The notes under the pieces: model-generated | Told to the model about the DNA's origin: nothing | What the model saw: the letters and a program-made list of their open reading frames with translations, nothing else | Database searches by the model: none | Position numbers and translations under genes: made by a program | Assembly: GCA_002773855.1 (NCBI GenBank) | Contig: PEZY01000012.1 | Coordinates: 297,613-361,612 of the forward strand | DNA from: Candidatus Buchananbacteria bacterium CG10_big_fil_rev_8_21_14_0_10_33_19 | GTDB lineage: Bacteria > Patescibacteriota > Patescibacteriia > 2-01-FULL-39-33 | Direction of reading: 5' to 3' | DNA length: 64,000 bases | In this document: in pieces, positions 1 through 64,000 of the stretch | Numbering within the stretch: the stretch's first letter is position 1 | How the letters are laid out: each line of letters starts with the position of its first letter

Positions 1-2
1 CA

Positions 3-86
3 GTAGCTCTGGTGTTAGAAGAATTAAAGCGGTCTTGGAATAGTTTTAAAATCAACAAATTAAATAGAGCTACTGATCTGAATTAG
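3..86 (+). CDS. 3' end of an upstream CDS, truncated by the window (unidentified, ends ...RATDLN*)
   Basis: Open frame running in from the window edge to TAG at 84-86; sits where adk/map would be upstream of infA, but the sequence is not recognisable. Confidence 0.25.
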   Translation, partial: VALVLEELKRSWNSFKINKLNRATDLN

Positions 87-155
87 TAGCTCTATTTAAT
101 TGCTAAAATAAGGCTTTTTAAACACTTCAAGCACTGTTTGAAGTGTTTAAAAAAA
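62..155. terminator. Two consecutive stem-loops: a 13-bp perfect hairpin at 62-97 and a hairpin at 120-148 flanked by A and T runs
   Basis: aaatagagctact...agtagctctattt, then aaacacttcaa-gcactg-ttgaagtgttt with ttttt/aaaaaaa flanks. Confidence 0.45.
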
Positions 156-247
156 TAGACTATTTTTAATTACTTTACATTATATTATTTATTTGTTAAT
201 CTAATTGAGCTTTGTTCTATTTATCCCGTTTTTTTGGCTTAATTATC

Positions 248-314
248 TTGACAGGTTTTATATTTTGATATAAGATGAACTTGTATTGACAAATAATTCA
301 AATCTGCTATAATT
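248..314 (+). promoter_or_regulatory. Tandem sigma70-like promoters for the alpha ribosomal operon
   Basis: TTGACA(248-253)-N17-TAAGAT(271-276), and TTGACA(286-291)-N16/17-TATAAT(308-313). Confidence 0.6.
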
Positions 315-428
315 ATCACAGCAGAAAAAACAAACAAAAATAGCTTATTTAAGTTTAAATTCTGGGCTAGCTGAGTAATGCACTTATGTTGCCAAGAATT
401 TTATTTTATAATAAAATATCAGTGTTTA

Positions 429-668
429 ATGTCAAATAAGGAAGGAAACACCCAACAGTCTAAGGACTTTTTGGAACTTGATGGAGAAGTAATAGAATCT
501 CTACCAGCCACTACTTTTAAAGTAAAGTTGGATAATGGTCATGAGATTTTAGCCCACTTATCAGGGAAGATGAGGATGTTTAACATCCGTATTTTGCCAG
601 GTGATAAAGTCAAGATTCAAATGACACCTTATGACTTAACCAAGGGTAGAATAACTTATCGTTACTAA
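429..668 (+). CDS. infA: translation initiation factor IF-1
   Basis: S1-like domain, [18 protein letters not shown] motif. I placed the start at Met 429 (79 aa); the ORF track's 378 start adds a non-homologous N-terminus. Confidence 0.9.
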
Positions 669-678
669 AAAGATAATT

Positions 679-792
679 ATGAAAGTAAGATCATCAGTTA
701 AAAAAATCTGCAAGGATTGTCAGGTTGTACGTCGCAAAAAAAGACTTGTAGTTATATGTAAGAACCCTAAACATAAACAACGACAGGGTTAA
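679..792 (+). CDS. rpmJ: 50S ribosomal protein L36
   Basis: 37 aa [37 protein letters not shown], under the track's length cut-off; zinc-ribbon CxxC..C..H. Confidence 0.95.
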
Positions 793-826
793 TTTAATCT
801 AATATTTTTAAATTTTTAAAACAGAT

Positions 827-1219
827 ATGGCAGTAAGAATTGCAGGAACAACTTTACCAAATGATAAAAGAGTGGAGATTGGCTTGACTTATATTTTGGG
901 TATTGGTAGAACACTTTCTGGTAATATTTTAAAGAAAGCTAAGGTTGACCCAAGTATTAGAATTAAAGATTTGACTGAAGATCAGGCTAATGAACTTAGA
1001 AATATTATTGAAAAGCAATACACAGTCGAAGGTGAACTGCGAAGAGAGGTGATGAGTAATATAAAAAGGTTGAAGGAAATAAAATCGTATAGAGGTTCTA
1101 GACATTCTAAGAATCTACCAGCCAGAGGACAAAGAACAAAAACAAATAATCGGACTGTTAGAGGCAATGTTAGAAAGACTTCTGGATCGGGTCGAAAAGA
1201 TTCTGGTCAAAAAACCTAA
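827..1219 (+). CDS. rpsM: 30S ribosomal protein S13
   Basis: MARIAGV-type N-terminus and a basic C-terminal tail. Confidence 0.95.
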
Positions 1220-1243
1220 TTTAACCGAAATTAAATTTTCAAA

Positions 1244-1696
1244 ATGAGCGAAGAATTGAAAAATACAAATGAATCAACAGTAGAACCAAAGGATTCTAAG
1301 GATAAAACCAAAAAATCTAGAACCAAAGGTAAAAAGGGTGTAGTTAGACAAGTAGCATCTGGTCGAGCTTATGTTAAGTCTACTTATAACAATACTATTG
1401 TTACTTTTACCGATCAAAACGGCAACGTTTTAAGCTGGTCCTCAGCTGGTCAATGTGGTTTTAAAGGTCCTAAAAAATCTACCCCTTATGCTGCTAGTAT
1501 GATAGTTAAGGATGCCTTTGAAAAGGCTAAGAAATATGGTCTTAAAGAGGTTTCAGTATTTGTTAAGGGTATTGGTGGTGGACGAGAAGCATCTATTAGA
1601 GCTTTGAATGCTAATGGTATTAATGTGAATAACATTAAAGATGTAACTCCTATTCCTCACAATGGTTGTCGAGCGAAGAAACCACGAAGAGTTTAA
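1244..1696 (+). CDS. rpsK: 30S ribosomal protein S11
   Basis: Conserved S11 core [28 protein letters not shown]. Confidence 0.95.
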
Positions 1697-1728
1697 TAAT
1701 TATAAAGATCAGTTAAATATTCAAAATA

Positions 1729-2355
1729 ATGAAGAGTCAAGATCCACAATGTAAAAAATGCCGAAGAGCTGGTGAAAAGCTATTTCTTAAAGGTGAAAAA
1801 TGTGAAGGTGCCAAGTGCACTTTGGTTAAGAGAAATTTTGCTCCAGGTGTCCACGGTAATAAAGGCTTTAAAAGATTGACTAACTATGGTAAGCAATTAG
1901 CTGAAAAGCAAAAAGCTAAAAGAATGTACGGTTTAAGAGAAAAGCAATTTGCTAGTTATTTTGACAAGTCATTTAAAAAAGTTGGTAAAACCGGTGAGTT
2001 ACTGTTTGGTATGTTGGAAAACAGATTAGACAATACTGTGTTTAGATTGGGCTTTGGTAAATCACGAAGTCACGCTAGACAAATTGTTGGTCATGGTCAC
2101 ATTGAAGTAAATGGCAAAAAAGTTGATATTCCTTCATACCAGGTTAAAGTTGGAGATATTATTTCTATCAAGGAAAAGGCTATGAAGTCACCAGCCTTTG
2201 TTAATATTAAAGAAGACTTAGAAAAGAAAGAATTAGTGCCTTGGATATCTTTAGACAAAAAAGAATTAAAAGGTAAAATTACTGGCGTACCTAATTTATC
2301 AGATGTGGCTTTAAATATTGACTGGCAAAGCATCGTTGAGTTCTATTCTAAATAA
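1729..2355 (+). CDS. rpsD: 30S ribosomal protein S4
   Basis: N-terminal CxxC zinc motif and S4 RNA-binding domain. Confidence 0.95.
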   Translation: MKSQDPQCKKCRRAGEKLFLKGEKCEGAKCTLVKRNFAPGVHGNKGFKRLTNYGKQLAEKQKAKRMYGLREKQFASYFDKSFKKVGKTGELLFGMLENRLDNTVFRLGFGKSRSHARQIVGHGHIEVNGKKVDIPSYQVKVGDIISIKEKAMKSPAFVNIKEDLEKKELVPWISLDKKELKGKITGVPNLSDVALNIDWQSIVEFYSK

Positions 2356-2400
2356 TATTTATACTAAATCATTGCCGTCAAAGGCAGGAGGAAAAAAAAT

Positions 2401-3267
2401 ATGAAACATATCTCACTACCCAAAAAATTTACTATCGAGGCAGAAGAAAAAGGCAACAAAGCTAAGGTTGTTATTGAGCCTTGTTTTCCAGGTTATGGAA
2501 TGACATTAGGCAACGCTCTAAGACGAGTGCTTTTGTCATCTCTGCCAGGTGGCGCAGTTACTGCTATAAAGATTAATGGTGTTAGTCATGAATTTAGTGC
2601 TATTGAAAATGTGTCTGAAGACGTGGTTGAAATCATTCTTAATCTTAAGCAATTAAATGTCAAAGTTTATAGTGATGAGCCAGTAGTATTAAAAGTTAGC
2701 GCTAACGGTGAGGGTAAAGTAACTGGTGCTGATGTAGAAAAGTCTTCTGATGCTGAAGTGGTTAATAAAGATCAAATTATTGCTACTTTAAATAGTAAGG
2801 ATGCGAAATTTGATATGGAAATTACTGTAGCTAAGGGTATTGGTTATGTGCCATCTGAAGAACAAGTAAACAGTAAAGAAAAGGGTGAGATTGGCGTTAT
2901 ATTGATTGATTCTATTTTTACACCAGTTGTTAATGTATCTTTGAATGTTGAAGCGACTCGAGTTGGTCAGAAGGTTGATTATGATAAAATCATTTTAGAT
3001 GTTGAAACTGACGGTACTATTACTGCTGAAGAGGCTGTACAAAAAGCGGCTGAAATTTTAGCTAATCAGTTTAGTTGGATAATGGAAGGTGGCCGAGTGG
3101 AAATGGAAGAAGTTGATGTTGAAGCTCCGGTTGAGATTTCAGAAGATAGTACTATGGCAGAAATTGAAAAAGAAGAAGTTGTTGAAGCTGAAGTTAAAGA
3201 CTCACTCGAAGAAGAAAAGCCAGCAAAAAAGAAAAGAGCTAAAAAAGAAGAATCTACTGAAGAATAA
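2401..3267 (+). CDS. rpoA: DNA-directed RNA polymerase alpha subunit; N-terminal domain only, with an acidic tail
   Basis: NTD motifs GYGMTLGNALRRVLLSSLPG; the C-terminus is an E/K-rich low-complexity tail rather than a recognisable alpha-CTD. Confidence 0.85.
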   Translation: MKHISLPKKFTIEAEEKGNKAKVVIEPCFPGYGMTLGNALRRVLLSSLPGGAVTAIKINGVSHEFSAIENVSEDVVEIILNLKQLNVKVYSDEPVVLKVSANGEGKVTGADVEKSSDAEVVNKDQIIATLNSKDAKFDMEITVAKGIGYVPSEEQVNSKEKGEIGVILIDSIFTPVVNVSLNVEATRVGQKVDYDKIILDVETDGTITAEEAVQKAAEILANQFSWIMEGGRVEMEEVDVEAPVEISEDSTMAEIEKEEVVEAEVKDSLEEEKPAKKKRAKKEESTEE

Positions 3268-3303
3268 AAATAATACATTTGCTATAGTTGCAATCCAAAT
3301 ATT

Positions 3304-3666
3304 ATGAGACATCAAAAGAAAGGTAAAAAATTAGGCAGAACGGCAGCTCCAAGAAAAGCTTTGTTTAGAAGTTTGGTTACTAGCTTTGTGATTTATGAAA
3401 AGATCAAAACCACTCAAGCCAAGGCTAAAGCGCTTCGTCCAATTGCCGAAAAAATGATTACTTTAGCAAAGAAGGACACTCTTCATAATCGTCGACAGGC
3501 TTTGAAGGTGTTATATGTTGAAGATGCTGTTAAAAAGTTATTTGAAGTTATTGGTCCTAGATACAAAGAAAGAAATGGCGGTTATACTAGAATCGTCAAA
3601 TTAATGCCAAGAAAAAATGATGGTGCAGAAATGGCTATTTTAGAATTAGTTGAGGATAAAGAATAA
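3304..3666 (+). CDS. rplQ: 50S ribosomal protein L17
   Basis: [20 protein letters not shown]... family signature. Confidence 0.95.
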
Positions 3667-3667
3667 T

Positions 3668-4024
3668 ATGGAAAAAATAGAACGAAAAACTCATCAAATC
3701 GATGCTACAGATAGACCACTTGGTAGATTAGCAACTGAAGTGGCTATGATTTTACGTGGCAAGAATAAAGCTACTTTTCAACCCCATATTGATGGCGGTG
3801 ATATTGTAGAAATTACCAATGCTCATAAAATTAAATTTACTGGTAAGAAGCTAGAACAAAAAGAATTTATTTCTCATAGTAATCACCCAGGTGGTTTAAA
3901 AAGAAAGAAAGTTAAGGATGTTTTTAAAGCTGATCCAGGTGATGTACTAAGAAGAGCAGTTGTTGGTATGTTACCAAAAAATAAATTAAGAGATTTAATG
4001 ATTAAGAGATTGATAATCAAATAA
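3668..4024 (+). CDS. rplM: 50S ribosomal protein L13
   Basis: L13 signature; start moved to the ATG at 3668, directly after the rplQ stop. Confidence 0.9.
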   Translation: MEKIERKTHQIDATDRPLGRLATEVAMILRGKNKATFQPHIDGGDIVEITNAHKIKFTGKKLEQKEFISHSNHPGGLKRKKVKDVFKADPGDVLRRAVVGMLPKNKLRDLMIKRLIIK

Positions 4025-4026
4025 TT

Positions 4027-4437
4027 ATGCCTGAAGAAACTAAAACTAAAAAGTATATTTACGCTAAGGGAGCTAGAAAAAGTTCTACCGCTCAGGCTAG
4101 ATTGTATGAAGGTGGTAAAGGTGGGGTAGAAGTTAATGGTTTAAAATTGAAAGAATATTTTAAAACGCAAGCTCTGCAAGATGTTTTTTTGAGTCCTCTT
4201 AAATTAACTAGTCATTTAAAAGACCTTGATGTTACTGTTAAGGTTCATAGTGGTGGTCAACAAGGTCAGGCTGATGCTTGTCGTCACGCCATATCTAGAG
4301 CTTTAATCTTATTGGATAAGGAACTTAGACCAGCCTTAAAAGCTGAAGGTTTCTTGACTCGTGATCCAAGAGTGAAAGAAAGAAAAAAACCAGGCTTGAA
4401 GGGCGCTAGAAAAGCCCCACAATGGAGCAAGCGTTAA
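4027..4437 (+). CDS. rpsI: 30S ribosomal protein S9
   Basis: C-terminal ...GLKGARKAPQWSKR. Confidence 0.95.
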   Translation: MPEETKTKKYIYAKGARKSSTAQARLYEGGKGGVEVNGLKLKEYFKTQALQDVFLSPLKLTSHLKDLDVTVKVHSGGQQGQADACRHAISRALILLDKELRPALKAEGFLTRDPRVKERKKPGLKGARKAPQWSKR

Positions 4438-4460
4438 AGCTTATATTATTGTATATATAA

Positions 4461-4491
4461 AACACTCAACATTCCGTTGGGTGTTTTTGTT
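4461..4491 (+). terminator. Rho-independent terminator ending the ribosomal operon
   Basis: aacactcaac-attccg-gttgggtgtt followed by ttttt. Confidence 0.7.
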
Positions 4492-4556
4492 TCTCTGGAA
4501 TTATTTTTTGACAATATACTATTTTTATGTTATGATTAAGAGACCAACAAAAGGAG

Positions 4557-4793
4557 ATGGTTATGAGACTCTGGAATTGGATTGTCGACAGGTTGCCATT
4601 AATTGTTTTTTGTTCATTGATAATAATATTTTTAAGTATTTGTTTCGCTGGTTTGTATTTATTAATCTTTCAGGCTAATTTAGTTGGATTATTGGTATTA
4701 CTTATTGGTTTTTGTTTAACGGTTGGCTTAATTATTTTTTTGTATAAACTAACAGAAGCTGTTATGGTAGTTTATTATGGTGATATTAATTAA
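4557..4793 (+). CDS. hypothetical small membrane protein (2 TM)
   Basis: Hydrophobic ORF; overlaps an alternative frame at 4481-4678. Confidence 0.3.
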   Translation: MVMRLWNWIVDRLPLIVFCSLIIIFLSICFAGLYLLIFQANLVGLLVLLIGFCLTVGLIIFLYKLTEAVMVVYYGDIN

Positions 4794-4869
4794 GTCTAAT
4801 CCGGGATTAATATGTTAGCTCTCAATAGGGAGCTTTTTTTATTGTTTAAATTGGGTTATAATTATTGAT

Positions 4870-6309
4870 ATGACTCATGGAAAATTAGCTAAAAATACCT
4901 TCTTTTTTACTATATCATTGGCTATTCAAAAGGCCATATCTTTTTTGTATTTTATTTTAATTGCTAGGGCTGTCAGTGTTGATGATTTAGGTAAATATTC
5001 ATTTGCTTTGAGTTTTGCTACGATTTTTTCTATGTTTTTGGATTTTGGTACGACTCAAATATTGGTTCGTGAAAGTGCCCGTAAAAAAGAAGACTCCCAA
5101 AAGTATTTATCTAATGTTCTGGGTTTTAAATTAATCGTGTCGGTTTTTGTCTATTTGTTAATTGTCACAGCGGTTAATTTAATGGGCTATCCAGAAATTA
5201 CTAAACAATTAGTGTATGTGACTGGCCTAGTCATTGTTCTTGATTCATTTAGTATCGCATTTTACTCAGTGTTAAGGGGTTTACAGAATTTAGTTTTTGA
5301 AAGTCTCGGTGTGATTGTTAATCAAATTATTTTACTTAGTTTGGGTTTTGTAGTTTTACAATTGAACTTAGGTTTAGTGGTTCTGATGAGTGTTTATGTG
5401 GTTGGTACTTTATTTAATTTATTTTATTCCGCTGCTTTGTTAAGTTTTAAATATAAGGTTTTTCCTAAGCCAGATTTTTCTGCTAGTTTAATTTTAAAAA
5501 TTTTAAAAATATCATTGCCGTTTGCGATTGCTGGAGTTTTTGTAAGATTATATTCCTATATGGATGTAATTATATTATCTAAATTAACTAATGATGAGGC
5601 GGTTGGTATATATAGTGTGGCTTATAAAGTAACATTTGCCTTGCAGTTTATTGGTGTGGCTTTTTCGGCGGCTATTTATCCAGCTTTTTGTAATTATTTT
5701 GTTTCTTCAAAGGAGATGTTAGCGAAAAGTTTTACTAAATCAGTTTATTATTTATTAATTATTTCCATGCCACTTTCAGTGGGAATTATTACTATTGCTG
5801 ATAAAGCGATAGTGCCAATTTTTGGTGCTGGTTATAGTGAAGCGATAGTGCCATTGCAAATATTAATGGTGTCATTAGTAATTATATTTTTAGCCTTTCC
5901 GGTCGGTGCTTTACTTAATGCTGCTAACAAGCAAACTGCTAACACCGTAGTGTTGGGCTTCATCGCTTTATTTAATATAGTCGCTAATTTAATATTAGTA
6001 CCAATGTTTAGTTATAATGGAGCAGCTTTAGCCGCACTTTTAAGCTACGTGTTGCTATTCTTTATTGGTTTGATTTTGGTTGGTAGTGTAATTAATTATG
6101 ATAAAAAATATCTTTTAATTTCAGCTGTTAAAATAATAATTAGTTGTGTGGCGATGGGATTTTTAGTGATTTTCTTAAAAGAAAGGTTGCATTTTATGAT
6201 AGTTATTCCGATTGGGGCCTTGGCTTATTTTGTGGTTTTATATGTTACCAAAGGTTTCACTCAAAACGATATATTTCAACTTAGGGATTTGTTATTAAAA
6301 AAAACTTAA
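4870..6309 (+). CDS. polysaccharide biosynthesis protein / Wzx-like flippase (MOP superfamily)
   Basis: About 12-14 TM helices and the N-terminal pattern typical of PST-family flippases. Confidence 0.7.
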   Translation: MTHGKLAKNTFFFTISLAIQKAISFLYFILIARAVSVDDLGKYSFALSFATIFSMFLDFGTTQILVRESARKKEDSQKYLSNVLGFKLIVSVFVYLLIVTAVNLMGYPEITKQLVYVTGLVIVLDSFSIAFYSVLRGLQNLVFESLGVIVNQIILLSLGFVVLQLNLGLVVLMSVYVVGTLFNLFYSAALLSFKYKVFPKPDFSASLILKILKISLPFAIAGVFVRLYSYMDVIILSKLTNDEAVGIYSVAYKVTFALQFIGVAFSAAIYPAFCNYFVSSKEMLAKSFTKSVYYLLIISMPLSVGIITIADKAIVPIFGAGYSEAIVPLQILMVSLVIIFLAFPVGALLNAANKQTANTVVLGFIALFNIVANLILVPMFSYNGAALAALLSYVLLFFIGLILVGSVINYDKKYLLISAVKIIISCVAMGFLVIFLKERLHFMIVIPIGALAYFVVLYVTKGFTQNDIFQLRDLLLKKT

Positions 6310-6310
6310 T

Positions 6311-7420
6311 ATGAAAAAAACTCTACTAGTGACTTATTTTTTCCCACCGCAAATTGGCGGCATTGAAAATTATTATTTAAATCTGTGTGCCAATCTTCCT
6401 AGTGATAAGATAGTAGTGTTAACGCAAGAAAATAGCAACACCGATGAATTTGATAATCAACAGAATTATAAAATTCATCGCACAAATTTTTTTGGTGGTT
6501 TTTTATCGCCACGTTGGCGACATTTAAAAGGTAAAATTAAAAAAATTAAAGAAGAGGAGGGAATTGAACAAATTATTTTTGGTCATTTTCATCCATTGAA
6601 TATCTTGGGGAATTATTTAGATTTGCCATATTATATTTTTGTTCATGGTACTGATGTGAAGCAAGTTAGACACAGTTTATGGCAGAGAATAATTTTTAAG
6701 AAGGTTTATAATGATTGTAAAAAAATTGTTGCCAATAGTAATTATATAGCTAGTGAAGTTGAATCTATAGTTAAAGATAAAAATAAAGTCATAGTTATTC
6801 ATCCGGGTATTAATTATCAAATGTTTTCTCAAAAATCAGATCAGATTGAAAGCAAAAGACGAGAATTAAATTTTAAATCAACTGATTTAATAATATTGAG
6901 TATGGGTAGGTTAGTCAAGCAAAAGAATTTTCAGACAATCATTAAATTGTTCCCAGATTTGTTGATAGATTTTCCTAATTTAAAATATATTATTGCTGGT
7001 GATGGGCCAGAAAGAGACCAGCTAATGAAATTAGTTTACAACTTGGGACTTAAAAATAATATTAAATTTGTGGGACGAGTTGATAATAATGACCATAGTA
7101 AAAAAGTTTATTATCAATTGGCTGATTTATTTGTTTCGGTATCTAGTATTGCCGAAGGTTTTGGGATTACCTATTTAGAGGCTCAAGCTAGCGGATTGCC
7201 AATCGTGGCTTCTAGAATTGGTGGCAGTAGTGAAGCGGTCGCTAGTAACCAAACTGGCATATTAGTAGATCCCAATGACTTGGGTCAAATTAAAGAGGCA
7301 GTTCATGAATTATTGAATAATAATAATAAAAGACAGGAATATGCGGTGGCCGGCCAAAAAAGAGCTTTAGATAAGTTTGATTGGCCTCAACAGGTAAATA
7401 AAATAAAAGAAATTTTATAA
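6311..7420 (+). CDS. glycosyltransferase family 4
   Basis: GT-B fold with the C-terminal EGFG..E..A.G.PV motif. Confidence 0.8.
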   Translation: MKKTLLVTYFFPPQIGGIENYYLNLCANLPSDKIVVLTQENSNTDEFDNQQNYKIHRTNFFGGFLSPRWRHLKGKIKKIKEEEGIEQIIFGHFHPLNILGNYLDLPYYIFVHGTDVKQVRHSLWQRIIFKKVYNDCKKIVANSNYIASEVESIVKDKNKVIVIHPGINYQMFSQKSDQIESKRRELNFKSTDLIILSMGRLVKQKNFQTIIKLFPDLLIDFPNLKYIIAGDGPERDQLMKLVYNLGLKNNIKFVGRVDNNDHSKKVYYQLADLFVSVSSIAEGFGITYLEAQASGLPIVASRIGGSSEAVASNQTGILVDPNDLGQIKEAVHELLNNNNKRQEYAVAGQKRALDKFDWPQQVNKIKEIL

Positions 7421-7427
7421 AATAATT

Positions 7428-8111
7428 ATGTCTAAGATTAGTGTGGTTATACCAGTTTATAATTCTAGTCAAACTATTGGTCAATGCCTGAAGAGTGTGT
7501 TTGCTCAAACTTTTAAAGACTTGGAAGTAATCGCTATTGATGATGGTTCTACAGATTCTTCGTGGTCTGCTTTGGAAAAATGGCAAGATCGAGTTAAGAT
7601 TTATCAGCAGAAGAATATGGGGGCACCAGCAGCCAGAAATTTTGGTTTTACCAAAAGTCATGGTGATTATGTTATTTTTTGTGATGCCGATGTGATTATG
7701 AGAAATGATATGTTACAAAAAATGTATGATAGGTTAGAAGCCAATAAAAACAAGGCTTATGCCTATTCATCATTTAAATTTGGCTGGAAAACTTTTAAAA
7801 TTTGGCCGTTTAACTTGGAGAAATTAAAAAACGGACCATATATACCTACTACTTCTTTAATCCGTCGTAATTATTTTCCGGGCTTTGACGAGTTCTTGAA
7901 AAAATTTCAGGATTGGGATTTATGGCTGACTATCTCTGAAAATGGTGGCGAAGGTATTTGGATAAATGAAGTGTTATTTGTGGCTAAAACTGGGGGCACT
8001 ATGAGTCGATGGCTTCCAAAATTATTTTATAAATTATCTTGGCTTAGTTTTGTAAAAAAATATAATCAAGCTAAAAAAATTATTCAAGATAAACATAACT
8101 TAAAGTCATGA
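7428..8111 (+). CDS. glycosyltransferase family 2
   Basis: VVIPVYN..DDGSTD and DxD motifs. Confidence 0.8.
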   Translation: MSKISVVIPVYNSSQTIGQCLKSVFAQTFKDLEVIAIDDGSTDSSWSALEKWQDRVKIYQQKNMGAPAARNFGFTKSHGDYVIFCDADVIMRNDMLQKMYDRLEANKNKAYAYSSFKFGWKTFKIWPFNLEKLKNGPYIPTTSLIRRNYFPGFDEFLKKFQDWDLWLTISENGGEGIWINEVLFVAKTGGTMSRWLPKLFYKLSWLSFVKKYNQAKKIIQDKHNLKS

Positions 8112-8782
8112 TTAGATTGCAAAAATTTTTAGCTGATGCTGGTGTAGCTTCTCGTCGTAAGGCCGAGGAGTTGATTTTAGCCGGTCGGATTAAAGTTAAT
8201 GGTCAGGTTGTTAAGGAGCTTGGTACTAAAGTTGATGAAGTTGAAGATAAAATTGAATATAATGGAAACATAGTAAGTGTAACAGTTGACAAAGTTTATA
8301 TAGCTTTAAATAAGCCCATTGGTTATATTTCTAGCGCGACTAGTAGTCAGGGTAAATCTGTATTGGATTTAGTGGATGTAGGCTATAGAATTTATCCAGT
8401 TGGTCGATTAGATAAGGATTCCAGTGGCTTAATTTTGTTGACCAATGATGGTGATTTTACTAATAAATTAACCCATGCTAAATATGGCTGTGAGAAGGAA
8501 TATGAAGTCGTAATTGATAAGTCATTTTTAGATATTGATAAAAAAGCTTTTGAGTCTGGAATGAAATTGGCTGGTTACAAACTGCAACCAGTTCAAATAA
8601 CATTAATTAAAGATAATTTAGTTAGGTTGGTTTTAAAAGAGGGGATCAATCGTCAAATTAGGAAAATGATGGGCAAACGAGGCTATAGTGTTATTAGTTT
8701 AAAAAGGATTAGAATTGGCAAATTAAAATTAGCTAATTTAGAATTGGGAAAGTGGAAAAAAATAAATAACCAAGATGTCTAA
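8108..8782 (+). CDS. pseudouridine synthase, RsuA/RluB family (N-terminal S4 domain)
   Basis: S4 motif plus catalytic GRLDKDSSGLILLTNDG. Confidence 0.85.
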   Translation: MIRLQKFLADAGVASRRKAEELILAGRIKVNGQVVKELGTKVDEVEDKIEYNGNIVSVTVDKVYIALNKPIGYISSATSSQGKSVLDLVDVGYRIYPVGRLDKDSSGLILLTNDGDFTNKLTHAKYGCEKEYEVVIDKSFLDIDKKAFESGMKLAGYKLQPVQITLIKDNLVRLVLKEGINRQIRKMMGKRGYSVISLKRIRIGKLKLANLELGKWKKINNQDV

Positions 8783-9566
8783 AAATATAGATTTATCAAT
8801 TATTATTGTTTCTTGGAATACTAAAGATTTATTAGATAAGTGTTTGAGATCAGTGTACGAAAATAATAGCCAACTTAATCTGGAGGTTTTTGTGGTAGAT
8901 AATAATTCTAAAGATCAGACAGTGGATATGGTTAAAAGTAAATATCCACTGGTTAAATTAATTTCTAATAATAAAAACTTAGGTTTTGCAGTCGCCAATA
9001 ATCAAGCTTTAAAAAAAGCGCAAGGTAAGTATATTTTATTGCTTAATCCGGATACTGAAATTTTAGAAAAAGCCTTAGAAAGAGCTATAGAATTTATGGC
9101 TAATCATTTAGATTGTGGGGTAATGGGGGCCAAATTACTAAACACTGATAAAACAGTTCAATTCTCGGTTAGAAAGTTGCCAACTTGGTGGCCAATATTT
9201 TTACTTTTAGTTAAGGCCCCTAAATTTTTTAAAAAGCTTAAAGCGTTGGATGATTATTTATGTTTGAATTTTAATTATAATAAATTACAAACAGTAGAGC
9301 AGGTGATGGGGGCGTTTATGTTGATGACCAAAAAATTAATTGATGAAATTGGTTTGTTAGATGAAAGATTTTTTATCTGGTTTGAAGAAGTTGATTTATG
9401 TCGGAGGGCTTTAGATAGTGGCTACCAAGTGGTTTATAATCCAGATATCGAAGTTCTTCATCATGGTGGCCAGAGTTTTGCTCAAGAGCAGATTATCAAA
9501 AAACAATTTATATTTTTTAAAAGTGCCATACAATATTTTTTAAAGCACGGGTTTTTAAATAAATAA
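8775..9566 (+). CDS. glycosyltransferase family 2
   Basis: SIIIVSWNTKD..VVDNNS..DxD motifs. Confidence 0.8.
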   Translation: MSKNIDLSIIIVSWNTKDLLDKCLRSVYENNSQLNLEVFVVDNNSKDQTVDMVKSKYPLVKLISNNKNLGFAVANNQALKKAQGKYILLLNPDTEILEKALERAIEFMANHLDCGVMGAKLLNTDKTVQFSVRKLPTWWPIFLLLVKAPKFFKKLKALDDYLCLNFNYNKLQTVEQVMGAFMLMTKKLIDEIGLLDERFFIWFEEVDLCRRALDSGYQVVYNPDIEVLHHGGQSFAQEQIIKKQFIFFKSAIQYFLKHGFLNK

Positions 9567-9569
9567 CCT

Positions 9570-10886
9570 ATGATACTATTTATATTATTTATAATTTTGG
9601 GAATTGCTTTTTCTTTGTGTTATATTTGGGGTAAAGAAAAATTTTCACCAGCTAATTTAATGTTAGCTGTTTGGTTAATATCTATTGGAGTAGCTCAATT
9701 ACGACTTAGTCCTCATGAAAATAAATGGACAGTTGATTTTTGGTTGGTTTTATTTTTATTTTTGGTATTGTTCTATTTATCTTTTTTGATTGTAAATAAT
9801 AAGATTGGTAAAAAAATTACCGATAATAAAAAAAATATTTTGATTGATAAAAAGATATTATTTTTTGTGGCTATAGGTTTAACCTCAGCCAGCTTGTTGA
9901 GTAATCTTTATATATTTTGGCAATTTAAAACCATGCCAATATTTTCATCTAGTCCGGATAGGATGAGATTTATTATTAACAAAAATATTTTTGGTTTATG
10001 GGAATATTTAGCCCTATTGCCTAGACTTTATATTCCGTTATTATTTTTTTATTTGTTATCAATTAAGAGTATATCTAGGAAATATAAATTATTTATTTGG
10101 CTAAATATTATTTTGGGTTTTCTATTATTATTTTTATACGCTTCTAGGTTGGTAATAATTTTGCCAATTTTGTTAACATACTTTGTCTATATTTATTTGA
10201 AAAAAAATAATATTACTTTTAAGAAAATAATTATTTCTTCAATATTGGTGTTACTAGTGGTTGGCTTTATATCTGTGGCTATTCCAGCTTTTCGTAATTA
10301 TATAACTTATAAAGATTATTATACTGACAGCCTAGATTATACGCCATTTACCTATTTGGTTAATTTATCCGGTATTGCTGTGCCGGCTGAATTACAATGG
10401 ATTATTCCATTATATATTATTCCTAGTTTTAATTTGCAGGCCATGCTACAAGCGACCACTTATTATAATACTAGTGTTAACAATTTTTATCAGGGTGCTT
10501 ATTATCTCACAGTTTTTAATCCACTTCTAAAAATATTACATTTGCCATTATCTAATGTGATAATACCCTGGGAGCCAATGTTTTTGTCTTGGTGGATAAC
10601 GGCGACATTTTTATTTTCGGCTTGGGCGGATTTTGGTTACTGGGGAATTATTTTTATAGCTATTTTATGGGGTATTATTTTAGCTGTAGCCTATCAATAT
10701 GCATCAAAAAAACCGACTTATTTGTCGATTATGTTAATGTCTTATTTTAGTTTTGTGGTGATAATGAGTATTTACACTGATTATTTGATGAGAGCCGAGT
10801 TTTATATAGATGTGTTTTTTATTTTTGTGACTGGCTATATTTTTTTGAAATTTAAAAATCAGACTACTCAAAAGATTGATCAATAA
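9570..10886 (+). CDS. polytopic membrane protein, possibly an O-antigen polymerase/ligase-like protein
   Basis: More than 10 predicted TM helices; sits inside the glycosyltransferase cluster. Confidence 0.4.
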   Translation: MILFILFIILGIAFSLCYIWGKEKFSPANLMLAVWLISIGVAQLRLSPHENKWTVDFWLVLFLFLVLFYLSFLIVNNKIGKKITDNKKNILIDKKILFFVAIGLTSASLLSNLYIFWQFKTMPIFSSSPDRMRFIINKNIFGLWEYLALLPRLYIPLLFFYLLSIKSISRKYKLFIWLNIILGFLLLFLYASRLVIILPILLTYFVYIYLKKNNITFKKIIISSILVLLVVGFISVAIPAFRNYITYKDYYTDSLDYTPFTYLVNLSGIAVPAELQWIIPLYIIPSFNLQAMLQATTYYNTSVNNFYQGAYYLTVFNPLLKILHLPLSNVIIPWEPMFLSWWITATFLFSAWADFGYWGIIFIAILWGIILAVAYQYASKKPTYLSIMLMSYFSFVVIMSIYTDYLMRAEFYIDVFFIFVTGYIFLKFKNQTTQKIDQ

Positions 10887-11805
10887 TATCTTTATTACCT
10901 AGTATAAAATCTTTAGCTTTTATTTTATTTTTGCCTTCAATTTGTAATTCAGATATTTCTAGTAGCTGATCGTTACAACCAATCAAAAATTTATCATTAT
11001 TGATTATTATTTTGCCGGCCAATGTATGTCCATCAGTGATGTTGACAGGTGGGAATATTTTTACCCGTTTTTTGCTTAGAGTAGTCCAGGCTGTTGGCCA
11101 GGGATAAAAGGCTCTGATTTGATTAGATATAATTTGAGCTGATTTATGCCAATTAATTTTAGCTTCTTCTTTGCTGATGAGTTGACAATAAGTAGCTTGT
11201 TCATCATTTTGAATAGTTGGAGCAATTTGGTTGCTGATAAATTTTTTAATAGTCTCAATCAAAAAATTAGTACTGCTATTGTCAGACATAATTTTATGTA
11301 GTGATTCATTATCTTCGTTACCAGCTAAGAGTAGCTCTTTTTGGGCTAAAATCGGCCCGTGGTCCATTTTAGCATCCATTAGCATGATTGTTATGCCTGT
11401 TTTGGTTTCGCCATTTAAGATGGCATTTTGAATGGGTGAAGCCCCTCGGTATTTTGGTAGTAATGAAGGGTGAACATTAATATTGCCTAACTTGGCAATA
11501 TTAAGTATTGCTTGAGGAATAATTTGACCGTAAGCCACAACTACCGTAAGATCTGGCTCCAAAGACTTCAGTTCCTCGATGATTTTAGTATCGGTTTTTA
11601 ATTTTTCTGATTGAAAGATTCTAATATTATTTTGGATAGCCACTGCTTTAACTGGTGGTATAGAGATGATTTGTTTTCTGCCAGTTGGTTTGTCTGGTTG
11701 GGTAATTATTCCTACAATTTCAAAATCGTTATTAAGTAAAGATTTTAAATAGGGGACGGCAAATTCTGGTGTCCCCATAAAAATTATTTTAGATGGTGCT
11801 TTCAT
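10864..11805 (-). CDS. fmt: methionyl-tRNA formyltransferase
   Basis: IIFMGTPEFAV..HPSLLPKYRGASPIQ motifs. Confidence 0.9.
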   Translation of the reverse strand: MKAPSKIIFMGTPEFAVPYLKSLLNNDFEIVGIITQPDKPTGRKQIISIPPVKAVAIQNNIRIFQSEKLKTDTKIIEELKSLEPDLTVVVAYGQIIPQAILNIAKLGNINVHPSLLPKYRGASPIQNAILNGETKTGITIMLMDAKMDHGPILAQKELLLAGNEDNESLHKIMSDNSSTNFLIETIKKFISNQIAPTIQNDEQATYCQLISKEEAKINWHKSAQIISNQIRAFYPWPTAWTTLSKKRVKIFPPVNITDGHTLAGKIIINNDKFLIGCNDQLLEISELQIEGKNKIKAKDFILGNKDIIDQSFE

Positions 11806-11806
11806 A

Positions 11807-12265
11807 TTAGTATTCGATATCTGCTAAGTCTTTAACCTTATCAATGAATAGTATGCCGTCTAAATGGTCTATTTCATGTTGAATAATTCTAGCTAATAAA
11901 CCATTGGCTTTAATGGTTTGTTCTTGACCACCTTCATTAAGATATTTTATAGTAACGCTTTTATGTCTTTTAACTTGACCGTATTTATGAGGAATTGATA
12001 GGCAGCCTTCTTCGTCCCAGTCTTTAAGTAATGATTTTTTGATAATCTTAGGATTAATAATGACTAGATCTTTGTCTTTGTGTCCAATAACCAATAATCT
12101 AATGTTTTGTCCAATCTGCGGAGCGGCTAGACCAACGCCATTACTATCTTTCATAGTTTCTAACATCTCTGGAATTAGCTTTTGAATTTTTGAATCTAAA
12201 ACATCGGTCACTTTTTGTGATTTTGTTCGTAAGATTGGATTGGGATGAATAATAAGCTTTAACAT
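11807..12265 (-). CDS. def: peptide deformylase
   Basis: GLAAPQIG, EGCLSIP and HEIDHLDG motifs. Confidence 0.95.
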   Translation of the reverse strand: MLKLIIHPNPILRTKSQKVTDVLDSKIQKLIPEMLETMKDSNGVGLAAPQIGQNIRLLVIGHKDKDLVIINPKIIKKSLLKDWDEEGCLSIPHKYGQVKRHKSVTIKYLNEGGQEQTIKANGLLARIIQHEIDHLDGILFIDKVKDLADIEY

Positions 12266-12306
12266 AACTATATTATGTTATAAAAAAGGTAAAAAGTCAA
12301 TAGTAT

Positions 12307-12651
12307 TTGGTGTCTAATTTACAAGAGTTAAGGTTTTTGGTAGAATCATTATTAATGAAAAAAGATGAAGGCCCTCAAAAATTAAGTGATCTGTTTGGTA
12401 AAATTGAACAGAAGAAAGCCCCTGCTCATGAGTGGCAAGATTTAGCTTTGCGTATAATTTCTGATTTAGGCGTGCCAAATTTTAAGCGAGGTTCGGTGTT
12501 TAAGATTTGCAAAGATAATACTAAAGAGAAGGTGGAAAGAGCTTATAATGATACTAAAGAGCTGTGTAAGAGTGGTGAAAAATGGAAATATTTTTTTAAG
12601 GTAATCGCTGATTCAGATAGTAATATTGAGCACAAAATAAAATCCACCTAA
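12307..12651 (+). CDS. hypothetical protein
   Basis: ORF with a hairpin terminator at its 3' end. Confidence 0.4.
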   Translation: MVSNLQELRFLVESLLMKKDEGPQKLSDLFGKIEQKKAPAHEWQDLALRIISDLGVPNFKRGSVFKICKDNTKEKVERAYNDTKELCKSGEKWKYFFKVIADSDSNIEHKIKST

Positions 12652-12668
12652 ATTAGGTGGATTTTTAA
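12642..12668. terminator. Bidirectional rho-independent terminator
   Basis: aatccaccta-aat-taggtggatt followed by ttttt. Confidence 0.6.
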
Positions 12669-12679
12669 ATTATTATGAT

Positions 12680-13471
12680 TTATTTTAATTCTAAATTGGC
12701 AGTTAAGTAGCCAACACCAAATGGAGCTTCATAGCTTAGAATTTTGGTTTCATAGTTGATATTATTTAGAATTCCTAGAAGTATTAATATTGAACGTAGT
12801 CCACATTCAGCAGCATTTCCAATGGTTTTTGTATCCATATTAACGATGCCCTGTGAATCACCAGCCTGTAGTAGCTTAATTAACCCCTCATCAAACTCTT
12901 TGCCAGCTGGATTGAATTTAGCTGGAGCATTCTCGGTTAGGCAATGAGATAAATCAGCCGAAGCGATAACAGCTATTCGCTTATCAGTGCTAAAAATTAC
13001 TTCTTTTAAGATTTTACCAAAGTCCAAGTGCGATTGATTATCTAGCAGTGAAAAATATATTGGAATAATTTTTATATTTTGTATATTTTGACCTAAACAG
13101 TAGAATGGTATACCAATACCATGGTCTAATTTAGTTTCAGATATGATATTAATTGGTGATTTACTGGATATTCTTTCCTTGTCATTGGTCATTAATAAGA
13201 TATCACCTTTAACAGGTATTTTGGTGGAAAAGTCGCCAAAATCTTCAAAATTAATTTCAAAGTTATCTGATAGATTGATAGTGAAATGATCAGCATTGGT
13301 GTGACCATGAGGTGAAATGATAATTAAAATATCTGGCTTAGCTGCGTATAGATCTCTTTCTAGGCTAGCTAGAGCTTCTTTGGTTTTGGTTATATTCTCT
13401 AAGTGTTCTTTGCCAATACTAGGAATAATTATTGGCGGGTGAGGGGATATGGCGCTAAAAACTAATGACAT
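12680..13471 (-). CDS. MEMO1-family protein (AmmeMemoRadiSam system protein B-like; class III extradiol dioxygenase fold)
   Basis: About 260 aa with the family's PHGH/DHG..LSH His-rich motifs. Confidence 0.65.
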   Translation of the reverse strand: MSLVFSAISPHPPIIIPSIGKEHLENITKTKEALASLERDLYAAKPDILIIISPHGHTNADHFTINLSDNFEINFEDFGDFSTKIPVKGDILLMTNDKERISSKSPINIISETKLDHGIGIPFYCLGQNIQNIKIIPIYFSLLDNQSHLDFGKILKEVIFSTDKRIAVIASADLSHCLTENAPAKFNPAGKEFDEGLIKLLQAGDSQGIVNMDTKTIGNAAECGLRSILILLGILNNINYETKILSYEAPFGVGYLTANLELK

Positions 13472-13606
13472 AAAGTTTAATTAAAAATTAAAAAATAAAA
13501 GTGTAAAATTAATGTATTGCTACGCAATGGTTTTTTAAATAAATTATGAGCATAGTGGACACTTGATTTTTTAGTTTTGCGTTTTAAGTTTTTAATTTAT
13601 TTCGTT

Positions 13607-14977
13607 CTACCAATCGCCAGTGATTGTTTGTCCTAATTGATGAGCATCTAAAGTTTCTTGGTTGACTGTTTTTATGTTGTCCCATTTGTAATTCATAGAT
13701 AAGAATATCTTAGAATTAAATATTGGTAGTTTTTTTTCATCAGAAATGACGTACACCGTACTAAGGTTCTTAACTTTAATTAATTCTCCGTCTGGCAGGG
13801 TAACTGGATTACCGGGACTGTAAATGTCTAGTTCGCTGGATGCTACTTTTTCGATTGGGACACTGCGGAAATTGGCGTTCATTATTTCTTTGTTGATGAC
13901 TAATTTTTTCTTACCACTGATAATATAATAAACATCACCAGTAGTTTTGTCCTGAAGTAGTTTGCCTGTTGGGTAGATGGTATTTTTGGTGATATTAGAT
14001 TCAGTTCTATACATTTCTAATTCATCGTTGCTAACTCCAATAATATCATCTTCAGTAAAGCCGATTTGTTTTAAGAGCTCTTCGTTTTCAATTTTTCTCT
14101 TGGTGTCATCAATAATCATATAAATTTCTTTAGCTGGATTCTGAAGTAGGGAAAAATTAAGGTATTCAATAGATGGGCCATCATCATAGTAATCTAAATC
14201 TGCTGGAGAAACCATAATTACTTTTTTAGGATCAAATCTGGATAAAAATACAGAGTTTGACACGATTTTTCTTTTGGTGCCATTTTCTATATAGTATTTG
14301 GCTGTGGAATCTTCATCTTGTAGTAATGAGCCATCTGGCCACTTTTTACCAAAATATCTATTCCATAAATCCCAAAAAAGTTTATTACCACCACAGTTAC
14401 CACCACAGTCAACATGGGGAGTGTAGGAATATAAGCCAGCGGTAGCGGCATTTTTAGGAGTAACTGGCAAATTATCAATAGTTCTGGTTACACCAGGTCG
14501 GTAATAATAATTTCCTGGATTATCTACATAGTCTCTGGTTTGTAAAGCAGCTGAATTAACTTGTTTAAAAAAACCTTGCCATCTAGAATTACAGCCACCA
14601 CCGTCAGGACAGCCATAGCCAGTAGCCCAATCATATTGAGTTTGTTTAGGGGCGGGATTATCTAAAAGGCTCATTTCTTTTTGAACAAGGACTAATAAAT
14701 ATTTAGGATTTATTAAGGCATCAAGAGCGGTTTTATAAAAGGTTTCAGCAGCAGTGATTGATTTACCTTCTTTATCAATAGTTACATAGTTTTTTAAGGT
14801 ACCAGGTCGTTTATCTAAAAAACGTTGAATGTCTTCTAAATCCATGGAATTATAATTAGTAATTTCTGAGTCAGAAATTAAATAATTTGGGTCAAATTCG
14901 GCAGCTAAGGCTGGATTAGATATTAATGTTGTGGCCACTAAAAATAGGGCTATAAAGGTAATTTTACAATTGGTCAT
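13607..14977 (-). CDS. secreted hypothetical protein (signal peptide; Cys/Gly-rich central region)
   Basis: N-terminal signal peptide ...NPALAAEF; no recognisable catalytic motif. Confidence 0.5.
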   Translation of the reverse strand: MTNCKITFIALFLVATTLISNPALAAEFDPNYLISDSEITNYNSMDLEDIQRFLDKRPGTLKNYVTIDKEGKSITAAETFYKTALDALINPKYLLVLVQKEMSLLDNPAPKQTQYDWATGYGCPDGGGCNSRWQGFFKQVNSAALQTRDYVDNPGNYYYRPGVTRTIDNLPVTPKNAATAGLYSYTPHVDCGGNCGGNKLFWDLWNRYFGKKWPDGSLLQDEDSTAKYYIENGTKRKIVSNSVFLSRFDPKKVIMVSPADLDYYDDGPSIEYLNFSLLQNPAKEIYMIIDDTKRKIENEELLKQIGFTEDDIIGVSNDELEMYRTESNITKNTIYPTGKLLQDKTTGDVYYIISGKKKLVINKEIMNANFRSVPIEKVASSELDIYSPGNPVTLPDGELIKVKNLSTVYVISDEKKLPIFNSKIFLSMNYKWDNIKTVNQETLDAHQLGQTITGDW

Positions 14978-15177
14978 TTTCTATTAGGTTTATTTATTTT
15001 TATTTGTTTAAATTATATCAGATATTTAAGATTTTTGGTATATATTCATAGACTTTTGATTTATAGTCAATTTATTTATGTTTTATGATGATTTTAGAGT
15101 GTCTTGATTTTTATCTATCTGATATTTCTGTTAAAATAGATGACAGGTAGAAATAGTGAATAAAAATAATTTTTCTT

Positions 15178-15900
15178 ATGAAAATAGATTTAGAAAATTT
15201 TGAAGATATAGAAAGAGATAAATCTTTTGATTACGGTTATTCTAGAAAAAAAAGAAAAAAGAAGAATAATTTAATTAGAATATTAATAGCTATCGTTGTA
15301 AGTTTATTAATAGTATTATTGATAGCTTATTTAACGTTGAAGTTTTTTGTTGGACCAATTGTTAAAACTGTTGATGGATTACCTGGTGATTTTCCAGCTG
15401 GTATAGATTTTTATCAACCTGATCAGGCTAAAATCAATTTAGAAGATCAAGTGGGGAAAGAGAAAATGATTTCTGGATTAAAATCAATGCCAGATTGGGT
15501 GCTAACTTTATTTTTAAATTTCTTGTCCGAAGACTTAAAAAAACAATTAGCCGATAATTTTGGTGATGATATTAATATTCCCAAAAATTTTAGTGTTGAT
15601 GATTTAAAGGAATCACTTAATGAAATTGATGTTAACAAAACTCAAACAGTTAATTTGTCGTGGGCCGGTGTTGATAAAACCAAAGAAGAAATTGCTGCTT
15701 ACTATAAGCAAAAATTAAAAGCTAGCAACTTCGAATTCAAAGAAAATTTAACTGATTATCAGATTAATTTAGGTTTTTGGAAAGATGGTGTCTTTGGTCT
15801 GATGTCTTTTACTGATCAAAAACAAGAAATAGACGGCGGCGTTAAATATAATAGTGATGTTGATATAACCGTTAATTATTTGAATGAATTACAAAAATAA
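15178..15900 (+). CDS. hypothetical membrane-anchored protein
   Basis: N-terminal TM helix following a basic stretch. Confidence 0.45.
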   Translation: MKIDLENFEDIERDKSFDYGYSRKKRKKKNNLIRILIAIVVSLLIVLLIAYLTLKFFVGPIVKTVDGLPGDFPAGIDFYQPDQAKINLEDQVGKEKMISGLKSMPDWVLTLFLNFLSEDLKKQLADNFGDDINIPKNFSVDDLKESLNEIDVNKTQTVNLSWAGVDKTKEEIAAYYKQKLKASNFEFKENLTDYQINLGFWKDGVFGLMSFTDQKQEIDGGVKYNSDVDITVNYLNELQK

Positions 15901-16646
15901 TGAAAAAAGAAATTTTAGGCGTTGGCCTTGATATTATTGATGCTGATCAAACAATATCAAAAATCACTGAGTATTTGCAATCAAATAAGCAGTATCATTT
16001 GGTGACAGTTAACCCAGAGTTTATTGTTGAATCTCGGGACAATAAAAAATTTAAAAATGTTTTAAATAAAGCATCACTGGCAGTTTGTGATGGTTTTGGT
16101 TTAGTATTAGTAACTCTTGGTAAATTAAAACGAGTCACCGGTGTTGATTTATCTGAGAGGTTGTTGGGTGGTGAAATTAAAAATTCCAAGGTTTTTTTAT
16201 TAGGTGGCACTAAAGATAACGCCAAAATATTAATGACTAAATACCCTGGCACTATTGTTGGAGCAGAACAGGGTGGTAATATTAATATTAAGACATACCA
16301 ATTAGATAATAATGATATTATTATTAATAAAATAATTAAAAGCAAGGCTAATATATTACTAGTAGGTTTTGGTCAGGTTAAGCAAGAGATGTGGATTAGT
16401 CAAAATTTAAGTAAAGTGCCAAATGTTAAGGTGGCTATAGGAGTTGGCGGCACTTTTGATTATTTGTCAGGTGATATAAAACGAGCGCCCAAATTTTTTA
16501 GATCATTGGGCTTGGAGTGGTTGTATCGATTAACCGCTCAGCCTCAAAGGCTTCGGCGAATTTTTAATGCGACCATTAAGTTTTTGTGGTTAGTAGCGCT
16601 CAACAAACTATTAAAATTAAAGCATCCTAAATTGACAAAAAGATAA
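15900..16646 (+). CDS. WecB/TagA/CpsF-family glycosyltransferase
   Basis: Size and conserved core match the N-acetylmannosaminyltransferase family. Confidence 0.65.
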   Translation: MKKEILGVGLDIIDADQTISKITEYLQSNKQYHLVTVNPEFIVESRDNKKFKNVLNKASLAVCDGFGLVLVTLGKLKRVTGVDLSERLLGGEIKNSKVFLLGGTKDNAKILMTKYPGTIVGAEQGGNINIKTYQLDNNDIIINKIIKSKANILLVGFGQVKQEMWISQNLSKVPNVKVAIGVGGTFDYLSGDIKRAPKFFRSLGLEWLYRLTAQPQRLRRIFNATIKFLWLVALNKLLKLKHPKLTKR

Positions 16647-16679
16647 TTTATTATTATTATCAAGTCTAATAACTCCAAT

Positions 16680-18173
16680 ATGTTTTTTAATAAGAAGTTA
16701 AAAATTAGAACTAGGTTTGCTCCCAGTCCCACTGGCTTTCTTCATGTTGGTGGGCTACGTACCGCTCTTTACGCTTATGTTTTAGCCGAACAGAATAAGG
16801 GTGATTTTTTGCTTAGAATTGAAGACACTGATCAGTCTAGAGAAGTAGAAGGGGCAGTGGATAATTTATTAAAATCTTTAAAATGGGCTGGCTTAGAAGC
16901 TAAAGAGGGGGTAATTATTGATAATGATGATAAAATAGCTGAGAAAGGCAATTTTGGCCCCTACACACAGTCTAAAAGACTAGAGATATACCAAAAATAT
17001 GCCAAAGTATTGGTAGATTCTGGTCGGGCTTATTATTGTTTTTGCACCTCAGAAAGATTGGAAAGTTTAAAAAATGATCAAAAATCAGCTGGTCAGGCTA
17101 CTCACTACGATAAACACTGCTTATCCTTAACTAAGGAAGATATTAAAGCTAAACTAGACAATGAGGAAAAATATGTTATTAGATTTAAAGTACCAGAAAA
17201 ACAAGAGGTAGTTTTTAATGATGTGGTTAGAGGTGAGATTAAATTTAATACTGCTGACATTGATGATCAAATTATTATAAAATCAGATGGTTTTCCAACT
17301 TATCATTTGGCCAGTGTTGTGGATGATTACTTAATGAAAATAAATTATATAATCAGGGGAGAGGAGTGGCTATCTTCTACACCCAAACATGTTTTGTTAT
17401 ACGAAGCTTTTAATTGGCCAGTGCCACAATTTGCTCATTTGCCATTGTTATTAAATCTAGATAAATCTAAATTATCTAAACGTCAGGGTGATGTGGCAGT
17501 AGAAGATTATCGTGATCAGGGTTATCTGCCAGAAGCTTTGGTTAATTTTGTGGCTTTACTTGGCTGGAATCCTGGGACTGAACAAGAAATTTTTAGCTTA
17601 GATGAATTAATTAAACTATTTGATGTCAAAAAAATTCACAAAGCTGGGGCAGTTTTTAATCGTGATAAATTAGATTGGTTTAATAGTGAATATATTAAAA
17701 AATTAAGTTCTACTGAATTTAAGGTATTGGCTAGGCCATATTTAGAAAAAAACATAACTAAAATTTCAGCAGATTTAAATCTAGAAAAATTATTCGAAAT
17801 TGAACAGCAAAGAATTAATAAGTTAAGTGAGATTGGTAATGATTTAAGTTTTATTTTTACTGATAATTTGGCATACAGTGTAGCTGATTTGGTTTGGAAA
17901 AAATCTACACCAGAATTAACTCTCAAAAATTTAGAATTACTGATTGGTGAATTAGAAGGGTATTCACAAAGTAATTGGCGGGCTGATAGTTTGGAAAAAA
18001 ATATTATAAAATTTATTGCCGAATCTGGTTTAAAAAATGGCGATGTGTTGTGGCCAATGCGCTTTGCTTTAACTGGTCAAGTTAAATCGCCAACCCCATT
18101 TGAAGTGGCCGATATTCTAGGTCAAGAAAAAAGTTTAGATAGATTAAGGCAGGCTATAGATAAATTAAAATAA
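16680..18173 (+). CDS. gltX: glutamate--tRNA ligase
   Basis: HVGG (HIGH-type) and KLSKR (KMSKS-type) motifs. Confidence 0.95.
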   Translation: MFFNKKLKIRTRFAPSPTGFLHVGGLRTALYAYVLAEQNKGDFLLRIEDTDQSREVEGAVDNLLKSLKWAGLEAKEGVIIDNDDKIAEKGNFGPYTQSKRLEIYQKYAKVLVDSGRAYYCFCTSERLESLKNDQKSAGQATHYDKHCLSLTKEDIKAKLDNEEKYVIRFKVPEKQEVVFNDVVRGEIKFNTADIDDQIIIKSDGFPTYHLASVVDDYLMKINYIIRGEEWLSSTPKHVLLYEAFNWPVPQFAHLPLLLNLDKSKLSKRQGDVAVEDYRDQGYLPEALVNFVALLGWNPGTEQEIFSLDELIKLFDVKKIHKAGAVFNRDKLDWFNSEYIKKLSSTEFKVLARPYLEKNITKISADLNLEKLFEIEQQRINKLSEIGNDLSFIFTDNLAYSVADLVWKKSTPELTLKNLELLIGELEGYSQSNWRADSLEKNIIKFIAESGLKNGDVLWPMRFALTGQVKSPTPFEVADILGQEKSLDRLRQAIDKLK

Positions 18174-18202
18174 AAAAACGACCTGAGTTGGGCCGTTTTT
18201 GC

Positions 18203-18430
18203 TTATTTTTCGATTGAACAGAGATTGGCGTCAAAGCCACAGATAGCACAGATACCAGTAATTACTGCTGGGCTATAATTTTCATTACTACATTGCGGAC
18301 ATCTTAGTAGTCCAATAGCACCGCCATCTTTACAGATAAAGCCAGAGCCTAGTAACTTATCACCCTCTTGAAATTTAATTTCAATATTATCAAAATCTTT
18401 TGGTGTTGGTAATTTTTTGATTTGGGTCAT
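18203..18430 (-). CDS. small Cys-rich protein, zinc-ribbon-like
   Basis: CPQC and CAIC pairs; convergent with gltX. Confidence 0.4.
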   Translation of the reverse strand: MTQIKKLPTPKDFDNIEIKFQEGDKLLGSGFICKDGGAIGLLRCPQCSNENYSPAVITGICAICGFDANLCSIEK

Positions 18431-18502
18431 TGTAGTAATATCCTTTTTGTTTGATGTTTGGAAGGTGCAATTAATAGATATATTATGTAAATATTATTTT
18501 AT

Positions 18503-18531
18503 TGTCAATTGCCAGTATCTTGTGTTATAAT
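18503..18531 (+). promoter_or_regulatory. sigma70-like promoter with an extended -10, upstream of the M23 peptidase
   Basis: TTGTCA-N17-TGtTATAAT. Confidence 0.55.
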
Positions 18532-18557
18532 ATGATTGAAAATAATAATATTGTCCC

Positions 18558-19820
18558 ATGCCAAGACAAGATAGACTTTGGAATTTAGCTAAATATCATA
18601 TTATTGCTTTGTTGTTAATGCCAATACTGCTTGTTGGTGTTTTTTTATTTACTACTAGAGGGTTGGTGGCCGAAGAAACAGCAGTAACTACTGGTGCTAA
18701 TCAGACTGAGGTTGACGATTTAACTCAACAAATTGATGATCAAAGAAAAAAAATTGATGCTATTGCTGATAAAATTAATGAATATAAAAGTAGTATTAGT
18801 AAATTTCAAAAACAATCTAATACTTTAAAAAATCAAGTTTATATCATAGATAATCAAATAGCTAAAACCGAATTAGATATTGAAGCTAAAAATGAAGAGG
18901 TTACAGTTACTGAGTTGGAAATATCTAAAGTAGAGTTAGAGATTGTAGATAATCAAAAAGCCATTGAAGAGCAAAAGAAATATTTATCAGCTTTTATTAG
19001 GTTATTGGATTATTATGATGATAAAGATTATTTATCAATACTGTTAAATAATAACTCTTTTTCCGAATTTTTTGATCAAATAAATAATATTGAGGGTATT
19101 GAAGAAGATTTACAAAAAACTTTAAATCGCTTTCAAGAGTTAATTGATAGATATAACGCTCAAAAAGATGAGCTAAATGCCAAAAGAGACAAGTTATCTG
19201 AACTTTTGAATAAATTAGAGAGTGAAAAAGATTCACTACAAGCTCAAATAGGGACTAAACAATATTTAATTGCTGAAACTAATAATTCTGAAAATAAATA
19301 TCAAGGCTTGGTTAGTGATTTAAAGCAGCAACAGTTAGCCGCTAATAATGCAGTGGCTGAAATGGAAAGAAGATTGCGTCAAGAATTAGAAAAGAAAGGT
19401 CCAGACGAGGCTTTTAATAATTTAGCTGAAGCAGCACTTATTTGGCCAACTAGTAGTCATCGGATTACCGCTCATTTTCATGATGCTGATTATCCATTTA
19501 AAGCTACGGTTGGTGAGCACTCTGGTTTGGATATCGGCGTAGGCAAGGGGACACCAGTAATGGCAGCTGAAAGTGGCTACGTGGCTAAAGCGGCTATTGG
19601 TACTAAGTGGTATGGTAATTATGTTATGATTATTCATAGTAATAACTTAGCTACTCTTTATGCTCATCTTAATTCTTTAAATGTTAAAACAGATCAATAT
19701 ATTAGCAAAGGGCAGGTAATTGGCCTGAGTGGTAGCACCGGTTTTTCTTCTGGACCACATCTTCATTTTGAGGTTAGATCTGGTGGAATCCCAGTTAATC
19801 CTTTAAATTATTTACCTTAG
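18558..19820 (+). CDS. M23-family metallopeptidase with an N-terminal coiled coil (EnvC-like)
   Basis: HSGLDIG...HLHFEV LytM/M23 motifs after a long coiled-coil region. Confidence 0.85.
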   Translation: MPRQDRLWNLAKYHIIALLLMPILLVGVFLFTTRGLVAEETAVTTGANQTEVDDLTQQIDDQRKKIDAIADKINEYKSSISKFQKQSNTLKNQVYIIDNQIAKTELDIEAKNEEVTVTELEISKVELEIVDNQKAIEEQKKYLSAFIRLLDYYDDKDYLSILLNNNSFSEFFDQINNIEGIEEDLQKTLNRFQELIDRYNAQKDELNAKRDKLSELLNKLESEKDSLQAQIGTKQYLIAETNNSENKYQGLVSDLKQQQLAANNAVAEMERRLRQELEKKGPDEAFNNLAEAALIWPTSSHRITAHFHDADYPFKATVGEHSGLDIGVGKGTPVMAAESGYVAKAAIGTKWYGNYVMIIHSNNLATLYAHLNSLNVKTDQYISKGQVIGLSGSTGFSSGPHLHFEVRSGGIPVNPLNYLP

Positions 19821-19829
19821 CTTATATTT

Positions 19830-20246
19830 ATGGATAGGGATGAAATTATTAAATCAATTTTAACTTTTATATCTAATATATTTATTTGGTTTATCTTGTC
19901 TGGTATAGTATTTTTTATGTATTTCTTTTTTAATAAAGAATTGTATGAAAAATTGATTAAGTTTTTAATACCAGTTTTTATTTATTCGTCCGGTTTGATT
20001 TTGGTGTCTATGTGGCGTAAACGAAAAAATGATAATTTAGTTAAAGGTGGTAGTGAAACTGGATCGACAATTTATATTACTCAATGGGATAGGATGAAGC
20101 ATGATTTAGTGATGTTTATGACACCAATTATCATGTTGTTGGTAGCCAAATTTTATAAAAAAAATGTTGATGGTTTTGATATTATTTTGTCAGCTATTGC
20201 ATTTATAGGGCTTTATATGTCAAAATGGGTTTATAATAAAAAATAA
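19830..20246 (+). CDS. hypothetical membrane protein
   Basis: About 4 TM segments. Confidence 0.4.
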   Translation: MDRDEIIKSILTFISNIFIWFILSGIVFFMYFFFNKELYEKLIKFLIPVFIYSSGLILVSMWRKRKNDNLVKGGSETGSTIYITQWDRMKHDLVMFMTPIIMLLVAKFYKKNVDGFDIILSAIAFIGLYMSKWVYNKK

Positions 20247-20274
20247 AATAAAATAAATAATAATGTCTTAATAT

Positions 20275-20427
20275 ATGGAAAGTATAGTAAAATGTGCTCA
20301 ATGTGATATGCCTATAACTGATGAATCAAAATGTAAATGTGACTCTAATTTGTGTAAAGATTGTTGTGATTGTAAAAAATCAGAAGATTCAAAGTGTGCC
20401 TGTGGCCATGATTGCGGTTGTAAATAG
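20275..20427 (+). CDS. metallothionein-like small protein (50 aa, 13 Cys)
   Basis: MESIVKCAQCDMPITDESKCKCDSNLCKDCCDCKKSEDSKCACGHDCGCK; repeated CxC/KCACxxxC motifs; followed by an intrinsic terminator; under the ORF track's length cut-off. Confidence 0.45.
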   Translation: MESIVKCAQCDMPITDESKCKCDSNLCKDCCDCKKSEDSKCACGHDCGCK

Positions 20428-20443
20428 TATTTAAGTATTTTAA

Positions 20444-20469
20444 ATAGCCCCTTGCAGGGCTATTTTTTA
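20444..20469 (+). terminator. Rho-independent terminator
   Basis: tagccc-cttgca-gggcta followed by ttttttatt. Confidence 0.65.
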
Positions 20470-20557
20470 TTTGACTAAAATTTAATTTTATTGTAAAATA
20501 TTAATCTAATAATAGCTCTTTTAACAACTAAAATGGAAACCACAGGAGTGTTACAGT

Positions 20558-20818
20558 ATGAAGCATATTAATCAGGCAATTGAAGATCTGTTGTATAATT
20601 TAAAAATGGCTTATTTAAAGGTTAAATATCGCATATGGAATAAGTATATTCTTATGTGGTGGTATCGTTTATGGATCAGACAAGACGAAAATCATAAGTC
20701 GTTAGACATGGACTGGCGAGCGACAGTAGGAATGGATGAAAAAGGTATTAAAAAATATTTTCTGGATCTATCTAGGCGCAGAGATATTGCTCATGAACGA
20801 GATAAACTGAGGGAGTGA
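20558..20818 (+). CDS. hypothetical protein
   Basis: Good SD (caggag) 8 nt upstream of the start. Confidence 0.5.
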   Translation: MKHINQAIEDLLYNLKMAYLKVKYRIWNKYILMWWYRLWIRQDENHKSLDMDWRATVGMDEKGIKKYFLDLSRRRDIAHERDKLRE

Positions 20819-20824
20819 TACTTA

Positions 20825-21817
20825 ATGAAAAAGTTATCACCTCAACATATTTTAAGAAAGTGTTCTAAGTGTCGCTGTCTTCGCACTAATACTGGTAATG
20901 AATTTTTTTGTAGTTTACACTATGATCAACCAGAAAAGGGAATCCATACTTTGTTAGACTTTAAAAAAAATCATCATGGAGTTAATATTGATGAACCTAA
21001 GTGTGCTGGACGCTCTAATGCAGTTGACCTAGAAACATTGGTTAATGAAGTAGCAGCTAGAGCCAGACATTTCGGTAGAAGTTTAATTGGTTTTTCAACT
21101 GGCTCTCTTTATAAATTTGAAGTGCCGTTAGTGGATAAATTAAAAGCTTTTCTTCGAGCTGGTTCAACGGTTTTGGAATTAAGTTTTGCCACCACAGAAG
21201 AATTACTAGCTTTTGATCCAACTGAAGCCGATTTAAGTAAGTTTAAAAAATATCATAAAATTACTGTTCATGCTCCTTGGAAGGGTATTAGGTATTTTGA
21301 TGGTACTGTTCAGGCCTATCAGGTGATTGAAAAAATCATAGAATTAGGTCAACTTTTTCATGTTAGCGGAGTAGTGTTTCATCCAGATATTGTAGATAAT
21401 TTTGATGCTTTGGATTTTGTGCCACTGCCAATTTTGATTGAAAATATGGATCGTAATAAGAAGTTTGGTATTTCGCCGGAAGAAATGGCTATGATCAAGC
21501 TTAATTATGGTTTTGATTTTGTTTTGGACTTGCAACATGCCTATGAGCATGATCCGTCAATGTTATTAGCTCAGGAGTTAATAGAGGCTATGGGTGATCG
21601 TATTGCCCATTTGCATGTTAGTGGTCAATCTAAAACTAGTCGTCATGCTCCAGTTTATCAAGCTAATAACAAGAATGAGATATGTAAACTACTTAGGACA
21701 TTACCTAACATACCAGTAATATTAGAGGGGGTTATTTCAGAAAATTTCTTTCCTAGTATTAAGATAGAAATTCACTATGTTACTGAAAATGGTGATCCAT
21801 TTAAAAAAAAATACTAA
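20825..21817 (+). CDS. xylose-isomerase-like TIM-barrel protein (AP endonuclease family 2 / sugar-phosphate isomerase fold) with an N-terminal Cys cluster
   Basis: HAPW, FHPD, IENM, DLQHAY and HLHVSG metal-ligand pattern; N-terminal CSKCRC..C..H; strong SD. Confidence 0.55.
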   Translation: MKKLSPQHILRKCSKCRCLRTNTGNEFFCSLHYDQPEKGIHTLLDFKKNHHGVNIDEPKCAGRSNAVDLETLVNEVAARARHFGRSLIGFSTGSLYKFEVPLVDKLKAFLRAGSTVLELSFATTEELLAFDPTEADLSKFKKYHKITVHAPWKGIRYFDGTVQAYQVIEKIIELGQLFHVSGVVFHPDIVDNFDALDFVPLPILIENMDRNKKFGISPEEMAMIKLNYGFDFVLDLQHAYEHDPSMLLAQELIEAMGDRIAHLHVSGQSKTSRHAPVYQANNKNEICKLLRTLPNIPVILEGVISENFFPSIKIEIHYVTENGDPFKKKY

Positions 21818-21839
21818 TCCGGCAATATGCTGGATTTTT

Positions 21840-22799
21840 TTATTGTCCACTGTGAAATTTTTTGTGAATATCTTTTAATTTTTTATTAGTAACATGCGTA
21901 TATATTTGAGTGGTGGCAATATTGCTGTGGCCTAGTAATTCTTGGACCGATCTTAGATCAGCGCCTTGATCTAATAAATCAGTGGCGTAGCTGTGTCTAA
22001 GGGTGTGAGGTGTAGCGTCTACTGGTAGACCAGCCATAACAGTATATTTTTTTACTAAATTTTCAATTGATCTAGACGATAGTCTGTGGTCATCATCGTT
22101 ATTATTGCGACTATAGTTGATAAACAGGGGAGTTAACATGTCATTTCTGGTCTTAAGGTATTTTGAAAGCCATTTTAGGGATCGATTGGAAAAATAGATA
22201 GTTCTAGTTTTGCCACCCTTACCATTAATAACTAATTCCTGGTCAGTGAACTTATTTGTAATCAGGTTATTGCGATTAAACTGCTTAACGTTAAGCGAAG
22301 TTAATTCTGAGACCCGGATGCCAGTAGAGAAGAGTACCTCTAGTATGGTTCTATCTCTTAAGCCATCAGGCTTAGATGTATTTGGCATATTTAACATTTT
22401 TTCAATTTGTTCAAAATTTAAAAATTTAATTGATTTATCTTTATCAGTTAATTTTGGTAATTTTATTTTGTCAGAGGGCAGTGAGATGATATCTTTGTCA
22501 GCTAAATAATTTAAGAGTATTCTAATGGCCCTTAAATAATAGCTTTGAGTAGTCTTTTTAATCCGTTTACCCTTATCATCCTGTTTACGTGATAAATAGA
22601 GTCGGTAGTCCCAAATATGGTCTGTAGTGAGCTCGTGGGGCTTGATATCAACTAAGTCATGATCCTTAAGCCAGTTTATAAACATTTTTAGAAAGTTATG
22701 ATAATTACGGGTTGATACTGGACTCAGGCCCTTTTCAACCTCACAATAGTCTAGGAAGTTAGGGATATGTTTAATTAGTGGAATATTAGATTTTTTCAT
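21840..22799 (-). CDS. tyrosine site-specific recombinase, XerC/XerD family
   Basis: Catalytic R (TGIRVSEL), HTLRHSYAT, and GHSNIATTQIYTHV (H..Y) motifs. Confidence 0.9.
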   Translation of the reverse strand: MKKSNIPLIKHIPNFLDYCEVEKGLSPVSTRNYHNFLKMFINWLKDHDLVDIKPHELTTDHIWDYRLYLSRKQDDKGKRIKKTTQSYYLRAIRILLNYLADKDIISLPSDKIKLPKLTDKDKSIKFLNFEQIEKMLNMPNTSKPDGLRDRTILEVLFSTGIRVSELTSLNVKQFNRNNLITNKFTDQELVINGKGGKTRTIYFSNRSLKWLSKYLKTRNDMLTPLFINYSRNNNDDDHRLSSRSIENLVKKYTVMAGLPVDATPHTLRHSYATDLLDQGADLRSVQELLGHSNIATTQIYTHVTNKKLKDIHKKFHSGQ

Positions 22800-22903
22800 A
22801 GTTTTTTGGTTCTTTACTTCTCTTATCCTCTGTTATACGAAGTTAAATATATTATAAAATAAAATTAGTAATCACTCAATAAAGTTATCCCCTGGCTCAT
22901 AAT

Positions 22904-22945
22904 GCATAACGCATAGCGTATAACATATAACGCATAACGCATAAC
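22904..22945. repeat. Six tandem 7-bp repeats (consensus GCATAAC) upstream of the recombinase gene, with related half-sites nearby
   Basis: GCATAAC GCATAGC GTATAAC ATATAAC GCATAAC GCATAAC, read directly; ACGCGTAAC at 22972-80; inverted GTTATGCAT at 23029-37. Confidence 0.8.
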
Positions 22946-23056
22946 TTATAATATGTAATACACAACATGTGACGCGTAACGGAAAATTTATTATTACTAA
23001 CTGCATAGGCTAGTGTTATGTGTTACTCGTTATGCATGGATGCTCTCCCCTATTTT

Positions 23057-23902
23057 CTACTTATAATATATTTTATCGCCGAATCTTAAGTCAATGTATT
23101 CCAATACCGAACGGTCTTTGACTTTATTATTTAAAACCATCTGCATATTTTCTATGGCCGTATCAAAGTTACTAGTAACATCAAAATGAGCTTGCCAGCC
23201 GAGCTTGGTAATAGCGGTTATTTCGTTCAATCCCCCGCTTTTATAATTATTTATCTCAATACCTAGAGATTTTAATTTGTCGTTTAATTGTAAAATAAAA
23301 TCAACAATAGTACTAGACACAGCTTCTGTCCCAATAGTTGTTTCCTTGTCAGTTAGCATTAGTGGAAATTCACTAATATAAATATTGCTTTCTTCTGGTC
23401 TAATTTCTCTAATAATTATGCCCTGCTTGTCAACAAAAAATAACTTGTCATTATTTTTAATTATTAGGTAATTAATCCTTTCTTTAATGTTAATAGTGAT
23501 TTTTTTCCAGCCACGTTTAATTGCTATTTCATCTAAGCCATATTTACCGCCAATAGCCTTAATTATATTTGATTTACTAATAAATAATATATTTTGTTGT
23601 GGTAGTATGAACCAGCGCCAATTATTAAGTTGTTCATCAACTATTTGTTCTAATTCTATTTTGTTTATTAGGTCAGCACCATTAACGTCAATGGTTTGAA
23701 TTTTAAATAAATCACTGTAAATTATAATGTATAACAAAAAAACACCTAAAAGTATTTTTAAATACAATTTAGTATTAAATCCTCCAGAATGCTCTTTTTT
23801 AACGGATCTAGTAAAATAAGGATTTGAGAAATGCTTTCTTTTGTAGTCTTTTTTGATCCTTATTTTTGATTGATAATTCTTATTAGAAAAATCTTTAATC
23901 AT
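23057..23902 (-). CDS. ftsQ: cell division protein FtsQ/DivIB
   Basis: N-terminal TM, POTRA-like domain, and position immediately downstream of ddl. Confidence 0.7.
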   Translation of the reverse strand: MIKDFSNKNYQSKIRIKKDYKRKHFSNPYFTRSVKKEHSGGFNTKLYLKILLGVFLLYIIIYSDLFKIQTIDVNGADLINKIELEQIVDEQLNNWRWFILPQQNILFISKSNIIKAIGGKYGLDEIAIKRGWKKITINIKERINYLIIKNNDKLFFVDKQGIIIREIRPEESNIYISEFPLMLTDKETTIGTEAVSSTIVDFILQLNDKLKSLGIEINNYKSGGLNEITAITKLGWQAHFDVTSNFDTAIENMQMVLNNKVKDRSVLEYIDLRFGDKIYYK

Positions 23903-24839
23903 TTTTTATTGATAATTCTATAATTCTATTTAATAAATCTGTAAAACTTAAGCCATGACTTTTTGCGCTTTTAGGACATAAACTATTTTCTGTTAAGCCT
24001 GGTAGAGTATTAATTTCTAGAAAAAATATTTGTTGGTCTTTTATTATAAAGTCCACACGGCTTAGTCCGCGACATCCTAAAATATTAGCTATCATTAAAG
24101 CTTGATTTTTAATGTTTGTTTCTAATTCTTTATTAATCCTAGCTGGTACTATCTCTTGGCATTTGCCAGTAGTGTATTTAGATTCATAGTCAAAAAAATC
24201 GTTCCCAGGTAAAATTTCAATTAAGGGCATGGCTTCATTACCAAGGATTGAAGCAGTGATTTCCTGACCGTTTATATATTCTTCTATTATGGTAGTTTCA
24301 TCATGTAAAAATGATTCATTAATTGCGTCTATTAATTTGTTGTAATTTTTAACTATACTTACACCCACTGAAGATCCAGAAATACTTGGTTTTATAACAA
24401 TTGGCAGTGTTGTTTGCTTAGATATAGTTTCTATGATTTTGTCTTTATTTTTGAGCCAATTACTTTTTTTAATAATTAGATCATTTGGTGTCAATATATT
24501 ATGAGATTTAAGTATTTTTTTAGATAGAACTTTATCCATACATAAAGCCGATGCTGTTACTTCACTACCGTTATAAGGCATGTTTAATGAATCTAATAAA
24601 CCTTGAATTGATCCATCTTCACCAGCTTTTCCATGCAGGGCAATAAAACAAAAATCAATTTTCTTGTTTAAGCAATCATTAATTAGTTCTCTTAAGTTTA
24701 TTTTTGGATCATAAATATTTATGTCATATTTTTCTTTATCTAAGTTGTTTACAACTTGCAATCCAGAAGATAGCGACACTTCTCTTTCATTGGAAGTGCC
24801 GCCCAGAAGAACGCCAATTTTAAGTTTGTTGTTAGTCAT
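23895..24839 (-). CDS. ddl: D-alanine--D-alanine ligase
   Basis: ATP-grasp fold; IALHGKAGEDGSIQG motif. Confidence 0.9.
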   Translation of the reverse strand: MTNNKLKIGVLLGGTSNEREVSLSSGLQVVNNLDKEKYDINIYDPKINLRELINDCLNKKIDFCFIALHGKAGEDGSIQGLLDSLNMPYNGSEVTASALCMDKVLSKKILKSHNILTPNDLIIKKSNWLKNKDKIIETISKQTTLPIVIKPSISGSSVGVSIVKNYNKLIDAINESFLHDETTIIEEYINGQEITASILGNEAMPLIEILPGNDFFDYESKYTTGKCQEIVPARINKELETNIKNQALMIANILGCRGLSRVDFIIKDQQIFFLEINTLPGLTENSLCPKSAKSHGLSFTDLLNRIIELSIKND

Positions 24840-26092
24840 TATTTTTTTAAAATAACATCAAAACCAGTAAATTTTTGCAAAACTGCTGGTATTTTAATAC
24901 TGCCATCAGCTTGTTGAAATTGCTCTAAAATAGCTGGAAAGAGTCGACTAGTAGCCAAACCAGAAGCATTTAGTGTATGAACAAATTCATTTTTGTCTGT
25001 ATCTGGGTTTTTATATCTAACATTGCCTCGACGAGCTTGATAATCACCAGCGTTAGAGGCACTAGATACTTCCTTGTAGACTGCCATTGACGGGATCCAA
25101 ACTTCAATGTCTTTGGTTTTTCTCATGGCCGCGCTGGCATCTCCTGCTGCTAATAGAGTTGTTTGATAATGTAGTCCTAAGCCTTCCACTAATTTTTCAG
25201 CATTTTCTACTAATTCATCAAAAGCCTTGGCAGACTCTTCGGGTTTGGTAAATTGAAACATTTCAATTTTGTTGAATTGATGACCGCGAATCATACCCCT
25301 CTCTTCCTTGCGATAAGAGCCAGCCTCTCGTCTAAAACAAGCACTATAAGCACAGTATTTTAATGGTAATAATTTTTCATCTAATATTTCATCTCGATGA
25401 TAGTTGCCTAACATCATTTCGGAAGTAGCATTAAGACAGCTTTTGTCTTGAGTCCAAAAAAGATCTTCTCTAAACTTTGGCAAATGACCAGAAGTATAGG
25501 CTGACTCCTCGGTTAATAAAAATGGTGGAATCATAAATTGATAGCCATTTCTGGTATGAAATTCTATAAAATAGCTTAAAAGTGCCCATTCTAAAATAGC
25601 ACCTTGGCCTTTGTAGATCCAAAAACCATTACCCGACATCTTGACTCCCCTTTCATAATCAATAATATCTAGATTAGTAGCTAGTTCTACATGATCTTTT
25701 GGCTCAAAATCAAAACTAGGTTTTTCTAAATAAGTTTTTACTATCTTATTATTTTCTTTGCCACCAGCAACAACATCTTCAGCAGGAATATTTGGCAATT
25801 CTGACATCGCTTCGTTAAATTTTATATCAACTTCAGCTAATTGAGTATCAATTTCTTTAATCTTCTCCCCTATTTCTTTCATGTTAGCAATAATTTCTGG
25901 AGTGGGCTTAGTTTTAGAATGTTTATTTCTTTCAGCTTTTAATTCTTCGGTTTTATGAATTAAATCCCTGCGCTCCTCATCAAATTTTAAAATTTGAGCC
26001 AAAATAGTTTCCAATTTATCAGCGTCCATGCGCTTGAGTAAGGCGGTTTTAATCCCCTCCTGATCTTCTCTGATTTTATTAATGTCTAGCAT
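24839..26092 (-). CDS. serS: serine--tRNA ligase
   Basis: N-terminal coiled-coil arm and class II aaRS core. Confidence 0.95.
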   Translation of the reverse strand: MLDINKIREDQEGIKTALLKRMDADKLETILAQILKFDEERRDLIHKTEELKAERNKHSKTKPTPEIIANMKEIGEKIKEIDTQLAEVDIKFNEAMSELPNIPAEDVVAGGKENNKIVKTYLEKPSFDFEPKDHVELATNLDIIDYERGVKMSGNGFWIYKGQGAILEWALLSYFIEFHTRNGYQFMIPPFLLTEESAYTSGHLPKFREDLFWTQDKSCLNATSEMMLGNYHRDEILDEKLLPLKYCAYSACFRREAGSYRKEERGMIRGHQFNKIEMFQFTKPEESAKAFDELVENAEKLVEGLGLHYQTTLLAAGDASAAMRKTKDIEVWIPSMAVYKEVSSASNAGDYQARRGNVRYKNPDTDKNEFVHTLNASGLATSRLFPAILEQFQQADGSIKIPAVLQKFTGFDVILKK

Positions 26093-26133
26093 ATTATTCG
26101 GTTAAAAATTATAAAGTAAAAAGTTATAAAATT

Positions 26134-26595
26134 TTATTTTTTATTTTTTAATATGTCAGTAATTAATAATGATAGACCTATTAAAAAATTTATAAATGCA
26201 ATAATAAAAAAACCATATCCAAAAATAGCAAGTTTACCAAATCCATCATCTACTAATGAAATAGCAATAATAACTAACAATAATGATAAAATAAATATGG
26301 AAATTATAATAATAAAATACTTTTTTGTAAAAAAATTAAGTCTCGCCATAAAAAGTAATAAAATCACCATAGCATAGGGTACAACAAGAAAAATGAAATC
26401 AAGAGGCATTAAAAATTGAATAAATACTGATAAGGCTATTATAGTAGAAGATAAAAGAAATACCTCACCAGTTATTAGAATTGGATTTTGAACACATTTA
26501 TTTATTAGTTTGTTTATCATTGATTTATTGTCTGATTTATTTTCATTAAATTCATCTATCGATTTTATAAAATCATTGTTATTTTCCTGTCTCAT
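26134..26595 (-). CDS. hypothetical membrane protein
   Basis: 3-4 TM helices. Confidence 0.4.
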   Translation of the reverse strand: MRQENNNDFIKSIDEFNENKSDNKSMINKLINKCVQNPILITGEVFLLSSTIIALSVFIQFLMPLDFIFLVVPYAMVILLLFMARLNFFTKKYFIIIISIFILSLLLVIIAISLVDDGFGKLAIFGYGFFIIAFINFLIGLSLLITDILKNKK

Positions 26596-26606
26596 AAGTT
26601 CTCTTT

Positions 26607-28127
26607 TTATTTGTTTAATTTTGTTTTTTGTGTTTTCGTGTTTTCGTGTTCCGTTGGTCTAAGTAATGGAAATAGTACTACATCCCGAAGATTGGTATGA
26701 CCGGTCAAAAGAGCGACTACGCGATCAATGCCCATGCCCCAACCAGAAATTGGTGGTGCACCATGCTCTAGAGCGGTAATAAACTCATCATCACTTTCCA
26801 TTACTTCTTCTTCGCCAGCCGCTTTAGCTTTTAATTGGTCATTAAATCTTTCTTTCTGATCAATAGGGTCAACTAGTTCGCTATAAGCTTTAATAATTTC
26901 CCAACCGTTGACTACTAATTGAAACTGATCAACAATATTTTCATCTTGATCATTAACTCTAGCCAGTGGTTGCAAATATTTAGGATAATGATACAAAATT
27001 GTTGGATTAATGATTTTTGGTCTAGAAACTTTTTTATATAAATTATCCACTAGTCCAGCTAGACTCATGTCGTTCATACCATCAAATTCTATTTCAGCTT
27101 TTTTAATATCAGTTAAAAGTTTTTTGTTGTCTGTATATTTGGTGATATCTAGGCCAGTATCAGTTTTTATTAATTCAATAAAATTAACTCGCTTAAATGG
27201 AGTTGAAAAATCGACTTGATGAGTTTTTTCATCACGGCCGATTAGTTCCATTTTTCGATCAATATCTAATTTATCAAATAGATAATCAATCATTTTTTCG
27301 GTAAAAATAATGTTATCTTCAAAATTCCAATAAGCACAATAGTGCTCTAGATGAGTGTGCTCTGGTAAGTGTGATGGATCTACACCCTCGTTCCTAAAAG
27401 CTTTGCCTAACTCAAACACTTTTTCCATACCACCAATGATTAACTCTTTTAGTGGTAGTTCATGAGAAATCCTCAAATAGATATCAATATCTAAGGCGTT
27501 GTTGTGGGTTTTATAAGGAGTAGCAGTGGCGCCAGTGGCTTGATGTAAAAAAGTTGGTGTCTCAACCTCATCGAAACCTTCTAAATAGTAAAATTCTCGA
27601 AGATTTTTAATAAAGTTACTTCTAAATTTAAAAGTTTTTTTAGAATCTTCGTTCATTAATAAGTCTAAATATCTTTGACGATAAATAGTATCTTGATCTT
27701 TAACGCCATGAAATTTTTCTGGCAGTGGTCTAAGGGCTTTGCCTAAGAAGGTATATTCATCAGCTAAAACCGAAATCTCCCCTTTTTGGGTGGTAAATAT
27801 CTTACCTTTAATGCCCAAAAAATCTCCCATATCCACTTTTTTTTCTAAAAATTTAAAATTGTCACGGCCAATTTCATTAAGTTTAAAAACAATTTGCATT
27901 TTTCCAGACCAATCCTGCAAATGACAGAAAGCAATTTTGCCCATTTCCCGTTTGGTCATAATACGACCAGCTACACTAACTTCGGTCCCCTCTTTTAGAG
28001 ATTTTGATTCTAATAAGAAGTGGGTTTTGGTAAATTTTTCTGGATATGGTATTATCCCCTCTTCTTTTATTTTTTCTAGCTTCTTTAGACGAACTTGACG
28101 TTCATCTTGCAGGTTATTTTCGGCCAT
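26607..28127 (-). CDS. lysS: lysine--tRNA ligase (class II)
   Basis: N-terminal OB fold and class II motifs. Confidence 0.95.
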   Translation of the reverse strand: MAENNLQDERQVRLKKLEKIKEEGIIPYPEKFTKTHFLLESKSLKEGTEVSVAGRIMTKREMGKIAFCHLQDWSGKMQIVFKLNEIGRDNFKFLEKKVDMGDFLGIKGKIFTTQKGEISVLADEYTFLGKALRPLPEKFHGVKDQDTIYRQRYLDLLMNEDSKKTFKFRSNFIKNLREFYYLEGFDEVETPTFLHQATGATATPYKTHNNALDIDIYLRISHELPLKELIIGGMEKVFELGKAFRNEGVDPSHLPEHTHLEHYCAYWNFEDNIIFTEKMIDYLFDKLDIDRKMELIGRDEKTHQVDFSTPFKRVNFIELIKTDTGLDITKYTDNKKLLTDIKKAEIEFDGMNDMSLAGLVDNLYKKVSRPKIINPTILYHYPKYLQPLARVNDQDENIVDQFQLVVNGWEIIKAYSELVDPIDQKERFNDQLKAKAAGEEEVMESDDEFITALEHGAPPISGWGMGIDRVVALLTGHTNLRDVVLFPLLRPTEHENTKTQKTKLNK

Positions 28128-28305
28128 ATTTTCGTTATTTTTAGATTGGGTAATGTTTTTATTCTACAATGTTAAACCAATTTTTGCAAGTGAAATTAAT
28201 GGTTATATAGTGACAAAAATTAAAAATTATGTTATAATTTAACTTTTATTATTTTATAAATAAAAAAGCTCCATTTCCTATTATAGGTGGAGCTCCTGGT
28301 AAAAT

Positions 28306-28641
28306 TCAAACTATTCTGTCTTTTCTTATCTCATTAATAATAGAAATAGTCCAGTTTATGGCGATTAAAACACTTGGCCAGGTGGATAATATAACAAATA
28401 TTTTATCTTCTTTGATGAGTTTAATGGTGGAAGATACTTTTTTAACCGCTTGCCTTTCGAAAAAAGTAAGAATAATATTTTGGTCAAAATCCTCCATTGA
28501 CGCCAAAAATTCTTGTTCTAAATCTTCTACTACAAAAGTTACAACTGATAGAATAATAAAGCCAATTAAATAATAAATAGCTACTGATAATAGTATAATG
28601 GTCATACTCATAATACAGACTAGCCACAGTGGAATGAACAT
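28306..28641 (-). CDS. hypothetical membrane protein
   Basis: 2 TM helices; hairpin terminator downstream at about 28265-28292. Confidence 0.4.
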   Translation of the reverse strand: MFIPLWLVCIMSMTIILLSVAIYYLIGFIILSVVTFVVEDLEQEFLASMEDFDQNIILTFFERQAVKKVSSTIKLIKEDKIFVILSTWPSVLIAINWTISIINEIRKDRIV

Positions 28642-28727
28642 TTTATCTCTCCTGTTGGGTTTAAACGTATAACCAAACTAGAAATTAAATAGTTTAAATA
28701 TACTATATAATATTCACTAGTATGTCA

Positions 28728-28756
28728 AACAAAAAAAGAATCAAGTTGATTCTTTT
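28728..28756. terminator. Bidirectional terminator
   Basis: aaaaaagaatcaa-gt-tgattctttttt. Confidence 0.6.
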
Positions 28757-28765
28757 TTAGGAGTA

Positions 28766-29059
28766 TTATTTTTTGCGTTTAGCTTTTTTTTCATTCTTTT
28801 TTTCTTTGAAATGAACTGCTAGTTTGCTCATTCCTTCGATTAGGGGTGGTAAATAACTGGCGGTAGTTTCAACTTTCTTTTTGACAATCTCTAGAATTTG
28901 ATCAATTAGATCTAATTTTTTTCTAGCACTAACTGTCATTTTTTTAATATCGCGTAAAATTAAAGCGATATAAATACAGCCCCAACCAATAGCCAAGCCA
29001 ATAAATATAACAATAAAAGCTATAGATAGGTTAAGAAAGTCTTGTGATGTTTGAAGCAT
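28766..29059 (-). CDS. hypothetical membrane protein (N-terminal TM followed by a coiled coil)
   Basis: ORF with a Lys-rich tail. Confidence 0.4.
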   Translation of the reverse strand: MLQTSQDFLNLSIAFIVIFIGLAIGWGCIYIALILRDIKKMTVSARKKLDLIDQILEIVKKKVETTASYLPPLIEGMSKLAVHFKEKKNEKKAKRKK

Positions 29060-29061
29060 GG

Positions 29062-29082
29062 GAGTGTTATTAGTTTATAAAG
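29062..29082. repeat. Left inverted-repeat doublet (GTTTATAAAGTTTATAAAGT) flanking the four-helix-bundle gene
   Basis: Direct read; matches the reverse complement of the 29464-29491 doublet. Confidence 0.6.
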
Positions 29083-29112
29083 TTTATAAAGTCCTTAAAG
29101 TAAGAATAATTT

Positions 29113-29457
29113 TTATAAGCTCTTGATAAGACCAGATAGTATTTTAGATATTTCTAGCGATAAATTATAATATTTTTCAAAATTATCTTGTGATATATAT
29201 TTTAATTCTTTAGCTATATATAACATCGATCTAACTTCAGCGCATGATCCCTTGGCAATAAATAAAAAATGTTTAAATTCATTGTCACCTTTTCTTTCAA
29301 AGCCCTCAGATATGTTATTCATTATTGACACGGAAGCACGTTGAATTTGATCTTTGAATCCAAAATCACGAGAATTATCAAACTGTCTGTAAATATTTAT
29401 TGTCAAAATTTTTGCTTTTTTCCAGGCAATAATATCTTCAAATTTATCTATTTTCAT
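29113..29457 (-). CDS. four-helix-bundle protein (family usually encoded in 23S rRNA intervening sequences)
   Basis: FEDIIAWKKA...GSCAEV family motifs; 114 aa. Confidence 0.7.
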   Translation of the reverse strand: MKIDKFEDIIAWKKAKILTINIYRQFDNSRDFGFKDQIQRASVSIMNNISEGFERKGDNEFKHFLFIAKGSCAEVRSMLYIAKELKYISQDNFEKYYNLSLEISKILSGLIKSL

Positions 29458-29463
29458 AAAATA

Positions 29464-29491
29464 ACTTTATAGACATTTGACTTTATAGACT
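29464..29491. repeat. Right inverted-repeat doublet (CTTTATAGAC x2) flanking the four-helix-bundle gene
   Basis: aaCTTTATAGACatttgaCTTTATAGAC. Confidence 0.6.
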
Positions 29492-29496
29492 TTCGA

Positions 29497-31860
29497 CTAC
29501 CTTATGGTTATATTATATTCCTTTTTTAATTTATCGACAACTTTATCATGAACTTTTTGGGCTTCTGTTAGCTCTAATGTTTTATTATCATCCCGATAAT
29601 TAATTCTGATAGCCAAAGCTTTTTTGCCGGTGGGAATTTTTTCACCTTGATAAACCGATAAAAATAAAACTTGTTTTATTAAGTCATTAAAATCTTTAAC
29701 AGTATTTACAACGTCGCTGTACAAAATATCTTCTTCAATTTCCATCGAAATATCTAAATCAATCCCAGGAAATTTAGCAATTGGTTTGTAAGTTGAGCTG
29801 TCTTTAATGAATTCTGCTAACTTGGAAAAATCAATTTCAGCTAGAGCGACATTCTTTTTGATACCAAATAATTGTAAATTTTCTTTGTTTATGATACCAA
29901 TTGTTCCAATGGATTTTTCGTTGATTATAATTTCGGCTGATTCATTGCTGCTCCAGTAGAGATTAGTCTTTTTAATGGGTTGGGTGGTAAAATCTTCAAT
30001 ATTCAATTTTTGCAGGACTACTGCCAGAGCTCCTTTAACATCAAAAAACGCTTTATCTTTTGAATCCTCAGCCATGGCAATACATAAATCTGTTTTTTCA
30101 GTTGGTAGTTCTTTAGGATTATTGATGTATGATTTGCTGAGTTCAAATATTTTTAAATCACTCACCATTCTTTCATTTTCTTTAATAGATTGTAATAGGC
30201 CCGGTACCAATGAGACGCGCATATATTCAAAATCACCAGATAATGGGTTGGCTATTTTTACGTGATCATTTACATCTAAACCAGAGCTTTTAATTAATTT
30301 TTCTGAAATAAATGAATAATTAATATTTTCGCTGTAGCCTAAGCCCACTAAAGTGTCTTTGATTTTATCCTCTTGTTGAAATATTTTTTTCTGATCGTTA
30401 CCTGTTGGTAAATCGCCAGTCATTAACTTGGCTGGTAATTTATGATAACCGTAAACTCTAGCAATCTCTTCGATTAAATCATGTGGCCCCTCGATGTCAT
30501 TGTTTCTAAAATATGGCACCTCGACTTTAATGTCGCCAGTACCAGATACTTTGAAACCTAATTTTTCTAAAATAGATTTTACCTCAGCTGGTTTAATCTC
30601 TATGCCCAATATTCTTTTAATATCATCGCTTGGTAAATTAACAGTTTTAATTTTAAATGAATAACTAGACTCATCAATTAATTTTGAAGCCACTTTACCG
30701 TTAGCTAATTCAACTACCAATTCTATGGCTCTTAAAATAGCTGGTGTAGTGTTTTCTGGTGCCAAGCCCTTCTCAAATAAATTAGAGCTATCAGAATGTA
30801 AATTTAGAGCTCTGGCTGTCTTTCTAATTGATAGTTGATCAAAATTGGCTGCTTCTAAAACAATAGTCTTAGTCTCGTCGGTCGCGGCTGAAAGTTCGCC
30901 ACCCATAATACCGGCTACAGCTACAGGATCTTTTTTGTCGGCAATAACTAGCGAGTCTTCAATTAATTCATAATTTTTACCATCCAAAGCTAAAAGCTTT
31001 TCACCTTTTTTGGCACCCCTAATTATTATTTCTTGACCAGCTAATTTATTATAATCAAAAACATGCATTGGTTGGCCAAATTCTAATAAAATATAATTAG
31101 TAATATCGACTAAATTGTTAATTGGTCTAAGTCCAGCCGATAGTAATCTTTGTTGCATCCAGAGCGGTGAACTTTCAACTTTAATGTCAGTCATAACAAT
31201 CGCTTGGTAACGTGAACAGAGTTTTGATTCTTTAACACTAACATCTAATTTTAATTCTTTGTTGATTTTAAGATTTGGCTTTGATTCTTCGTAAGTAAAT
31301 TTAACATCCAAAATAGCCGAAGCTTCACGAGCTAAACCAATAATATTCATAGCGTCTGGACGATTGGAAGTGACTTCAATATCAAAAATATAATCATCTA
31401 AGTTCATCACTTTCTCTAGTGGTAGTCCAACTTTGGTGTAGGCTGGTAAAATGTAAATCCCCGTGTGATCTTCACCAATGCCTAATTCTTTTTGAGAGCA
31501 CATCATGCCAGCACTTTCGACGCCTCGTAGACTAGCCTTTTTAACTTCAAAGCCAGATACTTCCCCGCCCACTGTTACTACTGGTACTTTTTGACCGACT
31601 GCAATATTAGGAGCACCACAAACAATTTGGAGTGGTTCTTTGGCACCCACATCAACTTGGCAAACCTGTAATTTGTCAGCAGAAGCATGCTTCTCAATCG
31701 AAATGATTTCACCAATGACTACTTTTTTAAAAGTTGGTGTGAGTTCATGAATATAATCGATAGTGGGGCCACTGATAGTTAATTTTTTGGCAAAATCACG
31801 AGCACTATCTTTAGTAGTGACGTATTCTTTTAGCCAATTGTAGGAAAAATTTAGGTTCAT
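29497..31860 (-). CDS. pheT: phenylalanine--tRNA ligase beta subunit
   Basis: Start trimmed to MNLNFSYNWLKEY, the conserved PheT N-terminus; B3/4, B5 and FDX-ACB domains. Confidence 0.9.
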   Translation of the reverse strand: MNLNFSYNWLKEYVTTKDSARDFAKKLTISGPTIDYIHELTPTFKKVVIGEIISIEKHASADKLQVCQVDVGAKEPLQIVCGAPNIAVGQKVPVVTVGGEVSGFEVKKASLRGVESAGMMCSQKELGIGEDHTGIYILPAYTKVGLPLEKVMNLDDYIFDIEVTSNRPDAMNIIGLAREASAILDVKFTYEESKPNLKINKELKLDVSVKESKLCSRYQAIVMTDIKVESSPLWMQQRLLSAGLRPINNLVDITNYILLEFGQPMHVFDYNKLAGQEIIIRGAKKGEKLLALDGKNYELIEDSLVIADKKDPVAVAGIMGGELSAATDETKTIVLEAANFDQLSIRKTARALNLHSDSSNLFEKGLAPENTTPAILRAIELVVELANGKVASKLIDESSYSFKIKTVNLPSDDIKRILGIEIKPAEVKSILEKLGFKVSGTGDIKVEVPYFRNNDIEGPHDLIEEIARVYGYHKLPAKLMTGDLPTGNDQKKIFQQEDKIKDTLVGLGYSENINYSFISEKLIKSSGLDVNDHVKIANPLSGDFEYMRVSLVPGLLQSIKENERMVSDLKIFELSKSYINNPKELPTEKTDLCIAMAEDSKDKAFFDVKGALAVVLQKLNIEDFTTQPIKKTNLYWSSNESAEIIINEKSIGTIGIINKENLQLFGIKKNVALAEIDFSKLAEFIKDSSTYKPIAKFPGIDLDISMEIEEDILYSDVVNTVKDFNDLIKQVLFLSVYQGEKIPTGKKALAIRINYRDDNKTLELTEAQKVHDKVVDKLKKEYNITIR

Positions 31861-31864
31861 AAAA

Positions 31865-32965
31865 TTAAAACTGATTAATAACTCGTAAATCATTTTTGTA
31901 TAACAATCTAATATCATCGATATTCAAGCCCGATTTCATCATATAACATCTTTCTACGCCCCAACCAAAGGCAAAGCCACTATAAACCTTAGGATCAATA
32001 CCACCCGCTTTTAAGACATTAGGGTGGACCATACCGGCGCCAGCTAGTTCTAGCCAGCCTTCTTTGCAAAGCTTGCAACCCTTGCCATGACAAACACCAC
32101 AAGAGATATCTACCTCAAAACTGGGTTCGGTAAATTGAAAGTGGTGTGGTCGTAGTCTAATTTCTCTATCTTCGCCAAAAAATCTTTTAACAAAATATTC
32201 TACCGTACCCTTGAGGTGGCTTATGTTTATGTCTTTATCAATAACCAAGCCTTCAAATTGATGAAACATTGGTGAATGAGAAGCATCGATTTGACGACGA
32301 TAAGTTTTGGAAATATTAGTCATACGAATTGGCAACTCCCCTTTTTCCATTTCCCGGACTTGGCCAGATGAAGTGTGCGGGGTTAATATCCGCTGACCTA
32401 ATTTTTTATTAATTGGTTCGCGATCAATAAAAAAAGTTTCCCATTCATCACGGGCTGGATGGCCAGCTGGCATATTTAGAGCTTCAAAGCCATAATAATC
32501 CCACTCGACTTCTGGATAGCGCTCTCTTTGAAAACCAATATCTTCGAAAATACCAGATATTTCTCTGATGGCTTGCGAGACCATATGAAGATGACCAACT
32601 GGTTGTTCGGTACCAGGTAAAGTTGGGTCAAAAGCAGTGTCAGAATTATTTTTATTTCCTAAATTAGATTTAATAGTCTCTAATTTATTAGTTAAAAATT
32701 GTTTTACTTCGTTGGCTAACTTGCCGACTGCTGGCATTTCTTCTTTGGGCACACTTTTCATTTCTTTCATTAGTAGTGTTAGAACCCCACTCTTTCTGCT
32801 AAGATATTTATTTTCCAAAGATTCTAAATCAACCAAAGATTTAATTTTTTCTGCTTCATCGTTGAATTCTTTTTTTAGTGCTTCTAATTTTGCCTTCATT
32901 TTTTTGAGACTAAATAATTTAGTAATGTAGCTATTATAGTCCCAAAATTGACTTTTAGTCAACAT
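31865..32965 (-). CDS. pheS: phenylalanine--tRNA ligase alpha subunit
   Basis: Class II core with GHPARD...FEGLV motifs. Confidence 0.95.
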   Translation of the reverse strand: MLTKSQFWDYNSYITKLFSLKKMKAKLEALKKEFNDEAEKIKSLVDLESLENKYLSRKSGVLTLLMKEMKSVPKEEMPAVGKLANEVKQFLTNKLETIKSNLGNKNNSDTAFDPTLPGTEQPVGHLHMVSQAIREISGIFEDIGFQRERYPEVEWDYYGFEALNMPAGHPARDEWETFFIDREPINKKLGQRILTPHTSSGQVREMEKGELPIRMTNISKTYRRQIDASHSPMFHQFEGLVIDKDINISHLKGTVEYFVKRFFGEDREIRLRPHHFQFTEPSFEVDISCGVCHGKGCKLCKEGWLELAGAGMVHPNVLKAGGIDPKVYSGFAFGWGVERCYMMKSGLNIDDIRLLYKNDLRVINQF

Positions 32966-32989
32966 AAAAACCGCTCAAATGAGCGGTTT
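32962..32989 (-). terminator. Hairpin plus T-run whose T-tract overlaps the pheS start codon
   Basis: aaaccgctc-aaat-gagcggttt; minus-strand T-run. Confidence 0.5.
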
Positions 32990-33004
32990 AATAGTAAAAG
33001 TCAA

Positions 33005-33385
33005 TTATATTCTTTTTTTATAGCTTAAAAAGAAAAATTCTAAAACCACAACAGCGGCTACTAACAGGATGGTATTTAAGATATTTAACATTTTGGCACC
33101 TTGCAAGATTAAAATACTATCTACTAATAAAGCAAAGAAAAATGATTGCCTAAAAGAGGTGCCAACAATGCTGTATTCCAAGGAAAATTTATTGAAGGCT
33201 TTTCGAAAAGCAAAACTGGCTAAAAAGAAAGTGCCAAGGAGTGAAAATAATAAAGTTAAATAAAACAAAAGAAAACCAAAAAAATCAGTTTCGAAAGGAT
33301 TAATTTGTGAAACAATAGAAATCCAAATCACCCAGAATAAAATTGTAGCACAGGAAACAACGGTTAATAATTGCTTGATGTTCAT
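33005..33385 (-). CDS. hypothetical membrane protein
   Basis: 3 TM helices; TGcTATAAT extended -10 upstream at about 33425. Confidence 0.45.
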   Translation of the reverse strand: MNIKQLLTVVSCATILFWVIWISIVSQINPFETDFFGFLLFYLTLLFSLLGTFFLASFAFRKAFNKFSLEYSIVGTSFRQSFFFALLVDSILILQGAKMLNILNTILLVAAVVVLEFFFLSYKKRI

Positions 33386-33435
33386 AAAAAAAAATAATTT
33401 TATGTTATTAATTCTATTATAGCATAATTATTTGG

Positions 33436-33469
33436 ACAAATAAAAATCCCGTCGGTAAAGACGGGATTT
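33436..33469 (-). terminator. Rho-independent terminator closing the left end of the GC-rich island
   Basis: aaatcccgtc-ggtaaa-gacgggattt, a 10-bp perfect stem, with a minus-strand T-run. Confidence 0.65.
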
Positions 33470-33803
33470 AGAGAAGGGTGAACTGGAATGTTGTGAAACT
33501 GTATTTGAGAGAGAATCTCCAAACTAAAGTTGGAGAAATGCAATTTACAACATACCAGCATGAAATCCTTCCCTCAGTGAAAAATTATAGCACCCCTAAA
33601 AAATACAATCAATCTTTTTTTTAATTTTTCTGTGGATAAAAAAAATCTCTTCCATTGCGCCGTTAAGTTTCTAAAAATACTTAGACACTTAACGGGGAAA
33701 AAGAAGAGAGATTTTCTAGTCCTAAGACTTTAACTTCCCCGGTCAAATTAATAAGTTAATTATTAATTTGATTAGGGAGAGGAAGTATCAATGACGCCTC
33801 CTC

Positions 33804-34037
33804 TCAAATGGTTTCGACTGTGATCAGTGCCGCTTCGCTTTTTCGAATGGCAATGACACTATCATAAATTTTAAGGCGCATAGGGTCACCTAGTGGAGCA
33901 AAGCCTAAAACTTCAATCCCCGCTCCCTCAATGAAGCCCATTTCTAGTAGTCGTTGAAAGACAGCAAATACTGTTTCTTTTATTTCTACGACTATACAAA
34001 ATTGGCAGGCGTGTAACTTATCTAGAGTGGTGGTCAT
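33804..34037 (-). CDS. feoA: FeoA-family protein (orphan; no feoB present)
   Basis: RLLEMGF.EGAGIEVLGFAPLGDPMRLKI....IAIRKSEAALITVE matches the FeoA SH3-like consensus. Confidence 0.7.
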   Translation of the reverse strand: MTTTLDKLHACQFCIVVEIKETVFAVFQRLLEMGFIEGAGIEVLGFAPLGDPMRLKIYDSVIAIRKSEAALITVETI

Positions 34038-34105
34038 AATATAAAACCTCTCTTAGATGATGAGCGGGCTGACAGATTGGATCTGCAGCCCGCTAAATGT
34101 TGGGG

Positions 34106-34324
34106 TTAGACAGCTTCGGGACGAAGCTGTCTCATGAAGTCGAAGCAGTCAACTGCTCTGTCCTCAAGGACATCGGAGCGATGTACTGGACAACGAGAGC
34201 ATGGCGACGTTTCGTCTTCACAGATGAGTCCGCGTTGCAGAATTTCTTCTGCGGACAGCGTCTCCAATTCTGACATGGGATGGGCATGAGGACAATCCTC
34301 ACATTCGTTATGACACATGGCCAT
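34106..34324 (-). CDS. small Cys-rich protein (CxxxCxxC..CxxC), C-terminal DCFDF motif
   Basis: ORF in the GC-rich island; its 3' end is encoded by a perfect hairpin at 34109-34131. Confidence 0.35.
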   Translation of the reverse strand: MAMCHNECEDCPHAHPMSELETLSAEEILQRGLICEDETSPCSRCPVHRSDVLEDRAVDCFDFMRQLRPEAV

Positions 34325-34385
34325 AGCATTTCTCCTTATTCGGTTGCAATTGATCTAGTCCGAGAAATTCGGGCTAGTAAAAGAG

Positions 34386-34568
34386 CTACTGGGGATATTC
34401 CATTTCAGGGAAATGGAGGTCGAAACAGTCTGGACAATAGCCATGGCTAATGTCTCTCCTACCTTCGACGGACTGCTCTGTCCATGAGCCGTCAGTTTGA
34501 CGAACCTTTTTACATACGCAACATTGAACTACCATTGATGTACCTCCATAGTTGAATTTTCCCCACAA
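34386..34568 (-). CDS. small zinc-ribbon-like protein (CCVC...CPDC), C-terminal DCFDL motif
   Basis: ORF in the GC-rich island. Confidence 0.35.
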   Translation of the reverse strand: MWGKFNYGGTSMVVQCCVCKKVRQTDGSWTEQSVEGRRDISHGYCPDCFDLHFPEMEYPQ

Positions 34569-34648
34569 CGATACGAAGCAAGTTTGAACAAAATGGTCGG
34601 TCTCTTATAATATATATTTATTTGTACCGGTTTTGTCAAGTTTGCTTG

Positions 34649-34670
34649 TTAGTAGACCTACTAGTAAATA
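34649..34670. repeat. Inverted-repeat arm L (ttagtagacctactagtaaata)
   Basis: Partner arm at 34795-34819; about 17/20 of the aligned positions match the reverse complement. Confidence 0.5.
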
Positions 34671-34794
34671 TTTTTTGTTTATAAACTTTTATAATTTTGA
34701 GATAAATTTTTCAAATAATCTTTGCGGTTTAGAGGTTCTAAATTAAAAAGATTTTTGGAAATTTAGTCGAAATTTATAAGTTTTAACAAAAAGG

Positions 34795-34819
34795 TATTTA
34801 CTAGTGGGTCTACACCTAG
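34795..34819. repeat. Inverted-repeat arm R (tatttactagtgggtctacacctag)
   Basis: Reverse complement of arm L; the 120 bp between them is AT-rich. Confidence 0.5.
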
Positions 34820-35006
34820 CATGTCCCTCCTTCGTATCGGCGTGGAGAAAATTCTCCAATCGCCAGTTCATTAGAACAACTAATAGAGGATGACTGATGA
34901 AAAATAGATTTCATAAGGCCCTATTATGGTTGTGACCCGAAACATATAATTCGTAATTTGTTCCCTCCCCTATATGATTGTTCTAAAATAAATTTAATGT
35001 ACTCTT

Positions 35007-35120
35007 CAAAACTATCCCGTCAAATTGATTTCAATTCCCTCATAATTAACATTTTCTGGAATATTCTTTTTTAACAAGATAGTTTTGAGGAGAAATCTTT
35101 ATGGTTATTATGATTTCTCC
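35007..35120 (-). ncRNA. Structured repeat element, copy A (long-range helix plus terminal GC hairpin); strand tentative
   Basis: 5' arm caaaactatc pairs with 3' arm gatagttttg; hairpin ggagaaatc/gatttctcc. Confidence 0.4.
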
Positions 35121-35289
35121 AGATTTTGCTGGCGAGTATTATTTTCAAGTGGCATCCTCTACTGGTTGAAAAATAGTAGCCCTTTTCTCTAAATACGCAG
35201 ATCAGGCCACCAACTACTCGATAAGTGTGTAAAATTTTACCGTAACGAACTTCTAATAACTCTGATTGTGACATCTCACTATCCTCCAT
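35071..35289 (-). CDS. questionable small ORF overlapping copy A of the structured element
   Basis: From the ORF track; its C-terminus is encoded by the hairpin region. Confidence 0.15.
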   Translation of the reverse strand: MEDSEMSQSELLEVRYGKILHTYRVVGGLICVFREKGYYFSTSRGCHLKIILASKIWRNHNNHKDFSSKLSC

Positions 35290-35300
35290 GGTTTTTTACC

Positions 35301-35420
35301 AGAACTATCCAGTCAATCGATTTTATTCCCTCCTTTGTATTTTTTATAAATCAAGAAATGGAACCCTCATATTGACAAGATAGTTTTGGTGAGGAGCACG
35401 AGTTCAATGTCGTGCTCCTC
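35301..35420 (-). ncRNA. Structured repeat element, copy B
   Basis: Arms agaactatccagtcaat / attgacaagatagttttgg; hairpin gaggagcacga/tcgtgctcctc. Confidence 0.4.
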
Positions 35421-35427
35421 TGTATCT

Positions 35428-35631
35428 TTACCTCCACGGTTGGTGGTAAAGACATGTTCCGTGGTGTTCGCGCATCATAAACACCACGGAAAGGTCCATT
35501 GACAATTTTCTGGCTACCTTAACAGCCCCAACAAAACTGTCAAATACATAGATAAAGTCTATGCAATCGCAGGTGTAACCAAATACTGTATACATAAATT
35601 TCTCCTCTCGTTGTTGAAATGTACTACCCAA
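35428..35631 (-). CDS. small Cys-containing ORF (likely start MYTVFGYTCDCIDF...), preceded by copy C of the structured element and a GAGGAG Shine-Dalgarno
   Basis: SD gagaggag 8 nt upstream of the internal Met; shares the GYxCDCxDF motif with ORF 34386-34568. Confidence 0.3.
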   Translation of the reverse strand: MGSTFQQREEKFMYTVFGYTCDCIDFIYVFDSFVGAVKVARKLSMDLSVVFMMREHHGTCLYHQPWR

Positions 35632-35733
35632 AACTATCTAGCCAATCCCGTAAATCCTCTAAATTGATTTAAGTAGAATCAGCAGATTAGCGAGATGGTT
35701 TTGGGAGGGGCTGGACATCACAGGTCCAGCCCC
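35629..35733 (-). ncRNA. Structured repeat element, copy C
   Basis: 21-nt arms cccaaaactatctagccaatc / gattagcgagatggttttggg; hairpin ggggctggac/gtccagcccc. Confidence 0.4.
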
Positions 35734-36736
35734 AGAAAGGTTGAGTGCGCATGGACAACACACCCAAGAATGAAGATTGTCGGATCAAAGATCCTTATCA
35801 GGGCGACGCATCTAGATAACTAGCTGCCGCCCTTATAAGGAGCTTCGAATCTTTTTAACAAGAGATTAAAAGATTCACTCCCTTAAAACAAAAGAACCCT
35901 GGTTGGAGAGAGAGGGTTCCTTTGCGGTGACCACTATAATAAATATACTGGTGGTTTTTTCTCTCTCCTTATTGTGCTAGCATTATATCATATAACAGTA
36001 ATCTTGTCAAGTATATTGCTGGTTTTTTGCTAAAAATTAGCTAAAATTAGCTAATATTATAAACTTGTCAATATGATAAAATTGTGATGTAATATAGTTT
36101 TATGAAATTTAGTTACTTAGTATTTCTTATATTCGTTATTCAATGAGTTATATATCTTATCTCTTTCTATCTGTTACTTTTGTACCGCCAAAAGTAACCA
36201 AAAGCTCGCAAACGTAAAAAATCATGGCAATTTTATATCAGCTCGCTAGAGCCAATTAAACAAAACAGCGACCTAATAATTGTCTCTAACGCTCGCCTTG
36301 ATATAAAATTGACACAATATTTTTTAATGTTTGCATTTTTTATAATAAATATATAAATAAATTCGAGCATATGAAAAATTAAGTAGAAAAACAATAATAA
36401 ATTAAGCGTTTGTGAGTTGTCTACGAACAAATTTTTCGCATGTCTGAGCCATTTTCGACCTATCTAAATAAATAGAAAATGGTGAGTTCGGAAAATAGCG
36501 AAGATTTATTATAGTTTTTCCTTAATTTTATCATCGCTCGTAGTTTTTGTGTTACTTTTTGCTATCAAAAAGTGACGAGAAAAGTTATTAAAAAATGAGA
36601 TTGCTTCTTACCTCGCAATGACGTTTGTAGATGGAGTGTAAAGTAATAGAAATAAAGAAAATAATCTCTCTACCTCCCCCACCCGTATAGTTGCGGTCGA
36701 TATGACATGATAAAATAAAATAAAATTATAGATAAA

Positions 36737-36765
36737 AAAGACTAGTCATATGACTAGTCTTTTAA
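36737..36765. terminator. Perfect palindromic hairpin; bidirectional terminator downstream of the helicase-nuclease gene
   Basis: aaaagactagtcatatgactagtctttt. Confidence 0.65.
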
Positions 36766-36773
36766 AAGCATAA

Positions 36774-39700
36774 TTACGCTTTATGTTCACAAATACTGTT
36801 AAAGTCACAATAATTACACATCATCCCTGGTTTTGGCGGAAATTCCGCTTGTTTAATACCCTCTATATTTTTTATTAACTTGGCTTTGGTTTTTTCTAGT
36901 TCTTTGGGCGTACCCAGGAAAGAAACTTCTTTATTGTCATCTAAATAATGAAAAACCAATTCTTTGACGGGTTCTTTTAATACCTCTTCTACGGCCATTT
37001 GATAGATTAATAGTTGTTCTTTGTTATCAAAAGTTAATTTATCTTTAGCACTGCCGGTTTTATAGTCTACAATTCTGACTCCCCCATCTACTTTGTCTAT
37101 CCTATCGATCACACCATAAAGAGTAAAATTTTCTAAACCATTTTGAATATGTAAATTAAATGGATATTCTAAATACATAGTTTTGGGCCAATTGTCTTTA
37201 TTTTGTTCATAAAACTGTTTTAGAGATTTTTCACCTTTGATCCGGTATTTTTCTTTGGTGTCTCTGTCTGGAAACCAATCATCAATAAAAGATTCTTTAT
37301 AAATTTTGGCCATATCCTCCCAGTCGACATCTTTTTTGTCATGACTAGGTATTAATTCTAATTGACTAGGATTAATTCTTTTACTAACTAGTTCTAAAGT
37401 TTTTTGTAGACTGTTATGCATAGTGCGACCAAAAGAAAACTGTGGTTTACCTGGAGTCGGCACTTTTAAAATAAATGAAAACCGATACTGATAAGGACAA
37501 GTTTCAAAAGCTTTTAGTCGAGTAAAAGAAAATTTAGCTGGGAGCTTTGGCTTGATTTCTTCTTGGTAGTTTTTATTTTTAATGTCTTCTGATTCAATTG
37601 AGGTTTTAACCGTTTCCGATAAGGTTAAACCAATTGGTTTAAGTTCTTGGATAAATCTAGATATTTTTTTGGCTCTAGCCCCACCATAGTTCTCAGCCGA
37701 TGAAAAATATAAATTACTTTTGGCTCTAGTCATCGCCACATAAAATAGGCGTCGCTCTTCCTGAAGATGAATATCGCACTCTGGCACAATCTCTTTAATT
37801 AATTTGTCTGGCAAGCTAATGGCTTCGCCTTTGGCGGTAGTGGGAAATCTTTTGTCTACCATATTAGGTAAAAAGACGCATTCAAATTCCAAACCCTTGC
37901 TGGCATGAACGGTCATAATTTTTACCGTGTCAGGATCATCAGATTCGGTAGTTGATTTTAAGCTACCCTCTTCACCAGACTCTAATTCTAATTCTATTAA
38001 GTTCAAAAAACTTTTTACTGATTTATCACTGCTTTCTTTTTCAAAGTCTTGAATTTTTTTGAAGAATTGATTTAAATAGGCTAACTCCTCTAGATTTTTA
38101 GTAGAGTCTATAGTAGTTAAAGATTTAAGATAGCCAGATTTATCCATAAAGCCCTGAATGATTTCGGTAGTGCGTTTACCACTGGCGGCTATTTCTGAAA
38201 AATGATTGATTAATTTCATAATACTGGTAACTTTTTGTTGAGTGTCACCACTTATAACTTTTAATTCACCAGCTTGGCGTAGAGATTCATAAAGTGATAC
38301 ACCTTTGCGTCCGGCCCAATAGTTAAAATTCATTATTTCTTTGTGTGGTATATTCCAAAGTGGCATCGAAATAAAGCGGTACATAGCGACACTTTCGTGA
38401 TAACTATCTAGGAGTTTTAGGAAAGCTAGAATATTTAAAATAATATTTTTGGCATAAAGTCCTTTGGAAGCTAAGAAGTTATAAGGCACTTTGGCTTGCT
38501 CTAGGGCGTAGATAAATTCATTAGCACTAGAATTAGCTCTAATTAGAATAGCAAAATCAGACCATTTTAGATTTTCATTTTTATTATAAATATCAATTAT
38601 TTTATCAACTACCAATTTCACTTCGTCTTCTAAATTTTGACCATGAAGATGTTCTATTACTCCCTTTTGAGAATTATTAGCTAAAAGTTTTTTGGATAAT
38701 TTATTCTTTTTTTGATTGCCTTCGGCTAATTTTATCTCTAGACGGTATGGATTATTTAATTGAATGAATTGATAAGTTAAATCCAAAATATTTTGAGCGC
38801 TACGATAGTTGGTATTTAAAAATACTTCTTTAGCACTAGTATAGTCACTTTTAAATTGTAAGATGTTAGAGATAGAAGCACCCCGAAATTTATAAATCGC
38901 CTGATCGTCATCACCGACTACCGTGACATTGTTTTTGGGACTAGCCAGTAATTTAATTAATTCGTATTGAGCATAATTAGTATCTTGAAATTCATCAACT
39001 AAAATATATTTAAATTTAGCTCGATATTTAGCTAAAACATTTTTACGCTCGATAAAGAGTTTAAGTAAATAACTAATTAAATCGCCAAAATCCAAAGCAT
39101 TATTATCTAGTAGTAGTTGCTGATAGGTTTTGTAAGCTTTAGCTGTTTCTTCTAATTTTTTTAGTTCTTGGGCAATGGCTTGGTTTAATTCCTCGGCTTC
39201 TAATTCCTCCATAGCTTCTGGTTCCAGTAATTCGGCTGCTAATTTTATTTGGTCGTTGATAGTTAAAACGCTATCAACATATTTTTGATAATCTTCTGAA
39301 GTAATATTTTCGTCTTTGGCTCGAGAAAAATGTCTGAGTAAGTTATGAATGTATTTAGTAGGATTGCCTAATGGTTTGTAATAATCAATATCAAATTTAG
39401 ATAAATTGTTTTTTAACAGCATCCACTGACCAGTAGTTGAGAGTAATTTAAAATCAGTTGGCAAGCCAATTTCTAAACCATTTTCTTTTAAAATTCTTTC
39501 AGCAAAAGAATGGAAAGTAGAAATCCATAAATCAACATAACCATAGGGTAGTAGTTTATCAACTCGTTCTTCCATTTCACCAGCGGCCCTGTCAGTAAAA
39601 GTGAGGGCTAGTATTTCCTCTGGCTGACATTTGCCTTGTTCAATTAAATAAGCAATGCGACTGGTAATCACTGTAGTTTTACCGGTACCAGCTCCAGCTA

Positions 39701-39776
39701 CGATTAAAAGTGGCCCTTTATCATGGGTTACGGCCGCTACTTGTTGGTCATTTAAATTTTTAAGTAAATCTGACAT
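36774..39776 (-). CDS. UvrD/PcrA-family ATP-dependent DNA helicase fused to a C-terminal PD-(D/E)XK nuclease domain with a 4-Cys cluster (AddA/Cas4-like)
   Basis: Walker A GAGTGKT; helicase motifs; C-terminal ...FETCPYQYRF...MMCNYCDFNSICEH. Confidence 0.8.
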   Translation of the reverse strand: MSDLLKNLNDQQVAAVTHDKGPLLIVAGAGTGKTTVITSRIAYLIEQGKCQPEEILALTFTDRAAGEMEERVDKLLPYGYVDLWISTFHSFAERILKENGLEIGLPTDFKLLSTTGQWMLLKNNLSKFDIDYYKPLGNPTKYIHNLLRHFSRAKDENITSEDYQKYVDSVLTINDQIKLAAELLEPEAMEELEAEELNQAIAQELKKLEETAKAYKTYQQLLLDNNALDFGDLISYLLKLFIERKNVLAKYRAKFKYILVDEFQDTNYAQYELIKLLASPKNNVTVVGDDDQAIYKFRGASISNILQFKSDYTSAKEVFLNTNYRSAQNILDLTYQFIQLNNPYRLEIKLAEGNQKKNKLSKKLLANNSQKGVIEHLHGQNLEDEVKLVVDKIIDIYNKNENLKWSDFAILIRANSSANEFIYALEQAKVPYNFLASKGLYAKNIILNILAFLKLLDSYHESVAMYRFISMPLWNIPHKEIMNFNYWAGRKGVSLYESLRQAGELKVISGDTQQKVTSIMKLINHFSEIAASGKRTTEIIQGFMDKSGYLKSLTTIDSTKNLEELAYLNQFFKKIQDFEKESSDKSVKSFLNLIELELESGEEGSLKSTTESDDPDTVKIMTVHASKGLEFECVFLPNMVDKRFPTTAKGEAISLPDKLIKEIVPECDIHLQEERRLFYVAMTRAKSNLYFSSAENYGGARAKKISRFIQELKPIGLTLSETVKTSIESEDIKNKNYQEEIKPKLPAKFSFTRLKAFETCPYQYRFSFILKVPTPGKPQFSFGRTMHNSLQKTLELVSKRINPSQLELIPSHDKKDVDWEDMAKIYKESFIDDWFPDRDTKEKYRIKGEKSLKQFYEQNKDNWPKTMYLEYPFNLHIQNGLENFTLYGVIDRIDKVDGGVRIVDYKTGSAKDKLTFDNKEQLLIYQMAVEEVLKEPVKELVFHYLDDNKEVSFLGTPKELEKTKAKLIKNIEGIKQAEFPPKPGMMCNYCDFNSICEHKA

Positions 39777-39856
39777 AGATAATTAATAAGTAATATATAA
39801 ACTAGAATACAATAAAAAACTGGCCTTGACCAATTTTTATTATAGCTTGATAATTT

Positions 39857-40630
39857 TTAATTTATTTTAACTTCTGTGCCAACACTGGTCCAATTATACA
39901 ATCTTTCCATATTTTCATAGGCCACATTGACACAACCATGGCTCATGGGTTGGCCAAAATTATTATGCCAATAAGCGCCGTGGATGTAATAGCGATAACC
40001 ATTAAGATTGGTAAAATGCATATTCCATTTGGTATCTGGATAATAATAATTGTAACCGGTACCACCATAATTTTTGGCTGGTACTTTAGCTAAAATTGTA
40101 AAATTACCGGTAGGCGTTGGTAATACCGACACACCACTAGAAATTGGAAATGATTCTAAAATCTGACCATCGAATAGATAGGTTAAATTTTGGGTTTTTA
40201 AATCAACCTTAATTAGTTTTGTAGATTTGGCACCAGAATTTTTAAGTGGATTAAAGCTGGTTTTGACTTCCATACCGTCTGGATAGGAATCAGCATCGGT
40301 ATCACCATTAAATAAATCAGTTTTAATTGCCAACTCCCATTTGTCGTTTAAGCCGTCGTTATCAGAATCGACATCGGCTAACTTACGACCATTGGCATGT
40401 CGAGGTGAATAACCATTTACTATTTCTTTTTTGTCATTATAACCATCACCATCAGTATCATAGTAATTGGCGTCGGTATGATAAACATACATTTCATCAT
40501 GATCAGAAACGCCATCGCCATCGGTATCAATTATATTATCAACGCCGTAAGCTACCGAATATAATGATAAAAATAAAATAAAACACAAAAAATAAAATAG
40601 TAGTTTTTTCATACTACTATTATACCACAT
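39857..40630 (-). CDS. L,D-transpeptidase (YkuD domain) with N-terminal thrombospondin type-3-like Ca-binding repeats
   Basis: Catalytic HG...SHGCVN motif; repeated DTDGDGxxDxxE; signal peptide. Confidence 0.8.
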   Translation of the reverse strand: MWYNSSMKKLLFYFLCFILFLSLYSVAYGVDNIIDTDGDGVSDHDEMYVYHTDANYYDTDGDGYNDKKEIVNGYSPRHANGRKLADVDSDNDGLNDKWELAIKTDLFNGDTDADSYPDGMEVKTSFNPLKNSGAKSTKLIKVDLKTQNLTYLFDGQILESFPISSGVSVLPTPTGNFTILAKVPAKNYGGTGYNYYYPDTKWNMHFTNLNGYRYYIHGAYWHNNFGQPMSHGCVNVAYENMERLYNWTSVGTEVKIN

Positions 40631-40635
40631 CTTTT

Positions 40636-41637
40636 TTACTTAATAGCTAATTGCCCACAGGCAGCATCGATATCGCGACCAAAAGTATAGCGTTGGGTAA
40701 CTGTGATGCCATTTCTCAACAAAATATTTTTAAACTTTTTAATAGTATATTCCGGTGATGGTTTATTGCCACCTACCGGATTACAAGGAATTAAATTAAC
40801 CACCACTAACTTACCTTTTAAGAGTTCAGCTAGTTCGGTAGCGGCTTCTATTGAATCATTAGAATCTTTAATTAATAGATATTCAATCATTACTTGTCGG
40901 CCAGTTTTTTCGATATAACTATCCATAGTCGATATAATCTTGTCAATTTTATATTTACGACTAATCGGCATTAATTTTAGACGCATTTTGTCGTTGGGAG
41001 CGTGTAGTGATATAGCTAAATTTACTTGGATACCTTCTAAAGCTAGCTTTTTAATGCCTTCAGTGATACCAGAGGTGGAAATAGATATTTTCCGAGCCCC
41101 GATATTAAAAGTTTCTTCACTATTTAAAATTCGCACGGCGGCTAAAACATTGTCATAATTTAGCATGGGTTCACCCATACCCATAAAAACAATATTAGTT
41201 ACTCGGTCTTCTGGTGAATAAGTTTTTCTGATGTATCTGGAGAAGAATATAACTTGCTCGATAATTTCATTGGTCTTTAAGTTTCGTTTATAGCCCATTT
41301 CACCAGTGGCACAAAAAGTACAACCCAAGGCACAGCCAACTTGTGAAGAAACACAAACAGTATACCGACCATCTTTATGCATCATTAACACAGTTTCAAT
41401 TTTCTGATTGTCTAATAAGGTGATTATGGCTTTGAGAGTTTTTTTGTCTCCGGTCTTTTTAATTTCACCATTAATTTCTAGCGGACACTCTTGATTTAAC
41501 TTTTGTCTTAAATCTTTAGACAAGGTAGTGGCCTGATCCCAATTATCAATTAAGTCACCATAGATGGACTTTTGGATTTGCTTGTATCTAAAAGCTGGTT
41601 GACCGACTAAGACTTCACTTATTTTTTCGATATTCAT
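40636..41637 (-). CDS. rlmN: 23S rRNA (adenine2503-C2)-methyltransferase, radical SAM
   Basis: CVSSQVGCALGCTFCATG radical-SAM motif characteristic of RlmN/Cfr. Confidence 0.9.
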   Translation of the reverse strand: MNIEKISEVLVGQPAFRYKQIQKSIYGDLIDNWDQATTLSKDLRQKLNQECPLEINGEIKKTGDKKTLKAIITLLDNQKIETVLMMHKDGRYTVCVSSQVGCALGCTFCATGEMGYKRNLKTNEIIEQVIFFSRYIRKTYSPEDRVTNIVFMGMGEPMLNYDNVLAAVRILNSEETFNIGARKISISTSGITEGIKKLALEGIQVNLAISLHAPNDKMRLKLMPISRKYKIDKIISTMDSYIEKTGRQVMIEYLLIKDSNDSIEAATELAELLKGKLVVVNLIPCNPVGGNKPSPEYTIKKFKNILLRNGITVTQRYTFGRDIDAACGQLAIK

Positions 41638-42408
41638 TTATTTATTGTAAACACTATGTAAAATAATAGCTGCAGCTGAGGCTACATTTAAAGATTCTAT
41701 ATCTGGACTAATATTTATTTTTATAAATTTATCAGCTATTTTTTCTATGTTTTTATCCACTCCCCGACTTTCATCACCCAAAACTAAACAAAAGTTTTTT
41801 AATTTATTTAAATCATTAATGTTGTCGGCTTTATTCATTATAGTTGAAACAATCGGTAATTGGCCTTTCATTTTATTTAAGAGAGTAAAATTCTTATCAT
41901 AATTAATATTTATTTTAAAAATTGTATCTTTGGCCGCAGCAATAGTTTTAAAGTTGTAAACATCAACACAAGTCTCATCTAAAATTATGTCTTTAAAGCC
42001 AAAAGCAACAGCTGATCGGAAAATGGTGCCAAGATTACCAGGATCGCCAATACTATTAAGATATAAAATTGATTGATCATAACTAATTGGCTTAAGAGTT
42101 GGTTTTTTGTAAACCGCACAGATACCCGCTGGATGATCTAAATTAGAAAAAGACTTGTTTATCTTTAAATTAATTTCAAACCAATCTGATAAGTTGCTTT
42201 GATTAGCTATAGCTGTTACAACTTCTCTGTTTTTAATTAAAAACTCATCACTGACAAATAGACTAATTGGCTTATAACCAGCTGCTAGCGCATCTTGAAT
42301 TATTACCAAGTTTTCAACCAAAAACTCCCCAAATTCTTCTCGGTATTTTTTGAGTTGTAATTTTTTTAAATGTTTAATTTTGGCGTTATCGTCACTGGAT
42401 ATAATCAT
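41638..42408 (-). CDS. SpoU/TrmH-family RNA 2'-O-methyltransferase
   Basis: SPOUT C-terminal motifs (GNLGTIFRSA, VLGDESRG). Confidence 0.75.
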   Translation of the reverse strand: MIISSDDNAKIKHLKKLQLKKYREEFGEFLVENLVIIQDALAAGYKPISLFVSDEFLIKNREVVTAIANQSNLSDWFEINLKINKSFSNLDHPAGICAVYKKPTLKPISYDQSILYLNSIGDPGNLGTIFRSAVAFGFKDIILDETCVDVYNFKTIAAAKDTIFKININYDKNFTLLNKMKGQLPIVSTIMNKADNINDLNKLKNFCLVLGDESRGVDKNIEKIADKFIKINISPDIESLNVASAAAIILHSVYNK

Positions 42409-42409
42409 A

Positions 42410-42871
42410 TTATTTTATAGCTTTGGCAAATTTTTTTAAGGCAGTTATTTGATTTTTATGTAAATGAATTTCTGGTCGCTTCTTTTTGATTAATTTAAAA
42501 CTATCTTCAAATGATTTACCACTATAAATAAAATAAGCTATGGCCATACTAGGCGCTCGGCCATGACCGTTTCTGCAGTGAATATAAATTTTAGTTTTAG
42601 ATTTTATTATTGAATCAATAAATTGAGAGCCGATTAGTAGTTGATTTTGAGTTGGTGCAGCGCCGTCTTTAGTGGGGAGCCAGAGAAAATAATCAACACC
42701 CCAGGCTTGGTCTATTCTTTCCTTTTCCATACTTAAATCAGCTTTAACACCTTTTTTTAATAATTTTTGATCAAAATGAACTTGGCAACAAGCATTGGTG
42801 CCAATATAAATATAGCCAGTAATTTTACTGAAATTCATAACTGGTCCGTGGGGCATGGATTTTAATGACAT
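42410..42871 (-). CDS. dual-specificity / tyrosine protein phosphatase
   Basis: CX5R active-site loop HCRNGHGRA. Confidence 0.75.
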   Translation of the reverse strand: MSLKSMPHGPVMNFSKITGYIYIGTNACCQVHFDQKLLKKGVKADLSMEKERIDQAWGVDYFLWLPTKDGAAPTQNQLLIGSQFIDSIIKSKTKIYIHCRNGHGRAPSMAIAYFIYSGKSFEDSFKLIKKKRPEIHLHKNQITALKKFAKAIK

Positions 42872-42882
42872 AAATTTATAAG

Positions 42883-44004
42883 TTATTTAATGGCTTGGGC
42901 AACGCTAATAGCCACATTTTTATCTAAAACTGACGGCACAATTTCTTCTTCAGTTGGATTAGTCACGTAATCAGCAATGGCTTGGGCGGCTTTTAATTTC
43001 ATTTCAGTTGTGATTTTTTTAATGTTATTGTCTAAAGTTCCCCTAAACATACCTGGGAAAACTAAAACGTTATTAATTTGATTTGGAAAATCACTGCGAC
43101 CAGTAGCCATTATTTTGACGCCGGCACTTTTGGCTAAATCTGGCATTATCTCTGGGTCGGGGTTAGCCATCGCAAAAACAATAGGATCAGTATTCATAGA
43201 TTTAATCATATCGGCTGTTAGGATATTGCCTTTGGACACACCAATAAAGACATCAGCTTTCACTATTGCTGTAGTTAAATCACCACACAGATCTATAGTA
43301 TGCTCGGCCATTTCTTGTTTACTACTATTTAAATCGTTGCGAGATTTACATATAGTTCCCTGGGTATCTAAAATTGTAAATTTTTTTAAACCAGCGGCCA
43401 TTAGTAATTTAGTGATAGCCATGCCAGCTGCACCAGCCCCATTTATTACTACATAAATATCCTCGATTTTTTTATTGGTAATTTTAAGAGCGTTAATTAA
43501 TCCGGCTAACACCACAATGGCAGTGCCATGCTGGTCATCATGAAAAACTGGAATATCTAATTCAGTTATTAATCTTTGTTCTATTTCAAAGCATCTGGGT
43601 GCAGAAATGTCTTCTAGATTAATACCAGAAAAGCTTGGGGCAATCATTTTTACAGTTTTGATTATTTCTTCAGTGTCTTGAGTGGCCAAGCAAATTGGAT
43701 AGGCGTCAATATTCCCAAATTCTTTAAACAATATAGCCTTCCCTTCCATCACTGGCATCGCCGCTTCTGGGCCAATATTACCCAAGCCTAAAACAGCACT
43801 ACCATCAGTAATAATAGCGATACTATTACCAACATTAGTATATTTTTTAACTAATAATTTATCTTCATAAATAGCACGGCTAACATCAGCTACACCAGGC
43901 GTATAGGCCAAACTTAAGTCATCTTTAGTGTTTAAGTAAACTTTGGATTTTATTTCAATTTTACCATGATTTTTTTCGTGCAGGTCTAAAGCCTTTTGAT
44001 TCAT
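42883..44004 (-). CDS. NAD(P)-dependent malic enzyme (short form)
   Basis: Malic enzyme N-terminal and NAD-binding domains (GAGAAG). Confidence 0.85.
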   Translation of the reverse strand: MNQKALDLHEKNHGKIEIKSKVYLNTKDDLSLAYTPGVADVSRAIYEDKLLVKKYTNVGNSIAIITDGSAVLGLGNIGPEAAMPVMEGKAILFKEFGNIDAYPICLATQDTEEIIKTVKMIAPSFSGINLEDISAPRCFEIEQRLITELDIPVFHDDQHGTAIVVLAGLINALKITNKKIEDIYVVINGAGAAGMAITKLLMAAGLKKFTILDTQGTICKSRNDLNSSKQEMAEHTIDLCGDLTTAIVKADVFIGVSKGNILTADMIKSMNTDPIVFAMANPDPEIMPDLAKSAGVKIMATGRSDFPNQINNVLVFPGMFRGTLDNNIKKITTEMKLKAAQAIADYVTNPTEEEIVPSVLDKNVAISVAQAIK

Positions 44005-44085
44005 AATTTATATGTAAAAAATATTTTAACTTATAACTAATTATACCACATCTAAAACTATAAAATTAGTCGGAGCGCCCTAATA

Positions 44086-44113
44086 AAAAACTTCCTCGTT
44101 ACTTGAGGAAGTT
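44086..44113. terminator. Bidirectional terminator
   Basis: aacttcctc-gttact-tgaggaagtt with flanking A and T runs. Confidence 0.6.
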
Positions 44114-44120
44114 GATTTTG

Positions 44121-44363
44121 CTACTCACAGATCTTTCGGTAGTCTTTGGGAACTTTATCCCAAGCCGGCATAAATATCGAGAGGATTATATATATAGCTA
44201 CGAAGGCACTAGCATGTGGTATGCCCCATAAAGTAATTACAACCCATAATAATCTAATAATCCAAGTGGGAGCACCTAGACAATAGGCTATACCAGCACA
44301 GACACCACTGATCCATTCAAATTCAGGACAACTGACTCTTTTGAGTTTTCTTGTCATGGCCAT
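44121..44363 (-). CDS. PspC-domain protein
   Basis: GVCAGIAYCLG...TWIIRLLWVV PspC motif. Confidence 0.7.
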   Translation of the reverse strand: MAMTRKLKRVSCPEFEWISGVCAGIAYCLGAPTWIIRLLWVVITLWGIPHASAFVAIYIILSIFMPAWDKVPKDYRKICE

Positions 44364-44415
44364 GTTTTATGCCTTTCTTTTTGGAGATCAATTGAAGTTT
44401 ATATTAGCAAAATTT

Positions 44416-44673
44416 CTATTCACAGATTTTTACATAATCTTCTGGTGTTTCTTCCCAGACCGGAGAAAATATAAAAAAGACAGTATAGGCAATAACTCCA
44501 ATTTCCAAATCAGGGGTACAGAGTATAGTCGCTACGATCCACATAATTCTCATTATCCAAGTTCGTATGCCAAAACAATAAGCCATACCAGCACAAACAC
44601 CACCAATACGTCGATACTTATAGCTATATATTCGTTTAAAGTCTCGGTCAAGCATTAGCCTCTCCTTAATCAA
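44416..44673 (-). CDS. PspC-domain protein (tandem paralog)
   Basis: GVCAGMAYCFG...; shares the C-terminal DY.KICE with its neighbour. Confidence 0.7.
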   Translation of the reverse strand: MIKERLMLDRDFKRIYSYKYRRIGGVCAGMAYCFGIRTWIMRIMWIVATILCTPDLEIGVIAYTVFFIFSPVWEETPEDYVKICE

Positions 44674-44983
44674 GTTTTAGCCATAGTTGATTGGGATTGT
44701 CAGTGGGTTTGCTATCATTTTTTAAATCATCTAAGCTACGAAGACCTAGGGCAAACCAACAGCCCTGAATAAAGCCTAGCCAACGGAATGATTTCTCTAA
44801 ACGATTTTCCGCTAGTAGACCGTCAATTTCATAAGATAGATAATGAATATGTCCAAGTATTGTTTGGCGATCTATAATACGTCGATCATAAGTGTCACAT
44901 TTGGCTATAGGTGCTCCAAGTAAAAACAAAAATTTTTGGTATTTACTCATCATTTCTTTGACTTTTTCTGCTGTCATACTCAC
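44666..44983 (-). CDS. hypothetical protein
   Basis: ORF only. Confidence 0.4.
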   Translation of the reverse strand: MSMTAEKVKEMMSKYQKFLFLLGAPIAKCDTYDRRIIDRQTILGHIHYLSYEIDGLLAENRLEKSFRWLGFIQGCWFALGLRSLDDLKNDSKPTDNPNQLWLKLD

Positions 44984-45085
44984 CTCTTTGACGTAAGTTA
45001 AATGCCAATTTATGTAAAATGTTCTAAGCTTAAACTAGCATATTAAAGCATTTTAATCAATACTTGTAAATTAACCTTAATATTG

Positions 45086-45114
45086 TTGACATTTTATATC
45101 AAAAATGCTATACT
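45086..45114 (+). promoter_or_regulatory. sigma70-like promoter upstream of typA
   Basis: TTGACA-N17-TATACT. Confidence 0.5.
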
Positions 45115-45196
45115 TATAGAGCATAAAAATAAATTTACCTAGTAATTTTATTTCCGTCTTTTTTAAAGAAGCGGCTTTATTTTTTATATCACAATT

Positions 45197-46987
45197 ATGA
45201 CTATTAGAAACTTAGCAATTATTGCTCACGTTGATCACGGTAAGACTGCCTTGACCGATGCTTTGATGCGTCAAACTGGGATGTCTACTTCGGCTACCAG
45301 TATGGATAGTAACGATTTAGAAAAAGAAAGAGGTATTACTATTTACGCTAAAAATACTTCGGTTTATTACAAAGACACTAAAATAAATATCGTGGATACT
45401 CCAGGCCATGCTGATTTTGGTTCTGAAGTAGAACGGGTTTTGCGATCTATTGATTGTGTGATTTTAGTAGTTGATGCTCAAGAAGGTCCTATGCCTCAAA
45501 CTAAATTTGTACTTAAAAAATCTTTAGAATTAGGTTTAAAGCCGATTGTCGTCATTAACAAAATCGACAAAGCCGCTGCTCGACCAGAAGAAGTTCATGA
45601 AATGGTTTATGAATTATTTTTGGACTTGGGAGCTAATGATGAGCAATTAGACTTTACGACTTTATACGCCATTGCCCGTGATGGGATTGCTAAAAGAAAA
45701 TTAGCAGATGAATCTGATAGTTTAACCCCGTTACTTGATACTATTTTAGAAATAGTGCCTCCAGCTTCTAGTGTCGAAGCTATTGCTAAACCACTTTTAT
45801 TGCAACCGTTTAATTTAGCCTATGATAATTTTCTAGGTAGATTGGCCATTGGAAGAATTTATGAAGGCACAGTTAGTCAAAGTCAAAGTGTAGTAGTGAA
45901 AACTGCAGCTGGCGAAATTAGAAAAGGTAAAATTACTAAACTCTTTACTTTTGAGGGTCTAACTCGTAAAGAAGTGCCGTCAGCCAGTGCTGGCGATATT
46001 ATTATGGTGGCTGGTTTACCAGATATTTATATCGGCGAAACTATTTGTGAAAATGAAAGCCAAGAAGCTTTGCCAGCTATTAACATTGATGAGCCGACAA
46101 TCTCTTTAAACTTTTTGGTTAATAACTCCCCTTTTGCGGGACGAGAAGGTAAATTTGTGACTAATCGTCAGTTAAAAGAAAGATTAGAAAAGGAATTAGA
46201 ATTAAATGTTGGTTTGAAAATTGATTTTTCGACTACTGAGTATTACAAAGTTTATGGTCGTGGTGAAATGCATATTGCTATTTTATTAGAAAATCTACGA
46301 CGTGAGGATTATGAAGTTCAGATTTCCCAGCCTCATGTTATTATTAAAGAAGTTGATGGCAAAAAATTTGAACCATTTGAAGAAGTGACTATTAATGTGC
46401 CTCAAGAAATGTCTGGGGTAGTTATTGAAAAATTAGCCAAAAGACGTGGGACTATGACCGAAATGAAGCCAGAACATGGCCATTTAAAATTAATGTTTGA
46501 AATTCCAACTCGTGGCTTGTTGGGTTATAAAAACGAATTTGTCGTGGACACACGTGGTGAAGGTATTTTATACACCCAAGTAATTGGTTTTAAACCTTAT
46601 GCTGGTAAAATTGATCGAACTGAACTAGGTTCGATGATATCTATGGCGACCGGTAAAGCTTTAGGTTTCTCTCTCTACAATCTACAGAGTCGCGGTACTT
46701 TATATATTGGCGCTACAACTGAAGTTTATGAAGGTATGGTGATTGGTAACACCGCCAAAGGTGAAGATATGTCTGTTAATCCAATCAAAGGTAAGCAGCT
46801 GAGCAATATGCGATCTTCTGGTGCTGATGAGGCAATTCGTCTAACCCCACCAATGGACTTAACTCTAGAACGTGGTATGAGTGTCATGAATGATGATGAA
46901 TACCTAGAAATTACGCCCAAAAACATTAGACTACGCAAAATGTATTTAACCGAAACCGAAAGAACTAAGCACAAACGAGCTAAATAA
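45197..46987 (+). CDS. typA: translational GTPase TypA/BipA
   Basis: AIIAHVDHGKT and DTPGHADF G-domain motifs; 596 aa. Confidence 0.9.
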   Translation: MTIRNLAIIAHVDHGKTALTDALMRQTGMSTSATSMDSNDLEKERGITIYAKNTSVYYKDTKINIVDTPGHADFGSEVERVLRSIDCVILVVDAQEGPMPQTKFVLKKSLELGLKPIVVINKIDKAAARPEEVHEMVYELFLDLGANDEQLDFTTLYAIARDGIAKRKLADESDSLTPLLDTILEIVPPASSVEAIAKPLLLQPFNLAYDNFLGRLAIGRIYEGTVSQSQSVVVKTAAGEIRKGKITKLFTFEGLTRKEVPSASAGDIIMVAGLPDIYIGETICENESQEALPAINIDEPTISLNFLVNNSPFAGREGKFVTNRQLKERLEKELELNVGLKIDFSTTEYYKVYGRGEMHIAILLENLRREDYEVQISQPHVIIKEVDGKKFEPFEEVTINVPQEMSGVVIEKLAKRRGTMTEMKPEHGHLKLMFEIPTRGLLGYKNEFVVDTRGEGILYTQVIGFKPYAGKIDRTELGSMISMATGKALGFSLYNLQSRGTLYIGATTEVYEGMVIGNTAKGEDMSVNPIKGKQLSNMRSSGADEAIRLTPPMDLTLERGMSVMNDDEYLEITPKNIRLRKMYLTETERTKHKRAK

Positions 46988-46998
46988 ATTTAGCTACT

Positions 46999-47027
46999 AA
47001 AAAACACACCAGAGATGGTGTGTTTTA
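46999..47027 (+). terminator. Rho-independent terminator
   Basis: acacacc-agagat-ggtgtgt followed by tttt. Confidence 0.7.
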
Positions 47028-47031
47028 TATA

Positions 47032-47060
47032 TTGACAAATTATAAATAATGTGTTAATAT
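47032..47060 (+). promoter_or_regulatory. sigma70-like promoter
   Basis: TTGACA-N17-TAATAT; AGGAGG Shine-Dalgarno downstream. Confidence 0.55.
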
Positions 47061-47105
47061 GTATAAAACTTTATTGAACCTTGTAAAAGCCAACAGGAGG
47101 ACATC

Positions 47106-55944: not shown

Positions 55945-56631
55945 TTAAATTACATATTTACCAACTTTTTGATCTTGACTTACTTCCCCATTTTCTATGG
56001 TTACTACTCGCTTCTTTAGACCATTAACCACATCTTTATCGTGAGAGACTAAAACCACAGTAGTGCCAAATTCATTTATTTTTAATAATAAATCAATAAT
56101 TTCTTTAGAATTAATAGCGTCTAAATTACCAGTTGGCTCATCAGCTAATAATATTTTTGGTCGATGAATTAAAGCTCGAGCTATGGCTACACGTTGCTTT
56201 TCACCACCAGACATTTCCTGAGGGTAGCGATCTAATTTATCGCCCAAATCTACAATTTTTAAAACTTGAGGCACGATACTGTTAATGCGACTTTTAGTAG
56301 CTCCAGAAACTTCTAAGGCAAAGGCTACGTTTTCAAAAACAGTTTTTTTAGGCAATAATTTAAAATCTTGAAAAACTACCCCTATCTGTCTACGTAGTGA
56401 TGGCACTTGGCGACTTTTAATATTGGTAATGTCCCAACCACCAACAATAATTTTACCTTCACTAGAATCTGGTTTAATTTCCGAAATAAGCAAGCGAGCT
56501 ATGGTAGTCTTACCAGAACCAGATTGACCGACTATCGACACAAACTCACCTGGCTCGATATGCAGATTGATATTTTTTAGAGCCACAGTATTGGGTTCAA
56601 AAGTTTTACTGATATTTATAAGATGAATCAT
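55945..56631 (-). CDS. ftsE: cell division ATP-binding protein FtsE
   Basis: Walker A GQSGSGKTT, LSGGEKQR signature and Walker B. Confidence 0.9.
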   Translation of the reverse strand: MIHLINISKTFEPNTVALKNINLHIEPGEFVSIVGQSGSGKTTIARLLISEIKPDSSEGKIIVGGWDITNIKSRQVPSLRRQIGVVFQDFKLLPKKTVFENVAFALEVSGATKSRINSIVPQVLKIVDLGDKLDRYPQEMSGGEKQRVAIARALIHRPKILLADEPTGNLDAINSKEIIDLLLKINEFGTTVVLVSHDKDVVNGLKKRVVTIENGEVSQDQKVGKYVI

Positions 56632-56638
56632 ATATAAA

Positions 56639-57457
56639 TTATTTTATCTCAATGGGGGTTACTTTAACACTTGATATAATGCCAACACCAGTGCTAGTGG
56701 CTAGTTCTAAAAAGGCAGCTTTAGATAAATCCAACACTCTTTCCTGACACGGACCCATCAAAGCTTGTTCACGTTCTGTCCAATCAGCGCATTTTTTAGG
56801 GCCATAATCTTTAATTGTGACCACTACTTCTTTATTGTTATACATATTATGCACTAAAACTTTGGAATCTATAGCAAAATCACGACTAGCAGCTATTAGT
56901 TCACCTTGATATTTCGGATAAACATACCAAGAAGCCTTGCCGATAATTTCTGATTCATTAAAAATAGCTAACATAATTTTTTTACGTTTTGGTAACTCAA
57001 CAGTTAAAGTTTTATTTAATTCATCTCTCACTGATTCTAATTTTACAAATTGCAATATTGTCCAATCAAAAAAGTAAACTTCTTTATAATGATCATCTGA
57101 TTCATATTTAAGGGTAGCTGTTGGCTGAATAGCAAAGCTAGTATCAGAAATAGGGGTAAAATTAATAAAATATAAATCGGTAGCTGGAGATTTGCCTTCA
57201 GGAATAGTGAAAAAATTACCAATACTGTCTTTATCAACTATTGTTAACATTTTGAGAGTTAATTTTTCAGAAGTTGAATTAGCAAAAAACCTTAAACTTA
57301 TATCATTATTATCTTCTGGAACTAAATCATAATCTTCTACAATCGGATAATTTATTGTCTTAAAATATAGCCAATCTCTGGCTAAGGCAAAATTTGAATT
57401 AAGAACTGACAGCAAAATAAAGAATATAAATATGAATAGTGACAACTTTAATCTCAT
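56639..57457 (-). CDS. RlpA-like lytic transglycosylase (DPBB domain) with an N-terminal unknown domain
   Basis: GKASWY...DFAIDSKVLVHN...VTIKDYGP double-psi beta-barrel motifs. Start trimmed to MRLKLSLFIF, the signal peptide, because the longer ORF overlaps tRNA-Thr. Confidence 0.7.
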   Translation of the reverse strand: MRLKLSLFIFIFFILLSVLNSNFALARDWLYFKTINYPIVEDYDLVPEDNNDISLRFFANSTSEKLTLKMLTIVDKDSIGNFFTIPEGKSPATDLYFINFTPISDTSFAIQPTATLKYESDDHYKEVYFFDWTILQFVKLESVRDELNKTLTVELPKRKKIMLAIFNESEIIGKASWYVYPKYQGELIAASRDFAIDSKVLVHNMYNNKEVVVTIKDYGPKKCADWTEREQALMGPCQERVLDLSKAAFLELATSTGVGIISSVKVTPIEIK

Positions 57458-57496
57458 TATGTTATACTGATTTTTATTAATTATTGTTAACAACAC

Positions 57497-57569
57497 GCCC
57501 ATGTAGCTCAATTGGTAGAGCAACGGTATCGTAAACCGTAGGTTATCGGTTCAATTCCGATCATGGGCT
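57497..57569 (+). tRNA. tRNA-Thr (anticodon CGT)
   Basis: GCCCATG acceptor, anticodon arm ACGGT-ATCGTAA-ACCGT, T-arm ATCGG-TTCAATT-CCGAT; 73 nt. Confidence 0.85.
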
Positions 57570-57574
57570 CAATC

Positions 57575-59002
57575 TTAAATATACCGTTTTATCACAGTAT
57601 TATCAAATAAACTCTTAATGTATAACTCGGTATCAACTGTAATTAATATTTGATTTAATTTAATGCTTTGTTTACCAGAATCTTCATCAATTAACTTAGA
57701 TTCTACCTGATAAATATGATAACCCCAATCATCTCTAACCACCTGATTATACACTTCTCCATCATTTAAAGAAAATAGAGCTGATTCCAGCTCAGCTGGC
57801 AGTTCACCTTGGCTATACCAACCTATGTCACCATTTTGATTTAAATTTGATGAATCGTTGGAATATTGTAAGACTAATGTCTTAAAATCAGCGTCTGATT
57901 GTTGGGAGATAGCTAGCGCGTCGTTAGCATTTTTAAGAGCTTCTTTGGTTACATCTAAACTTTCATCATCAATAATTATTTTTCCCAGAACATCAACAGC
58001 TAAAATTGGCATTAACACATTTTGTTTAAATGTAGCTAAATCCATGCCGTAAGTGCTTTTTATATCTTCAATAGCTTTACTCTCGGAACCAATTTGTTTT
58101 ATAACGCTTTGCATTTCAGTGTCTAATTGCTCTGGAGTTATTGACTGACCATATTTTTTAAGTTCATTTTCAATAATATTGACAGATACCAAGCGATTAA
58201 AAATTTGTTCTTTAGTTTTATCACTGTTTACGGCAGTTGCATTATCATTAAGCTCTAATACACTCTTAACGATACTTAAATCTTTGTAATAATTAGCCAA
58301 ACTAATAGTTCGACCATCAACACTGCCAGCTGGTAGTGGTAGGACATTAATAACCTTCTGACTAACAACGCCGTTCCAACCTAACTTATAAATACCAAAA
58401 ACGTCAACACCTAAAGCAGCTACTAATCCTAAAATTAAAAATACAGCAGCACCTAAAATAAACATTTTTAAATTGCCAATTTTCAGTTTAGGTTTAGATA
58501 TCCTCAAAGAACTAATAGATGGCCTAACAGAGCTATCTGGTCTAAAAAATAATTCTCGTTCTTTAGCCCTATCCTCTGGTGTTCTTGTTTTTTTCTTAGT
58601 AACTGGACTAGGTGCTGGTGTTAATTTTCTTTCGATTTTAGGCTTTGGAGTAGGCTTTTTCTTAATTGCAGTAGATTTTTTAATAGAGGTTTTTTTTCTT
58701 GGTGCATGTTTAGAAGTTGCCTTAACCTCATCAATTTTTGGTTTAATTACTTGTTTAGTTTCTTTTTTAATAATTTCCTTAGAAATATCAGTTTTCATTG
58801 CCTTTTTATTTACAATTGGCTTAGTTTTTGGTTTTTCTTCAACAATCTTAATCGGAGCAGGTTGAGCATTTTTTCTCACTGCTGGTGTTATTTTCTTATT
58901 TTTTGGCTTAATAAATAATTTTTCATTTTTACTAATTTCTGCCAAAACTTCTTTTTTTAATCTTAGTTTTTTTTCTGGTGTTAAATTGTAACTTGAAGCC
59001 AT
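57575..59002 (-). CDS. membrane-anchored peptidyl-prolyl isomerase (parvulin / PrsA-SurA-like) with a Lys/Pro-rich N-terminal region
   Basis: C-terminal PpiC-type PPIase domain; central TM helix. Confidence 0.75.
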   Translation of the reverse strand: MASSYNLTPEKKLRLKKEVLAEISKNEKLFIKPKNKKITPAVRKNAQPAPIKIVEEKPKTKPIVNKKAMKTDISKEIIKKETKQVIKPKIDEVKATSKHAPRKKTSIKKSTAIKKKPTPKPKIERKLTPAPSPVTKKKTRTPEDRAKERELFFRPDSSVRPSISSLRISKPKLKIGNLKMFILGAAVFLILGLVAALGVDVFGIYKLGWNGVVSQKVINVLPLPAGSVDGRTISLANYYKDLSIVKSVLELNDNATAVNSDKTKEQIFNRLVSVNIIENELKKYGQSITPEQLDTEMQSVIKQIGSESKAIEDIKSTYGMDLATFKQNVLMPILAVDVLGKIIIDDESLDVTKEALKNANDALAISQQSDADFKTLVLQYSNDSSNLNQNGDIGWYSQGELPAELESALFSLNDGEVYNQVVRDDWGYHIYQVESKLIDEDSGKQSIKLNQILITVDTELYIKSLFDNTVIKRYI

Positions 59003-59018
59003 AATATATAATATTTAT

Positions 59019-59444
59019 TTATTTTTCAAAAAAATATAACCACCATTTTTTGTAATTGGGGTCGTTTATATTATCACGAGACACTACTACCCCTCCTAAC
59101 ACTTCTGAATTTTGATCAATGGTATTATTGTTTAAATTATTATCTCTTACTACTAGTACCACATTTTCACCAGGCTTTCTGAGACCAAATTTTAATCTCG
59201 CTTCTTTCTCTAATTGCCTACTGGTAGTCCAAGAGTCTATCAACTGACTAATTTCCGAATTCTCTTTTTCTAAACGATCAACATCAACTCGGTATTGTTT
59301 AATTTTTTCGTCAATTTGGTGACGATTTACCACTTCTTTGATTAAATTAATACTCAAAAAGACAGTGACTACTATACAAACAACAATTATTACTCTGGAA
59401 CGAGAAAAATATTGTTTTATGATTTTTTTATATCTTCTTAACAT
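59019..59444 (-). CDS. septum formation initiator, FtsB/DivIC family
   Basis: N-terminal TM, coiled coil, then EKEARLKFGLRKPGE family motif. Confidence 0.75.
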   Translation of the reverse strand: MLRRYKKIIKQYFSRSRVIIVVCIVVTVFLSINLIKEVVNRHQIDEKIKQYRVDVDRLEKENSEISQLIDSWTTSRQLEKEARLKFGLRKPGENVVLVVRDNNLNNNTIDQNSEVLGGVVVSRDNINDPNYKKWWLYFFEK

Positions 59445-59467
59445 TTATATTATAACACAAAAAATAA

Positions 59468-60067
59468 TTAATTAGAAATTAGTCGATTAAATTTATCCTC
59501 ACCTAGTCTTTTTTTTATTCTACTTAAAATTTTTATGGCTTCTTTACCGGCTATCTCACCCTTGGCTTCAAAATAATTTTCTCTTTGGTTAATAATTTTA
59601 CTAACTACTAAAGCTGGGTATTTAATTGATTTTAATTCTATAAAACTATTTTTATCATTTATAAAATATATATAAATATGACCCAAACTAAATATTGTTT
59701 TAAGTAACCCATTTGTTTGATGATTAACATCTTGAATTTTACCATATAAAACAATACTTGATGAACTATTTAAAAAACCCAAACGCTCCATATCAATTAA
59801 TCGTTTATTGGTGATAACCAGAGCAGTATTAGAATAAATTAAATAAACTCTATAGATTAATAATAAAGCTATAATAACTACACTAAAAAATAAAATAACT
59901 CCCCAAGTGCCCTGAAGAAATAAAGGGTAAATTAAAAAAAATGGCAATAAAATCATAGAGATAGCCATAAAAAGTGGTCTAAAATAATGCCACAAAGATT
60001 TTCTAATCACATCTATGATTACTTCATTATCAGCAATGTTTATTTTTTTAATTAATTTATTAGACAT
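59468..60067 (-). CDS. membrane protein with a bacterial PH (bPH_2 / YdbT-like) domain
   Basis: 2 TM hairpin followed by a PH-like domain. Confidence 0.5.
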   Translation of the reverse strand: MSNKLIKKINIADNEVIIDVIRKSLWHYFRPLFMAISMILLPFFLIYPLFLQGTWGVILFFSVVIIALLLIYRVYLIYSNTALVITNKRLIDMERLGFLNSSSSIVLYGKIQDVNHQTNGLLKTIFSLGHIYIYFINDKNSFIELKSIKYPALVVSKIINQRENYFEAKGEIAGKEAIKILSRIKKRLGEDKFNRLISN

Positions 60068-62798
60068 TTAATGTTATCATTTCTTTATTTTTGCTAATCG
60101 GCGGTTGTTTTTTATAATTGCTTTTCCTTTTAACTATAAAATAATGTTTTACTATTTCAATAGCAGTTATTTTAATTAATCCTAATGACAGAATAACCAA
60201 CCATTCCCGACCATTTAAACTAACTGTTTTAAATATAGTCTGTAAAAATGGTACGTATACAGCTGAGATTAAAATAAAAAAAGCAATAATTACAGCACCG
60301 ACTAAATACAAATTACTAAAGATATTTTTTGTAAAAATACTGTGCCTAAGCGATCTAACACTAAACACATAAAGCAATGAATCTATGCCAAGGGCAGTAA
60401 ATATTATAGTCCTAATATGATCTAATCTACCTTCGCCCATAGTGTTAAGTAGATAGATAAACAGTATAAACAGGATAATATCAGTGATAATACCAATGAT
60501 AAATATTAACACTTTCATTTCTTTATTTAGAATAGGTTCACTTTTTTTTCTGGGCTTATCTTCCATAATTTCTGATTCGCCTGGCTCTAAAGTTAAGGCA
60601 ATATTAGGCAAGCCATCAGCTACCAAATTAATCCACAAAATTTGAGTGGCTAAAATTGGCAATGGCAATCCAACTAATAATGAGCCAGTGATTAAAATTA
60701 ATTCAGAGAAACTGTCTGATAGAAGATATAAAACTACTTTTCTAATATTCTCAAATATTATTCTTCCCTGTTCGATAGCGGCCACAATAACTTTAAAATT
60801 ATTGTCCAATAATATAATATCTGCTGTCTCTTTAGTAACGTCAGAACCATCACCCAAGGCAATGCCAATATCGGCACTCTTCAGGGCTGGGGCGTCATTA
60901 ATACCATCGCCAGTCATGGCTACTACTTCTCCTCTAGCCTGCCAAGCGTCAACTACTCTTAATTTATGGCGTGGTTCAACTCGAGCATAAATATCTATAT
61001 TAACCACTCTTGCCTGCAACTCTTCATCTGTCCAATTATCGAGCTCACTACCTTCAACTATATTGCCATCAGTTTTAAACCCAAGCTCATCAAAAATAGC
61101 TTTAGCTGTTAGCCGATGATCACCAGTGATAACCACCGTTCTAATACCAGCTGATTTACAAAGCAATAAAGCTTCTTTCGCTTCTCTCCTAAGTGGATCT
61201 TTAATAGCCACAAAGCCCAGAAAGGTTAAATTTTTTAATTCATCATTACAATTTTTAAAGTCATGGCCAGTCTTATAAGCAAAAGCTAATAGACGTAAAC
61301 CTTTCTTGGTCATGGCTTCATATTTCTTCTTTAAATAATTTAGTTTTTCAAGAGTTAATGTTTCAGCCTTGCCACTGATCATTACCTTACTGCAATATTT
61401 AAAGATTATTTCTGGAGCTCCTTTTGTAAAAATGTGTTGATGCTCAGCTTTTTTATGATTACATAATGTAGCCATAAATTTTTTTTCTGAATCAAAAGGA
61501 ATTTCATCAAGTTGAATATAATCTTTATGTAATTTTTCTGGTACATAGCCAGATTCAATGGCCGCAATAAGTAAAGCCTTCTCTGTTGGACTACCAATTA
61601 TTTTTAAACTTTCCAGTTCAGCCTCTGGGTTTTCAACTACCGCTGCATTGCATAAAACAGACACTTTAGAAATTAAATCTCTAACTTTCTCTACTTCATT
61701 TAATTCTTTGGATTTTGTTAGTTGGTATTCTTTATCCGCAGTTATGATTTTAGAAACCTGCATATTTCCTTCTGTTAATGTGCCAGTTTTATCAGTACAT
61801 ATTACCGATACGCTCCCTAAAGTTTCTGTTGCTACTAACTTTCTGACTAGAGCCTTTTTCTTTAATATAAATTGCATGCCTATTGTTAAAATAATCGTCA
61901 CGGCAATTATTAAGCCTTCGGGAATAGCCGCCACTGCTAAGGCAACTGCTGTGATAAACATTTCCAATGGATCTTTATTTAAAAGAATCCCCACAAAAAA
62001 TATAAGTGAACTTAGAATTAAAACTAAAACAGTCAGCCAATTACTAAATTGAGATAAACCTTTTTGCAAGGGAGTTTTCTCTTCTTTAGTGTCTTTAATT
62101 AATGACGTTATGGCTCCAATTTCTGTATGAATTCCAATTTCACAAACCAAAGCTGTAGTCTTACCCCTAACCACTAAAGTACCCATATAAACCATGTTTT
62201 TCCGATCGGCTAGATAGGTGCCAGTTTTTAAAATTTTATTATTTTTAGATGAAGGTGAAGATTCTCCAGTTAATGTAGCCTCGGTTGTTTGTAAATCTTT
62301 TGAATCGATAACTCGGCAATCAGCTGGCACTTTATCACCGGCTTGAATAAAAACAATGTCACCTGGCACTAAATCTATGGCATCAATTAATTTCTCATTA
62401 CCATCACGTAAAACTCTAGCCGTATTTTTGACTATTTTTTTGAGCTGAGAAACAGCTTTATTAGCTTTATTTTCTTGCCAAAAACCAAAAATCGTATTAA
62501 TTATGACCGCAAAAAATATTACTAAGGCGTCAGTTATATCACCCAAAAATAAAGAAACTGAGCCAGCTACTAGTAAAACATAAACCAGGGGCGATTTTAG
62601 CTGACTAATTAATATTCCTAAAGCTGAAAATTGTTTTTCGGCTGGAATTTTATTGAAGCCATATTTTTTTTGAATCTTTTCATGATCTTTGGAACTTAAA
62701 CCATCTTTACTACTTTTTAACTTCTTAAAACAATCAACTACTGACAATGAATACCAATGTATTCTTGTGAATTCTGGTTTATTTTTTTTAACTGTCAT
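60060..62798 (-). CDS. cation-transporting P-type ATPase (P2-type, Ca2+/Mg2+-like)
   Basis: DKTGTLT phosphorylation site, TGES, GDGINDAPAL hinge, 10 TM helices. Confidence 0.9.
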   Translation of the reverse strand: MTVKKNKPEFTRIHWYSLSVVDCFKKLKSSKDGLSSKDHEKIQKKYGFNKIPAEKQFSALGILISQLKSPLVYVLLVAGSVSLFLGDITDALVIFFAVIINTIFGFWQENKANKAVSQLKKIVKNTARVLRDGNEKLIDAIDLVPGDIVFIQAGDKVPADCRVIDSKDLQTTEATLTGESSPSSKNNKILKTGTYLADRKNMVYMGTLVVRGKTTALVCEIGIHTEIGAITSLIKDTKEEKTPLQKGLSQFSNWLTVLVLILSSLIFFVGILLNKDPLEMFITAVALAVAAIPEGLIIAVTIILTIGMQFILKKKALVRKLVATETLGSVSVICTDKTGTLTEGNMQVSKIITADKEYQLTKSKELNEVEKVRDLISKVSVLCNAAVVENPEAELESLKIIGSPTEKALLIAAIESGYVPEKLHKDYIQLDEIPFDSEKKFMATLCNHKKAEHQHIFTKGAPEIIFKYCSKVMISGKAETLTLEKLNYLKKKYEAMTKKGLRLLAFAYKTGHDFKNCNDELKNLTFLGFVAIKDPLRREAKEALLLCKSAGIRTVVITGDHRLTAKAIFDELGFKTDGNIVEGSELDNWTDEELQARVVNIDIYARVEPRHKLRVVDAWQARGEVVAMTGDGINDAPALKSADIGIALGDGSDVTKETADIILLDNNFKVIVAAIEQGRIIFENIRKVVLYLLSDSFSELILITGSLLVGLPLPILATQILWINLVADGLPNIALTLEPGESEIMEDKPRKKSEPILNKEMKVLIFIIGIITDIILFILFIYLLNTMGEGRLDHIRTIIFTALGIDSLLYVFSVRSLRHSIFTKNIFSNLYLVGAVIIAFFILISAVYVPFLQTIFKTVSLNGREWLVILSLGLIKITAIEIVKHYFIVKRKSNYKKQPPISKNKEMITLNV

Positions 62799-62948
62799 GT
62801 AATAAAATAATTAATAAAATATTATCAACACTTAAGAAGATTTATTAATATATTATAACATAATTACTTAATTAAACTAAAATTATTATAAAAATTTTTA
62901 AAATAAAAAACCCAAGTTTTTCAACTTGGGAATAATTTTTTTATTTAA

Positions 62949-64000
62949 TTAACAAAGAACAGTAGCAGCCAACTCGGCTACTGCTGATCGTTCACTTTTA
63001 AACATAGTCATATGACCAAACATATCATAACCCTTGAGTCTTTCAACTACGTAGGTTAGACCGTTATTGATTGGCGAGAGATATGGCGTATAAATCTGAT
63101 TAGGATCGCCAGTTAAAATTATCTTGGAATTTTCACCAACTCGAGTAATCAAAGCCGCAATTTGGCGAGGCGTCAAATTTTGAGCCTCATCGACAATAAT
63201 AACACAATGATGTTTAGTTGATCCCAGGGCAAAATTAATGGGCTTTATTTCCATTAAGCCATCATGAATATATTCAGCTACTGGATCAACGTAATTAGTA
63301 TCACCATCCTTTTTATACTTCTTACCCAAAATGAGACGCATGTTTTCAATAATTGGTCCACAATAGGGAGCAAATTTTTCAGATTCAGAGCCTGGTAGAT
63401 AGCCGAGTGATTTAGCAATTTCAATATTTGGCCGCCAAACCAATATTCGACTGGGTTTACCATCGTGTTGATGAGTAAATGCTCCATCACCGAGCAACTT
63501 CATGGCCGCTAATATAGCAAGTAGCGTTTTACCGGTACCGGCCTTGCCAACCAAGGTGGCTATTTTAATATTAGGATTAAGCAACATATCATAAGCCAAG
63601 GCTTGCTCAGTATTAATCGGTCCCTTAGCCAATAAACCTCTTTTAGTAGGATCCATTGGCTTAGGCTTATGGACATAGATAAAAATATTATTAGCTTTGT
63701 CATAAATAGCCAAAGTATATTTATCGCCAAATGTTAAATAACAACAAGCATTTGGCAGTAATCCACTAGCTTCTGGTAATTCAATAATTTGAGTCGCTTC
63801 AATTTTACCATTAGACCCTAACTCAGCTTTAAGATGGGCTAATTTTAATGGCAATGGAATAGTCACTACTCCAGAATACAAATCACCCAAAGTATTTATC
63901 TGTTGATCATGAGTATAATCTTCTGTGTTGATACCACACGAGTCGGCTTTAAGTCGAAGATTAATATCTTTGGTTAGTAAAATAACATTGTTGGGCTTTT
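62949..64000 (-). CDS. PhoH-family ATPase with an N-terminal PIN domain (YlaK-like); 5' end lies beyond the window
   Basis: Walker A GKAGTGKT; the frame stays open upstream of the track's TTG start to the window edge (…ILLTKDINLRLKADSCGI = PIN motif). Confidence 0.8.
   Translation of the reverse strand, partial: KPNNVILLTKDINLRLKADSCGINTEDYTHDQQINTLGDLYSGVVTIPLPLKLAHLKAELGSNGKIEATQIIELPEASGLLPNACCYLTFGDKYTLAIYDKANNIFIYVHKPKPMDPTKRGLLAKGPINTEQALAYDMLLNPNIKIATLVGKAGTGKTLLAILAAMKLLGDGAFTHQHDGKPSRILVWRPNIEIAKSLGYLPGSESEKFAPYCGPIIENMRLILGKKYKKDGDTNYVDPVAEYIHDGLMEIKPINFALGSTKHHCVIIVDEAQNLTPRQIAALITRVGENSKIILTGDPNQIYTPYLSPINNGLTYVVERLKGYDMFGHMTMFKSERSAVAELAATVLC

Follow-up and report, generated by a model that had tools for sequence, protein, structure and literature searches.

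The window analysed here (64,000 nucleotides from a Candidatus Buchananbacteria contig) carries on its minus strand an operon of three small genes, in the order ORF3 (49 aa), ORF2 (72 aa) and feoA (77 aa), with ~1.4 kb of mostly conserved RNA structure upstream. We tentatively prefer to read this arrangement as a small regulatory module that is linked to metal or redox and controlled by RNA, and not as an iron transporter. The three genes are separated by gaps of 61–68 nt in which no terminator was found, each is preceded by a Shine-Dalgarno sequence (as is ORF5, an upstream ORF described below), and they appear to be co-transcribed. A long hairpin followed by U8 (33638–33715, minus strand; inverted repeat I1, 38-nt arms) is the likely operon terminator and is kept in L006, L008, L021 and L048. 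The locus is flanked by a PcrA/UvrD-nuclease gene on one side and by a membrane-protein gene, then pheST, on the other, and holds the same chromosomal position across a small Patescibacteria clade whose named members are Candidatus Buchananbacteria. When the window was compared with seven syntenic relatives (L006, L008, L021, L027, L044, L048 and L072), ORF3 was present in all lineages (8/8) and ORF2 or FeoA was sometimes absent. Since three lineages (L048, L021 and L027) carry ORF3 and ORF2 without FeoA, the latter is, to judge from gene content, a dispensable member of the operon; one further lineage carries ORF3 and FeoA without ORF2.

The third gene (33804–34037, minus strand) encodes a FeoA-like protein with an SH3-like FeoA domain, as originally predicted. 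Like FeoA of the Feo system (PF04023; 2k5f, 6e55), it is small, stand-alone and of the usual size, shows the GxxxxV...PLGDP...R core, and gives a full-length match to the Pfam PF04023 profile (E=5.1e-17, 62.1 bits, gathering cut-off 23; profile positions 2–73 of 74); it also matches solved FeoA chains in the PDB at E=3.5e-8 to 1e-3. The accompanying claim that feoB is missing held as well: by Pfam scan or precomputed annotation, no FeoB was found among all 15 ORFs of at least 417 aa in the window, leaving feoA an orphan within 64 kb, and none lies within 30 kb on either side of the operon. FeoA is known to act on FeoB as a soluble partner of SH3-like fold, stabilising its GTP-bound form (PMC8980893). 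Because the window protein closely resembles true FeoA proteins, a FeoB elsewhere in the genome is possible, and we weighed a split Feo system in which FeoA would serve that distant FeoB while ORF2 and ORF3 act as FeoC-like accessories sensing iron or oxygen via Cys-bound metal or Fe-S. Some FeoC proteins hold Fe-S clusters by Cys clusters, which those of ORF2 resemble, and the seeming co-transcription of the three genes fits this scheme. We nevertheless consider it rather unlikely: the surroundings have no FeoB, feoA is lost in three sister lineages, the operon also occurs without ORF2, FeoA scores under the NCBIfam equivalog cut-off (NF007106; 39.3 bits vs 102), and none of 78 loci with ORF3-like genes in other phyla or other Patescibacteria has a Feo neighbour. 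The locus also differs from the Feo system in that the 64 kb hold no FeoC and that feoA comes behind the genes of two Cys4 mini-proteins.

Comparative evidence indicates that FeoA, ORF2 and ORF3 are real genes and that ORF2 and ORF3 are under purifying selection, because dN/dS is 0.13–0.25 or pN lies far below pS, and the same holds for ORF5. For FeoA and ORF2, dN/dS against L006 was 0.125 and 0.18, respectively, while ORF3 gave pN of 0.28–0.35 vs pS of 0.74–0.90. The original suspicion that some of the small ORFs might be non-coding can thus be dropped for ORF2 and ORF3.

ORF2 (34106–34324, minus strand) is a 72-aa acidic Cys4 protein in which, across an alignment of seven lineages (A4), the invariant residues form two CxxC knuckles, C8/C11 and C42/C45; its C-terminal helix carries the motif D-x-[VF]-[DE]-F-M. 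Its relatives make up only 7 clusters in 5.8 billion proteins, and it has no match in Pfam, NCBIfam, PDB or PHROG. As predicted, an N-terminal C-x3-C-x2-C is present in the window protein; the first of these cysteines, C4, is missing in 4/7 lineages. The predicted perfect hairpin at 34109–34131 (minus strand), a 10-bp stem with a 3-nt loop, is likewise there and encodes the last ~8 codons (RQLRPEAV). It is identical in L006 and absent in L008, L021, L072 and L048, where ORF2 ends earlier, so this part of the protein is a lineage-specific tail.

ORF3 (34386–34535, minus strand), the first gene, most likely starts at the ATG at 34535, as gene callers have it, and not at the TTG at 34568; GGAGG lies 8 nt ahead of this ATG. 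The resulting 49-aa Cys4 protein (CCVCKK...W...SHGYCPDC) is modelled by AF2, without metal, as a beta-hairpin zinc ribbon plus helix (pLDDT 87); the ORF2 model is poor and unreliable (pLDDT 55). Metal binding by both proteins is plausible, since each has two invariant CxxC knuckles. With these pairs ~25–30 residues apart, and with the beta-hairpin knuckles of the ORF3 model, they recall Zn(Cys)4 sites such as zinc ribbons, rubredoxin and the C-terminal domain of Fur, PerR and Zur; no sequence or fold match was significant. A Foldseek search with ORF3 returned nothing significant (best E=1.4), although its highest-ranking, non-significant matches were to chains of Fur, PerR and Zur, and the alignments of the first two, 55–57 columns long, take in the Zn(Cys)4 region of these proteins.

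Neither ORF2 nor ORF3 was matched by a family profile of Pfam or NCBIfam, and the original view that they lack close described relatives stands to the extent that neither belongs to a curated family. It does not extend to relatives as such: hmmsearch with a profile of three sequences, ORF3 and two of its relatives, retrieved 2,656 cluster representatives at E<=1e-3. The ORF3 module had 207 matches in GTDB species genomes, and in the 80 loci that were fetched (tblastn with ORF3, E 1e-7 to 1e-11) it was stand-alone in 35 and C-terminal in larger proteins in the rest. The N-termini of these larger proteins held REC, PAS, GAF+PAS or dCache domains in all five that were checked with Pfam, and histidine kinases adjoin proteins with the C-terminal module in 24 of the 29 loci that have a kinase-like neighbour. 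In an alignment of 46 stand-alone members (A3), six residues never vary (C5, C6, C8, H31, C34, C37), and conservation is 90% or more at W18, S30, Y33 and P35; the motif recurs in five sensor-fused proteins, and the window ORF3 has every module residue (C-x2-C, W, S-H-G, C-P-x-C). It thus has all A3-invariant residues of the sensor-linked module CxxCKK[IV]R...W...SHGxCPxC of Hydrogenedentota, Desulfobulbaceae, Gemmatimonadota, Verrucomicrobiota and others, while differing from the sensor-fused proteins in being free-standing, as is roughly half of the family. Only in the Patescibacteria clade do ORF2 and/or FeoA follow downstream and hairpin RNA precede. The module has no Pfam or NCBIfam model; neither a description of it nor an instance of the motif string was found in the literature searched, and stand-alone ORF3-like genes of other phyla share no common neighbours that hint at a role. 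ORF3 represents the free-standing version of a module that is widespread, lacks curation and in other contexts forms the end of sensor proteins of the REC, PAS/GAF and Cache kinds.

These sensor-domain fusions point to a signalling output more than to redox chemistry, and they bear on the redox mini-operon of the original prediction, which we spelled out as a redox or electron-transfer unit with a rubredoxin-like Fe(Cys)4 protein in ORF3, a small Fe-S protein in ORF2 and FeoA as a supplier or sensor of Fe2+. Parts of the original proposal stand, namely that ORF2 and ORF3 carry CxxC pairs and are tightly spaced and co-oriented with feoA; its third small ORF falls away, as ORF4 lies in a different, upstream unit. 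The two CxxC knuckles in each protein would suit such chemistry, as would the CPxC of ORF3 (a rubredoxin-type knuckle), the C-x3-C-x2-C of window ORF2 and the weak match of an ORF2 orthologue to a radical-SAM Cys motif (E=0.047). However, ORF2 and ORF3 match no rubredoxin, ferredoxin or radical-SAM family in Pfam or NCBIfam, C4 of the ORF2 cluster is not conserved, no oxidoreductase partner was found nearby among the window ORFs scanned or annotated, and the ORF3 module sits on REC, PAS, GAF and Cache domains beside histidine kinases, a signalling context; we give such a mini-operon little credence. In the regulatory reading that we prefer, ORF3 would be the constant core, an effector that binds a partner or nucleic acid via its zinc ribbon, a role suggested by its module being the sole C-terminal output of receiver, PAS/GAF and Cache sensors in other phyla. 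To this effector, ORF2 and the FeoA-like protein would add a link to metal or redox state, serving as accessory subunits that can be exchanged; import of Fe2+ would not be the task of the three proteins.

A family of Cys-rich ORFs tied together by a shared C-terminal DCFDF-like motif had been proposed for ORF2, ORF3 and ORF4, and we rejected it. The strings VDCFDFM, CPDCFDLHF and CDCIDFIYVF do occur in the three ORFs; in ORF4, however, the motif is N-terminal, and profile comparison was negative. ORF2 and ORF3 align by BLASTP at E=0.017 over 15 residues with an hhalign probability of 0.5%, ORF4 matches either of them over 6–8 residues only, and the motif is not conserved in orthologues: ORF3 orthologues have CPVCLEE, CPKCYAQ or CPPCAEE in place of DCFD, and in ORF2 of a single lineage (L048) Thr takes the place of the motif Cys. 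Nor did the motif arise from a repeated nucleotide element read in differing frames, since it is in frame in each ORF and not within repeated DNA. ORF4 (35428–35595, minus strand) is a candidate 55-aa strain-specific cassette ORF with a good GGAG ribosome-binding site, followed by a hairpin (35391–35420); its start is most likely the ATG at 35595 rather than 35631, as first called. It lies in a ~250-nt segment found only in the window strain and absent from L006 and L008, has homologues only in contigs of the same strain, and is by this distribution one of a set of variable micro-ORFs.

Transcription towards the operon would begin at P1 (35982–36010, minus strand), which has TTGACA and TG-n-TATAAT separated by 17 nt and matches all 12 of 12 positions in a consensus scan. 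P1 is conserved in an alignment of the window, L006 and L008; BLAST with the promoter and leader as query reaches P1 bases in L021, L030 and L048 and begins at query base 22 in L072. A second, putative internal promoter, P2 (34611–34639, minus strand; TTGACA, 17 nt, TATATA), is inferred from its conservation in the alignments, where its -10 element in relatives reads TAcATT or TAAATT; the consensus scan missed it because the last base of the -10 element is A in the window strain. Below P1 lies a conserved structured leader (35780–35976, minus strand; folding z=-6.0), for which an alignment of 7 lineages gave 50 pairs, 12 of them compensatory; all covariation counts reported here rest on 5–8 lineages. 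Its elements are, in order, the 5' segment GGAGAGAGA, a covarying hairpin, an intrinsic terminator (35885–35925) and a long hairpin (35785–35882). The 5' segment is invariant and its purine run is complementary to the terminator loop, CUCUCUCUCC. The leader thus resembles attenuators and terminator riboswitches in running from a consensus promoter through a covarying hairpin to an intrinsic terminator and in the complementarity of its 5' segment to the terminator loop, from which we infer alternative pairing; it differs from them in that a search of the 4,227 families of Rfam gave no match to it, up to E<=10. At gathering thresholds the window matched Rfam at two tRNAs only, and at E<=10 the region 33300–36800 gave chance matches to microRNA-type hairpins, far below threshold.

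Between the leader and the operon are three paralogous hairpins of ~90 nt, A (35621–35710; covariance-model match 39 bits), B (35292–35395; 46.5 bits) and C (34999–35094; 109.7 bits), all on the minus strand. Across the clade there are two or three of them, bracketing variable micro-ORFs. Hairpin A occurs in L006 and L030 as well as in the window, and twice in L048; hairpin B, in 5 lineages, has 37 pairs with 5 compensatory changes, including a fully covarying apical mini-hairpin; and hairpin C, the universal family member, has 25 pairs in 8 lineages, with 4 compensatory changes and invariant U-G pairs (folding z=-4.4; range over the hairpins, -4.2 to -4.5). The three types share the loop motif GAGGGRAUU, and their stems are conserved in sequence as well as in pairing. 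Gene-strand covariance-model scores exceeded those of the opposite strand (109.7 vs 28 bits for hairpin C), and 17 stems read on the gene strand contained 31 G-U vs 6 A-C pairs, an excess that speaks for folding of a single strand; the transcript is the simplest candidate, although folded single-stranded DNA would also be compatible. The window and L008 share 84–91% identity in their non-coding elements, and for hairpin C identity to the most distant lineages is 88–91%, against near-saturated synonymous sites in the flanking genes (pS 0.76–0.88). Hairpin C is followed by postC (34860–34996, minus strand), a ~120-nt extended hairpin domain that is 70–83% identical across lineages and for which RNAalifold found 47 pairs in 7 lineages, 10 of them compensatory.

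The segments between the hairpins vary in content: ORF4 occurs only in the window and ORF5 in three lineages; L048 and L072 hold ORFs unrelated to these (in L072 in the place of ORF5), and L021 has none. ORF5 (35071–35274, minus strand) is a conserved small gene of 45 aa in relatives (dN/dS 0.14–0.25); in the window the reading frame of its final 5 codons is shifted by an 8-nt deletion, and the ORF runs on into hairpin C. Neither the conserved RNA structures nor this conserved 45-aa ORF had figured in the original prediction.

Variable small ORFs of one orientation, bounded by imperfect hairpins of ~60–100 nt below a strong promoter, are also the arrangement of integron attC arrays, and here the variable segments end exactly at the hairpin bases and differ by lineage, while the outer stem has the ..AAC/GTT.. 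of attC. A cassette platform, with the hairpins as attC-like recombination sites or mobile-element remnants and the micro-ORFs as exchangeable cassettes expressed from P1, is nonetheless highly improbable. The outer stem, CCAAAAC/GTTTTGG, matches RYYYAAC/GTTRRRY at 4/7 positions only; each hairpin type is fixed in position while the intervening ORFs change, rather than travelling with a cassette; and hairpin loops are conserved per type across lineages, whereas the attC loop is the variable part. The window has no integron integrase: its only tyrosine recombinase (21840–22799), 11 kb away, is XerC/D-like, scoring 232 bits as XerD vs 100 for the integron-integrase model (cut-off 265). No hairpin copies occur elsewhere in the 64 kb or in viral contigs, and G-U pairs far exceed A-C pairs on the gene strand, though folded attC-like single-stranded DNA is still compatible with that excess. 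TIGR arrays consist of tandem 36-nt units with 8–12-nt edge and loop repeats and 9-nt spacers, beside a Nop-domain Tas (PMC12045711). A TIGR-Tas array was rejected, as the window units are ~90-nt hairpins ~300 nt apart; no Nop domain was matched among the window ORFs scanned or annotated, a set that omits several ORFs of <200 aa.

The hairpins are confined to one kind of locus, beside the ORF3-ORF2-feoA operon: the window holds three, and a search of 241 million metagenome records gave only 8 true loci. This, together with at least six covarying RNA domains in series and stems conserved in sequence as well as pairing, would suit a ~1.4 kb RNA acting in its own right as part of an RNA-protein particle, with ORF3, FeoA, ORF2 and ORF5 binding the hairpin stems and GAGGGRAUU loops. 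ORF3 carries a basic CKKVR knuckle, and an unusual degree of structure also marks the mRNA of ORF3 and ORF2 (z=-6.1), whose GC3 is 0.46–0.62 vs 0.25–0.30 for the genome. Yet such hairpins do not accompany the ORF3 relatives of other phyla, and the variable inter-hairpin segments hold real or possible coding ORFs, so the ~1.4 kb transcript would be at least partly mRNA; we regard such a particle as quite unlikely. A similarly low likelihood attaches to a clade-specific RNA-protein system in which this multi-domain RNA is both scaffold and sensor for the mini-proteins (the zinc ribbon, the acidic Cys4 protein and the FeoA-like barrel) and the inter-hairpin slots are a nursery or exchange site for new micro-proteins; if it were true, the zinc-ribbon module that serves so widely as an output would bind RNA. 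T7 RNase III intercistronic hairpins and the OLE, GOLLD and ROOL RNAs are likewise serial long hairpins in one unit by small genes, but the window unit has no sequence or covariance-model match and contains real coding ORFs.

In the RNA-controlled regulatory module that we prefer, expression would be set at two points: by termination versus read-through at the upstream leader, and by a long-range helix whose arms would pair, in read-through transcripts, beside the ORF3 ribosome-binding site. The 5' arm of this helix (34826–34857, minus strand) pairs with a 3' arm (34554–34582, minus strand) in the 5' UTR, just ahead of that site, and the arms (~23 bp) lie around the putative promoter of the operon itself and its 5' UTR. 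With the arms joined by an artificial A4 linker, the consensus fold of 6 lineages contained 26 pairs, ~23 of them arm-to-arm, with 2 compensatory changes; the first half of the 5' arm can alternatively form a local GGAGAA/UUCUCC hairpin. Between the arms lies a near-palindromic 162-nt insertion (34652–34813) with 33-nt terminal inverted repeats, in single copy in the window, which is absent from L008, L021, L027 and L072 and is present in the window and L006.

The locus spans 33386-36773, 3.4 kb that holds no long ORF in a genome of 32.5% G+C, and all features of interest lie on the minus strand, as do the flanking genes: a 1000-aa PcrA/UvrD-type helicase with a PD-(D/E)XK nuclease domain upstream (36774-39776), and a 126-aa membrane protein, pheS and pheT downstream. 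Streamlined Patescibacteria genomes rarely keep a stretch of this length with so little coding. The longest pheT ORF (29497-31917) overlaps the end of pheS (31865-32965) by 53 nt, and gene callers on sister contigs place the start to give an 806-aa or a 787-aa version. The same FeoA was found on five other contigs (four JGI metagenome, one Logan assembly), which were 100% identical over the covered region and therefore carried no comparative signal. Initial searches for homologues of the small ORFs returned two and three clusters, marking them as very rare, and provided the route to syntenic loci in diverged lineages; further loci came from scanning metagenomes with a DNA pattern and GTDB genomes at the protein level. 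Among named organisms, Candidatus Buchananbacteria MAGs (Patescibacteria/CPR; L048, MHIM01000031, and L072, JAUSEE010000035) carry the nearest relatives of the locus.

An orphan feoA had been proposed, and the ORF at 33804-34037 indeed encodes a full-length FeoA domain (Pfam E = 5.1e-17, 62 bits vs a cut-off of 23) that matched FeoA chains in the PDB (E = 3.5e-8) and fell under the NCBIfam cut-off for the E. coli-type equivalog (39 vs 102 bits). None of the 15 window ORFs of at least 417 aa was FeoB by Pfam scan or precomputed Pfam annotation, therefore FeoA is an orphan within 64 kb, not necessarily genome-wide; a split Feo system with FeoB encoded elsewhere is an unlikely reading. The operon runs ORF3 (34386-34535), ORF2 (34106-34324), feoA, and this full set was present in the window, L006, L008 and L072. 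ORF3 and ORF2 occurred without FeoA in L048, L021 and L027, and ORF3 and FeoA without ORF2 in L044. ORF3 is the constant element across lineages and FeoA is dispensable. A FeoA homologue that shares an operon with non-Feo proteins, and whose loss does not follow theirs, is relevant to the roles of FeoA-like SH3 proteins apart from FeoB. L044, the sole lineage with FeoA straight after ORF3, also carries Asp in place of the otherwise invariant His of the ORF3 SHG motif (SDTYCP).

The original prediction joined this feoA to three small Cys-rich ORFs and left open whether they code. Substitution patterns across the window, L006 and L008 (Nei-Gojobori) identified ORF2 (dN/dS = 0.18), ORF3 (pN 0.28-0.35 vs pS 0.74-0.90), FeoA (dN/dS = 0.125) and a fourth gene, ORF5 (35071-35274; dN/dS = 0.14-0.25), as real genes, ruling out a non-coding reading of ORF2, ORF3 and ORF5. 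Two start sites had to be moved: ORF3 begins at an ATG at 34535 after GGAGG (49 aa), and ORF4 (35428-35595) at an ATG at 35595 after GGAG (55 aa). ORF4 lies in a segment of ~250 nt that is absent from L006 and L008 and was found in same-strain contigs only. Of the supposed metal/redox mini-operon two of the three Cys ORFs are real and operonic; ORF4 is a strain-specific extra and a coding candidate from one strain. Relatives have an ORF5 of 45 aa; the window copy lacks 8 nt compared with L006 and L008, a deletion that shifts the frame and swaps the last five codons for a 27-residue tail running into a downstream hairpin (hairpin C). This deletion is common to all same-strain contigs covering the segment and is therefore no assembly error.

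The three motif strings are present in the sequence, as are the N-terminal C-x3-C-x2-C of ORF2 and a perfect 10-bp hairpin at 34109-34131, whose encoded tail (RQLRPEAV) is found in the window and L006 only. The DCFDF-like motif family built on these strings is, however, not real. ORF2 and ORF3 aligned over 15 residues (BLASTP E = 0.017) with a profile-profile probability of 0.5%, matches of ORF4 to either were 6-8 residues long, and ORF3 orthologues have CPVCLEE, CPKCYAQ, CPPCAEE or CPSCAEK after the second knuckle instead. The conserved feature of ORF2 is D-x-[VF]-[DE]-F-M, with the inner Cys replaced by Thr in L048. At the DNA level the motifs of ORF2 and ORF3 are identical at 13/15 nt, in frame, and no repeat family includes these 15 nt, contrary to an origin from a repeated element in differing frames. 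Literature string searches found no occurrence of the motif strings, and ORF2-ORF5 and the relatives' cassette ORFs, scanned against Pfam, NCBIfam, PHROGs and PDB sequences, gave no match beyond FeoA and one sub-threshold ankyrin repeat.

ORF3 proved to be a free-standing copy of a widespread module. A profile of ORF3 and two relatives retrieved 2,656 cluster representatives (E≤1e-3), mostly 50-75 aa, and 207 matches in GTDB species genomes spanning Hydrogenedentota, Desulfobulbaceae, Planctomycetota, Verrucomicrobiota, Gemmatimonadota and CPR. Among ORF3-like copies in 80 fetched loci, 35 were free-standing and the remainder were C-terminal on larger proteins; all five larger proteins checked start with REC, PAS, GAF+PAS or dCache domains (Pfam), and the module has no Pfam model of its own. 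The commonest neighbour was a histidine-kinase-like gene (29 loci, the module ending a larger protein in 24). Free-standing copies outside this clade had no Feo neighbour in the loci fetched, and shared neighbours in other phyla reflected lineage-specific synteny only (ABC/Gld genes, mur genes, histidine kinases). Six ORF3 residues are invariant (C5, C6, C8, H31, C34, C37); the AF2 model is confident and zinc-ribbon-like (pLDDT 87), with no significant match among PDB folds. Thousands of protein clusters contain the module, and many receiver, PAS, GAF and Cache sensors have it as their only C-terminal output; no curated family includes it. The free 49-aa version seen here, which just one or two conserved partners accompany in a minimal genome, offers a simple system for finding its binding target.

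ORF2 is limited to this clade (7 clusters in 5.8e9 proteins), and its alignment across seven lineages contains two invariant CxxC knuckles (C8, C11, C42 and C45 in the window), with an insertion of ~25 residues between them in window-type proteins. With such Cys content ORF2 and ORF3 might form a redox pair of rubredoxin or Fe-S type, which we regard as improbable. We tentatively prefer a reading in which ORF3 would be a regulatory effector, since many sensor proteins have its module as their only output, with ORF2 and FeoA as exchangeable accessory subunits that would add metal or redox input, as suggested by the four invariant Cys and the known ancestry of FeoA in the Fe2+ system (PMC8980893), and with upstream RNA controlling expression. 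GC3 of ORF2 and ORF3 was 0.46-0.62 in all lineages (window 34106-34535; L008, L048 and L072 orthologues) compared with 0.25-0.30 for flanking genes in the window and 0.31-0.44 for those measured in L008, L048 and L072, and the ORF3-ORF2 mRNA is unusually structured (folding z = -6.1). This coding sequence may be under RNA-structure constraint; none of the readings accounts for its high GC3 and structure.

Upstream of the operon lies a dense series of conserved RNA elements, and it is the combination of this series with a widespread uncharacterised sensor-output zinc ribbon, a Cys4 protein confined to the clade and a FeoA that can be dispensed with, all in a streamlined genome, that is of main interest. 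The series opens with a 12/12 consensus promoter with extended -10 (P1, 35982-36010), followed by a leader (35976-35780; folding z = -6.0) composed of invariant GGAGAGAGA, a covarying hairpin, an intrinsic terminator (35885-35925) and a long hairpin. The terminator loop CUCUCUCUCC is complementary to the 5' purine run, and 12/50 consensus pairs show compensatory changes over 7 lineages. Three paralogous hairpins come next (A, 35621-35710; B, 35292-35395; C, 34999-35094), with common 17-bp stems (CAAAACYAUCUYGYYAA / UUGRCNRGAUAGUUUUG) and a GAGGGRAUU loop motif, each type also having its own conserved loop. Then follow a ~120-nt hairpin (10/47 pairs compensatory) and a long-range helix of ~23 bp (34826-34857 with 34554-34582), likewise with compensatory changes. 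The helix arms flank a putative promoter (P2) as well as a 162-nt palindromic insertion carried by the window and L006. Consistent with folding of a single strand, 17 distinct hairpin stems contained 31 G-U vs 6 A-C pairs on the gene strand, and covariance-model scores were higher for the gene strand than for its opposite; we favour minus-strand RNA as the simplest case, the pair test fitting a folded single DNA strand equally. In the preferred reading this RNA would set expression through termination vs read-through, together with the helix adjoining the ORF3 ribosome-binding site.

The window and L008 shared 84-91% identity in their non-coding elements (78% in hairpin B), and for hairpin C identity was still 88-91% with the most distant lineages, where synonymous sites of flanking genes are near saturation (pS 0.76-0.88). 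At least six covarying RNA domains, conserved beyond synonymous sites and matching no Rfam family, point to new RNA families. No such hairpins were found elsewhere in the window, and 241 million metagenome records yielded 8 true loci, the other 28/36 pattern-scan matches being unrelated sequences. Because the hairpins occur solely at this locus, a dispersed repeat (REP or MITE) was rejected. Wherever the contig is long enough to show it, ORF3 adjoins the hairpins. An RNA-protein particle, with the hairpins bound by the mini-proteins, seems doubtful.

The segments between hairpins have both ends exactly at the hairpin bases and differ in content by lineage. Slot A-B holds ORF4 in the window and merely a 45-nt hairpin in L006; slot B-C holds ORF5 in three lineages, is empty in L021 and carries an unrelated 59-aa ORF in L072. 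The L048 slots (3479-4441) contain four other small ORFs that match no family; one resembles an ankyrin repeat below threshold (E = 9e-4), and another is a Cys-rich protein of 50 aa (CPFC...C..C). Such variable micro-ORFs between fixed hairpins may represent a natural case of small-gene turnover. A recombination cassette platform is very improbable: unlike in an integron or attC array, the hairpin types stay in position and do not travel with ORFs, and the sole recombinase found in the window is of XerC/D type, at a distance of 11 kb. An integron or attC array was rejected on these defining tests. That tyrosine recombinase (XerC/XerD-type, 21840-22799, minus strand) scored 232 bits with the XerD model, below the equivalog cut-off.

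Other identities for the locus were also discarded. A phase-variable inversion, in which the 25-nt arms would flip the promoter segment between them, was not supported: 0/5 other same-strain contigs (100% identical) had the inverted form, and covariation of the arms is that of an RNA helix. IMG/VR contains neither the hairpin pattern nor ORF2, against a phage or mobile origin, and the features of TIGR-Tas arrays do not match the locus. A replication origin was dismissed given a single perfect DnaA box, no cluster, and genes running in the same direction on either side.

The palindrome between the long-range arms (34652-34813) is near-perfect, and its terminal inverted repeats measure 33 nt; the window has one copy, and four lineages other than L006 lack the element. 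In L072, one Buchananbacteria MAG, an insertion of ~165 nt (4132-4300) sits in the hairpin B loop with inverted ends GTAGGTCTGTTACCAAATAT / ATATTTGGCGACAGACCTAAG, and the resemblance of these to the window palindrome ends (GTAGACC...) suggests a family of small mobile palindromic elements in the clade. Downstream, the sole perfect DnaA box of the window, TTATCCACA (33631-33639), lies just 5' of a conserved minus-strand promoter (33584-33612; TTGATT, 17 nt, TG-c-TATAAT). This promoter drives a non-coding unit of ~135 nt ending at a terminator (33438-33469), all within 33438-33639. The unit has no Rfam match, folds strongly (z = -7.5) and keeps 90% identity in L008 and L021; it probably acts as a small RNA or as the leader of the membrane-protein and pheST genes.

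Follow-up and report, generated by a model that had tools for sequence, protein, structure and literature searches.

The 64-kb stretch of DNA analyzed here (the window, on which all copies are numbered) carries a short array of small open reading frames (ORFs) separated by structured elements, with the minus strand as the gene strand. Each unit of the array consists of a Shine-Dalgarno (SD) sequence, one or more ORFs in a single orientation, a GC-rich clamp hairpin, and, 0 to 2 nt from that hairpin, a longer element. Three such elements, A, B, and C, lie behind a consensus promoter and a leader, and the array is bounded on either side by a conserved domain (Table 1). The first-pass annotation had reported three copies of a repeated element here, and these were confirmed at the places claimed, with their coordinates refined. 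They are real, conserved two-hairpin modules of a lineage-specific family.

Table 1. Features of the array, listed in the direction of the gene strand and numbered on the 64-kb window.
Feature	Position	Strand	Description
Sigma-70 promoter	35982-36010	-	TTGACA-17-TATAAT with TG extension; 12 of 12 consensus matches
Leader	35885-35975	-	Invariant GGAGAGAGA, covarying hairpin, intrinsic terminator
Module 5	35777-35854	-	Conserved hairpin domain; upstream array boundary
GC clamp hairpin C	35707-35733	-	GGGGCUGGAC, 7-nt loop, GUCCAGCCCC; 2 nt 5' of element C in the gene direction
Element C (type C)	35627-35704	-	78-nt imperfect hairpin, arms CCAAAACCAUCUCGCUAAUC / GAUUGGCUAGAUAGUUUUGG
Cassette C-to-B	35428-35595	-	Putative 55-aa ORF with SD; orphan
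GC clamp hairpin B	35391-35420	-	Perfect 11-bp stem; 1 nt 5' of element B
Element B (type B)	35298-35389	-	Extended hairpin, 92 nt
Cassette B-to-A	35071-35274	-	Small protein gene, 'RYGK..LHT..G..VF.E.G' family
GC clamp hairpin A	35089-35120	-	GGAGAAAUC, 14-nt loop, GAUUUCUCC; 0 nt from element A
Element A (type A)	35005-35088	-	84 nt; 19-bp basal stem including 3 G-U pairs; loop with conserved GAAUAUUCCAGAAA...AGGGAAUUGAAAUCAAUUU
Module 7a/7b	34553-34977	-	Conserved structured RNA domain; downstream array boundary

A covariance model, R1, was built from 18 members of the family and searched against the window, a check that the first-pass annotation had proposed. Exactly three matches were returned, corresponding to A, B, and C, all on the minus strand at 72-80 bits (E ~1e-13), and no copy was found in the 64-kb window outside of 35005-35704. 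Two further copies had been suggested, a weaker one at 33560-33600 and a partial one at 35850-35900, but these scored only 7.4 bits (E 2.2) and 7.1 bits (E 2.5), respectively, and are noise. The first of these stretches belongs to another conserved unit, which is sRNA-like, and the second to the leader terminator, a separate conserved unit.

Each module is composed of the clamp hairpin followed by an imperfect hairpin of 77-92 nt with a near-invariant 19-bp basal stem (consensus CCAAAACUAUCUUGyyAAU with AUUrrCnnGAUAGUUUUGG). The long-range helix described for each copy was borne out, with arms of 19-23 nt that are at least 79-89% complementary and separated by 37-53 nt, as was the perfect GC-rich hairpin beside each helix, whose sequence is unrelated from copy to copy. 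Across the family, the stem is 19-22 bp long, and the arms are interrupted by symmetric 1x1 or 2x2 mismatches without bulges. Pairing in the arms reaches 92.7% over 19 consecutive positions, 6 of the 19 pairs being changed on both sides, and none of 500 shuffles reached the observed values of arm pairing and covariation score. The exchange of U-A for C-G noted between copies B and C was also found in the family alignment, where columns 16/81 are CG in 10 copies and UA in 8. In L160 (L-numbers denote loci of related Falkowbacteria, members of the candidate phyla radiation, or CPR) the arms read CAGAGC/GCUCUG, and in the others CAAAAC/GUUUUG. The helix arms are kept in sequence as well as in pairing.

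Selection for the structure acts on the minus (gene) strand, on which the first-pass annotation had also read it. Folded as minus-strand RNA and compared with shuffles, the three copies gave z scores of -5.6, -9.5, and -6.9, and the gene-strand fold was better than that of the opposite strand by 4-13 kcal/mol in 16 of 18 copies, as for element A (minimum free energy -24.6 on the minus strand versus -13.7 kcal/mol on the plus) and element C (-27.6 versus -21.3 kcal/mol). R1 likewise scores about 20-30 bits higher on the gene strand; the values on the minus and plus strands were 78.2 and 46.6 bits for element A, 79.6 and 48.7 for B, and 71.6 and 55.4 for C. Read on the gene strand, G-U pairs outnumber A-C mismatches in the arms of the family by 29 to 6, and invariant or near-invariant G-U pairs occur in each type. 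The alignment of type B from six genomes comprises 36 pairs, several of which are G-U pairs that change rarely or never, and its apical stem covaries, UUGUU/AACAA being replaced by AUCUC/GAGAU with a GCAA loop. The modules are most likely RNA read from the minus strand. G-T pairs are tolerated in single-stranded DNA hairpins too, and G-rich strands, of which the gene strand is one, are usually lagging-strand templates, so that the strand asymmetry is compatible with folding at the DNA level as well. One recent copy, at 4601-4677 of L157, is inverted relative to the genes, so that what were G-U pairs are read there as A-C mismatches. Two other features of the 3' arm were considered and set aside. 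A promoter (TTGACn-16-TACATT) fits copies A and C and is not conserved in the orthologs inspected, and a three-codon mini-ORF, TTG-nnn-nnn-TAG, is missing from types D and X and is merely arm sequence.

Ten related Falkowbacteria loci bear the element family at one shared chromosomal place, flanked on one side by a UvrD-like gene and on the other by a 126-aa gene beside pheS; elements were found there in L155, L157, L158/L159, L160, L164, L168, L174, and L177. The number of copies per locus ranges from 0 (L175) to 4, with 2-4 per array in most genomes. A scan of metagenomes returned true matches only within this UvrD-like/pheS-side locus. The 120 stretches picked up on genome contigs by a loose gapped pattern were dismissed as chance matches since none had extended arms, and a similar pattern on viral contigs matched only coding sequences repeated in related viruses. 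Near-invariant 19-nt arms that form terminal inverted repeats, a variable copy number, and occurrence in both orientations would suit selfish palindromic repeats of the MITE, REP, or ERIC kind, confined to the locus and with their pairing kept to spare the host RNA, and at the corresponding place in L156 there is an IS200-like Y1 transposase gene. Such repeats could be pictured as multiplying within a tolerant, highly transcribed spacer. We nonetheless regard this origin as quite improbable, as the elements are not dispersed in the 64-kb window or among the true matches of the metagenome scan, no target-site duplication was seen in the flanks inspected, and purifying selection is stronger on the elements than on the adjoining genes. 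The GC hairpins do not form a dispersed REP family either, since their sequences are unrelated and eight of the nine perfect hairpins of the window lie in this locus. REP/BIME, ERIC, and Correia repeats, the palindromic repeats of enterobacteria and Neisseria, are co-transcribed with genes and affect mRNA processing and stability. They resemble the present elements in being imperfect palindromes of similar size that lie within operons, fold in mRNA, occur in either orientation, and vary between strains in their presence at a given site; they differ in having tens to hundreds of dispersed copies, whereas these elements occupy one locus as a tandem cassette array.

By the upper part of the long hairpin, at least four types (A, B, C, and D) can be told apart, each conserved across genomes. 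The loop blocks ATTGATTT and TTCCCTC, described by the first-pass annotation as common to all three copies, are present in A and B, but element C has another loop type with another order of blocks. In type A, the loop nucleotides do not vary across an alignment of seven genomes, and the type-specific loops are preserved even in a relative of 60% identity. Elements A, B, and C are 100%, 97.8%, and 92.3% identical to their counterparts in L155, whereas the coding and non-coding DNA beside them is 72-88% identical, except for a Zn-ribbon ORF (55%); judged by these identities, purifying selection is stronger on the elements than on the neighboring genes. Clamp hairpin A is 97% identical in L155, and clamp hairpin C is missing from the L155 ortholog. 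In Rfam searches the elements gave only sub-threshold matches to generic hairpins, only two tRNAs of the window reached the gathering score, and module 7a/7b was unmatched. The element family and the three neighboring conserved RNA domains are absent from Rfam, and the earlier description of a novel repeated ncRNA element therefore stands.

Conservation of this kind, together with the presence in L158 of two elements with no ORF between them, could indicate trans-acting or protein-titrating RNAs, in which the hairpins would be excised, a conserved loop would act on a protein or another RNA, and the cassettes would be passengers. The SD-like GGAGGGAAU motifs are an example of a loop part that might act in this way. 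An inverted copy is tolerated, however, copy number and type order vary freely, and L175 has no copy at all, and we consider a role in trans improbable.

The ORFs 3' of a given element type vary between genomes and are mostly unrelated orphans. A search of the 55-aa ORF against 5.8 billion proteins matched only an identical sequence, and in L155 the whole cassette is replaced by 38 nt; the cassette contains an 11-bp perfect hairpin (35458-35490) and may be non-coding. The RYGK-family gene has homologs in L155, L160, and L164, and three database matches of its product to large repetitive proteins were judged spurious. Reading it against the L155 sequence, we found four codons that differ synonymously and two that differ conservatively. 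The C-terminal frame differs in L155, and the protein itself probably ends before the stop at 35071 is reached. The DNA just before hairpin C was considered as a remnant of the 80-aa cassette of L157, but the DNA alignment scored 19, compared to a mean of 18 and a maximum of 26 for shuffles.

The first-pass annotation had interpreted the copies as paralogous leaders or riboswitches of small Cys-containing ORFs. Its statement that each copy lies 5' of an SD and a small ORF holds for copies B and C, where an SD and an ORF follow within 20-35 nt, and fails for copy A, which is followed by a conserved structured RNA domain and not by a conserved ORF. A conserved minus-strand structure with conserved unpaired nucleotides, preceding an SD and an ORF in two cases, is what a cis-regulator of the next gene would look like, but the downstream ORFs are unrelated and interchangeable. 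Downstream of the 187-aa gene lies type A in L157 and type B in L177, and the Zn-binding ORF has type C after it in L168 and type A in L177, so that one gene may have different types of flanking element in different genomes, and element A or B may precede a non-coding domain in place of an ORF. Nor was an expression platform found. On the gene strand there is no U-tract terminator 3' of the element, and the SD of the next ORF lies 15-35 nt outside of the element without a helix to sequester it. One copy is inverted relative to the genes, and Rfam offers no match. The leader or riboswitch reading is largely refuted already by the absence of a constant gene association, and we consider it extremely unlikely. 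The GC hairpins are not intrinsic terminators, as the gene strand continues from them with CCAAAAC and lacks a U tract; a terminator was flagged for hairpin B only, on the plus strand.

Comparison of the loci shows that cassettes and element types have been shuffled between genomes. Cassette content varies among close relatives whose flanks are conserved, cassettes are exchanged precisely at the arms' outer ends, the element types occur in permuted order (C-A-B versus C-B-A), and a cassette of L168 is flanked by duplicated type-C copies. Cassette GC content is 0.39-0.52, mostly above that of the locus in question (0.33-0.44). In this strain-variable array the elements are joints between cistrons, and each lies 3' of one ORF just as much as it lies 5' of the following one.

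This arrangement resembles an integron but lacks the defining parts of one. A complete integron is defined by IntI beside the array, and a cluster of attC sites without an integrase is termed a CALIN. The main rival to an RNA function is that the elements are attC-like sites, folded as single-stranded DNA and recombined by a tyrosine recombinase within an integron-like or CALIN platform, with the RNA structure a by-product. The recombinase might be encoded elsewhere or be the Xer-like enzyme located 11 kb from the array. Shared with attC/CALIN arrays are repeated 60-140-nt imperfect palindromes (here 75-92 nt, inside the ~57-141 nt of attC sites, and ending ...AAC and GTT...) between mostly orphan ORFs, with variable content at a fixed locus, and the unrelated, promoterless, one-way ORFs stand behind a strong common promoter. 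The shuffling described above, the same gene between different elements in L157 and L177, the duplicated type-C copies, the inverted copy, and the GC content of the cassettes all speak for such a platform.

Closer comparison, which rests on boxes, spacer, extrahelical bases, integrase, ORF linkage, and strand, is less favorable. The boxes are CCAAAAC/GTTTTGG rather than RYYYAAC/GTTRRRY, with only the AAC and GTT triplets fitting, and the elements have no unpaired central spacer and no extrahelical bases, their internal loops being symmetric. The neighbors of the array are the UvrD-like helicase-nuclease and small genes, with no integron integrase. A single tyrosine recombinase is encoded in the window, at 21840-22799; it is Xer-like and reaches 100 bits on the IntI model, for which the cut-off is 265. 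An ORF is not tied to one type of element, so ORF and site do not move together; loop sequences are conserved across genomes, which attC sites do not need; and folding favors the coding strand, unlike in attC sites, which use the bottom one. The modules also carry an extra GC clamp hairpin unlike attC/CALIN arrays. A search of the literature for integrons or attC sites in Patescibacteria/CPR found nothing relevant. On balance, attC-like recombination is a possible but doubtful explanation. From general knowledge, the mosaic of interchangeable modules bounded by short inverted repeats is also like that of the NIMEs of Neisseria and the pdif-module arrays of Acinetobacter plasmids, which differ in repeat sequences and recombinases.

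The single consensus promoter, running from 36010 to 35982, would drive the whole array. It recurs upstream as TTGACA-17 with TATAAT in L155, L157, L158, L168, L174, and L175 and with TATAGT in L160. The terminator loop of the leader, CUCUCUCUCC, is able to pair with the 5' motif of the leader, and an alignment of the leader from five loci has 22 pairs, five of them changed on both sides. Similar support was obtained for module 5 (nine loci, 25 pairs, nine changed on both sides) and for module 7a (seven loci, 27 pairs, nine changed on both sides). Module 5 is kept in L175, a locus without any element, and module 7 includes a long-range helix between 34554-34578 and 34830-34854. Two hairpins 0-2 nt apart, recurring along a long transcript with a terminator at its start, bring to mind the put sites of phage HK022, each of which consists of two adjacent stem-loops, and the modules might thus be processive antitermination signals that re-arm RNA polymerase through the cassettes. 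The sequence of the clamp hairpin is variable, however, and few terminators are visible within the array, making antitermination very improbable.

Our preferred, still tentative, reading is that the modules are intercistronic RNA punctuation, providing processing or insulation and a 3' clamp, and that their repeated arms serve also as recombination joints. As we envision it, a long minus-strand transcript would start at the promoter, pass first through the leader with its terminator, and continue into the array of small-ORF cassettes set between two conserved RNA domains, with the modules lying between cistrons. The ~20-bp stem would be targeted either by an RNase III-type endonuclease specific for double strands or by a protein that binds a particular sequence, and would separate and insulate the cistrons. 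The clamp hairpin would then be retained at the newly formed 3' end, where it would protect the message upstream, the type-specific loops would probably bind a further factor, and the repeated arms may act as joints for the gain, loss, replacement, and permutation of cassettes between strains, by a route that we infer. Transcription, processing, and the nuclease in this scheme are all predicted from sequence.

Stems of 19-22 bp, about two helical turns, between ORFs are in keeping with RNase III sites. The sites in phage T7 and in rRNA or polycistronic operons similarly have ~20-bp stems with small internal loops between cistrons, and they leave a hairpin at the 3' end of the upstream product, as is predicted here. 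RNase III requires double-strandedness and not sequence, and the sequence conservation of arms and loops exceeds its needs. Near-invariant arms and conserved loops therefore call for an additional, sequence-specific partner. Counting against the punctuation model is the inverted copy of L157, with its A-C mismatches on the gene strand, and RNA function alone leaves the precise exchange of cassettes at the outer ends of the arms unexplained. The two functions could be joined in a new kind of CPR cassette-capture platform without an integron integrase, taking up, swapping, and permuting small genes at its composite hairpins, whose joints would be both folded-DNA recombination sites and RNA punctuation behind an attenuator-controlled consensus promoter; we rate this unlikely.

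The genomes of CPR bacteria are tiny and contain little non-coding DNA, and a strongly promoted, hairpin-rich region of 2-3 kb whose genes turn over among close relatives is therefore unexpected. The locus offers a tractable site for asking how new small proteins are acquired and expressed by these episymbionts. Should the joints recombine, the system would be integron-like, with other sites and another enzyme; should they act only as RNA, they would form a new class of module for intercistronic processing or insulation, in which sequence conservation is unusually strong. As a minor observation, type C and the L160 element contain GCCAATCC(C/G)GT, which may resemble the core of the sfx sites of the R64 shufflon, a likeness on which we place no weight.

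Reading of positions 33000-37000 together with a repeat finder located three copies, A, B and C, of a long inverted repeat (arms of 19-23 nt, with 37-53 nt between them), as the first-pass annotation had claimed. A perfect GC-rich hairpin (the clamp) lies 0-2 nt from each of these elements, and the three clamp sequences, GGAGAAATC, GAGGAGCACGA and GGGGCTGGAC, are not related to one another, also as described there. CAAAACTATCynGyCAAT is common to all six arms. Folding of the copies is far more favourable than that of dinucleotide shuffles, and is better for the minus strand (z = -5.6, -9.5 and -6.9) than for the plus. A covariance model was built from 18 family members, and its matches in the 64-kb window were exactly A, B and C, at 72-80 bits on the minus strand. 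The weaker fourth copy (33572-33636; 7.4 bits, E 2.2) and the further partial copy (35887-35925; 7.1 bits, E 2.5) proposed earlier were noise by this model, and the loop blocks listed as common to the copies are shared by A and B but not by C, which has a different loop type. Within the window and the collections scanned, a dispersed repeat was rejected. Of the nine perfect GC-containing hairpins in the whole window whose stems reach at least 9 bp, eight lie within 32968-35733.

Features of the locus in window coordinates, listed in gene direction
Feature	Position	Strand	Remarks
Consensus promoter	36010 to 35982	minus	TTGACA-17-TATAAT, 12/12 matches
Leader	35885-35975	minus	directly 3' of the consensus promoter; covarying hairpin and intrinsic terminator
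Conserved hairpin domain	35854 to 35777	minus	GGGCGG...GUnAUC loop...CGCC
Copy C	element 35627-35704, GC hairpin 35707-35733	minus	refined coordinates
Copy B	element 35298-35389, GC hairpin 35391-35420	minus	refined coordinates
"RYGK" small protein gene	35274 to 35071	minus	after copy B
Copy A	element 35005-35088, GC hairpin 35089-35120	minus	refined coordinates
Conserved structured RNA domain	34977 to 34553	minus	upstream of Zn-ribbon, Cys-rich and FeoA genes
Zn-ribbon (49 aa), Cys-rich (72 aa) and FeoA-domain (77 aa) genes	33804-34568	minus	GC-rich islet, 0.46-0.48 versus about 0.30
Small promoter-to-terminator unit	33612 to 33440	minus	upstream of the 126-aa gene; promoter TTGATT-17-TGcTATAAT, terminator 33469 to 33444
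126-aa membrane protein gene	33005-33385	minus	query for finding syntenic loci

Twelve public same-strain loci from at least six contigs were 100% identical over 33300-36800 (two reach only about 36200, a contig end) and therefore give no variation; public gene calls of these contigs are empty over 34325-36773. Syntenic loci of relatives (L numbers; Falkowbacteria) were obtained via homologs of the 126-aa protein, whose gene NCBI assigns to a Candidatus Falkowbacteria MAG, with identities of 90% (L155), 85% (L157), 83% (L156) and 73% (L158/L159) and, more distantly, 64% (L160), 60% (L174), 54% (L176) and 53% (L175). L164 and L168 were added by a specific two-arm pattern scan of metagenome contigs and L177 through a homolog of one cassette protein, and the orientation of every related locus was matched to the window minus strand, here called the gene strand. 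The elements are classed by upper part and loop into types A-D and a divergent X. L175 has none, L174 a single A and L160 a single X; L158 has two (B, A); the window and L155 (both C, B, A), L164 (B, D, A), L168 (C, C, A) and L177 (C, A, B) have three each; and L157 has four (C inverted, B, C, A).

The covariation earlier proposed for the long helix proved to be real. The 19-bp arms of 18 distinct copies show 92.7% pairing, with six pairs changed on both sides; 0 of 500 shuffles reached the observed arm pairing or covariation score, and pairing falls to 30-47% when the partner is slid by 1-3 columns. The arms of L160, for example, carry CAGAGC/GCUCUG replacing CAAAAC/GUUUUG. Per-type alignments revealed that the element as a whole forms an extended hairpin with many invariant gene-strand G-U pairs, and that the type B apical stem UUGUU/AACAA of L158 is replaced in L164 by AUCUC/GAGAT and a GCAA loop. 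On the gene strand the arms hold 29 G-U pairs versus 6 A-C mismatches, and this strand folds better by 4-13 kcal/mol in 16 of 18 copies, all except the inverted L157 copy and the L160 element. These structural features are consistent with an RNA read from the minus strand. Strictly, folding of the minus strand as single-stranded DNA would also be compatible with them; the minus strand is the G-rich one, and G-rich strands are usually lagging-strand templates.

The elements are also better conserved than their surroundings: A, B and C are 100%, 97.8% and 92.3% identical to their L155 counterparts, versus 72-88% for adjacent DNA, coding and non-coding alike, with the exception of the Zn-ribbon ORF (55%). 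Nucleotides of the type A loop are invariant in seven genomes, out to the relative at 60% identity. The family is real and under selection; rival readings of it are trans-acting or titrating RNAs and selfish local repeats. Rfam gave no match to the elements or to any neighbouring domain, including those at 35777-35854 and 34553-34977, and no earlier description was found in the literature on integrons and attC in Patescibacteria/CPR, so to our knowledge the family is undescribed.

The elements separate small-ORF cassettes, most clearly in L157: here four ORFs (of 84, 48, 80 and 187 aa) are unrelated, and each carries a Shine-Dalgarno sequence and has a GC hairpin, then an element, on its 3' side. 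The arrays of L164, L168 and L177 are built in the same way. Cassette ORFs are mostly unrelated to one another, matched no Pfam family except for a weak ankyrin match, and have a GC content (0.39-0.52) mostly exceeding that of their own loci (0.33-0.44). The "RYGK" protein is encoded by a real gene. It has homologs in L155, L160 and L164, and its gene shows synonymous changes in four codons and conservative changes in two between the window and L155 by our own reading. The coding status of the 55-aa ORF after copy C is doubtful, since it is an orphan and holds an 11-bp perfect hairpin (35458-35490), which is among the eight counted above. Clamps at L157 5279-5315 and 6002-6038, L168 6079-6107 and L177 538-566 share a conserved base, GGGGAG...CUCCCC, despite very different upper stems and loops; the two in L157 have an identical loop and unrelated ORFs upstream.

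Cassettes are shuffled at arm boundaries. The flanks of the window and L155 are 83-87% identical, and the outer ends of the arms are exactly where homology stops: between C and B the window has 238 nt (comprising the 55-aa ORF and hairpin B) where L155 has an unrelated 38 nt, and 70 nt holding hairpin C are missing from L155. Flanked by C and A in L157, the 187-aa gene sits between A and B in L177; the homology of the two versions starts directly past the upstream 3' arm and stops near the stop codon. A Zn-binding ORF (50-64 aa) is 5' of type C in L168 and of type A in L177. These changes of flanking type, and the C-A-B order of L177, show that cassettes and element types are shuffled relative to each other. 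A leader of a particular gene was rejected on this ground, and the earlier reading of each copy as a leader or riboswitch for the following small ORF is a very unlikely rival, with no tie to a particular gene across loci. The shuffling could reflect homologous exchange between repeated arms or, at low confidence, integron-like site-specific recombination at folded elements, the leading rival reading of the family. The strain-variable small-gene array resembles integron arrays, but the elements failed the defining tests for attC sites: the boxes do not match the canonical ones, the unpaired spacer and extrahelical bases of attC are lacking, and the ORF is not linked to its element as it is to its site in integrons. 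IntI was not found near the array.

An intrinsic terminator was rejected for the clamps, as CCAAAAC lies directly 3' of every GC hairpin on the gene strand. We tentatively favor, at slightly less than even confidence, the view that the elements punctuate, as RNA, a polycistronic transcript of the cassettes. RNase III-type enzymes classically act on intercistronic stems of this kind, roughly 20 bp long, and the stem of the element would be a putative substrate of such an enzyme. The GC hairpin directly 5' of it would then be left as the 3' terminus of the fragment upstream, protecting that fragment. The strong conservation of arm and type-specific loop sequences implies an additional, putative sequence-specific partner. 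Put-like antitermination is a rival to punctuation. The context of the family also resembles that of intercistronic palindromic repeats, to which the family does not belong.

The setting in this CPR bacterium is a strain-variable small-gene array flanked by conserved RNA domains. Nearly all relatives with the locus have, in gene direction, a UvrD-like helicase-nuclease gene, a gene-poor stretch of 1.4-4 kb, the 126-aa gene and pheS. The leader, found in most genomes (the window, L155, L157, L158, L164 and L168) and absent from L174 and L175, has an invariant GGAGAGAGA; its terminator loop CUCUCUCUCC is complementary to its invariant 5' motif ACAAUnnGGAGAGAGA, and it could be an attenuator or an sRNA of about 95 nt. 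The following hairpin domain occurs in nine of nine related loci, element-free ones included (25 pairs, 9 changed on both sides), and precedes a variable number of units of Shine-Dalgarno, ORF(s), GC hairpin and element.

The structured domain at 34553-34977 may be a metal-related regulatory RNA. Its first part of 100 nt (27 pairs, 9 covarying) is closed by the helix AUAGGGGA/UCCUCUAU, and GGGAACAAAUUA and GGUCACAACC..AGGGCC are conserved in it; the second has a long-range helix GCCGAUACGAAGGAGG/CUUCGUAUCGUUG. Both the window and L155 have a 160-nt palindrome (34652-34813; 33-nt arms, 82% complementary) inserted within the second part; L157, L158, L160 and L164 lack it, and L168 and L177 have different inserts at that place. 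Genes for the Zn-ribbon and Cys-rich proteins downstream are conserved in relatives and FeoA is found in some genomes; no FeoB gene lies near the FeoA-domain gene of the window. The unit at 33440-33612, about 140 nt beginning GAGGGAAGGA, is conserved in all relatives, L156 and L175 included. Judging from the varying length of its internal small ORF, this unit is probably either an sRNA or the leader to the 126-aa gene.

The AT-rich stretch that separates the promoter from the UvrD-like gene (36000-36770) has short direct repeats gctaaaattagctaaaattagctaat, and one public same-strain contig ends within it at about 36200. In L156 the place of the array, at the contig end and adjoining the sRNA-like unit on its 5' side, is taken by an IS200/IS605-type Y1 transposase gene (37-465).
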